Positions 1 to 30,152 of a DNA stretch of 30,152 nt are shown one piece after another. A program made the position numbers and the translations under genes. The notes under the pieces were generated by a model. That model ran no database searches. It was not told the origin of the DNA and worked only from the letters and a program-made list of their open reading frames with translations. This stretch comes from an uncultured Thermotogae bacterium (GTDB lineage Bacteria; Bipolaricaulota; Bipolaricaulia; UBA7950; UBA9294), in the NCBI GenBank assembly GCA_964494835.1, contig CAZBSW010000001.1, positions 1 through 30,152 on the forward strand, written 5' to 3'. Positions within the stretch are counted from its first letter, which is position 1; each line of letters opens with the position of its first letter.

Positions 1-559
1 GTAGCAGGATGTCGTTGTCTCGTGCGATGTCGCTGACCTGGAGGAATTCGTCTTGAGGCATCAGATAGCCTGTTGGATTGTGCGGCAGATTGACGACGAT
101 CAGCTTGGTGGAACTACAGATGGCGTTGCGAAGTTCATCGAGATCGAGAGCCCAGTCCTTGGCCTCTTGGGCACCCCACACTGTGACCTCACATCCGATG
201 GTTCGCGCAATTTCAGCCAGCGATTGATAGCAGGGCGAGTGAACGATGATGTGATCGCCAGAGCCCAGGACGGCATTCATAAGCGTGAAAATGGCTTCCT
301 CGGCACCCGCATGAACGAGAATATCGCTGGGAGCCATTGATTCGTACATATCACAAATCGCTTCGCGTAGCAGCGGGCTGCCATTGGATTCCGTATAGCC
401 CAGCCAGTGTCTGTGAAACTGCTCTTCTGCACCAGGATCCAGAGCGAGCAACTCTGCAATGGACACAGATTCGCAATCAGACCCACAGAGCAAATGGTCG
501 ACATTGAACTCGTAGTCAGCGAAGAATCGTTCCAGCTTGAATCGTGGGATTCTCATCAT
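1..559 (-). CDS. PLP-dependent aminotransferase class I/II (3' end outside window)
   Basis: Manual translation from ATG at 559 (RBS AAGGAG): MMRIPRFKLERFFADYEFNVDHLLCGSDCES...LGYTESNGSPLLREAI...AGAEEAIF...IVVNLPHNPTGY; the NxPHNPTG motif is typical of class I/II aminotransferases. Not in the ORF track because there is no stop inside the window. Confidence 0.9.
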   Translation of the reverse strand, partial: MMRIPRFKLERFFADYEFNVDHLLCGSDCESVSIAELLALDPGAEEQFHRHWLGYTESNGSPLLREAICDMYESMAPSDILVHAGAEEAIFTLMNAVLGSGDHIIVHSPCYQSLAEIARTIGCEVTVWGAQEAKDWALDLDELRNAICSSTKLIVVNLPHNPTGYLMPQDEFLQVSDIARDNDILL

Positions 560-584
560 CCTCACTCCTTCGGGCCGTAGAGGG

Positions 585-1361
585 CTAGCTTAATGAATGC
601 ATGAACAAGATACTACAGCAAGTCACAGCGCCCTCGGCCTTTGCCAATTCAGACAAGTTGACAGGCTCGATGCGGATCCCTTGCTTGGTCAAGCGTTCGG
701 CTGTTCTGGGAAAGGCAACGGGATAGATGACTGTCTCCCCAGTGAGCAGGCCGTTGGCAGCAAAGGCCTCATCAGGATGAACTTCGATGATCGCAAATTG
801 GTCGAACACGTTGGCATCGATCCACGATGGATTAACGAGAACGGTGTTGGAGGCCACAGCAGTGACAGCCGATTTCAGATGAAGACATCCATGAATCTCG
901 ACGCTGTGAACGCGGTATCCAAAGGAGGCAAGCTCAGCGGTCATCTGTGTGACGGCTTGGTCATTCGATCGGCTGGAGAGGCCGACATAGATATCCTTGC
1001 CCATGACGAGAACATCTCCGCCATCCAACGTTCCAGGAGCATTGATTTGCAGCAAGGTTCGAAAAGGCTTCAAAGCAGCAGCGACGGATTCGATCTCTGG
1101 CCGCCGCGAAGCAGCTCCGGGCCGCGCGATCACCGCGATTTCATCCAGCACTATCGCCGCGTCTTCCACAAAGACAGAATCCGGAAGATCGGGCTGTTCG
1201 GGAAGTCGGAGAAGTTCACATCCCAGACGCTTGAGACAACCTTCGTAGTCAGCGTGTTGTTTGCGAGCGAGATCCAGGTCGATGGGCATCCGTTCCTGAT
1301 ACGTCAACTCGCACTGGCCAAGGCTTGCGCTGACTGCCCGTGTGATGGCGACCTGTGTCAT
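585..1361 (-). CDS. ddaH: Dimethylarginine dimethylaminohydrolase (amidinotransferase superfamily)
   Basis: PDSVFVED, LDGGDVL, GCLHLKS and C-terminal AEGAVTCCS motifs with the catalytic Cys; 258 aa. Confidence 0.9.
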   Translation of the reverse strand: MTQVAITRAVSASLGQCELTYQERMPIDLDLARKQHADYEGCLKRLGCELLRLPEQPDLPDSVFVEDAAIVLDEIAVIARPGAASRRPEIESVAAALKPFRTLLQINAPGTLDGGDVLVMGKDIYVGLSSRSNDQAVTQMTAELASFGYRVHSVEIHGCLHLKSAVTAVASNTVLVNPSWIDANVFDQFAIIEVHPDEAFAANGLLTGETVIYPVAFPRTAERLTKQGIRIEPVNLSELAKAEGAVTCCSILFMHSLS

Positions 1362-1418
1362 CGTGTCCTCCTGGCTCGATTCTCCAAGTTTGCTTGATGA
1401 TTCTCAACCAAGAGACAG

Positions 1419-1441
1419 TGAGGAGCTCAGGGGACTCGAAC
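1419..1441 (-). repeat. Degenerate tRNA 3'-end fragment (Ala-like), possible att remnant at the island edge
   Basis: Minus strand GTTCGAGTCCCCTGAGCTCCTCA = T-loop + 3' T-stem + acceptor 3' strand resembling ...AGCTCCACCA; no matching 5' tRNA half nearby. Confidence 0.5.
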
Positions 1442-1510
1442 TCACCTGCTCTTCCTGGTGCCGCAAGAAAATATAACCTAATGAGAGTGACAAGCACCCC
1501 TTGACACGCC

Positions 1511-1576
1511 TACCGCCGTCGCTTGGCAAAAGGGTTCAAGAGCACTCTCCACCTCCTCGCAACAACAGGAACCCTC
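1511..1576 (-). repeat. Repeat A copy 1: 3' end of recombinase gene plus foreign arm
   Basis: 1511-1559 matches 7280-7328 at 43/49 nt (encodes EEVESALEPFCQATAV); 1561-1576 (aacaacaggaaccctc) matches copy 2 but not the recombinase. Confidence 0.9.
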
Positions 1577-1587
1577 CCGAGCCTCAA

Positions 1588-1617
1588 TTGACTTCCTATT
1601 TGCCATGTGCGTATGTT
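1588..1617 (+). promoter_or_regulatory. Putative sigma70 promoter of cassette gene
   Basis: TTGACT-N18-TATGTT, upstream of RBS AAAGGAGG and ATG 1658. Confidence 0.4.
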
Positions 1618-1657
1618 CTCTGTGATGTGTTCTGAGGATGGTATCAAAGGAGGACAA

Positions 1658-2674
1658 ATGAAAGGACGACGAACAGTCATGTTGGTCGCGGGGCTCCTGG
1701 TGCTTATTCTCCTCAGTTGGGGATCAGTTGCCAAGATTACGATGACGGACGCTGCCAAAAAGCGCTTTGCCGATAATGCCGTATACAAACAAGCTTTGGA
1801 GATCGTTAAGGAACTGGGCGTTGAAATAGAGACGTTACCAGACGGCACTGGTGTTTCGATGACGACCACTTGGGAACGGCTCGCGACTGCCAAGATGAAC
1901 GGCAAGGATTATGAGGTAGTCCTCGATGTCGGCGACGGCCATCCATGTTTGATCTACCAGACGCTCACGGACACTACACCTACAGGCGTGAGAATCATAT
2001 TTACATCTATGGGTAGAATGGGCTGGGGAGAGGTCAACCTCCAAGCAGAAGGCGCAGCAGACGAATTGGCGCGCGTCTTGTACAGTTTCTTGCGAGAGGC
2101 TGTGCTTCAACGCGAGTGTTGGGAGAGACAGACTAACCCGCAAGCGGGGAAGTGCGCAATTGAAGCGGCAACTCCTTTTGCAAACGACCAGCTGCTCGTG
2201 ACCGACACCCACTATGCCCTTTTCGACCAGGCGCTGACGGAACTAAGAAAGCCCACCCTTGCCGTCCTTGAAATAACGACGAAGACTGCGGCGGGGCCTA
2301 CGACCAAAACGATTTCCCCGGGGGTGTCTAAAGTCACGGTCACGGCTGGAGATGAGATACGCTTCGCTGTGTACGGTCCTCTGAATCACCAATACACGGT
2401 ATTTCAGTCCATTCTTCTTGCGAATAAACCAGAAGATGCAGATGGATACCTTGGCACCAAGACAGGCCTCTGTGAGATAAGGAGTCTGCCAATCGTGGGT
2501 GTATTGGGCATCAGTGGGGCTGTCTTCACGTATAGCGTGCCAACGACTGACGCCTCTGGGAACCCTCCGGCCGGTAAGTACTACCTACAGGTCGCGATTG
2601 CCAAAAGCGATACGACGTTCGCTACTGCAGGAGACTGCCATGTGACGAACATCATCGAGATCGTGGTGAAGTAG
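1658..2674 (+). CDS. Hypothetical exported protein (signal peptide), sole gene between repeat A copies 1 and 2
   Basis: Strong RBS before ATG 1658; MKGRR + hydrophobic stretch + SVA|K cleavage-like site; Thr-rich, beta-sandwich-like C-terminal part; no family recognised. Confidence 0.75.
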   Translation: MKGRRTVMLVAGLLVLILLSWGSVAKITMTDAAKKRFADNAVYKQALEIVKELGVEIETLPDGTGVSMTTTWERLATAKMNGKDYEVVLDVGDGHPCLIYQTLTDTTPTGVRIIFTSMGRMGWGEVNLQAEGAADELARVLYSFLREAVLQRECWERQTNPQAGKCAIEAATPFANDQLLVTDTHYALFDQALTELRKPTLAVLEITTKTAAGPTTKTISPGVSKVTVTAGDEIRFAVYGPLNHQYTVFQSILLANKPEDADGYLGTKTGLCEIRSLPIVGVLGISGAVFTYSVPTTDASGNPPAGKYYLQVAIAKSDTTFATAGDCHVTNIIEIVVK

Positions 2675-2755
2675 CGAACGAAAGTAGCAGTCTACCGAAG
2701 TGTCCCTGACGGTCTTCTAGTTATCGTTCCTTGTAGTTTCTTCCTTGGACTGTGA

Positions 2756-2816
2756 CCGTCGCTTGACGAAAGGATTTAAGAGCGCTCTCCACCTCTTCGC
2801 AACATCAGGAACCTTC
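2756..2816 (-). repeat. Repeat A copy 2: 3' end of recombinase gene plus foreign arm
   Basis: 2756-2799 matches 7285-7328 at 38/44 nt (encodes EEVESALKSFRQAT); arm aacatcaggaaccttc is 14/16 identical to the copy 1 arm. Confidence 0.9.
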
Positions 2817-2850
2817 AGTTGCGTGCGACGCCATTGGTCTATCTTAACAG

Positions 2851-3825
2851 CTATCGGGGCTGATTTGCTGTGTATTCTCGAACATCCATCTTTGAATCCT
2901 CTGCGAAACGAGCTACGAGGTTCGGTGTTCGTGTCTGCGATGGTTTGCAACAGTCGCCGGCTTGCTTCCAGACTAATTCAGAAAATGGATGGAAAGAACC
3001 CGGAGCGATGGGCACAGATGGGCGCCAGTGATGATATACTAAGGCGTTGAGCCTCATGCCAGGATTATCCATGCTCTGTGTATAGAACCAATTGCACCAG
3101 ACGACCGCACTGACCATATCATGTGTGAGATTCCCGTACTCATCAGGAAGGAAGAAACTGCCGGGGGTATGAAGCCCCTGTATCGCCCATGGGAAGTTCT
3201 CTTCCAAGTTCGGATCTCCCATTGAGGCACCATAAAGAGCCAGTTCAGCGTCTCGCGACTTGACACGGTGATCGCCCGGGAACACGAAGAAGACCAAAGG
3301 ACTGCCCGTCTCTTTGTACTTCGTGTACTTCTCAGAGAGGCGATCTGCGATCTTCTTAGCCTTATCCCCAGCGTCTGTGTACCCGCGATTGTCCCAGGGC
3401 CAAAACGTTCGGCTAGGAGTGAAAGACATGAATGCGTCAGCAAGGAAGATCTTATCATCAATCCGGAAAGAAAGGTCTGGGCGCAGGTCTCCGTAATTGG
3501 TCGGGTGGTATGTAGGATGGAGCATAAGCCTGTGTAGCAACTCATATGCAACAAACTCTCGAAGGTTGGCTGCGAAGTCGGTTTCATCATTCCTTGTAAT
3601 CCCATTGAGGAATGCTGTTCTCTGTGACACAGAGAGACGCTGGAGGGTCTTCTCAAGGACCCGGAGAGTTTCCATAGCATCTGCATCTTCCTCCGATACT
3701 AGCCACGCTATGGCGGGCCATCTATCCTTCACAGCAGTCAACGCATCTTGCAAAGTATTCATCCCAGGCTCCATTCTACCGGACATCGGAGCAAGCTTGA
3801 TACTTGTTCCGTAATTCCTTCCCAA
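2851..3825 (-). CDS. Hypothetical protein, possibly PD-(D/E)xK nuclease-like
   Basis: 324-codon ORF; real start may be ATG 3762 (GGAG upstream). REFVAYELL...RPDLSF...FLADAF...EKYTKY loosely resembles the PD-(D/E)xK core. Confidence 0.6.
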   Translation of the reverse strand: MGRNYGTSIKLAPMSGRMEPGMNTLQDALTAVKDRWPAIAWLVSEEDADAMETLRVLEKTLQRLSVSQRTAFLNGITRNDETDFAANLREFVAYELLHRLMLHPTYHPTNYGDLRPDLSFRIDDKIFLADAFMSFTPSRTFWPWDNRGYTDAGDKAKKIADRLSEKYTKYKETGSPLVFFVFPGDHRVKSRDAELALYGASMGDPNLEENFPWAIQGLHTPGSFFLPDEYGNLTHDMVSAVVWCNWFYTQSMDNPGMRLNALVYHHWRPSVPIAPGSFHPFSELVWKQAGDCCKPSQTRTPNLVARFAEDSKMDVREYTANQPR

Positions 3826-3950
3826 ATCTGAATCAAGTCTGAGTATATGGTCATCCTAACTAGGATATCGGTCCGGAACAGCTTCGTTATAGTTTCTCTC
3901 ACCAGTCTGGAGTGACCCCCTAAGACTTGACTGGTGGAACTGGAAGTCAG

Positions 3951-4320
3951 TCCGCTGCACGTAGCGGTGCGCCAACGGTTGAGCTTGGACGGTGGTGAAC
4001 ACATGGTCGCATTAGCCACACTGCGCCGCCTGGCGCTCTCTCCAGCTTCTCAGGCGGTCGATATCGGCCTCAGCCACCCAGAGGTACGATCCCCCCCCCT
4101 TGCTCCCTTTGCCTTGGCGAACTATTAGCTTGCCCGTGGTGAGATTGAGGTCCTGCCACTTCAAGGCGGTCACTTCTGCTACTCGAAGACCAGTGTTGAG
4201 CATTAATCGGAGCATAGTCCCGTTACGCTCACCGGTGGGGTAACGAGGGTTAGGCTGCTCCAAGAGCCGCTCTTGTTCCTCTTCTGTCAGAACTGTAGGG
4301 AGAGTTTTCGCCCTGGGCAT
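3951..4320 (-). pseudogene. Truncated paralog of the tyrosine recombinase (N-terminal ~60%)
   Basis: MPRAKTLPTVLTEEEQERLLEQPNPRYPTGERNG...GLRVAEV is near-identical to 7268-7864; G9 tract at 4091-4099, CAG>TAA stop at 4012-4014, homology ends after YVQR at 3951; lacks HxxR, H and Tyr. Confidence 0.9.
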
Positions 4321-4331
4321 CTTTCCTCCTT

Positions 4332-5594
4332 TCATTGTTGATGCCGCATAAGATTACGGGCTACAAACTCATTGAAGGTATATGCGTCGTAAATGATGTT
4401 CATAGGGCCGTTGGTCTCGATTTCCTTTATGACGGCTAGAAACGTGGAGGAGGTTAGTGAAGCTGTATGATACAAGTCGAGGAGCGGCTCTTCTAAGGAT
4501 TCTGCAAGCATTCTAAAGTCCGGGGGAAATGCGGGGGATACGAGAATTCTGGTTGCTCTATCTCTGTCTTCTAACGCCCAACACGAAGCTACCCAGGGCA
4601 AGTAATGCTTGAATATGAAGAGCTTTTCCCAAGCTTCGCGTTTGCGCTTTACCCAAACACTTCTTTGTGCCCAGAAGCAAGGAAGACGTGCAAGGAAGTC
4701 GAGAGGCAATACCGAGGCATATGGCGTATGCGCCGGGGTGAAGTAGTCAACATAGGTGGGGCCGCAAATATCAGCCGTTAGCATGGTTGCAAATGATTCA
4801 TTTAGGCAACTGAGCGCTAAAGAATCGACCAGTGGGCCTGCCAATTCAAAAGATAGATGCTGGCAATGAGTAAGGCGCTTAAAGATAAAATGGTACAGAT
4901 AGAAATGCACTACTTCATGTATGATAATTATTTGGGCTTGATTTTGCAGAGCGGCTAGATCTAATAAGCGCGGTAGACTACTCGCCGCACTGTGCTGAAT
5001 GAAAAGATATGCTCTATCGTCGTCTGGATTAAAGACAAGCCGTCCCGAAGACGGGAGAGGTTCGGGAACAAATGATAATGGGAGATGATACCACGGTGGC
5101 GAGAGGGACAAGCTTGCATCAGAAGGATTTGGGGAAGGCGCGAGTTTCCTAACAACGTTAATGACGTGCGGTTGTGTATTGGCTGCGACGAGCACATCAT
5201 AGAAGAAGCGGTCGAACCCCAATTGATGTAGTAGCTGGACAACATATCTTCCGAGAAATGAATCAATATTGAGGTCTGCTGAGGATGGAACACCGTCAAG
5301 ATCTGGCTGGTATCGGTTCTTAAACGGCTGGTTTTTGAATAAGGGGATATCTTTGTATAACGAGCCTTTTTGCTTATAGGGATATTCCCTGTAGCGGTAG
5401 CCCATACCTGACAGGAGTATCTTGTGACGATTTGATACCTGCTCATCAGTCAAGGACTCATCGTGCGGTAAATTTAGATGTGTATATACTACCGCCCTGG
5501 TGATCTCGGCATGAGTGAAATGCCTAACTTCACGAAGTACGGAAATGTATCTAGCCTCATCGAAAATGTGCTGATCTGGCGTATCTTGTTGCAC
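4332..5594 (-). CDS. HExxH zinc-metallopeptidase-like hypothetical protein
   Basis: IIIHEVVH followed 35 aa later by LNESFA (gluzincin-like third ligand); likely start GTG 5594 after AGGAG (track ORF extends to 5681). Confidence 0.65.
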   Translation of the reverse strand: MQQDTPDQHIFDEARYISVLREVRHFTHAEITRAVVYTHLNLPHDESLTDEQVSNRHKILLSGMGYRYREYPYKQKGSLYKDIPLFKNQPFKNRYQPDLDGVPSSADLNIDSFLGRYVVQLLHQLGFDRFFYDVLVAANTQPHVINVVRKLAPSPNPSDASLSLSPPWYHLPLSFVPEPLPSSGRLVFNPDDDRAYLFIQHSAASSLPRLLDLAALQNQAQIIIIHEVVHFYLYHFIFKRLTHCQHLSFELAGPLVDSLALSCLNESFATMLTADICGPTYVDYFTPAHTPYASVLPLDFLARLPCFWAQRSVWVKRKREAWEKLFIFKHYLPWVASCWALEDRDRATRILVSPAFPPDFRMLAESLEEPLLDLYHTASLTSSTFLAVIKEIETNGPMNIIYDAYTFNEFVARNLMRHQQ

Positions 5595-5789
5595 GATGCG
5601 GTAACTCCTGCCCGTGAAATAAAAAAACACAGGAAAGAACGTTCGAATTCTCAGTATAGGATGGTGGAGACATTGCGTCAACTACACATGTGTCCAACTT
5701 ACAAGTGTCCCGATAGGTAGTCTCTTGCAGATAGCGCGGCGGTAAGAAGGGCCAATTCGAAGAAGCTGATGAATGACGATGCATAGATA

Positions 5790-6449
5790 TTAAGATAACT
5801 CGGGCAGGTTAGTGGGCGAGTGCTTCTCAAAGTTCTTCTTTTGGCACGAGTCAACAACAATTGAACTATTGGGAGAATCAAAAATGAGCTTAATCTCCCA
5901 TCCTGTTACAGTCGGAGCGTTGGTTGACTGAACAGTGACAGTCATTGTAAGAACAACATTATCAGAAGAGTTCTGATCGATCAGAGCCGTCCATATACCA
6001 TCAACGACAGACCAGTAGAACAGTTTATGATCGTAAATTAAGAAAGCACAAAATTGAACGTATGCACGTGGAAGAATAGGGATTTCATAGTCTGATATGT
6101 CAGTGCTCAAAGAAATACCGAACGCGGAAGGAGAGACCCAAAGCCCAGGAGCGGACACGTTGATCTTATCTTGCAGCAGAGTGAAAAAAAGCAGCGGGAG
6201 ACAATCCCGAGCCTCCCGCGCTCCTAGGTTCTTTGCTGTTAGATACCAGTATTTAGCAACAGTAGTTGCTTCCTCGCCGCTCTCAACAAAAGGGGGCCAC
6301 TGCTCAGGCGAGAAAGGCCCGTACATAGAGCGGATGCTCTTGTAGACTTTTATCCGTGGGCGGTGCTTCAACTCCAGGATTTGATTTATAGCCGCACCGA
6401 GAGCAATACTACCGAGCCCGACTACCGTTGGTATAATCCATGCGCTCAT
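5790..6449 (-). CDS. Hypothetical membrane-anchored protein
   Basis: N-terminal hydrophobic helix (WIIPTVVGLGSIALGAAI) followed by basic residues; 219 aa. Confidence 0.65.
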   Translation of the reverse strand: MSAWIIPTVVGLGSIALGAAINQILELKHRPRIKVYKSIRSMYGPFSPEQWPPFVESGEEATTVAKYWYLTAKNLGAREARDCLPLLFFTLLQDKINVSAPGLWVSPSAFGISLSTDISDYEIPILPRAYVQFCAFLIYDHKLFYWSVVDGIWTALIDQNSSDNVVLTMTVTVQSTNAPTVTGWEIKLIFDSPNSSIVVDSCQKKNFEKHSPTNLPELS

Positions 6450-6473
6450 TGTTGTCGCATCCGTTTCTCTTTC

Positions 6474-6710
6474 CTAACCAACCTTTTTCTCGATGCGTCT
6501 TCCTGCCCTCTTGAGATGTTCTACGTCCGCGTGAGTTGTTGCAGGTTCGCGGCCAGCAATCTCTGAAAAGAAACCATCTAACGCTTGATCAATGAGTTTA
6601 CCCATTGGCACCCCAGTGTTCTTTGCAAGTTGTTGCAGGAACATCACGTTATCTTCAGCTAGATATGTGGTCATGCGACGACGCCTCCATGCTCGGAGCA
6701 CTTCAGACAT
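6474..6710 (-). CDS. Ribbon-helix-helix (CopG/Arc-like) DNA-binding protein
   Basis: RRRMTTYL beta-strand + EDNVMFLQQLAKNTG + MGKLIDQALDGF helices; AGGAGGT RBS before ATG 6710. Confidence 0.7.
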   Translation of the reverse strand: MSEVLRAWRRRRMTTYLAEDNVMFLQQLAKNTGVPMGKLIDQALDGFFSEIAGREPATTHADVEHLKRAGRRIEKKVG

Positions 6711-6817
6711 AGCAACCACCTCCTGCATACGGGGGTGCGTGAAGCAATGGGCTCTGTTCCTTCTTTGGTGTTGTGTCGTCTTCTATACGGGCACAGCACA
6801 TCACGGAGATGGTGCAT
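6671..6817 (-). CDS. Small Cys/His-rich ORF (48 aa), possible Zn-binding peptide
   Basis: TAAGGAGGT RBS just before ATG 6817; MHHLRDVLCPYRRRH...CRRWLLCLKCSEHGGVVA*; overlaps the RHH start by 40 nt; absent from the track (<60 aa). Confidence 0.35.
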   Translation of the reverse strand: MHHLRDVLCPYRRRHNTKEGTEPIASRTPVCRRWLLCLKCSEHGGVVA

Positions 6818-7056
6818 AGGTACCTCCTTATTCCGCGATCTAACAGGCACGAGGCTCCCCTTTTCATTTCAGTATCAGAAATAGGGTATTTGGCCATTAT
6901 GAGCGGGGGCCTTGCCCCGCCAGTGAATGACCGAGGGGGAGAGCGGGCCTTGTAAACCAATACTTGACTTAAAGACCCACCCTGCACTCCTCGACTCTCG
7001 CCCTACCGTCACCTCCTCCTGCCCCCGCGCGCAATGTCATATATTGGGCTACTAGT

Positions 7057-7085
7057 AGTATACGATACGCCGCACATAATGTCAA
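7057..7085 (-). promoter_or_regulatory. Near-consensus sigma70 promoter of the RHH cargo operon
   Basis: TTGACA (7085-7080)-N17-TATACT (7062-7057). Confidence 0.75.
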
Positions 7086-7267
7086 GTGTGTGCTTAATAT
7101 CAACATACAATAGCTGCTGGTCGTTGTCTAAAGATATGCTGCTATTTATAGGCAAATGAAACGCACATTCCGCTGGTGGAGAGAAAGCTCTCCGAAGATT
7201 TAAGTTGCTGCGTTCCCGGTAATGTTTGCTATAAACTGACACGTCGCGTTTCTAGACCCGTCTAATC

Positions 7268-7864
7268 CTATGTCACTATTACCGCCGTTGCTTGGCGAAA
7301 GGATTTGAGAGCACTCTCTACCTCCTCGTCGAAGATGTGGGTATAGATCATCGTCGTGGACAGGTCCGAGTGTCCAAGCACTTTCTGAACCAGGCGGATC
7401 TTGCTGGTCTCGCGATAGAGATCCGTAGCGAAAGAGTGGCGTAAGGTGTGCGGTGAGACGTCCTTGTCGATTCCCGCCTTGGTTGCGTACCGCTTCACCA
7501 TCCGCTGCACGTATCGATGTCCCAACGGTTGACCTTCTAGCGTAGTGAACACATGCTCGCACTGGCCACACTGCCCCGCCTGGCGCTCTCTCCAGCCCCT
7601 CAGACGGTCGATATCGGCCTCCGCAATCCAGAGTGTACGATCTTTGCTTCCCTTTCCCTGGCACACCAGTAGCTTGCCCGTAGTGAGATTGAGATCCTGC
7701 CACTTTAGGGACGTCACCTCCGCCAACCGTAGCCCCGTGTTGAGCATCAACCGGAGCAGCGTTCCGTTGCGCTCACCAGTGGGGTAGCGATGGTTGGGTT
7801 GTTCCAGTAGTCGCTCTTGTTCTTCTTCTGTCAGAACTGTAGGGAGTTTCTTCGGTGTTGCCAC
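7268..7864 (-). CDS. Tyrosine recombinase, catalytic domain only (198 aa)
   Basis: All catalytic residues present: GLR (R), GKG (K), HTLRH (HxxR), LGH (H), IYTH (Y). GTG 7864 after AGGAGG; begins at the LPxVL..EE linker, so there is no N-terminal core-binding domain. Confidence 0.95.
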   Translation of the reverse strand: MATPKKLPTVLTEEEQERLLEQPNHRYPTGERNGTLLRLMLNTGLRLAEVTSLKWQDLNLTTGKLLVCQGKGSKDRTLWIAEADIDRLRGWRERQAGQCGQCEHVFTTLEGQPLGHRYVQRMVKRYATKAGIDKDVSPHTLRHSFATDLYRETSKIRLVQKVLGHSDLSTTMIYTHIFDEEVESALKSFRQATAVIVT

Positions 7865-7921
7865 GTCTCCTCCTTTCCTTTCCATGACCGTATAATACAC
7901 ATTTTACGGCCTGTATCACTC

Positions 7922-7950
7922 GACATACAAGGGTCTTCGTTCCATGTCAA
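7922..7950 (-). promoter_or_regulatory. Putative recombinase promoter
   Basis: TTGACA (7950-7945)-N17-TATGTC (7927-7922). Confidence 0.55.
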
Positions 7951-8060
7951 GAGAAAGCGGCCTCATTCACAAGGGAGGATATGGGAGGATTCACCCTGCA
8001 GATCACCCAAGAAGGCCCTTTTTCGGAGGGTATACAAACCACCAAAGGGGACAGTAGAGG

Positions 8061-8087
8061 GGGATAACGGGGCTCTCAGTCGATTGC
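8061..8087 (+). repeat. Repeat B copy 1
   Basis: gggataacggggctctcagtcgattgc, 25/27 identical to 9629-9655. Confidence 0.85.
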
Positions 8088-8206
8088 GTTTATACATCCC
8101 TTAGAAAGAGATCCTTTACCCAGCCAATTCGAAAAGCATTGTGGAAATAAGGATGTCACTAGTGGGTGGGTTCGCCGCCCTGGACAGGTCAGGATTCTGA
8201 GCGCAT

Positions 8207-9427
8207 TCAAGTATCGCTCTTCTTGTACTCGAACCCTTTAACAATGTTCCTAAACCTAAGAAGCTCATGCTTGCGCAGCAGCATCTCGCTAACTGACATC
8301 GACCCTTCCGCAAGCAATTGGAAATCAGCCTTTTCGACTACCAGGACGCTACAGCCGTCCTGATGGAACCACCGTAACAGGGTGAGTCTGGCGTCCTTGA
8401 CAAGATCCTTGGACTGCGTCCCACTGATGCCACTCTTGGCGAAGAGGACGCCACACTTACATTTATGAAAACGCATCTTTGCTACGAAGTGATTCACCTC
8501 CTTTGCCCCAACTGCCCCAGTAGTGTCTTTTTCCCAGTTCTTGCATTCAACAAGGAACGCCCGCCCCAGTGCCTCAAGCATGTAAGAATTCCCAAATGAC
8601 TGCTGAACCACGATGAGATCAGACTCAGAGTCGGGGGTTGTTACGTTCCGTAGAACACGCGCACCTGGGAGAGTTTGCAACAGATATGCTGCAAAGTCCT
8701 CTAGGCGACGCCCCTTTTCGTCGTTGGTAATTCCCCTCTCATCCAGCCGGTCACACAAATGCTGCACGAAAGGACGGTTGAGTGGAACCTCCTCAGTGCC
8801 TATGTGGGGCGGTTGCAGAGGTAATTCCTGTTCTGTAAGCGTAACAGCGATTGTCTCAGGAAAGTACCACAAGTCATTGCTAGACTTATAGGCACCTTTC
8901 GTTTTCTTCTCAATCGCTTTCAGCACCGATGGCGGCATATTGAAGGCGAGACGCAATGTGGTAGCTGCTGGGCCTGCTACAGGACGAGCATCAGTTTTCT
9001 CCATGGACTGTAGAACGTCCTCAATGAAAGCGAGAGTGAAGAACCACCTGGCTATATACCTTTGCCCAAGGTTCAGATAGAAGATCCCAGCCTGGTGTGT
9101 GAAGCTCCCTTTGTGATACCTTTCCGGGAGCTTAAGCTGAAGACTGCATATGTGATGATATAGCCAGACGGTCAGATTAGTAATAGCCTGAAGCGAGAAT
9201 TTTTGACTACTAAGCTCCTTGACTACGCCCACAAAGGCTTTCCACAGCTCCGCATCATCTGGGCCTGGGGATATCATCCCATCATCGAGACCAACATGCT
9301 TTTCCAGAAGGGAGATCACGGATGAAATGTCTCCACGGAGGGTCTCAGGCTTCTCAAGCAAACCTTTTACTTCCTTGACAAGCTGTTCAGAGGGCGAGTT
9401 CGAACACATTCTTCGGTCATCTCCCAT
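8207..9427 (-). CDS. Mrr-like / PD-(D/E)xK restriction-endonuclease-domain protein
   Basis: C-terminal LEDFAAYLL...ESDLIV...FLVECKNW...VGAKEVNHF...GVLFAKSGIS fits the Mrr catalytic domain pattern; helical N-terminal half. ATG 9427 preferred (GTG 9430 also in frame). Confidence 0.8.
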   Translation of the reverse strand: MGDDRRMCSNSPSEQLVKEVKGLLEKPETLRGDISSVISLLEKHVGLDDGMISPGPDDAELWKAFVGVVKELSSQKFSLQAITNLTVWLYHHICSLQLKLPERYHKGSFTHQAGIFYLNLGQRYIARWFFTLAFIEDVLQSMEKTDARPVAGPAATTLRLAFNMPPSVLKAIEKKTKGAYKSSNDLWYFPETIAVTLTEQELPLQPPHIGTEEVPLNRPFVQHLCDRLDERGITNDEKGRRLEDFAAYLLQTLPGARVLRNVTTPDSESDLIVVQQSFGNSYMLEALGRAFLVECKNWEKDTTGAVGAKEVNHFVAKMRFHKCKCGVLFAKSGISGTQSKDLVKDARLTLLRWFHQDGCSVLVVEKADFQLLAEGSMSVSEMLLRKHELLRFRNIVKGFEYKKSDT

Positions 9428-9433
9428 CACTCA

Positions 9434-9463
9434 AGTATAGCAGAGGGCCCTCCGGCCTGGCAA
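9434..9463 (-). promoter_or_regulatory. Promoter consistent with a leaderless transcript of the Mrr-like gene
   Basis: TTGCCA-N18-TATACT with extended TGn; -10 ends 6 nt before ATG 9427; no SD. Confidence 0.5.
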
Positions 9464-9628
9464 TTCCGCATAAGGGCTAGTTTTTCTTTAACAGTTCCAC
9501 TCCGAACATGCCTTACGCAACAAGAGAAGCCTTTCGTTGTAGGACCGATGTAACATAAGAGACATTTTCTATAACGTCAGAAAACTTCCGACTTGACCCT
9601 ATCTTGACCCCTCTCAGGACTGGCGCCG

Positions 9629-9655
9629 GGAATAACGAGGCTCTCAGTCGATTGC
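9629..9655 (+). repeat. Repeat B copy 2
   Basis: ggaataacgaggctctcagtcgattgc, 25/27 identical to 8061-8087. Confidence 0.85.
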
Positions 9656-9698
9656 TGGCGTGCTATCGCATCTGCGCCTACTCCATATCGAGCTTGCG

Positions 9699-9727
9699 TT
9701 CACAAACAGAGCATCAGTTACTATACT
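9699..9727 (+). promoter_or_regulatory. Putative promoter of the PKD lipoprotein
   Basis: TTCACA-N17-TATACT. Confidence 0.55.
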
Positions 9728-9746
9728 CTCACATGGGGTGATTGCA

Positions 9747-10637
9747 ATGCGGAGGAAGGGTATTACTTGGTTGATCATTGTTGGGGCGCTGTTTCTGGCT
9801 GGTTGCAATCGGATTCCGTCGGCACTGTTCTCTGTTGACCATCTGGATGGACGATCTCCTCTGACCGTCATGTTCGACGGAGCCCTCTCCAATGATCCTG
9901 ATGGCGAGATAGTCGCCTATGAGTGGGATTTTGGTGACGGCACTTATGCTTCTGAGGCGCAGGTAACGCACACGTTCTCAACTGACACCGATTGCAACTT
10001 CAAGGTACGGCTCACAGTCACAGATGATCAGGGGGCAACAAACTCACATACCGCTACGATACACGTGCGAGGAGCGAATACCCCTCCAGAGCCAGGAGAG
10101 GTTCTCTTCTTTGACGATTTCGAGGATGGAGACGCTGATTGGGTATCAACCACTTCTGGCTGGGGGACGGACAATGGCGAATATGTCCTCTACGTTGGAA
10201 TTATGCAACCAGCCACACAGTACACCTTCGTGCTCGATGGGAAGAACTGGTCGAACTACATGATCGACGCCGACGTTTGGATCTCTGGAGGTGCGAGGGC
10301 TATTGGATTCATCTTCTACGCGCAGGAGAACCTCAACAGCTACGTAATCGCATGGGGCAGCACAGGAAAGATCTGGTGGGAAGTTTATTCCAACGGCGAC
10401 AAGATCTATGAAAGCGACCCAGTCGAGCCAGGCCTCTTTGCCAATGACCAACAGCACATCGAAGTAACAGCTAGCGGAAACACTTATAGCTACATCGTCA
10501 ATGGCCTTACTCGAAGCACCTTCGAGAACACGTATTACACAACTGGTATGCCCGGTCTTGCTGGGTACAACGGAACACCAATGATGTGGCCGTACCCTTT
10601 CGGTGTGGATAACTTTCGTGTGACAGCACTGCAATAG
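9747..10637 (+). CDS. PKD-domain lipoprotein with C-terminal beta-sandwich (LamG/DUF1080-like) domain
   Basis: Lipobox LAGC; PKD motifs SNDPDGEIVAYEWDFGDG and VRLTVTDDQG; LFFDDFEDG...NWSNYMIDADV...VDNFRV. Confidence 0.85.
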   Translation: MRRKGITWLIIVGALFLAGCNRIPSALFSVDHLDGRSPLTVMFDGALSNDPDGEIVAYEWDFGDGTYASEAQVTHTFSTDTDCNFKVRLTVTDDQGATNSHTATIHVRGANTPPEPGEVLFFDDFEDGDADWVSTTSGWGTDNGEYVLYVGIMQPATQYTFVLDGKNWSNYMIDADVWISGGARAIGFIFYAQENLNSYVIAWGSTGKIWWEVYSNGDKIYESDPVEPGLFANDQQHIEVTASGNTYSYIVNGLTRSTFENTYYTTGMPGLAGYNGTPMMWPYPFGVDNFRVTALQ

Positions 10638-10862
10638 AGCACTCTGTGCATAGGAGCGGGGGGAGGCGAGCACTCGCAACATCCGCCGTCTTCTGTTGCC
10701 AAAGCCGGTTTCTCTCAGCCTGGTAGGTAGCGGGGCTCAAGACAGAACCTTCCGAGGGGGAACGGGGTTACACCTTGTTTCTTGCATGCCGGTTCTCGTC
10801 TTCAACGTGCTTAACGATCTGACTTAGAGTGGATGAATGTAATCCGCGGGGGCAAATGAAAG

Positions 10863-10880
10863 GCGGGACCAAGGTCCCGC
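10863..10880. terminator. Hairpin, probable terminator between convergent PKD and tRNA transcripts
   Basis: GCGGGACC-AA-GGTCCCGC perfect 8-bp inverted repeat with pyrimidine-rich flanks on both strands. Confidence 0.6.
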
Positions 10881-10886
10881 GCTTCC

Positions 10887-10903
10887 TTTACCCCCGATCA
10901 GGA
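10887..10903 (-). repeat. Short degenerate copy of the tRNA-Arg 3' end
   Basis: tttacccccga (11 nt) identical to 11219-11229, then tcagga vs gagga. Confidence 0.45.
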
Positions 10904-11076
10904 TGGCGGCAACTCCTTGCGCAGCAATGAGTTGCTTGAGAGTCTGCGTGCGCAGACTCTTGAAGGATCGTGCGACAAGTAGCTTGCGAGTTGTGCTTCG
11001 CAGAACTCGATCCTACGATGTGCGTTCGAATCTTCCCGGCTACAAGAGAGGGCAGCTTTGCTACCCTCATCACGAA

Positions 11077-11101
11077 TACCCCCGAGAGGATTCGTAACCT
11101 C
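11077..11101 (-). repeat. Copy of the tRNA-Arg 3' end
   Basis: tacccccgagaggattcg identical (18 nt) to 11221-11238, continuing aacctc after a 1-nt insertion. Confidence 0.85.
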
Positions 11102-11220
11102 GGCTGTTCTTCGAACAGCTTATGAGTTTTGCACCTGCAAAACTCACGGAAGATCTCACCACTCGAGGGAAAGCAAAGGTGGAACAGGTCCCTTGTGCAG
11201 ACCCTGCCCCACCTTCGCTT

Positions 11221-11294
<74 letters not shown>

Positions 11295-11296
11295 GT

Positions 11297-11989
11297 TTAG
11301 AATTCTTCTAACATCAAATACAATTGTTTGGCTGCGGCTTGTTCTGCCTCTTTCTTGCTCCGGCCGCGCCCGTTGCCGCGATGTCCGGCTACGGTGACGG
11401 TAACTAGGAATTCCTTTCGATGCGCCTTGCCGTTGGTGCTGCTCACCGCGTAGTTGGGGCGACAGGAGAAGAGGCGCTGTGCCGTTTCCTGCAGCAGGCT
11501 CTTGTAGTCACCGGTGGCGGATTGCTCACTCAGACAGCGCTCGATCTCATCCTTGAGGTAGCGAATGACGAATCGCGACGCGTACGAAAACCCGCGTTCG
11601 AGATAGATTACGCCCATCAGTGCCTCGAACGCATTCCCAATGTTGTTAGGACGCTCTCGTCCGTGGTTCGCCTCTTCGCCCTTGCCCAGGCGAAGATACG
11701 CGGGAAGCCCGATTTGCTTTGCCTTCTCGGCAAGCATCGGGCGACTGACGACCACCGACTTCGCCTTGGTGAGCTGTCCTTCGTCCTCATCGGAATAATG
11801 GCTGAACAGATAGCTCGTTACGGCAAGGCCGATTACCGCATCGCCGAGAAACTCGAGTCGCTCGTTCGATCCGCGTGGATCATTCTGCTCGTTTGCATAA
11901 GAGCTGTGCAGGAACGCGCGCTCCAATACCTCAGGTGCGATCTTAAGACGGAGCTTCTTCGTCAGCTCCTGAATAGGTTTTTGTTCCAT
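11297..11989 (-). CDS. rnc: Ribonuclease III
   Basis: AFLHSSY, NERLEFLGDAV signature, NAFEALMGVIYLE, C-terminal dsRBD (DYKSLLQE...GRSKKEAEQAAA); start ATG 11989. Confidence 0.97.
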   Translation of the reverse strand: MEQKPIQELTKKLRLKIAPEVLERAFLHSSYANEQNDPRGSNERLEFLGDAVIGLAVTSYLFSHYSDEDEGQLTKAKSVVVSRPMLAEKAKQIGLPAYLRLGKGEEANHGRERPNNIGNAFEALMGVIYLERGFSYASRFVIRYLKDEIERCLSEQSATGDYKSLLQETAQRLFSCRPNYAVSSTNGKAHRKEFLVTVTVAGHRGNGRGRSKKEAEQAAAKQLYLMLEEF

Positions 11990-12187
11990 GCTATCTACTT
12001 CCCCTCGCTGGTTGTCTGTACACTCATCTTGCCTGTAACAAGGAGACAACCGTACACAATTATCCGCTCTTTTGGCGATTAAGGCAACCGGGCTTTTCGC
12101 AAAGGTTGTTCCTATCTGCAACAGGCGATGATTCATGTCAATAGCCCACTGTTGCAGCCCTGTATGTACAGAGGGATGACGCCATAC

Positions 12188-12216
12188 TTGACTTTGATCG
12201 ATTCTGGATTTATAAT
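12188..12216 (+). promoter_or_regulatory. sigma70 promoter of the perR operon
   Basis: TTGACT-N17-TATAAT. Confidence 0.85.
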
Positions 12217-12224
12217 GTTTCTAA
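12210..12224 (+). promoter_or_regulatory. Per box overlapping -10/+1
   Basis: TTATAATGTTTCTAA, one mismatch to the Per-box consensus TTANAATNATTNTAA. Confidence 0.7.
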
Positions 12225-12225
12225 T

Positions 12226-12687
12226 ATGAAGGAGCAAGGGTATGAATACCTACGAGAGCTGGGTCTTAACCCAACCATGCAGCGCCTTGCGGTATTGGAG
12301 CATCTGAATAGACATCGTACTCATCCAACTACTGAGGAAGTATACATGGCCGTGCGAAAGCGCCATCCGACGATCTCCAAGGCGACGGTATACAACGTAC
12401 TCGATGCGCTGAAACAGGCGGGAGCACTGCAAGAACTGACGATCGAACGGCAAGCGGCCCGATATGACATCAATGTAGCTCCGCATCCTCATTTCCTCTG
12501 CCGCCAATGTGGAAGGCTTTATGATGTGGATATTCCTTGTGCAATCAGACCGGGAGATATGGTCGACGGACACAGGACGGAGTCGGTGCAGACTTATATC
12601 TTTGGCGTCTGCGCACAGTGTGGCGCTAATAATATCAATTCTAATTCCTTGCAGGGCAAAGGATCGCAGGAGGACTTAGGTGCCTGA
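12226..12687 (+). CDS. perR: Fur-family regulator, PerR-like
   Basis: HPTTEEVY, ISKATVYNVL, HPHFLCRQCG and CAQC Zn sites; upstream Per box; heads a peroxide-defence cluster. Confidence 0.85.
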   Translation: MKEQGYEYLRELGLNPTMQRLAVLEHLNRHRTHPTTEEVYMAVRKRHPTISKATVYNVLDALKQAGALQELTIERQAARYDINVAPHPHFLCRQCGRLYDVDIPCAIRPGDMVDGHRTESVQTYIFGVCAQCGANNINSNSLQGKGSQEDLGA

Positions 12688-13456
12688 ACTTCCGGAAGTG
12701 GAAACGATCGTGCGCGGGCTTCAACCGGCCGTGGGACGAAAGATCATCGCGGTGAAGGTACTCGATCCGCGGCTTGTCGTTTCCTCAGGTGAGCTTATCG
12801 GCGCCCGCATCGAGGCGATCGAGCGGCGCGGGAAATATATCTTGATTGCGCTTTCCACCGGTGTATTGGTTGTTCATCTGCGTATGTCGGGCCAGCTTAT
12901 GCTGACCGATGACACGGACGATCGCCGGCATATGCGGTTTATGCTTGCTCTCGACAGCGGTGCGATTCGGTTCGTCAATCCACGTCGGTTGGGGACGGTG
13001 GAGTTCTCGCATGACGGATTTATGCACAAGCTTGGAATCGAGCCGCTAAATCCCAAATTCACGGCGGCGCAGCTCCAGGCGATCATCGGCAACAGCCGCG
13101 CACCGATCAAGTCGATCATCATGGATCAGAGACGTATAGCAGGGATCGGAAATATCTATGCCTCTGAGGCGCTGTGGCGCGCAAAGATCGATCCTCGCCG
13201 AAGCGGAAACACCATCACCTCTGACGAGGTTAAGCGCCTCCATACCGCTATTCGCAGCGTGCTTCGGGACGCGATCGACAATATGGGAACCACGATATCC
13301 GATTATCGCACGGCAAGCGGGGATAATGGCGAATTCCAAGAATTGCTTGCTGTATATGGACGAGAAGATGCTCTCTGCCCCGAGTGCCGGGAAAGGATTC
13401 TGCGGATCAAACAAGCGGGGCGATCGACCTACCTCTGCCCCGGTTGTCAACGATAG
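12680..13456 (+). CDS. mutM: Formamidopyrimidine-DNA glycosylase
   Basis: PELPEVE N-terminus, RRGKY, HLRMSG, AGIGNIYASE, C-terminal Zn finger CPEC...GRSTYLCPGCQ. Confidence 0.97.
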   Translation: MPELPEVETIVRGLQPAVGRKIIAVKVLDPRLVVSSGELIGARIEAIERRGKYILIALSTGVLVVHLRMSGQLMLTDDTDDRRHMRFMLALDSGAIRFVNPRRLGTVEFSHDGFMHKLGIEPLNPKFTAAQLQAIIGNSRAPIKSIIMDQRRIAGIGNIYASEALWRAKIDPRRSGNTITSDEVKRLHTAIRSVLRDAIDNMGTTISDYRTASGDNGEFQELLAVYGREDALCPECRERILRIKQAGRSTYLCPGCQR

Positions 13457-13488
13457 ACACAACAATAAGTAAATTAAGGAGGAAGATG

Positions 13489-14061
13489 ATGGAACTGAAA
13501 GGATCACGGACGGAGAAGAATCTGCTCGCCGCGTTCGCGGGAGAATCTCAGGCACGCAACCGGTACACCTATTTCGCCAGCCAAGCGAGGAAGGATGGTT
13601 TCGTCCAGATACAGGCGATATTCGAAGAGACAGCAGCGCAAGAGAAAGAGCACGCCAAGAGATTGTTCAAGTTTCTCCAGGGCGGCGAGGTCAAGATCGA
13701 TGCGGCGTTCCCGGCCGGCATGATCGGGACGACGGCAGAGAATCTGAAAGCCGCTGCCGGAGGCGAGCACTACGAGTGGGAGGAGATGTATCCTGAATTC
13801 GCACGGATTGCCCGCGAAGAGGGATTTGACGAAATTGCCGGTGTCTTCACGGCGATCGCTGTTGCAGAGAAGCAACACGAGCGCCGCTACCTTGGCCTCC
13901 TCAAGAACGTCGACCAGAAAACGGTGTTCAAGAAGGAGCAACCCGTAGTCTGGCGATGCCGCAATTGCGGCTATCTTCATACCGGCACAGAAGCACCGTC
14001 AGTCTGTCCGGCATGCGCCCATCCGCAAGCGCACTTTGAAATCTTGGCGGAAAATTGGTAG
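13489..14061 (+). CDS. rbr: Rubrerythrin
   Basis: TEKNLLAAFAGESQARNRY, EKEHA, EKQHE, C-terminal WRCRNCG...CPACAH. Confidence 0.95.
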   Translation: MELKGSRTEKNLLAAFAGESQARNRYTYFASQARKDGFVQIQAIFEETAAQEKEHAKRLFKFLQGGEVKIDAAFPAGMIGTTAENLKAAAGGEHYEWEEMYPEFARIAREEGFDEIAGVFTAIAVAEKQHERRYLGLLKNVDQKTVFKKEQPVVWRCRNCGYLHTGTEAPSVCPACAHPQAHFEILAENW

Positions 14062-14165
14062 AGAACAAGGAATATGCGGTTGGGCACATCTAAAGGGACG
14101 GCAAGCTTTCATCGAAGGTAGGGTTTGTGACCTCGGCGTAAAGATTCGAAAGAAGGGAGTAAGAA

Positions 14166-14696
14166 ATGATATCAGAACGAATGCAGGAATCCCTGAACGA
14201 GCAGATAAAGCACGAGCTTGAATCGGCATATCTGTATCTGGCGATGGTGGCATACTTCGATGCCGAGAGCCTGGACGGAATGGCTAACTGGATGCGCATT
14301 CAGACACAGGAGGAACTTGGACACGCGACGCGCTTCTTCAATCACATCGCCGAGCGTGACGGGAGGATCGAGCTGCGTGCCCTTTCCAAACCACAGAAGG
14401 AATGGGACTCACCGCTGGCAGCGTTCCAGGCGGCGTACGAGCACGAACAGTTCATCACCGGCAAGATCAACGAACTGACCAAGATCGCGACTGAAGAGAA
14501 CGACAACGCTGCCAAGATCATGTTGCAGTGGTTTGTCACCGAGCAGGTGGAGGAGGAATCGTCGACGCGCAAGGTAGTCGAGCTGTTACAGCGTGTCGGG
14601 GATTCCGGAGATGGGTTGATCATGATCGACCGCGAGCTTGGTCAGCGAACCGTGACTGCGACATCGTCGACGACAGCACAAGGAGAGGTAGCGTGA
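14166..14696 (+). CDS. ftnA: Ferritin (non-heme)
   Basis: LNEQIKHELESAYLY, QEELGHA, HEQFITGKIN, LQWFVTEQVEEE. Confidence 0.95.
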   Translation: MISERMQESLNEQIKHELESAYLYLAMVAYFDAESLDGMANWMRIQTQEELGHATRFFNHIAERDGRIELRALSKPQKEWDSPLAAFQAAYEHEQFITGKINELTKIATEENDNAAKIMLQWFVTEQVEEESSTRKVVELLQRVGDSGDGLIMIDRELGQRTVTATSSTTAQGEVA

Positions 14697-15226
14697 ACAA
14701 AGACAGCGCACTTCCGTTCGACATTGCCACCGATCGCGCCGGGTTGAACAACACCATGTTTCAAATAACGCACGGCCTGTACATCCTCACCGCCGCTTTT
14801 GGTGATCGCAAGAACGGCCAGTGCTTAGACGCGCTGATGCAGGTGACAAACTCGCCACCGCAAGTAGCTATCGGCGTGAACAAGAAGAACTTCACACACG
14901 AGCTGATTGTGAAAAGTGGGAGGTTCATCGCCAACGTGCTCGATCGCGAGCGGGCGACATGCCCGGAAGTGGTCCGCCACTTCGGCTTCCAAAGCGGGCA
15001 TGATGTCGACAAGTTTGCCGATTTCGCCCACCTGAAAGGAGAGAGCGGTATTCCCATCCTGCCGGATGCGAAGGCGTTCTACGAATGTCGCGTTCACCCT
15101 GAACTGACCCTCGATCTGGGAACACACAGCCTGTTCGTCGCTGAGGTCGAGCGCGCGGGGATGCGCACAGACGGTGAACCGCTTACATACAACGAATATC
15201 GAAATACGATACGTAACAGGAGGTAG
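14693..15226 (+). CDS. Flavin reductase-like protein (N-terminal domain of Hrb-type proteins)
   Basis: GTG 14693 overlapping the ferritin stop; [37 protein letters not shown]...[15 protein letters not shown]. Confidence 0.85.
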
Positions 15227-15228
15227 AG

Positions 15229-15390
15229 ATGACCAAGTGGGTATGCACGGTATGCGGATATGTCTATGACCCGGCCAAAGGGGATCCGGACAACGGCGTG
15301 GCTCCCGGGACCCCGTTCGAAGACGTTCCCGACGACTGGACGTGTCCTGAATGCGGTGTGGGTAAGGACATGTTCGAAGAACAAGGGTGA
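15229..15390 (+). CDS. Rubredoxin (53 aa)
   Basis: [53 protein letters not shown]; AGGAGG RBS; missing from the track. Confidence 0.97.
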
Positions 15391-15428
15391 GGGGCGGTAG
15401 CGCAAGAACAACATCACTCGCTCGTGGG

Positions 15429-15481
15429 TTGAAGGTGAAGCGATCTGTTGTATAATAAAGCGATAAAAAGATCGTTTTATC
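15429..15481 (+). promoter_or_regulatory. Promoter and palindromic operator upstream of Rrf2
   Basis: TTGAAG-N16-TATAAT (15429-15456), then GATAAAAAG-AT-CGTTTTATC (15462-15481; 8/9 inverted repeat) abutting the RBS. Confidence 0.65.
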
Positions 15482-15491
15482 TGGAGGATAG

Positions 15492-15965
15492 ATGCTCTAC
15501 TCCTTGACAACGAAATACGCGGTGGTCGCCCTGGTAGAACTAGCAAGCAGGCCAAGCGACCGTCCCGTCTTGGTAAAGGACCTAGCGGCGGCAAAGCAGA
15601 TTCCGCCCGCCTTCCTCGCCAAACTGGTACCCGCGCTCGTCAAGGCCGGCATCCTATCCTCCATCCGGGGTCGGAACGGTGGGGTCGCGTTCGCCCGCCC
15701 GCCGATGGAAGTGCCTCTGGCTGCGGTAGTGCGGACAATCGAAGGTGACGGATATTTCCGTGATTGCTTGTTTTCCCTCGCTCCGTGCGATGGCACCCCC
15801 AATTGCCCTGTACATCCAGTGTGGGGGGGATTGCGCGACAGCATCATCCGGTTCCTGGAACAGACGACGATCGGAGACATCGCAGGAAGGCTGCTTCCCA
15901 TGGAGCAACGTGCTCCCACGGGAGGAGCTTCTCCTCACAACCCAAAGGAGGAACAGAATGAGTGA
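15492..15965 (+). CDS. Rrf2-family regulator with 3-Cys Fe-S motif (NsrR/IscR-like)
   Basis: [27 protein letters not shown]-x6-C-x5-C ([14 protein letters not shown]). Confidence 0.9.
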
Positions 15966-17271
15966 GCAACAAGCACAGGCCATGTTCTGCTACCAATGTT
16001 CGCAGACGGCACACGGTACTGGGTGTACCGTTCACGGGGTATGCGGTAAGGCACCGACCGTAGCCAGATTGCAAGACAACCTGCTGTTCGCGGCCAAGGG
16101 GATGAGCGCATATCTCTACCACGCTCGTGAACTCGGCTACACCGACAGCGAAGTGGATGCGTTCCTCGAGCGCGCGTTCTATTCAACGTTCACCAACGTC
16201 AACTTCGACGGCGAGGACTTTGTCAAGCTCGCGGTAGAAGCGGGCGAGATGAATCTGCGAACGATGCGTCTACTGAAAAAGGCACACATCGAAACCTACG
16301 GCGAACCGGTGCCCACAGCGGTGCCGACGGGCACGGCCGCCGGTCACGCGATCATCGTAACCGGCCACGGACTGAAAGCACTTGCCGCGCTCCTCGAACA
16401 GACCGAAGGTAAGGGAATCAATGTGTACACCCACTCGGAGATGCTTCCCGCACACGGATACCCAGGACTGAAGAAGTACAAGCACCTCGTGGGAAACCTG
16501 GGGAGGGCGTGGTTCGATCAGAAGGCGCTCTTCTCCCGCTATCCGGCTGCGATTCTGGCAACGTCGAACTGTGTGCTCTTGCCGCAAGACGCCTACCGCG
16601 ATCGCATATTCACCACCGGGCCGGCGCGGCTTCCGGGCGTACGACACATCGAGGGATACGACTTTACGGAAGTAATCGAAAAGGCGCTCTCTCTTCCAGC
16701 GCTCGCGGGCGAGGCAGGCGAGGTGACGCTCACCACCGGATTCTCGCTTGCGAGCATCCTGCCGCTTGCCGACAAGATCAAGTCGCTCGTGGAAGCGGGC
16801 AAGATCCGTCACTTCTTCCTTGTCGGAGGGTGTGACTCACCGCTCCAGAAGGCGAGCTATTACCGCGAATTCGTGAAACTCCTCCCACGCGATACGGTCG
16901 TGCTCACTCTTGCCTGCGGCAAGTTTCGCATCAACGATCTCGATCTTGGCGATATCGAAGGAATCCCGCGCCTGATCGACCTCGGGCAGTGTAACGACTC
17001 CATCGTGGCCGTCGATCTTGCCGTTGCGCTCGCCGACCTGTTTGGTGTTGGGGTGAACGATCTTCCTCTCACTCTTGTCCTATCATGGATGGAACAGAAA
17101 GCGGTCGCCATCCTGTGGTCGCTCTTGTCGCTCGGGATCAAAGGGATCTACCTCGGACCGATCGTGCCCGCTTGGGTGAATGGCGATATCCTAAAAGTGC
17201 TGCAGGATAGCTATGACCTTCGTCTCATCGGAGATCCGGCGCAAGATATCGGGACAATACTAAGGAGGTAA
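15958..17271 (+). CDS. hcp: Hybrid cluster protein (hydroxylamine reductase), short class III form, 437 aa
   Basis: MFCYQCSQT...[10 protein letters not shown] (CxxC-x8-C-x5-C), [42 protein letters not shown]; lacks the internal segment of ~550-aa Hcps. Confidence 0.95.
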
Positions 17272-17274
17272 GAC

Positions 17275-18444
17275 TTGAACGCACGTGAGATTGTACACGG
17301 AGTGCAGTGGGTAGGGGCGCATGACTTCGACCGGCGGCTGTTCGACGAGCTGATTCCACTCCCGGATGGAACAAGCTACAACGCATACCTCATTCGCGGA
17401 AGTGAAAAGACGGCGCTGATCGATACTGTCGATCCGACGAAGATCGACGTTCTCCTTGCACGACTAGCAGGTGTAGGGAGGATCGACTACCTGGTGGTGC
17501 AGCATGTGGAACAGGACCATTCCGGGGGGATCCCTCAGATCCTTAACCGCTTCAAAGAGGCGCAGATCGTCACCAGTCCTAAGGCAAAGCCGATAATCGT
17601 CTCACACCTGCACGTCCCGGAGGAGAAGATCACCACCGTAGAGCACAAGGAAACGCTCTCCCTTGGCGACAGAACGCTGGAGTTCTTGCATGCCCCGTGG
17701 GTGCACTGGCCCGAGACAATGCTCACGTATCTCAGACAGGACAAGATAATGTTTACCTGCGATCTGTTCGGTTCCCATTTGGCCACGACCGAACTTTACG
17801 CAGGCGACCGCAATCGGGTCTGTCAAGCGGCAAAGCGGTACTACGCCGAGATCATGATGCCGTTTGGAACGTTCATCGAAAGACATCTGGAGATGCTGAG
17901 AGACTACGACATCGATAAGATCTCGCCCAGCCACGGCCCGATATACGACGATCCCGAGTTTATCCAGAACGCCTACCGGCACTGGGCCCTCGACCCTCCC
18001 CGAAGCCTCGTCCTCATTCCGCACGTATCGATGCATGGAAGTACGACGGTGATGGTCGAGCATTTGATCGAGGCGCTCACCGATCGCGGCGTCCCGGTGG
18101 AGCCGTTCAACATGACGGTGACCGATCTTGGCCGATTGGCGGAAGGGCTAGTCGATGCGGCGACCGTCGTCTTCGCCACTCCCACCGTTCTTGCCGGACC
18201 GCATCCGAGCATTATCTCCGCCGCTTATCTGGCGAACGCCCTCCGACCGAAACTGAGGCATGTAGGAGTGATCGGTTCTTACGGGTGGGGGGGTAAGACC
18301 GTAGATATGTTGAAGAATCTGGTTACCACGCTCAAGGTCGACTGGTTCGATCCCATACTCATCAAAGGGCTCCCCGAACAGACGGATCTCCAAGCGCTAG
18401 ATCGACTCGCCGACGAGATCGCCGCCCGCCACAATGACCTTTGA
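17275..18444 (+). CDS. fprA: Flavodiiron protein (FprA/NorV-type)
   Basis: GTSYNAYLI, HVEQDHSG, PWVHWPE, CDLFG, PSHG, flavodoxin domain with GSYGWGG; TTG start. Confidence 0.93.
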   Translation: MNAREIVHGVQWVGAHDFDRRLFDELIPLPDGTSYNAYLIRGSEKTALIDTVDPTKIDVLLARLAGVGRIDYLVVQHVEQDHSGGIPQILNRFKEAQIVTSPKAKPIIVSHLHVPEEKITTVEHKETLSLGDRTLEFLHAPWVHWPETMLTYLRQDKIMFTCDLFGSHLATTELYAGDRNRVCQAAKRYYAEIMMPFGTFIERHLEMLRDYDIDKISPSHGPIYDDPEFIQNAYRHWALDPPRSLVLIPHVSMHGSTTVMVEHLIEALTDRGVPVEPFNMTVTDLGRLAEGLVDAATVVFATPTVLAGPHPSIISAAYLANALRPKLRHVGVIGSYGWGGKTVDMLKNLVTTLKVDWFDPILIKGLPEQTDLQALDRLADEIAARHNDL

Positions 18445-18457
18445 GCGAGGAGTTGAG

Positions 18458-20140
18458 ATGGCAGACAAGAGTCCTGATCACGGGCCGGATCTCTCAATCC
18501 TGATTGCGGGCGCGGCCGGCGAGGGGATTCAGACGATCGGCGGCATCGCCGCCCGGACCGTCCTCGCACACGGGTATCCCGTGTTTGCGAGCCAGGAGTT
18601 CGAATCCAGGATCCGTGGGGGGTTCAGTGGCTACCGATTGCGAGTGAGTGAGACTAACGCCCCGAAAGAAGAGGCCGATCTCCTGCTCGCACTCAATCCC
18701 GAGGCGAAAGACCACTATCGCAAGGCGTTGCGGGACGGGGGGCTTCTTATCTCCGAGTCCGGCGACGCTCCCAGGGAGGTGGCCGTACCGTTCCGGCAGA
18801 TTGCCAAGGAGAGCTTCGGTGGAGAGATATATGCCAACACGCTCGCCGCGGGTATCCTGTGCGCCGCGTTGGGGATACCGCTTCAGACCCTGTTGGAGAC
18901 CCTAACCCAGGTGTTCGAAAAGGTCGATGAGACCGTCTTGAAAGCGAACCTCGCCGCGGCCAGAGCCGGCTACGAGAAGCTGGGTGGGCATGAGCCACTG
19001 GCGGCCTTGCCCACGAGGAAATCCCGGCACACACACCTCTCCGCTCACGAAGCAATCCCGCTTGCTGCCTCCTATGCCGGCTGCCGGTTCATCGCCGCCT
19101 ACCCGATGTCCCCGTCGACGGGCATTATCACCGCGTTTGCTAGGGACACGGGGTTAGGCGTCTTTGCTGAGCAGGCGGAGGATGAGATCGCCGCCGTGAA
19201 CATGGCGATCGGCGCGAGCTACGCCGGCGCCCGCGCGATGACCGCCACCTCGGGAGGCGGATTTGCGCTGATGGTGGAATCACTCTCCCTTGCCGGGATG
19301 ACCGAGACTCCGCTCGTAATCGTACTCGCCCAGCGGCCGGGACCGGCGACCGGTCTTCCCACACGCACCGCGCAGGAAGACTTGCTATTCGCGATCAACG
19401 CCGGACATGGCGAGTTTCCCAAAGCAGTACTCGCTCCGGCCGACGCAAAGGACGCCTTTGCAAAGACGATCGAAGCGTTCGACCTTGCCGAGCGGTATCA
19501 GATACCGGTCATCCTTCTCACCGACCAATACCTCGCCGACAGCCACTTCTCCTACGATGAGTTCCCGGTCGGCGACCGCGGCGCGACACACGATTTTGCC
19601 GACCCGACCGTCCTGTCTGAGTATCATCGGTATGAGCTTGCTTCGGACGGGATCTCGCCCCGCCTCTATCCCGGCCAGTCGACCCACCTTGTCTGCGCCG
19701 ACAGCGACGAGCACAACGAGGCCGGCCATATCACCGAGGATCTGGCGACGGTGCGGCCGGCGATGGTCAAGAAACGGCTCGCCAAGATCGAGGCGCTGCG
19801 CCGGGGGATTGCGCCGCCCGATGAAGCCTACCTTGATGATTCCGACGAGGTCATTATCGGCTGGGGATCGACCCGCGGCGCAATAGACGAAGCGGTGGAG
19901 GAAATGCGCGCTCAAGGACGCCGAGTCGGAAGGATCCACTTCACCGAGCTGTGGCCACTCCCTGAGTACGGCTTCCCCGAAGGCAAGCGCTACATCGCCG
20001 TGGAAGGGAACGCGACGGGACAACTCGCGCGTCTACTCGCGGCCGAGTACGGCCTGCGCATTGCAGGGATGGTCAGCCGCTCCGATGGTCAGCCGCTCAC
20101 CGCGGCTTACGTGAAAGGAGGCCTCGATGACGCGGCTTGA
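18458..20140 (+). CDS. korA: 2-oxoacid:ferredoxin oxidoreductase, alpha subunit (gamma-alpha fusion)
   Basis: GAAGEGI, ESRIRGG, AAYPMSPST, QAEDEIAA, TATSGGGFALM, QRPGPATGLPT, DSDEH; substrate specificity not determinable. Confidence 0.9.
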   Translation: MADKSPDHGPDLSILIAGAAGEGIQTIGGIAARTVLAHGYPVFASQEFESRIRGGFSGYRLRVSETNAPKEEADLLLALNPEAKDHYRKALRDGGLLISESGDAPREVAVPFRQIAKESFGGEIYANTLAAGILCAALGIPLQTLLETLTQVFEKVDETVLKANLAAARAGYEKLGGHEPLAALPTRKSRHTHLSAHEAIPLAASYAGCRFIAAYPMSPSTGIITAFARDTGLGVFAEQAEDEIAAVNMAIGASYAGARAMTATSGGGFALMVESLSLAGMTETPLVIVLAQRPGPATGLPTRTAQEDLLFAINAGHGEFPKAVLAPADAKDAFAKTIEAFDLAERYQIPVILLTDQYLADSHFSYDEFPVGDRGATHDFADPTVLSEYHRYELASDGISPRLYPGQSTHLVCADSDEHNEAGHITEDLATVRPAMVKKRLAKIEALRRGIAPPDEAYLDDSDEVIIGWGSTRGAIDEAVEEMRAQGRRVGRIHFTELWPLPEYGFPEGKRYIAVEGNATGQLARLLAAEYGLRIAGMVSRSDGQPLTAAYVKGGLDDAA

Positions 20141-21017
20141 CGATTACCGCTCGAGAGTTGAAAATCAGTGGTGCCCGGGATGCTCGAATTTCGGGATCCT
20201 TACGGCGCTCAAACGTGCCCTCGTCTCTCTCGACAAGGCACCGCATGAATGCTGCCTTGTCTCGGGAATCGGGCAAGCGGCCAAGCTCCCTCATTATCTA
20301 AACAGCAATCTGTTCAACGGTCTGCACGGCCGCGCGATCCCAGTGGCGACGGGAATCCGTATCGCCAACCCCGGTCTTGCAGTGATCGTGGCGACCGGCG
20401 ACGGAGACGCTTATGGTGAGGGGGGAAATCATCTATTGCATGCCCTTCGCCGCAATCCCGACATCACTGTGATCGTTCACAACAACGAGGTCTATGCCCT
20501 CACCAAGGGGCAAGGCTCGCCGACGACACCCATGGGCGAGCGGACGCGGCTCCAGTTCTCCGGTGTCACTTCGGAGCCGATCCAGATGCTTGCCACAGCG
20601 ATCGTGCACGACGCACCGTTCGTCGCCCGTGGATTTGCGGGAGAGATCGACAACCTGAGCGATCTGTTCACCCAAGCGATTGGCCACCGCGGTCTGTCGC
20701 TCGTGGAGGTGATACAGCCCTGTGTCACGTGGGGAAAGCATCCCGTCGATTGGTACCGGGAACGGTTGGAAACGCTTCCGGAGGACTACGACTCGCACGA
20801 CCGGGCAGCAGCGCTGCGCGCTGCGCTCGCCGAGCCGGGACGGTTCCCGATCGGCGTGCTCTATGAGGGCCCGCCACGGCCCGTGTTCGGAGAGGCGTTC
20901 ACGCAGCAGACCGACAATCAGCCGTTCGCCGTGCTGCGCCCAGTCGGCAAGGAAGCGGTTGTCGAACGCCTAGCAAGATCGACGTGGCCGGCAGAAGCGC
21001 ACAAAGGAGGACGTTAA
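20127..21017 (+). CDS. korB: 2-oxoacid:ferredoxin oxidoreductase, beta subunit
   Basis: WCPGCSNF, SGIGQ, GLHGRAIPVATG, GDGDA, NNEVYALTKGQ, QPCVT. Confidence 0.92.
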   Translation: MTRLDDYRSRVENQWCPGCSNFGILTALKRALVSLDKAPHECCLVSGIGQAAKLPHYLNSNLFNGLHGRAIPVATGIRIANPGLAVIVATGDGDAYGEGGNHLLHALRRNPDITVIVHNNEVYALTKGQGSPTTPMGERTRLQFSGVTSEPIQMLATAIVHDAPFVARGFAGEIDNLSDLFTQAIGHRGLSLVEVIQPCVTWGKHPVDWYRERLETLPEDYDSHDRAAALRAALAEPGRFPIGVLYEGPPRPVFGEAFTQQTDNQPFAVLRPVGKEAVVERLARSTWPAEAHKGGR

Positions 21018-21484
21018 TGAGCATCATCGAAGTGGGTGTGAAGGCGCCTCAGTTCAGCCTAAAGGATCAGCACGGTAAGGTCATGGAACTACAGGAGACC
21101 CGCGGGAAGAAGGTGATCCTCTCCTTCCACCCGCTCGCATTCACGCGAGTGTGTACCAGGCAGATGCAAGAACTGGAAGAGAACCGGGAAGCCTTCGATA
21201 AGCACAATGCCCTTGCCTTCGGTCTGAGCGTCGATTCCGTCCCCTGTAAGCATGCCTGGGCAAAAGAGATCAAGGTTAAGCACACGCGTCTGCTCGCCGA
21301 CTTCTGGCCGCACGGCGGAGTGGCCGAGCAGCTGGGCATCTTTCGCGAGGCTGACGGCTTCTCCGAGCGGGCGGTCATCCTCCTCGACGAGAACGGGATC
21401 GTCCGCTTCTCCAAGGTTTACCCTATCGGTGAGGTTCCCGACATGGGCGAGGTCATTGAAAAGCTGAGTGAGATAAGGAGCTAG
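21017..21484 (+). CDS. Peroxiredoxin (AhpC/TSA, AhpE-like)
   Basis: APQFSLKDQHG, FHPLAFTRVC peroxidatic motif, LSVDS, LADFWPHG, SERA. Confidence 0.9.
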   Translation: MSIIEVGVKAPQFSLKDQHGKVMELQETRGKKVILSFHPLAFTRVCTRQMQELEENREAFDKHNALAFGLSVDSVPCKHAWAKEIKVKHTRLLADFWPHGGVAEQLGIFREADGFSERAVILLDENGIVRFSKVYPIGEVPDMGEVIEKLSEIRS

Positions 21485-21604
21485 AAGGGGTGGTGAAACG
21501 GGCAAGAACGGAATCGTCGTTTGCCGACGGGCCGTACTCGCAATTATCCTGCCCTGATAAGATGGAACGACCATCGATGTCCAGGTTAAAGGAGGGCGCG
21601 AACG

Positions 21605-22084
21605 ATGCAAATACTGAATGTGGATGAGATATTCGAGATGGCGGAACAGATAGAGAGAAACGGCGCCGGCTTCTATAATCGCGCAGCCGATGCGGTGCCA
21701 GATGAGCACCTGCGCAAGCTGTTCCTCGATCTGGCGAGGATGGAATGCGAGCACGAGCAGACCTTCGCCCGAATGAGGAAGGAGCAACCGTCCGTGCCGC
21801 CTCCCTACGACCCGGATGATGAGGCAGCCCGTTACCTGCAGGCATTCGCCAACGGACATGTGTTCGATGTCAGCGTCGATTCCGGCAAAGAGATCGCCGG
21901 GCTCAGCCCTGCTAAGATACTGGAGTACGCAATTAGCTTGGAGAAGGATTCAATTGCGTTCTACGTAGGTCTGAAGGATCTTCTGCGAACGGAAGCGGAG
22001 AAAGACGAGGTAGGAAAGATCATCCGCGAAGAAATGAGTCATGTCACATACTTGAGCGGTGAACTCGCCGGCAATAAAGGGTGA
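21605..22084 (+). CDS. Ferritin-like / rubrerythrin-family diiron protein
   Basis: AEQIERNGAGFY, ECEHE, AISLEKDSIAFY, EEMSH. Confidence 0.85.
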   Translation: MQILNVDEIFEMAEQIERNGAGFYNRAADAVPDEHLRKLFLDLARMECEHEQTFARMRKEQPSVPPPYDPDDEAARYLQAFANGHVFDVSVDSGKEIAGLSPAKILEYAISLEKDSIAFYVGLKDLLRTEAEKDEVGKIIREEMSHVTYLSGELAGNKG

Positions 22085-22170
22085 ACAGGCGGTCGACGCA
22101 GGCCCGCGGGTGATGACGGAAGCGGTGCTTTTCATTTGCGTCCTGAAGTGAATACAGACAGGAGGAACAT

Positions 22171-22674
22171 ATGCGACCGATGACGGAGGGAAACCTGAAA
22201 ACGGCGTTTGCGGGTGAATCACAGGCGCACATGCGTTACCTCATCTTTGCCGAAAAGGCGGAGAAAGAAGGGAAAGCGAACCTGGCACGGATGTTCCGCG
22301 CCATCGCCTACGCAGAGCAGGTGCACGCCACCAACCACTATCGAGAACTCGGCCAGATCAAAGAGGCGAGCGGTAATCTACAGACATGCATCGACGGTGA
22401 GGAATTCGAGGTCAACGAGATGTATCCGGCCTATAACAAGGTGGCCGAGATGCAAGGAGAACCAGGCGCGGTGCGCAGCACGCACTACGCGCTCGAAGCG
22501 GAGAAGATTCACGCCAAGATGTACCGCGATGCGAAGAAAACGCTGGAATCGAAGGCGGATATCGAGATCGGAACGGTCTGCATCTGCCCGGTTTGCGGCT
22601 ACACAGTAGAGGGTGATGCGCCGGATGTGTGTCCGGTGTGCGGTGCGCGTAAGGAGAGCTTCAAGCGATTCTGA
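22171..22674 (+). CDS. Rubrerythrin (short form)
   Basis: NLKTAFAGESQAHMRY, EQVHA, EKIH, C-terminal CPVCG...CPVCG. Confidence 0.92.
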   Translation: MRPMTEGNLKTAFAGESQAHMRYLIFAEKAEKEGKANLARMFRAIAYAEQVHATNHYRELGQIKEASGNLQTCIDGEEFEVNEMYPAYNKVAEMQGEPGAVRSTHYALEAEKIHAKMYRDAKKTLESKADIEIGTVCICPVCGYTVEGDAPDVCPVCGARKESFKRF

Positions 22675-22689
22675 ACCGAAGGAGGAGCA

Positions 22690-23031
22690 ATGAGACTTGG
22701 AGAACTGATCAAGACTGAGCAACAGGAAGGAAAAGAGAAGCACGTACCGGTGATCGAGCTTGTTACATGCGAGGAGTGCGGCAAGAACGCCGTCAAGATC
22801 ACGGTCGGAAAAGAAGTCGCCCATCCGAACACGATCGAGCATCATATCAAATGGATTGCTCTGTTCGGGGTGAAGAACGGGCTCGCGGTGCACGTGGCAA
22901 CGTTCGATCTCGGACCGACCTACGGGGTGCCTACAGTAGTGGCGCACGTGAATTCCGAGACGTTCAGCGAGCTGATCGCAGTCGAGTACTGCAACATCCA
23001 CGGCTTGTGGGAGAGCTCGCTCAAACTCTAA
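22690..23031 (+). CDS. sor: Superoxide reductase (1Fe, neelaredoxin-type)
   Basis: EKHVP, HPNTIEHHIKWI, YCNIHGLW. Confidence 0.92.
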   Translation: MRLGELIKTEQQEGKEKHVPVIELVTCEECGKNAVKITVGKEVAHPNTIEHHIKWIALFGVKNGLAVHVATFDLGPTYGVPTVVAHVNSETFSELIAVEYCNIHGLWESSLKL

Positions 23032-23048
23032 CCAAAAGGAGAATAGAC

Positions 23049-23162
23049 ATGGCACAGGAAGGAAAGACCTACGTTTGCGACATTTGCGGACAAGAGGTGA
23101 AGGTGACGAAGGCTGGAGCGGGGACGCTCGTTTGCTGCGACCAGCCGATGCACATCAAGTGA
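23049..23162 (+). CDS. Desulforedoxin (37 aa)
   Basis: MAQEGKTYVCDICGQEVKVTKAGAGTLVCCDQPMHIK: CxxC...CC Dx motif; AGGAG RBS. Confidence 0.9.
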   Translation: MAQEGKTYVCDICGQEVKVTKAGAGTLVCCDQPMHIK

Positions 23163-23254
23163 AGCTAGCGGTATCTGCGCTGGTTGATATCACGGCGGCG
23201 GGGGTGACTCGATCGTGCCACGTCGCCGTGACCTATTTCGGAGGACGCCCATAG

Positions 23255-23637
23255 CCGCGGACCGTGTTCACCGGACCGCAGGTCTCCCACGTTGGGCTGG
23301 CGGAGAAGGAATTGAAGGCGTGGAAGATCCGCTGTGAGATCGTCGGGGAAAGCTACGGCGGCTATGGCGCGCGCTCACAGAGGGGATCGGCATTGGATCG
23401 GTGCGTGCCAGTTTCAGCAAGACGGGCCGCATCTACGGAGTGACGATCGTCGGTGAGGGATGGGAGAGATGATCGGTGAGTGGGCGTTCTCGATTCACAA
23501 ACAGGCTGCGGATGCACAAGATTATGTTCCTGCAGCATGCCTTTCCCACCATGTCCTTTCTCAGCAAACGCGCCTTTGAGGGTCGGATGATAACCGGATG
23601 CAGAGTCGATTATCGCAGAAGCTCGTTCGGCTGATGT
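23255..23637 (+). pseudogene. Frameshifted C-terminal dimerisation-domain fragment of a pyridine nucleotide-disulphide oxidoreductase (LpdA/MerA-like)
   Basis: Across frames: PRTVFTGPQVSHVGLAE / GRIYGVTIVGEG / EMIGEWAFSI / LRMHKIMFLQHAFPTMSFL, matching PxxVFTxPE.A.VGLTE...G.I.G..I.G...H..PT. Confidence 0.7.
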
Positions 23638-23660
23638 TCTAGAGGAAAGCTGCAATCGGG

Positions 23661-24551
23661 CTATGGGAGCGGCTGTGAGCCGATGATTGCGCGCGGCAGG
23701 AACGCCTTTGCTGTCTTGTACGGATCGACGAGCTGGCTGATGCGAATATCCACTGCCAGGCTGGCGAGCATCGCGGCCTCGTTCATCGAGATGCGCCGAC
23801 GCTCTGACAGCATTGCCACCGCTGCCCGTGTCGCCTCATGCAACGCCTCCTCGATGGTGGGTAGGGAGACGATGATATAAATGCCTTCGGAACGCTCGAC
23901 GAGCGGCCATCGCATCTGCCGATCGGGGATTACATCCACGTGTGCCGTAACCCGTGCCGATGCTTCGCATGCCGACACGCAGACCTCGCCGTCTCCCATC
24001 AGCGCGTGTACATCGCCCATTGCGAGCATTGCCCCCGGTTGAAACACGGGCAGATACAGCGTTGCGCCCTGTCCGATCTCCTTGGTGTCCATGTTGCCGC
24101 CGTGCCGGTGCGCGCTCCCGGTAGGGAATGATTCCGTTGCTGTTGCGACGCCGATGACGCCGATCATCGGAACAGCCGGGAGTTGAAGATCGCCGAAGCG
24201 AACACGCCCGTCCGCAATCGGCAGGATCTTCGTCGCATGCCCCTCCAATTCATCGCCGAGCACACCCATCCCCGCCCCAGAGACGATCGCCCCCTGGGCT
24301 GGCGCCTCGATCCGTTCTATCTTGACGGCGAGCGTATCACCGGGCTTAGCCCCGTCCACGAACACCGGGCCGGTCGCCGGGTTTACTCTGGAGAAATCAA
24401 CATTATCGAGTCTGTCATCTGCTGATCTTATCTGTCCTCCAAACGCATCGATCGTCTCGAAGGCCATGGTCTCCGGCGGCGAGACGGTGAGGATGGGGGA
24501 CATGTTGGGCGTAAACTCAAAGATGCTCTTGTCGGATTGTAGCGTTTTCAT
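23661..24551 (-). CDS. Acetamidase/formamidase family protein
   Basis: NPATGPVFVDGAKPGDTL, PMIGVIGVA, HGGNMD, GDVHALMGDGEV, ISQLVD. Confidence 0.9.
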   Translation of the reverse strand: MKTLQSDKSIFEFTPNMSPILTVSPPETMAFETIDAFGGQIRSADDRLDNVDFSRVNPATGPVFVDGAKPGDTLAVKIERIEAPAQGAIVSGAGMGVLGDELEGHATKILPIADGRVRFGDLQLPAVPMIGVIGVATATESFPTGSAHRHGGNMDTKEIGQGATLYLPVFQPGAMLAMGDVHALMGDGEVCVSACEASARVTAHVDVIPDRQMRWPLVERSEGIYIIVSLPTIEEALHEATRAAVAMLSERRRISMNEAAMLASLAVDIRISQLVDPYKTAKAFLPRAIIGSQPLP

Positions 24552-24575
24552 CTTCCGGCCTCCTGTCGACGCGGG

Positions 24576-24911
24576 TTACCACGTCATCGGAATATACCCA
24601 TCTTGGATCGCCGTCGAGATGGGGGCTCCCACATACTCAACCGCGCAGCCCAACTCGACGAGCAGATCGCTCACACCGTATTTGTCCGAACACCATTTGC
24701 AGGCAACGGGAATCATGCCCTCCGCGATTATCTCTCTCACCATCGCTTGTAGATCGGGATCGGTACCGATTGTGACTTCGGACGGACCGAAGATATAGAG
24801 CTTTGTATCAGTCATCCATCCATGCTTTACGACGTTCTTGGCGTACACCAGCCCCATCTCCAGTACCTTTGCGTCTCCCGATACCAAGATTACAGCCAGC
24901 TTGTCATTCAT
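24576..24911 (-). CDS. DsrE-family protein
   Basis: KLAVIL, LYIFGPSE, ACKWCS, ISTAIQDGYIPMTW; 111 aa. Confidence 0.75.
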   Translation of the reverse strand: MNDKLAVILVSGDAKVLEMGLVYAKNVVKHGWMTDTKLYIFGPSEVTIGTDPDLQAMVREIIAEGMIPVACKWCSDKYGVSDLLVELGCAVEYVGAPISTAIQDGYIPMTW

Positions 24912-24934
24912 GCCGTATACCTCCCAGGGACACC

Positions 24935-25228
24935 CTAAAAATGCTTCAGATACTTGAATGTCTCCAACAGCTCGTCGATTTTCGTCTCGCCCTTCCCCGC
25001 TTCGATCGCCTCGCGCACGCAGTGCTTCATGTGCGAGTCAGCAAGGGCGTAGGCCACTTTCGATAGCGATGCCTGTACAGCCGCGATCTGCTTGAGGATG
25101 TCGATGCAGTAACGTTCCTCGCTCACCATCCGTTCTACGGCCGCAAGGTGGCCGGTCGCCGTGCGCAACCGTTGACCAATGTTCTTCTTCAGATCGGTCT
25201 CTTTTGCTAGACTTCCTTTTTTAGGCAT
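24935..25228 (-). CDS. csoR: CsoR-family metal-sensing repressor
   Basis: RLRTATGHL..VERM, RYCIDILKQIAAVQ, HMKHC, DELLE; ATG 25228 fits the TAAGGAG spacing (ATG 25237 also in frame). Confidence 0.9.
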   Translation of the reverse strand: MPKKGSLAKETDLKKNIGQRLRTATGHLAAVERMVSEERYCIDILKQIAAVQASLSKVAYALADSHMKHCVREAIEAGKGETKIDELLETFKYLKHF

Positions 25229-25241
25229 AACGGTCATCTCC

Positions 25242-25264
25242 TTACCCCACTGGGGGTGGGGTAA
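25242..25264. promoter_or_regulatory. CsoR operator
   Basis: Perfect inverted repeat TTACCCCAC-TGGGG-GTGGGGTAA between the -10 (TGnTATAGT, minus strand) and the RBS; C-tract/G-tract form typical of CsoR/RcnR sites. Confidence 0.85.
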
Positions 25265-25421
25265 CTATACCACAGAGCGGGGCCAGCAATCAATTTCGGT
25301 CGCCTTTCGCTACTCTCGGGTCGTAGAACGACTTTGCGCCAAGACCGGCGCCCGGCCAACGACCGGCCGATTGCTTGCCTGCTTGCTTTCTCTCAAGAGA
25401 TCTGCAAGGATCGATGCCGTT

Positions 25422-26051
25422 ATGGAAGACGACGAACGCTATGCTCGTTTTGCTGTGCGGGTCTATTCGTGGCTGATCGACCCCCTCCTTCGATCTCTTC
25501 GACCGCGGGTAGTCGAGATCTGCCGCCGCTGGCATCTGAAACACGTCCTTGACATCGCCTCCGCTACCGGAGCGCAGTGCATCCTCCTCGATCGAGCGGG
25601 GATCCAAGCGACAGGTATCGATCTCTCCGAAGCGATGATTTCCAGGGCACGGCGCTACAGCCCGCCGGCGATCCGATACGTGCGCGGCTCGGCGCTCGAA
25701 CTCCCGTTCGAGAATGATGTGTTCGGAGGGATCTTGCTACTACTGGCACTCCATGAACATACGGAACATGAGCGTCTCGTCATGCTGTCAGAAGCGCAAC
25801 GTGTCCTTGCCCCGAACGGGCGTCTACTCCTGGCGGAATACGCACCCCCGCACAAGGCTGCCACAAGCATCACTTGGATGGTGATATGCTTCATCGAGTG
25901 GCTGGCCGGCGGCGACCATCGGCGCAACTTCCGTGAATTCGTCTCCAATGGAGGAATCCGGGGTCTGGAGAGTCGGGCTTCGCTCCAGGTATTGGAACGT
26001 CAGCGATCGCATCGAGGGACGATAGAGATCATCGTGTCGGCATTCAACTAA
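25422..26051 (+). CDS. Class I SAM-dependent methyltransferase
   Basis: VLDIASATG, GIDLSEAM, GSALELPFENDVF, VLAPNGRL. Confidence 0.85.
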   Translation: MEDDERYARFAVRVYSWLIDPLLRSLRPRVVEICRRWHLKHVLDIASATGAQCILLDRAGIQATGIDLSEAMISRARRYSPPAIRYVRGSALELPFENDVFGGILLLLALHEHTEHERLVMLSEAQRVLAPNGRLLLAEYAPPHKAATSITWMVICFIEWLAGGDHRRNFREFVSNGGIRGLESRASLQVLERQRSHRGTIEIIVSAFN

Positions 26052-26078
26052 CCACAAATCGGTGTTTGTGGGGTCTGT

Positions 26079-27041
26079 TCAGAATGTCTTGATCCACAGA
26101 TACGCGCTGCGCATGTGTCGAAAGCCGAAGGCAAGGTAGAACGGCTCGAATCCGCCGGTCATCGGCATACGGGTTGCTCCCAATGCCTTGAGGCGGCGCA
26201 GACCTTCTCGCTGGATCTCTGTCGCCAGTCCGCGTCGGCGAAAGTCTGGATGGGTGCCTAACGGCTCGAGGTGACCGACTCGGGCGAGCGCGTTGTACCA
26301 AACGATGCAGCAAGCGGCGTACATTCCATCAGGAGCTACGATGACAAGGTCATGCTCCTTGTGGTAGTCGGGCGCTTTCTGCAGTTCGCGATAGGCGAAC
26401 GCCGACGGCCACTCCTTGGGATCTACATGATTGAACGCACGACCGAAGACCTCGCGTCGTCTCTCGATGTCATTCTCCTCTGCCATCGAGATGAGTCGGC
26501 ATCCGGCGGGGAGCCGCGGTTCCGGTAGGTCGCCAATCGTATACTCCAAGTGTGTTGAAACCGGTTCCACGCGCTTGTTGTAGCTACGTTGCACTAGTAC
26601 GTCTTGCAGGACGACATCGTCCTCGTAAACCCAAACGCAAACGCGGTTTTCTTTTGGGTTGCGATAGTGATCCTCCCCGTAGGCGAGCATCTCATCCAGC
26701 AGATCGAGATGATCGGGATGCCGCTGAACATACATCTCGCCGAATCCGGGGTGCTCAGGGTCCGGGTGTTCGATGCAGGTCGCACCGGCGATCTCGCCGT
26801 CGTCGGTCTCCCAGACTCCTACGCAATCCTCCCACAGCTTGATTGAGCGGAGGGCGCCCTCCGGCGACCCGTCTTCCGTCCCGTAGGAACCGAGCATCGG
26901 TGCAACAAAGTAGCGCGCGTAGTTCCACCGTTCGATCCCCCAGTTGACGGGAGCATCGAATGCCGCATAAGTCTCGGCCAAGAAATCCCGGACACGGATG
27001 AAATCTGTTTCAGGAATGTACTTTCGTAATTTCACGCCCAT
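26079..27041 (-). CDS. GNAT-family N-acetyltransferase
   Basis: C-terminal LEPLGTHPDFRRRGLAT acetyl-CoA motif, FYLAFGF; start ATG 27041 after AGGAG. Confidence 0.85.
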   Translation of the reverse strand: MGVKLRKYIPETDFIRVRDFLAETYAAFDAPVNWGIERWNYARYFVAPMLGSYGTEDGSPEGALRSIKLWEDCVGVWETDDGEIAGATCIEHPDPEHPGFGEMYVQRHPDHLDLLDEMLAYGEDHYRNPKENRVCVWVYEDDVVLQDVLVQRSYNKRVEPVSTHLEYTIGDLPEPRLPAGCRLISMAEENDIERRREVFGRAFNHVDPKEWPSAFAYRELQKAPDYHKEHDLVIVAPDGMYAACCIVWYNALARVGHLEPLGTHPDFRRRGLATEIQREGLRRLKALGATRMPMTGGFEPFYLAFGFRHMRSAYLWIKTF

Positions 27042-27247
27042 CGCGCTCTCCTTCTGCAACCGCTCGTGGCCGGAGCACAAACAATAGCGGGTTGCTGTAG
27101 CTGAGTACAGCGGCGAGAGCAGCCCGACATGAACGGGAGCTAATGGGACTATTCTCGACTAGGTGACGAGCAATGAACTGTCTGGCTAATCCTCGTTCTC
27201 TATGCTCTTGAAACTCGCTAATTGCAGGTGAGAGAAGCGACCGCAAG

Positions 27248-27820
27248 TTAGTGTGCTAGCAGTTTTTGCGCGTATGCCTTGGCTTGGCCATTTGCATCTT
27301 CTGAGAGCGCGTCTGGCTCAGTGCAGTTGGGGACCATGAGGTTCCCCGCGGGAGACGTCAGACTGTAGTAACTCACGATGTGCTTGTAGACGCCTTGGAT
27401 AAGGTCCGCGTTGTTCGCGATAGAGCCGCCGCAGGTTACGATCAGTCCGCTTTTCTTGCCGCCGATGAGTGACTTGTAGTTGGGGCCGCCAGGGTCCGTA
27501 ACCAGGCAGACAAGCCGGTCTAGGAACGGCTTGATCTGGCTCGCAAAGCCCCATGTGTAAAGGGGAGAAGCAAACAGAACGCAGTCGGCGGCCATCATCT
27601 TTTCGAACACCGGTTGCGCATCGTCGTCAATCACACACGCGGGCGCATCGACCACTGACGCACAGGCCCAACAACCCGTGCACCCTGCGATTGACAGATC
27701 AACCAGATCTACGCGTTCTACGTCGTGGCCGCCGCGGCGAAGCTCCTCCTCCACCCAAGTCAGTACAGTCGCCGTATTCCCCCGCTTGCGTGGTCCTCCG
27801 AACACGCTCACGACTTTCAT
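27248..27820 (-). CDS. Iron-sulfur flavoprotein / NADPH-dependent FMN reductase family
   Basis: GGPRKRGNT, CTGCWAC-x8-C compact cluster motif, ASPLY...KPFLDR; start ATG 27820. Confidence 0.88.
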   Translation of the reverse strand: MKVVSVFGGPRKRGNTATVLTWVEEELRRGGHDVERVDLVDLSIAGCTGCWACASVVDAPACVIDDDAQPVFEKMMAADCVLFASPLYTWGFASQIKPFLDRLVCLVTDPGGPNYKSLIGGKKSGLIVTCGGSIANNADLIQGVYKHIVSYYSLTSPAGNLMVPNCTEPDALSEDANGQAKAYAQKLLAH

Positions 27821-28053
27821 AATTGAACCTCCGAGGATCGTGTTTCGCGATACTAGCATAGGTCCGTCGCCTGGACTCGGTCAATTGAGCTAAGCCACAT
27901 ACCAAGGCAGAAGGAAGCAACATCGCGGTCGTTCGGTCTATACGCTGGCGTTTTGACCGAATTCCGTTAAGGGAATTCTACCAGGCAATGTGCCGGTCCC
28001 GATCTCTCTTCCCGAGCGAAATAGGTACGAGTCCCTAGATTCCCAAAAAGAAG

Positions 28054-28674
28054 CTAGTAATCTAATCGGATCGTAATAATGTCGTCTGTGCTACCGGTGA
28101 GGGCGCCCGACGAATTCACCCACTCGACTGGGTCTGTCTCGCTCCCGACCGACGTGGACCAGGCCTTGTATTTCAGAAGGTCGACGATCCCGTGTGCGGT
28201 CGAGCCGTCGATTACGAAGTAGCGAGAGTTCCCGTCCGTGTACGAGTAGGGCACGTTATTGCCGCGGATCTCATGCACATAGGTCCAAGCTCCCCAGATA
28301 TTGGCCTGCGTTTGCCGCGCATAGAAGTACTCGACGCTATCCTCGGTGTCGTTGAGGCGTGCTTCAAAGTACGTGTTCGAGAAATCGCCTCCGTCCCACG
28401 TGGCTGTGAACGTTCGGGTTGCTGCGTTATAGTTGCCGGTTCCGGACCAGAACGTTGTTCCCACTATCCCTGCATGTGACGTTCCATCGGACTCCGAAAC
28501 CGTCGCGGCAAGGTGAAATTCCATGCGGCCGCTGACCACGGTGCCAGCGCCGCCTGTGCCTCCGGTTCCTCCGCCTCCTGTGAACGAATTGATGAGGTTG
28601 TCCAACAGGTCGCAGCCACTCAACAGGGCTACAGCAACCACGAGCAGTCCGACCATCAATAGCTTCTTTCGCAC
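28054..28674 (-). CDS. Hypothetical lipoprotein
   Basis: GTG 28674 after GGAGG; lipobox LSGC; Gly/Thr linker; beta-rich body. Confidence 0.75.
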   Translation of the reverse strand: MRKKLLMVGLLVVAVALLSGCDLLDNLINSFTGGGGTGGTGGAGTVVSGRMEFHLAATVSESDGTSHAGIVGTTFWSGTGNYNAATRTFTATWDGGDFSNTYFEARLNDTEDSVEYFYARQTQANIWGAWTYVHEIRGNNVPYSYTDGNSRYFVIDGSTAHGIVDLLKYKAWSTSVGSETDPVEWVNSSGALTGSTDDIITIRLDY

Positions 28675-29362
28675 ACTGTCCTCCTTCCCCTTTACCTCAC
28701 GGGCATAGCATCGCCCACCTTGGCCAGGATAGCGAATAGAACGTGGATTTGCAATGAGAAGATGCTTGTAATTTGCTTGAATAGGGTGTTCTGGAAGCGG
28801 TGAGGCGTGAATCGAGTGACACATACCGCATTTCTTCCCCGTTTGCTGGGGTCTTCGGGAAAGGGTTACCTACCGACAACATCTTGAGTGAGTTGCGTGA
28901 GGGAATACCAGCAAACGGTGTGGCAGCTCCGATTGCCCATTCGGGATGAAATGTGGTATGTGTCACCGGATTCCTGTGGAGAAGACCTCAGGGAAACTGT
29001 GGTCGCCAAGCTGTGACCCGACTCCCGGAACGTGGGATCGGCCCGGCAGGCTAAGGATTGCGCGATCGACCAGGGTGCGAGCAAAAGGTTCGGGCGGACA
29101 GTCCCCTGCGCGCTCCCCGAAGGGCGATGGGGGATGGATGATAGCTTCGAGTGTCTCCGGGATAAGGCGAAGCTCACGTTTGTCGAAGCGACCCCGGATC
29201 GGTATACTGGTTTCATGATGCGCGGTACACGAGGAAGCATTCGAGGAGAACTGAATTTGGCAAGCGTCTTCGCTTCCTCATGCCGTGTGCGTAGTATGAT
29301 GATGGATAGCTCCACTCCGTCTCGGTAGCGATTACCGGTCTGCCGAGTTGGAGTGGAGGATC

Positions 29363-29398
29363 GAGGCTGCAGAATGTTCTGCGGTCTCATTTTCTTTT
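29363..29398 (+). terminator. Intrinsic terminator inside the leader of the Cys/Met enzyme gene
   Basis: GAGGCTGCAGAA/TTCTGCGGTCTC stem (2 G-U pairs) + ATTTTCTTTT, ending 31 nt before ATG 29430. Confidence 0.75.
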
Positions 29399-29429
29399 CC
29401 GGCAAAGGAAAGAACGGGAGGAGAAGCTG

Positions 29430-30152
29430 ATGGACACCAAGTTCTCGACGCAGTCAGTACACGCAGGGGAGGAGAAAGGCAAACCCTACGGCGCTGTGGC
29501 GACGCCGATCGTCCAGACGTCGACCTACGCTTTCGACAATTCGGCGGAGATCATGGAGTACATGCGCCGGAAGGCATTGAGCGACCCCCACGCGCGAGAG
29601 GAGTATGCCCGGTACAGCAATCCGACGCAGACAGTCGTGGAACGGAAGCTCGCCGAGCTGGAGGGCGGTGAGCAGGCGCTCCTTTTCGCCAGCGGGATGT
29701 GCGCCATCACAACGACGATCCTCTCCCTCCTGTCGAGCGGTGACCACGCCATCTTCCTGCATCCGTGCTATCGCCGTACAAGGGAGTTCGCGGACCAGTA
29801 TCTCCCCCGGTTTGGAATTGATTCCACCGTATTGCCGATCGACGACGCCGATTCTCTGGAAAGCGTGATTCGCCCCAACACGGGGCTCATCTTCACCGAG
29901 ACGCCGACCAATCCGCACTTGCGCCTTGTTGATCTTGAAGAGGTCGCTCGAGTTGCCAATGCTAAAGGCTTGCTGTTCGTCGTTGATTCGACCTTCGCCA
30001 CGCCGATCAACCTGAGGCCACTCGAACATGGAGCGCACATCGTGATTCACAGTGCGAGCAAGTACCTCGGGGGGCACAACGATCTTCTTGCGGGCGCGGT
30101 GATCGGCGACGGGGAGCGATTGGAGCGGATCGAGGCGTGCAGAGGTGTGCTT
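29430..30152 (+). CDS. Cys/Met metabolism PLP enzyme (cystathionine gamma-synthase/lyase family), partial
   Basis: VHAGE, TPIVQTSTY, YARYSNPT, FASGM, TETPTNP, VDSTFATP, HSASKYLGGHND (PLP Lys); RBS GGAGGAG; runs off the window. Confidence 0.95.
   Translation, partial: MDTKFSTQSVHAGEEKGKPYGAVATPIVQTSTYAFDNSAEIMEYMRRKALSDPHAREEYARYSNPTQTVVERKLAELEGGEQALLFASGMCAITTTILSLLSSGDHAIFLHPCYRRTREFADQYLPRFGIDSTVLPIDDADSLESVIRPNTGLIFTETPTNPHLRLVDLEEVARVANAKGLLFVVDSTFATPINLRPLEHGAHIVIHSASKYLGGHNDLLAGAVIGDGERLERIEACRGVL

Follow-up and report, generated by a model that had tools for sequence, protein, structure and literature searches.

The integrase, its repeats and their surroundings

The window, by which is meant the whole stretch of 30,152 nt analysed here, comes from a Bipolaricaulota genome and contains a gene for an accessory tyrosine recombinase of the Xer clade (below, the integrase; coordinates of the features are in Table 1). 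The PF00589 match of its product covers profile positions 2-171 of 172, and the catalytic set R46, K74, H139, R142, H165 and Y174, assigned by motif from the translation, is present. In NCBIfam and PDB it comes closest to XerC, XerD and XerA, in each case under the family cut-offs (NCBIfam XerC/XerD scores of 163-167 against 330-335). It aligns with XerC only from residue 99 on, and neither an N-terminal core-binding (SAM-like) domain nor a second Pfam domain was found in it. An integrase of the IntI type was considered and set aside, TIGR02249 scoring 133 bits where 265 are required and NF011946 104 where 435 are. A palindrome specific to this integrase ends 21 nt 5' of the start codon, a distance of about 21 nt being kept in relatives, and in a second subfamily its arms covary with a half-site at the left module boundary. 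The dead paralog of the preliminary description is borne out, at 82% identity. That this N-terminal remnant and the C-terminal fragments might reflect splitting of the SSV type was dropped since their breakpoints do not coincide.

The last 49 coding nt of the integrase (7280-7328) do recur as direct repeats at 2756-2799 (86%, E 6e-9 by blastn) and 1511-1559 (88%, E 1e-11). In the repeat search they form family D3 (1516-1576; 2756-2816 at 87%; 7285-7345 at 67% over 61 nt, this last figure being lowered by the divergence of the gene copy over the arm). Both orphan copies cease to match the gene at the same base, the third of codon D179, five codons past the catalytic Tyr174, and upstream of it they have in common the arm GGTTCCTG(T/A)TGTTG; the lengths earlier given for the repeat-delimited units, 1,240 and 4,529 bp, are correct. 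No copy beyond these three was found in the 2.1-Mb assembly, and megablast against plasmids gave no match. An attC-like hairpin in the arm and repeat was rejected, single-stranded DNA folds of four copies giving z from -0.56 to +0.49.

The gene said to encode an exported protein in the 1,240-bp unit keeps its hydrophobic leader and changes its strand, to plus. None of the cargo ORFs of the 4.5-kb unit matches Pfam, NCBIfam or PADLOC; proteins with PKD domains are found again in other integrase loci. Three to four dif-like sites cut this island into modules, and 18 nt of the 3' end of its tRNA-Arg anchor are repeated at 11077-11094, as in islands that target tRNA genes. Rfam and ARAGORN found tRNAs only; a tRNA-like block upstream of the integrases, entertained as a gene, is a degenerate tRNA-Ala relic.

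Table 1. Features of the locus, in order of position in the window
Feature	Positions	Strand	Support
Displaced 3' fragment of tRNA-Ala(GGC), 69 nt beyond O1	1422-1441	-	
Orphan copy O1 of repeat O; S part 1510-1537, 3 mismatches	1510-1559	-	repeat search, blastn
Half dif-like site, spacer GGTTCC + right arm TGTTGTTGCGA, 'arm' of O1	1557-1573	-	
Cargo of 1,240-bp module; N-terminal hydrophobic leader, no family match	1658-2674	+	
Orphan copy O2; S part 2750-2777, 5 mismatches, right end lost	2750-2799	-	repeat search, blastn
Dif-like site aCGCAACTGAA-GGTTCC-TGATGTTGCGA, 'arm' of O2	2797-2824	-	2 mismatches to 20 specified bases
Cargo ORFs of 4.5-kb unit: 7009-7242, 6703-6987, 5790-6449, 4332-5681, 2851-3825	2851-7242	-	
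5' remnant (aa 3-122) of a dead integrase paralog, with TAA stop and G9 frameshift	3951-4336	-	sequence match
Gene of the accessory integrase (Xer clade; 198 aa, catalytic domain alone)	7268-7864	-	PF00589, E 5e-42
Gene copy of repeat O: 22-nt coding tail + 28-nt element S (7279-7306)	7279-7328	-	repeat search, blastn
Integrase-specific 11-6-11 palindrome AGGCCGTAAAA-TGTGTA-TTATACGGTCA	7885-7912	-	once per integrase gene, about 40 loci
Mrr-type nuclease gene, flanked by 39-nt repeats 8049-8087 and 9617-9655	8207-9430	-	
Weaker dif-like site CTACAACGAAA-GGCTTC-TCTTGTTGCGT	9515-9542	-	6 mismatches
PKD-domain protein, single-gene module between two dif-like sites	9660-10637	+	
Dif-like site TGGCAACAGAA-GACGGC-GGATGTTGCGA, 520 nt downstream of tRNA-Arg	10674-10701	-	pattern search
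tRNA-Arg(CCT), island anchor	11221-11294	-	

Dif-like sites at the module boundaries

The arm common to the orphans is not, as had been thought, private to an element, but half of a family-wide dif-like Xer site: it is the spacer and right arm of a 28-bp 11-6-11 palindrome, TCGCAACAnAA-N6-TTnTGTTGCGA. The site beside O2 overlaps that repeat by its last 3 nt (CGA), and at the half site beside O1 no left arm is recognisable. At their junction arm and tail have only CGA in common. It lies at the outer edge of the dif arm, which is not the place of cutting by a tyrosine recombinase, and points to deletion and not to cleavage by a recombinase. A composite of dif (GGTTYC) and a tail from q537 occurs also in G003:C120 and L133:9387-9469, and in L201 a dif-like site abuts an integrase tail starting near q270. 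The exact pattern of arm plus repeat had 0 matches in metagenome contigs because it was too strict, the L133 variant differing at 3 positions; in 184 genomes of the class nothing matched it except G003 and the two copies of the window itself.

The window's three dif-like sites and half site compare with 0.6 expected from shuffles, and a fuzzy pattern search of 1.73 Mb of collected loci gave 31 matches against 0 for the reversed pattern. Three spacer classes, GACGGC, GGCTTC and GGTTYC, recur near related integrases and always on the integrase strand; the class of site 9515-9542 is present also in L179, L085, L132 and L195 (with an 84% match in L194), and the GACGGC class is found upstream of the integrase in L124, L129, L134, L152/L154, L158 and L179. 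The module boundaries of the window are sites of the 11-6-11 form resembling the host dif, and in other genomes the same classes flank different cargo, unrelated except for the PKD proteins.

The resemblance to dif is drawn from a perfect copy of the palindrome adjoining the lineage's near-universal 206-aa Xer (L007:266-293), 62 nt upstream of that gene, for which reason it looks like the organism's dif. Two genomes, G008 and the single-contig G024, have exactly one site each, beside the short Xer, which in G024 is the sole tyrosine recombinase. The 198-aa enzyme is 35% identical to it. The site is present in 73 of 74 family genomes, just once in 39. All ten genomes with integrase tails have 3-27 copies and 10 of 64 others have at least three, an association whose statistics are overstated because the genomes are kin. 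The dif-like site is a better candidate for the crossover point than is the integrase tail.

Integrase remnants in relatives and the element at the stop codon

Of integrase genes the related loci contain 66 in full, 36 as 3' fragments and 3 as 5' fragments. Self-targeting as in the preliminary description would have all displaced 3' ends begin at one breakpoint set by crossover; there are many, some at orthologous positions, spanning q69 to q554, with q537 confined to L133, G003 and both copies in the window. At identical downstream flanks there are erosion series: full/full/q511, q479/q553 and q451/q554. Eroded 3' remnants with variable breakpoints, the picture that the description had set against its own, were looked for in relatives and are what they contain. 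Its expectations of empty sites and of variable cargo fared better. The flank downstream of O1 (1416-1510) is homologous to the DNA directly after intact integrases with their own O in L124, L125, L126 and L129, which are in that sense empty-site-like, and L133 repeats the layout of integrase, cargo, dif and tail with 2.3 kb of unlike cargo. L187 has a lone S directly against tRNA-Gln, with an integrase and its own S 1.6 kb further on; the loci L156 and L157 diverge immediately to the left of the integrase module, as mosaics and not as a clean indel. Junctions of excision or of circles were sought in Logan assembled contigs at about 5x, and none was seen at either O or the dif-like sites.

That the 3' end of the integrase is also a constrained DNA site holds good. 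Among 179 ten-codon windows S has the lowest synonymous diversity (0.18 against about 0.45; permutation p<1e-5), and in the orphans it is better preserved than the neighbouring 22 nt (13/168 against 29/132 mismatches). All 62 S copies in the collected loci are in direct orientation, and from 3-10 nt past S the DNA behind near-identical integrases is unrelated, in at least five contexts. By eye there is no convincing similarity of S to the arms of dif or of the integrase palindrome; a search for dif-like sites at constant spacing downstream of S turned up L195 alone. S is functional DNA, and may be a second junction site. In both orphans of the window the S parts are degenerate, and with S decayed there the array is probably a fossil.

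Origin of the array and its likeness to known systems

Site-specific recombination very probably shaped the array. As to how, we favour, at a probability of about one half, an island of dif-bounded gene modules with worn-down integrase tails in which the orphan tails are mainly passengers. It is the identity of the arm, a 28-bp dif-like Xer site, that leads to such an island, self-targeting by the integrase being not proven. The sites and where they occur, the erosion series and the constraint on S are observed; which enzyme acts on which site, and in what order things happened, we infer. Between 11220 and about 1416 there would be a variable island linked to tRNA, built of short gene modules split by dif-like sites in one orientation throughout. 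The 206-aa Xer, itself no more than a catalytic domain, presumably resolves chromosome dimers in the lineage, and the 198-aa paralog would travel with arrays of imperfect dif-like sites. The orphans would be copies of one old composite, in which a CGA-microhomology deletion fused a GGTTCC dif-like site to the final 61 nt of a truncated integrase gene, and which was duplicated as the single-gene module of 1.24 kb came in, or was swapped, at this site. Such entry or exchange would explain the good left arm at O2 (the left junction) and its lack at O1 (the right one), and were the dif-like site the real crossover site, the tail would be mainly a passenger. Counting against this are O1 without its left arm, the weakness of site 9515, the lack of a recombination product in the contigs at about 5x, and that both recombination partners must already carry the composite. 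The arms of the integrase's own palindrome differ (AGGCCG...), so that the 198-aa enzyme may not act on sites of the TCGCAAC type.

Is the integrase, then, its own target? In a refined form of the original proposal, the recombinase has its attachment site in O, specifically in the 28-nt S over the stop codon, and circles with O, each preceded by a dif-like site, integrated twice behind the intact gene, restoring it each time and pushing the older copy downstream. The constraint on S, its better keeping in the orphans, the uniform direct orientation and the switch points just past it speak for this, as do the L124-type contigs, the order in L133, the lone S at tRNA-Gln in L187 and a contig of run X2 that joins S to the tRNA-Arg 3' end (7309 to 11221), with a 26-nt side and perhaps from another organism. 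Part of the claim stands (S constraint, switch points, an empty-site-like allele), and the private arm, the single breakpoint and the excision product do not. The remnants form a continuum of breakpoints with erosion series at orthologous flanks, and the dead paralog in the second unit implies that units once had their own integrase. S shows weak dyad symmetry only, with a 7-nt centre, putatively AAGCAAC in the gene and AAGCGAC in the orphans, its right end is lost in O2, and its left half is constant across subfamilies whose palindrome arms have changed, so that the integrase is not obviously what binds it. We regard self-targeting as doubtful. That the window and L133 both have integrase-O and dif-O around unlike cargo is nevertheless explained by an O/S cassette system at least as well as by dif-bounded modules.

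On a third reading nothing was ever inserted as a cassette at either repeat: several integrase-bearing elements would have piled up at tRNA genes and decayed by deletion, and unequal crossing-over or segmental duplication would have given the second copy of the 77 nt of dif and tail. The 13% difference between O1 and O2 makes any duplication old. Junction classes are often common to related genomes, as inherited remnants would be (q396 in L044/L115; q447-451 in L040/L053; q196-208 in L172/L174), and the CGA microhomology, the dead paralog and the want of junction reads agree. Unexplained are the unrelated cargo between conserved boundaries (window, L133), the preponderance (12:1) of 3' over 5' fragments, the constraint that S shows in the orphans, and the recurrent spacer classes, uniform dif-like orientation and co-occurrence with the integrase family, and passive decay seems to us improbable. 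One may also envisage, as a rather unlikely synthesis, a chromosomal cassette platform of the Bipolaricaulota in which an accessory Xer of catalytic domain only serves arrays of dif-like sites with heterospecific 6-nt spacers, in semi-fixed order and with swaps that spare the neighbours, S being a second, self-overlapping entry site behind the gene.

The dif-bounded modules favoured here are most like the dif/pdif modules of Acinetobacter plasmids and chromosomes (PMC12907356, PMC11705084, PMC9947245), which are also short, bounded by 28-bp 11-6-11 sites like the host dif and variable in cargo, and whose mobility is likewise inferred from comparative mosaics. The sites here, in contrast, are all direct and in a tRNA-linked chromosomal island, the host has a single 206-aa Xer instead of XerC/XerD, a dedicated accessory Xer paralog is present besides, and the cargo is of surface or function-unassigned proteins and not resistance genes. 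IMEX (CTX, TLC and VGJ phages; the gonococcal island; Legionella LME-1, PMC9765430) similarly integrate at dif-type sites, form tandem arrays and leave attachment sites degenerate in one arm (compare O1), whereas the present sites are not the chromosomal dif itself and have other central spacers, and the modules, of 1-7 kb, lack phage genes. XerS/difSL, XerH/difH and XerA/dif (PMC1914069, PMC2965235, PMC2731167, PMC5357621) are single recombinase genes adjoining their palindromic sites, a layout that the accessory integrase repeats with its own palindrome about 21 nt before the start codon, although both enzymes here, of about 200 aa, are without the N-terminal core-binding domain. Integrons too have a recombinase beside an array of promoter-poor cassettes in one orientation, but the array here is downstream of the recombinase gene. 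With the integrases of SSV-type fuselloviruses and the phages of integration-dependent immunity, whose attP is within a gene, there would be in common, if S is the site, an attachment site overlapping coding sequence; unlike the SSV type, the gene here is not split and exchange would touch the last few codons only.

If the dif-like sites are active, an uncultured phylum would have a chromosomal system of the dif-module/IMEX type, run by Xer enzymes of roughly 200 aa without the DNA-clamping N-terminal domain plus a dedicated accessory paralog, which would bear on how small a tyrosine recombinase can be and on the ways in which surface and defence genes that vary can be reshuffled without integrons. 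Apart from this, the constraint on the 28 nt around the integrase stop codon poses a puzzle of its own that can be put to the test.

The repeated tail and the site fused to it

The window is one entire contig (30 kb) from a MAG of 2.1 Mb and 74% completeness. Its integrase (198 aa) has a Xer-clade catalytic domain but lacks an N-terminal domain. As the preliminary description had it, the 3' end of the gene (7280-7328) recurs as two orphan direct repeats with 86-88% identity, O1 (1511-1559) and O2 (2756-2799); a search of the whole assembly gave no further copies. Both orphans do cease to match the gene at one point, five codons past Tyr174 (codon D179, third base), and both have GGTTCCTG(T/A)TGTTG upstream. 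The 5' integrase part at 3951-4336 bears out the dead paralog also claimed there; its frameshift coincides with a G9 homopolymer run (4092-4100).

What had been taken for the integrating element's own arm is instead part of a 28-bp dif-like palindrome present across the family. When the three longest versions of the arm were searched fuzzily against the fetched loci (1.73 Mb), 31 matches emerged, and 0 with the pattern reversed; the matches define the 11-6-11 consensus TCGCAACAnAA-N6-TTnTGTTGCGA. CGA is both the end of this site and the start of the integrase tail. Since tyrosine recombinases cleave at spacer borders, and the fusion lies at the outer end of the site arm with this 3-nt microhomology, it was presumably formed by deletion. 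We favor, with a probability of about 0.5, an island of dif-bounded modules, the repeated tail being an integrase relic that travels beside the real site.

Features of the island
Feature	Position or size	Remark
O1 arm	1557-1573	spacer and right arm only
O2 arm	2797-2824	full imperfect dif-like site, aCGCAACTGAA-GGTTCC-TGATGTTGCGA
Dif-like site	9515-9542	weaker; spacer GGCTTC
Dif-like site	10674-10701	spacer GACGGC
tRNA-Arg	11221-11294	delimits modules together with dif-like sites
Exported-protein module	1.24 kb	
Mrr-like gene, integrase and four to five ORFs without known function	6.7 kb	block
PKD-protein module	1.1 kb	
Integrase palindrome	7885-7912	ends 21 nt before start codon
Third half-site	7957-7970	within motif GTGAATnAGGCCGCTTT, overlapping -35 box
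Displaced tRNA-Ala(GGC) 3' end	1422-1441	69 nt past O1

Shuffled window sequence yields 0.6 dif-like matches. The GACGGC spacer class also lies upstream of related integrases in at least six locus groups (70 nt past a tRNA-Arg in L124 and L152), and a GGTTYC class 2-4 kb downstream in L124, L133, L137, L179 and L187; this order is not universal. The sites' strand is in all cases that of the integrase. All ten genomes with integrase-tail matches carry 3-27 dif-like sites, versus three or more in 10/64 without (Fisher p 3e-7, a significance overstated as the genomes are kin). PKD-domain surface proteins are again cargo beside related integrases (L131, L128, L136, L141, L147, L084, L161); homologs of the window's other cargo genes were found in no fetched locus.

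Two recombinases and their palindromes

Perfect copies of the dif-like palindrome adjoin these genomes' other short recombinase, 35% identical to the window's integrase. In the same MAG, TCGCAACAAAA-GTGCCC-TTTTGTTGCGA (L007:266-293, contig C190) lies 62 nt upstream of a 206-aa Xer-like gene (together L007:266-975) with PF00589, the catalytic domain, only. The site is present in 73/74 family genomes, in 39 as exactly one copy, and the layout is that of single-recombinase Xer/dif modules (PMC1914069, PMC2731167). As G008 and the single-contig genome G024 have one site each, adjoining their sole tyrosine recombinase, this pair is probably the lineage's dimer-resolution system.

Every accessory integrase carries an 11-6-11 palindrome of its own, AGGCCGTAAAA-N6-TTATGCGGCCT, once per gene in the 5' leader, along with a third half-site. 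Between two subfamilies of integrases the palindrome's arms covary (AGGCCG versus AGTACG; AGTACGC/GCGTACT in the second), and the second also has a correspondingly altered half-site at the left boundary of the module. Together with the third half-site, this covariation suggests autoregulation or the integrase's cognate site.

Proposed self-targeting, and decay

The preliminary description made the integrase's 3' coding end the attachment site, hit twice to give a cassette-like array behind the enzyme. Synonymous constraint defines there a 28-nt element, S (AAATCCTTTCGCCAAGCGACGGCGGTAG): synonymous heterozygosity is 0.18 in codons 187-196 versus 0.44-0.49 along the gene, a minimum among 179 windows (permutation p<1e-5). 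Mismatches among six orphans are 13/168 in S versus 29/132 for the adjoining 22 nt on the left, the window's own two having the opposite pattern, and near-identical integrases begin to diverge 3-10 nt past S. Favoring S too, the second subfamily forms a unit of ~700 bp whose ends are sharp in at least five contexts; in L124, L125, L126 and L129 the integrase with its tail is followed directly by the 95-nt flank found past O1; L133 has the window's layout of integrase and tail, cargo, then dif and tail, with unrelated cargo; and L187 has a lone S abutting tRNA-Gln. However, S as the enzyme's site is weakened by the palindrome that each integrase has, and by the left half of S being unchanged in the second subfamily while the palindrome arms change. 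We consider such targeting unlikely. No excision or circle junctions were seen in the assembled contigs (about 5x).

Eroded integrase remnants with variable breakpoints, the pattern that the preliminary description had set against its own model, do occur in relatives, also at identical downstream flanks. Loci collected with the protein as query hold the gene in full 66 times, as a 3' fragment 36 times and as a 5' fragment three times, with breakpoints between nucleotides q69 and q554 of the gene; genomes sharing a downstream flank differ in truncation (full/full/q511; q479/q553; q451/q554). The q537-plus-dif composite is found also at L133:9387-9469 and in G003:C120, from a member of the same genus. 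That purely passive decay left the tails is improbable to a degree similar to that of S targeting.

S spans 7279-7306, and its left half, ATCCTTTC, is similar to the anti-Shine-Dalgarno end of 16S rRNA; this half also shows complementarity to GAAAGGAGG, the ribosome-binding site of the integrase itself.

tRNA fragments and other repeats

The 95-nt flank includes the displaced tRNA-Ala(GGC) 3' fragment. tRNA-Ala(GGC) genes occur in G001, G002, G003 and G005, and the intact gene sits at a contig end in several congeners, pointing to a second variable hotspot for integration. Direct repeats of 39 nt, 82% identical (8049-8087 and 9617-9655), have the Mrr-like gene alone between them and are part of a conserved block upstream of the integrase, which in relatives runs on into a degenerate sequence that resembles tRNA-Ala and reads on the opposite strand. 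In L136, full tRNA-Thr(TGT) copies (3380-3453 and 12500-12572) enclose 9 kb with a related integrase.

Follow-up and report, generated by a model that had tools for sequence, protein, structure and literature searches.

In the enterobacterial attenuators (trpL, hisL, thrL, leuL, pheL, and ilv), a short ORF carries a run of codons for the end product, an intrinsic terminator separates the leader from the operon, and a hairpin probably synchronises RNA polymerase and the ribosome. These features recur in the leader described here, which precedes a gene for a Cys/Met-metabolism PLP enzyme, and the classical specificities (Trp, Thr/Ile, and Phe/Tyr) are matched by sister leaders in the same genome. 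In contrast to the enterobacterial systems, the present leader has a putative methionine specificity and a predicted leaderless ORF, carries its codon run upstream of the hairpin, and has neither an antiterminator helix nor an Rfam model. In the textbook view, methionine control is exerted by MetJ and MetR, by S-box or SAM riboswitches, and by T-boxes.

The predicted translation start at the 5′ end would be shared with the leaderless leaders of Actinobacteria, such as trpL, leuL, and ilvL of Streptomyces and Corynebacterium (Seliverstov et al. 2005, PMC1262725; PMC8079986). These belong to a different phylum and have no sequence relation to the leader described here, which, unlike them, always has a canonical terminator, with a second hairpin held at fixed spacing between the codons and the terminator. 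Seliverstov et al. reported no RNA element for methionine genes (PMC1262725). No tested methionine-specific leader-peptide attenuator was found in the literature, and phrases for consecutive or tandem methionine codons were absent from the best-ranked matches. The one proposal encountered for a methionine leader peptide comes from Streptomyces lividans, where a leaderless "metL" has been put forward ahead of metNIQ; its Met codons are scattered, and it lacks a clear terminator (PMC8079986).

With pyrBI/pyrE coupling and the occlusion of terminator tR2 in E. coli, the leader may share the principle that a ribosome behind the polymerase blocks the terminator hairpin without any antiterminator RNA. 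Termination at tR2 in E. coli is repressed by a ribosome positioned on a stop codon at most 27 nt away, and it falls from about 0.9 to less than 0.1 at a stop-codon distance of 5 nt (PMC4824070); this 27-nt reach would fit the distances found here if the path is measured across a folded hairpin 1. The pyrBI leader ORF extends into its terminator, and polymerase pausing at low UTP provides the signal, whereas here the ORF ends 29–52 nt upstream, the signal would be codon-specific stalling, and proximity would be achieved through a folded hairpin. The orthologous gene is under SAM-I riboswitches (RF00162) in Anaerolineae-type genomes and under a SAM-II riboswitch (RF00521) in a further family of this class; these riboswitches fill the same role, shut-off via a terminator when methionine or SAM is plentiful. 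In contrast to these riboswitches, the present leader has no aptamer, and the species sensed would be charged Met-tRNA at the ribosome rather than SAM.

Organization of the Leader

The window, as the term is used here, is the whole stretch of DNA that was analysed (30,152 nt). The features of the leader and the downstream gene are as follows.

29180–29208, + strand: predicted sigma-70-type promoter, from a consensus scan (−35 TTGTCG at 29180–29185, 17-nt spacer, −10 TATACT at 29203–29208)
29215–29328, + strand: predicted leaderless leader-peptide ORF, 37 codons plus stop TAG, C-terminal part ...RVRSMMMDSSTPSR
29215–29295, + strand: Z domain, an extended, imperfect hairpin into which the first 27 codons fold, from MFE folds
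29296–29304, + strand: three tandem Met codons, the putative sensor codons, present in 44/44 non-redundant family members
29305–29362, + strand: hairpin 1, core 29310–29358 plus a GAU/AUC extension
29363–29398, + strand: intrinsic terminator, stem 29363–29373/29378–29388, loop ATGT, tail ATTTTCTTTT
29416–29423, + strand: Shine-Dalgarno sequence GGGAGGAG of the structural gene, from direct reading; similar GGAGG motifs stand before all orthologues
29430–30152, + strand: gene for the Cys/Met-metabolism PLP enzyme of the cystathionine gamma-synthase family, 5′ part only (241 codons), truncated by the contig end

The preliminary description of this DNA had placed three tandem ATG codons (ATGATGATG) at 29296–29304, an in-frame TAG at 29326–29328 inside the 5′ arm of hairpin 1, a long hairpin at 29310–29358 (CTCCACTCC/GGAGTGGAG plus an inner stem), and a strong intrinsic terminator at 29363–29398, with 31 nt, mostly Shine-Dalgarno sequence, between the terminator end and the ATG at 29430. 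Direct reading bore out each of these positions, the terminator consisting of an 11-bp stem and a T-rich tail. Hairpin 1 begins 5 nt past the last Met codon in the window, and its 5′ arm contains the leader stop codon, immediately below the apical loop. The segment 29280–29432 folds with −65.4 kcal/mol (z = −5.0), a value equalled by 0 of 200 shuffles. ATGATGATG occurs 42 times in the 2.14-Mb assembly, and a terminator lies 3′ of this copy only. The leader arrangement is far beyond chance.

The claimed absence of a SAM riboswitch or T-box motif agrees with Rfam searches of the window and the whole assembly. Covariance models for the SAM-I riboswitch and the T-box had no match across this assembly, which represents a 74% complete genome; positive controls for these models matched in Bacillus subtilis and others. 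At gathering level, no Rfam family matched the leader, and at E ≤ 10 the only match was one terminator-like scrap. The sister leaders described below had no match at either threshold.

Conservation across the Lineage

Conservation of the Met run and the helices upstream of orthologues, which the preliminary description had named as a check, is present throughout the bacterial family, where the Met run, hairpin, and terminator lie 5′ of 12 of 12 orthologues. A further 33 copies of the layout come from metagenomes; this set was gathered with a pattern requiring ATGATGATG, and conservation of the Met run was tested by the orthologue-based and relaxed sets only. The relaxed pattern (ATGATG plus the terminator motif) matched 19 genomes of the family, with three ATGs in each, and gave two chance matches elsewhere (G002 and G060), while a reversed control pattern had no match. 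The phylum-level pattern search covered a phylum that is coextensive with the class searched before. The Met run is invariant in the non-redundant family members (44/44), and one relative has four Met codons. In one orthologue, which belongs to a different family of this class, the Met run is retained, with a different hairpin and no clear terminator, and none of the paralogues (≤47% identity) has a Met run. A second type of MMM leader precedes a gene for a LivJ-like binding protein.

Across 44 leaders, hairpin 1 has a median energy of −27 kcal/mol (z = −4.3), starting at MMM+14 and ending near MMM+59. Its arms vary by genus yet remain complementary (CCACUCC/GGAGUGG in the window, CCGCUUC/GAAGCGG in the relative L202). 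RNAalifold on MAFFT alignments recovered the terminator alone, and the terminator consensus structure shows compensatory changes in 5 of 11 pairs. Because hairpin 1 is out of register between genera in these alignments, per-sequence folds were relied on, and its support consists of these folds and shuffles rather than formal covariation.

A Predicted Leaderless Reading Frame

The Met codons had been read as the start of a short frame, MMMDSSTPSR, which is replaced here by the 37-codon, predicted leaderless ORF. Its candidate starts are the ATG at 29215, 6 nt past the −10 box, and the ATG at 29218, 9 nt past it, and the Met run forms codons 28–30. The 98-codon ORF that the Met run had also been said to end (29032–29328) does not hold as the frame. 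Its upstream part is unconserved and contains the predicted promoter, and this ORF and other long intergenic ORFs, which have no Pfam match, were rejected as genes. The caveat that the Met run has no Shine-Dalgarno sequence is correct as to the absence but loses its weight as an objection: a missing Shine-Dalgarno sequence is expected because the ORF is predicted to be leaderless, with its start right after the −10 box.

The comparison among relatives is consistent with this frame. An SD-like motif precedes the leader start in only 3 of 44 leaders. The −10 box lies 8–10 nt before the leader ATG (exactly 9 nt in 28/44), and the ATG 9 nt after the −10 box is always in frame with the Met run. The distance from the start to the Met run is 69–81 nt and always a multiple of 3, an interrupting stop occurs in 0 of 44 leaders, and all leader indels are multiples of 3. 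Within genera, the first 27 codons of the ORF are conserved; between genera, MMM alone is conserved in the leader peptide. The leader is predicted to be translated as a leaderless mRNA, with the transcription start as a prediction and initiation there presumed.

In the Z domain, the basal helix pairs 29215–29227, which includes the start AUG, with 29281–29292, just 5′ of the Met run. The median energy of this domain in 44 leaders is −27 kcal/mol (z = −2.2), a median of 9 of the first 12 nt are paired with the strand preceding the Met run, and the complementarity of the region pair has z = −1.7.

Downstream Gene and Sister Leaders

The PLP enzyme matches Pfam PF01053 (E = 2e-72). Its description as a member of the cystathionine gamma-synthase family stands at the level of the family and does not extend to a subfamily, as all NCBIfam subfamily models (cystathionine gamma-synthase, sulfhydrylase, gamma-lyase) scored below their own cut-offs; methionine gamma-lyase is among the best of these below-cut-off matches. 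In relatives, the PLP gene overlaps a downstream aspartokinase gene, which is followed by aspartate-semialdehyde dehydrogenase in one genus. A riboswitch scan of 20 related loci found SAM-I in 11 (Anaerolineae-type records), and one orthologue from another family of the same class has a SAM-II riboswitch. The riboswitch-controlled orthologues and the aspartokinase operon mark the PLP gene as a predicted biosynthetic and methionine-repressed gene. A catabolic role of the enzyme would invalidate the direction of control assumed here.

Sister leaders in the same genome have the same module and the same conserved terminator. A W-Y-W leader precedes trpE, a T-T-T-I-I leader precedes homoserine dehydrogenase, and an F-Y-Y-Y-F leader precedes chorismate mutase; before a paralogous binding-protein gene, hydrophobic runs replace MMM in this genome and in about 20 relatives. 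The terminator stem GRC-YRY-RGR ... YCYGNRGTC occurs in every sister leader of the genus and had 0 matches in controls, and the module is used at least seven times in this genome with differing sensor codons. The identity of the putative sensor codons tracks the pathway of the downstream operon.

By comparison, the leader shows a conserved anatomy, conserved Met codons, coupling to methionine genes, and membership in a family of pathway-matched sister leaders. The Met-codon-dependent attenuation suggested in the preliminary description is strongly supported by the conserved Met run, hairpin, and terminator, by the riboswitch-controlled orthologues, and by the pathway-matched sister codons. A methionine-sensing ribosome-mediated transcription attenuator most likely controls a methionine-biosynthesis operon at this locus, comprising the PLP enzyme and, next to it in relatives, aspartokinase. 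As to the direction of the response, we infer that methionine scarcity would lead to readthrough.

Search for an Antiterminator and Alternative Readings

Folding under ribosome constraints, also named earlier as a check, was run on full and truncated transcripts in three ribosome states. No antiterminator appeared, and the terminator persisted. The terminator is kept in full-length folds of all three states (free, stalled, and at-stop), so on thermodynamic grounds alone termination should be constitutive. A sliding duplex scan against the terminator 5′ arm found no consistent partner, positional stem grids revealed no positionally conserved alternative stem when compared with block-shuffled controls, and region-by-region duplex z-scores were significant for the three native helices only. 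Mimicry of the terminator 3′ arm by the Z domain, pairing of the 5′ end with the terminator 5′ arm, a loop–terminator kissing contact, and a T-box-like tRNA contact were dropped by eye.

These results bear on the classical trp/his switch, in which hairpin 1 would be 1:2, a weak 2:3 helix would compete with the 3:4 terminator, and stalling of the ribosome on the Met run would free region 2. Leader ORF, hairpin, and terminator do follow the classical order, and in this respect the trp/his layout of the preliminary description is sound; the hairpin does not fit as region 1:2, however, since the Met codons end 5 nt upstream of it. Ribosomes unwind RNA roughly +11 to +13 nt from their P site, so one waiting on the third AUG touches the hairpin but leaves it closed. 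The 5-bp and 7-bp 2:3 pairings put forward as antiterminator (TCTGC/GCAGA or GTCTCGG/TCGAGGC) exist in the window, and in this one sequence the MMM+15 segment forms the best duplex with the terminator 5′ arm (−11.3 kcal/mol), but the helix is unsupported here and in 50-odd relatives. With the whole 5′ arm masked, the terminator is still the minimum-energy fold in all leaders, and across 7 lineages the hairpin 3′ arm, loop, and 5′ arm are no more complementary to the 5′ arm of the terminator than shuffled sequences are (z = −0.6, 0.0, and +0.3). We consider the classical switch improbable. A toggle between strands is also rather unlikely. The purine-rich 3′ end of hairpin 1 would pair with the pyrimidine-rich 5′ arm when the hairpin is closed and the ribosome stalled, or with the U tract when a passing ribosome has opened it; the latter pairing would lengthen the terminator stem like an A tract, and translation past the Met run would strengthen termination. 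A free 3′ arm improves the terminator fold of the window from −16.9 to −27.9 kcal/mol, 6–11 extra pairs are gained in 8 of 13 PLP-type leaders, and the 3′ arm and linker look purine-rich by eye, sister leaders included. The extension, however, consists mostly of G-U and A-U pairs and is driven by base composition, and in the binding-protein-type MMM leaders and some others it is non-contiguous or amounts to just 0–4 pairs. Moreover, an 11-bp core stem with its U tract should by itself terminate efficiently, and such a toggle predicts high expression from an untranslated leader, which is unusual for attenuators.

It is very improbable that the leader contains no sensor and is an independent small-protein gene or a small RNA with its own terminator, the PLP gene being expressed by constitutive, leaky readthrough or from another promoter. 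Folding gives the terminator in every state and the N-terminal 27 codons are conserved within genera, as such a unit would allow, but the peptide is unconserved beyond MMM between genera, and the long ORFs have no Pfam match. The gap between terminator and gene is 31 nt and mostly Shine-Dalgarno sequence, the unit always lies directly 5′ of Met-related genes, and the codon runs of the sister units match trpE, hom, and chorismate mutase. The sister leaders also stand against a ligand- or protein-binding RNA, be it a new riboswitch for SAM/Met or a protein operator, with AUGAUGAUG serving as a conserved RNA motif and not as codons: they have W, T/I, or F/Y codons at the same position, fitting their operons, which an aptamer would not explain. 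Although AUGAUGAUG lies in a single-stranded linker between two helices, and sequence conservation is unusually high in the terminator stem and in the GGUAGCC motif of the hairpin loop, an Rfam family match is absent, the helices have no nucleotides conserved between genera apart from MMM and the terminator, and reading frame, start, and stop codon are all maintained. We regard a binding RNA as extremely unlikely.

A Tentative Bridge Model

For the preferred reading, a methionine-sensing attenuator, the following sequence of events is proposed. Transcription would start at about 29215, giving an mRNA that begins with AUG and is translated without a Shine-Dalgarno sequence. The pioneer ribosome would read 27 codons and reach the three Met codons 5 nt before a very stable hairpin, with the intrinsic terminator immediately behind it. 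With ample Met-tRNA, it would enter and open the hairpin, stop at the UAG 34 nt before the terminator stem, and leave; after its departure the terminator would form, and the transcript would end at about 29390–29398. With scarce Met-tRNA, the ribosome would wait on the Met codons, and readthrough into the operon would follow. The closed hairpin may serve as a bridge that keeps the stalled ribosome within about 11 single-stranded nucleotides of the terminator base, where the bulk of the ribosome would keep the terminator stem from closing fully at the exit channel of RNA polymerase. That stalled ribosome and closed hairpin would in this way sterically prevent termination is a tentative proposal, to which we give somewhat less than an even chance.

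The distances among the leaders are compatible with such a bridge. The spacer between the codon run and hairpin 1 is 5 nt in 23 of 44 leaders (range 0–9) and 4–7 nt in nearly all leaders, sister leaders included, and the linker from hairpin 1 to the terminator is 1–9 nt. Once hairpin 1 is folded, 1–18 nt of single strand (median 11) separate the last Met codon from the terminator; the linear distance to the terminator stem is about 58 nt, and the occlusion reach of tR2 is ≤27 nt. The stop codon is 29–52 nt from the terminator, never less than 29 nt, and in the sister leaders it is 27–37 nt away by our own count. We infer the bridge from this geometry and from one E. coli study of linear spacers. 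Transmission of ribosome occlusion through a folded hairpin would, to our knowledge, be without precedent. Methionine starvation should also reduce charging of the initiator tRNA needed by a leaderless sensor, which counts against the methionine-sensing reading as a whole.

More tentatively still, the whole family of leaders in this lineage (Met, Trp, Thr/Ile, Phe/Tyr, and hydrophobic) may work by the bridge, without antiterminator RNA. A stable hairpin abutting both the front of the stalled ribosome and the terminator would form a rigid bridge, and a ribosome past the sensor codons would unzip it and stop just beyond the occlusion distance.

Discussion

Among leader-peptide attenuators, methionine has been a conspicuous gap. 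The same gene is riboswitch-controlled in other lineages and appears to be codon-controlled here, which makes this locus a clean natural replacement, and reuse of the module with different sensor codons supplies built-in specificity controls. In a family without an antiterminator helix, textbook attenuator logic does not apply, and the fixed spacings lead to a falsifiable proposal for how a stalled ribosome may suppress a terminator at a distance. If the bridge is true, the mechanism would be one undescribed for attenuators, and the module would be a codon-programmable attenuator in which a change of sensor codons alone would switch specificity. More generally, the leader family may be used for annotating amino-acid regulons in an uncultured phylum, such as in predicting which class of ligand the LivJ-like binding proteins are likely to bind.

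A predicted leaderless leader ORF with tandem methionine codons

The gene for a Cys/Met-metabolism PLP enzyme (the PLP gene) is cut by the end of the contig, which the window spans in full, in this metagenome-assembled genome (74% complete) and is preceded by a structured leader, whose fold is more stable than those of shuffled sequences (z = -5.0). The Met codons, read directly from the sequence, and the stop, hairpin and terminator of the preliminary description all lie where it had placed them.

28054-28824 (-), divergent neighbour, lipoprotein-like protein with a ..LLSGC signal and no Pfam match
29203-29208 (+), TATACT of a promoter-like site (TTGTCG, 17-nt spacer) upstream of the leader ORF
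29215-29328 (+), predicted leader ORF, 37 codons, C-terminal end ...RVRSMMMDSSTPSR
29296-29304 (+), ATGATGATG, three tandem Met codons (MMM)
29310-29358 (+), long hairpin (hairpin 1)
29326-29328 (+), TAG in frame with MMM
29363-29388 (+), intrinsic terminator stem, T-rich tail to 29398
29430 (+), start of the PLP gene (Pfam PF01053)

The terminator tail ends 31 nt before the gene's ATG, as described earlier. On the other side, about 350 nt (28825-29179) separate the lipoprotein-like gene from the leader promoter.

The MMM run was correctly said to lack a Shine-Dalgarno (SD) sequence, but translation is predicted to start instead behind the -10 box, at ATGs 6 and 9 nt past it (29215 and 29218), both in the MMM frame. 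In 44 non-redundant relatives, the start codon (ATG, GTG once) follows the -10 box by 8-10 nt (exactly 9 nt in 28), is always in the MMM frame with no intervening stop, and precedes MMM by 69-81 nt, every time a multiple of 3. Because of this in-frame start, and because an SD-like motif precedes it in only 3/44 relatives, the leader ORF is predicted to be translated leaderless from the putative promoter, as are leader peptides known from Actinobacteria (PMC8079986). Longer overlapping ORFs were rejected as the leader frame; they are not conserved and include the promoter.

Conservation of the methionine run

A class-wide protein search of 184 species genomes, the entire phylum, returned 19 clear orthologues of the PLP protein (identity roughly >=52%). 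ATGATGATG is present upstream of 12/12 orthologues in the window's family, with ATGATGATGATG in one, at 115-165 nt from the gene and followed by a hairpin and terminator in all 12. One orthologue from another family keeps the Met run, but its hairpin differs and a clear terminator is missing, and paralogues (identity <=47%) have no Met run, hairpin or terminator of this kind upstream. A relaxed pattern, consisting of ATGATG and the terminator motif only, matched 19 genomes of the window's family, each with three ATGs, plus two chance matches; its reversed control gave zero. On metagenome contigs, 33 of 38 matches to a strict pattern were true members, a set selected for MMM by the pattern itself.

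Between genera the leader peptide is conserved only at MMM, the terminator is the slowest-evolving part, and the hairpin 1 arms vary with complementarity retained. Formal covariation for hairpin 1 was not obtained because the alignments were out of register.

Genes probably regulated

The Rfam scan of the leader returned no family even at E<=10 (only a terminator-like scrap), and neither a SAM-I riboswitch nor a T-box was detected across the 74%-complete assembly, in line with the original reading. Rfam scanning of 20 related loci detected a SAM-I riboswitch at 11, which are Anaerolineae-type records, and a SAM-II riboswitch at one orthologue from another family of the same class. These riboswitches argue that in those lineages the PLP gene is SAM/Met-repressed and biosynthetic, and that here the MMM leader would replace the riboswitch. 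In relatives, an aspartokinase gene lies downstream of the PLP gene and overlaps it; in one genus aspartate-semialdehyde dehydrogenase comes next. The enzyme subfamily is not assigned by NCBIfam, since every model scores below its cut-off.

A second type of MMM leader, whose N-terminal peptide is related, lies upstream of a LivJ-like substrate-binding protein gene in seven genomes and on some ten metagenome contigs. At six such loci (L150-L153, L158, L159), and in relatives from metagenomes, the stretch between terminator and gene holds another small ORF, which has an SD of its own, begins MMY.. and overlaps the gene start (TAATGATG; e.g. L150 ~1610-1675); this suggests a second, translational control stage. 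One genus has, in its operon under the MMM leader, a 380-codon ORF (L198:10421-11560 and L201:7839-8984) directly 3' of aspartate-semialdehyde dehydrogenase; it matches neither Pfam nor NCBIfam and either encodes an unknown Met-pathway protein or is no gene. The PLP enzyme of one genus of the family (L062-L074 vs L036-L041) shares 65-74% identity with the Anaerolineae type and ~60% with sister genera, which hints at a gene transfer in which the MMM leader took the place of the riboswitch, or the opposite.

Proposed mechanism of attenuation

The trp/his layout proposed earlier would require sensor codons inside region 1 and a 2:3 antiterminator, and the leader has neither. In folds of full-length and truncated transcripts of 12 orthologous leaders and the sister leaders, the terminator stays in the minimum-energy structure without a ribosome, with one on the Met codons, or with one at the stop. 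Sliding duplex scans, positional stem grids (controls: block-shuffled sequences) and z-scores for pairs of regions found no significant complementarity beyond the three native helices (5' end with pre-MMM strand, -1.7; hairpin 1, -3.4; terminator, -5.1). On this modelling the classical switch is shown to be absent from MMM leaders, although the element is predicted to work in the manner of a leader-peptide attenuator.

Hairpin 1, with a median of -27 kcal/mol (z = -4.3), begins at MMM+14. The helicase of the ribosome is established to open RNA as far as about +11 to +13 nt from the P site, which places the hairpin start at the front edge of a ribosome whose A site holds the third AUG. A linker of 0-9 nt connects the hairpin to the terminator. 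The leader stop codon lies at MMM+12, +21, +27 or +30 and never <29 nt from the terminator stem (27-37 nt in sister leaders). This conserved geometry suggests that a ribosome stalled at the Met codons would leave hairpin 1 closed, whereas one passing MMM would open at least its base.

The E. coli terminator tR2 is repressed by a ribosome at a stop codon <=27 nt away, its efficiency falling from ~0.9 to <0.1 at 5 nt (PMC4824070). When hairpin 1 is folded, 1-18 nt of single strand (median 11) lie between the last Met codon and the terminator; when it is open, a ribosome terminating at the leader stop sits just beyond the 27-nt reach. Given that reach and the short folded path, we propose, tentatively and at somewhat under an even chance, that closed hairpin 1 acts as a bridge linking the terminator base to the stalled ribosome, which would keep the stem from closing at the polymerase. 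Both this antitermination step and the direction of control, with readthrough when Met-tRNA is scarce, are inferred. Alternatively, the 3' arm, which is purine-rich, may switch its pairing between hairpin 1 and the U tract; this fits many leaders of the PLP type but not those of the binding-protein type; a weak classical 2:3 helix is another alternative to the bridge. In the 5' hairpin the start AUG is paired with the stretch immediately 5' of the sensor codons; this hairpin may, speculatively, limit translation to one co-transcriptional ribosome.

Methionine leaders elsewhere

The literature search found only one proposal of a Met-codon leader attenuator, for Streptomyces lividans, in which the Met codons are scattered and a clear terminator is lacking, in contrast to the tandem run and terminator here (PMC8079986). 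An RNA element was not found for actinobacterial methionine genes (PMC1262725), and none is mentioned in PMC2965389.

Other loci carry different leaders. In another family of the class (L042-L045, L047, L049), a conserved leaderless 17-codon uORF (M..(R)RYLM.., near-invariant CGATATTTAATGC, a single internal Met codon) lies ~110-170 nt before the PLP gene, with neither an obvious terminator nor an Rfam match, and is possibly another Met/SAM-responsive kind. Bellilinea caldifistulae (L118, NZ_LGHJ01000011.1) and L113 have an ORF of 38 codons, seven of them Met (..LMAMMMAMVM..), then a terminator, ~150-270 nt before the orthologous gene; the terminator 3' arm sequence CAGGCAGC is repeated within the ORF. 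In this cultured species of Anaerolineae the arrangement is a candidate for a classical Met attenuator, and no SAM riboswitch was detected there. In a record labelled 'uncultured Eubacteriales bacterium' (L072), a 16-codon uORF with the C-terminus ..GRMIM stands ahead of a hairpin and terminator upstream of the orthologue; it is another independent leader containing Met codons in the riboswitch's place.

A family of probable sister attenuators

The conserved terminator motif has nine matches in the window's assembly (G000), at least seven of them in leaders of one build: promoter, ATG a few nt on, long 5' hairpin, codon run, 4-7 nt spacer, stop-bearing hairpin and conserved terminator.

Codon runs of sister leaders and Pfam assignments of their genes
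W-Y-W: anthranilate synthase I (trpE)
T-T-T-I-I: homoserine dehydrogenase
F-Y-Y-Y-F: type I chorismate mutase
W-W: family-5 binding protein

Sister leaders on contigs of G000
L249: C118, 1-125
L250: C121, ~3770-3960 (-)
L251: C126, ~2400-2585
L252: C193, ~2830-3020 (-)
L253: C199, ~3445-3640 (-)
L254/L219: C142, ~1530-1720 (-)

These six comprise the four tabulated runs, W-Y-W-F and a hydrophobic run before a LivJ-like binding protein; this binding-protein paralogue has I-T-F within that run at the MMM position, where some 20 relatives likewise have hydrophobic or aromatic runs. None of the sister leaders matches Rfam. All 11 genomes of the window's genus have one to six such terminators (controls zero). 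The L251 contig also carries, at ~640-830, a leaderless 10-codon ORF (MMQHPHRELN), then a long structured region and, further on, a variant family terminator 323 nt ahead of an aldo/keto reductase gene.

Codon identity at one fixed position thus follows the regulated pathway, textbook specificities included. This is hard to explain unless the runs are sensor codons, with the MMM unit as the methionine member of the set, and it is the strongest support for Met-codon attenuation. Together with the conserved MMM and the riboswitch-controlled orthologues, the pathway-matched sister leaders strongly support the suggestion that the PLP gene is controlled by Met-codon-dependent attenuation.
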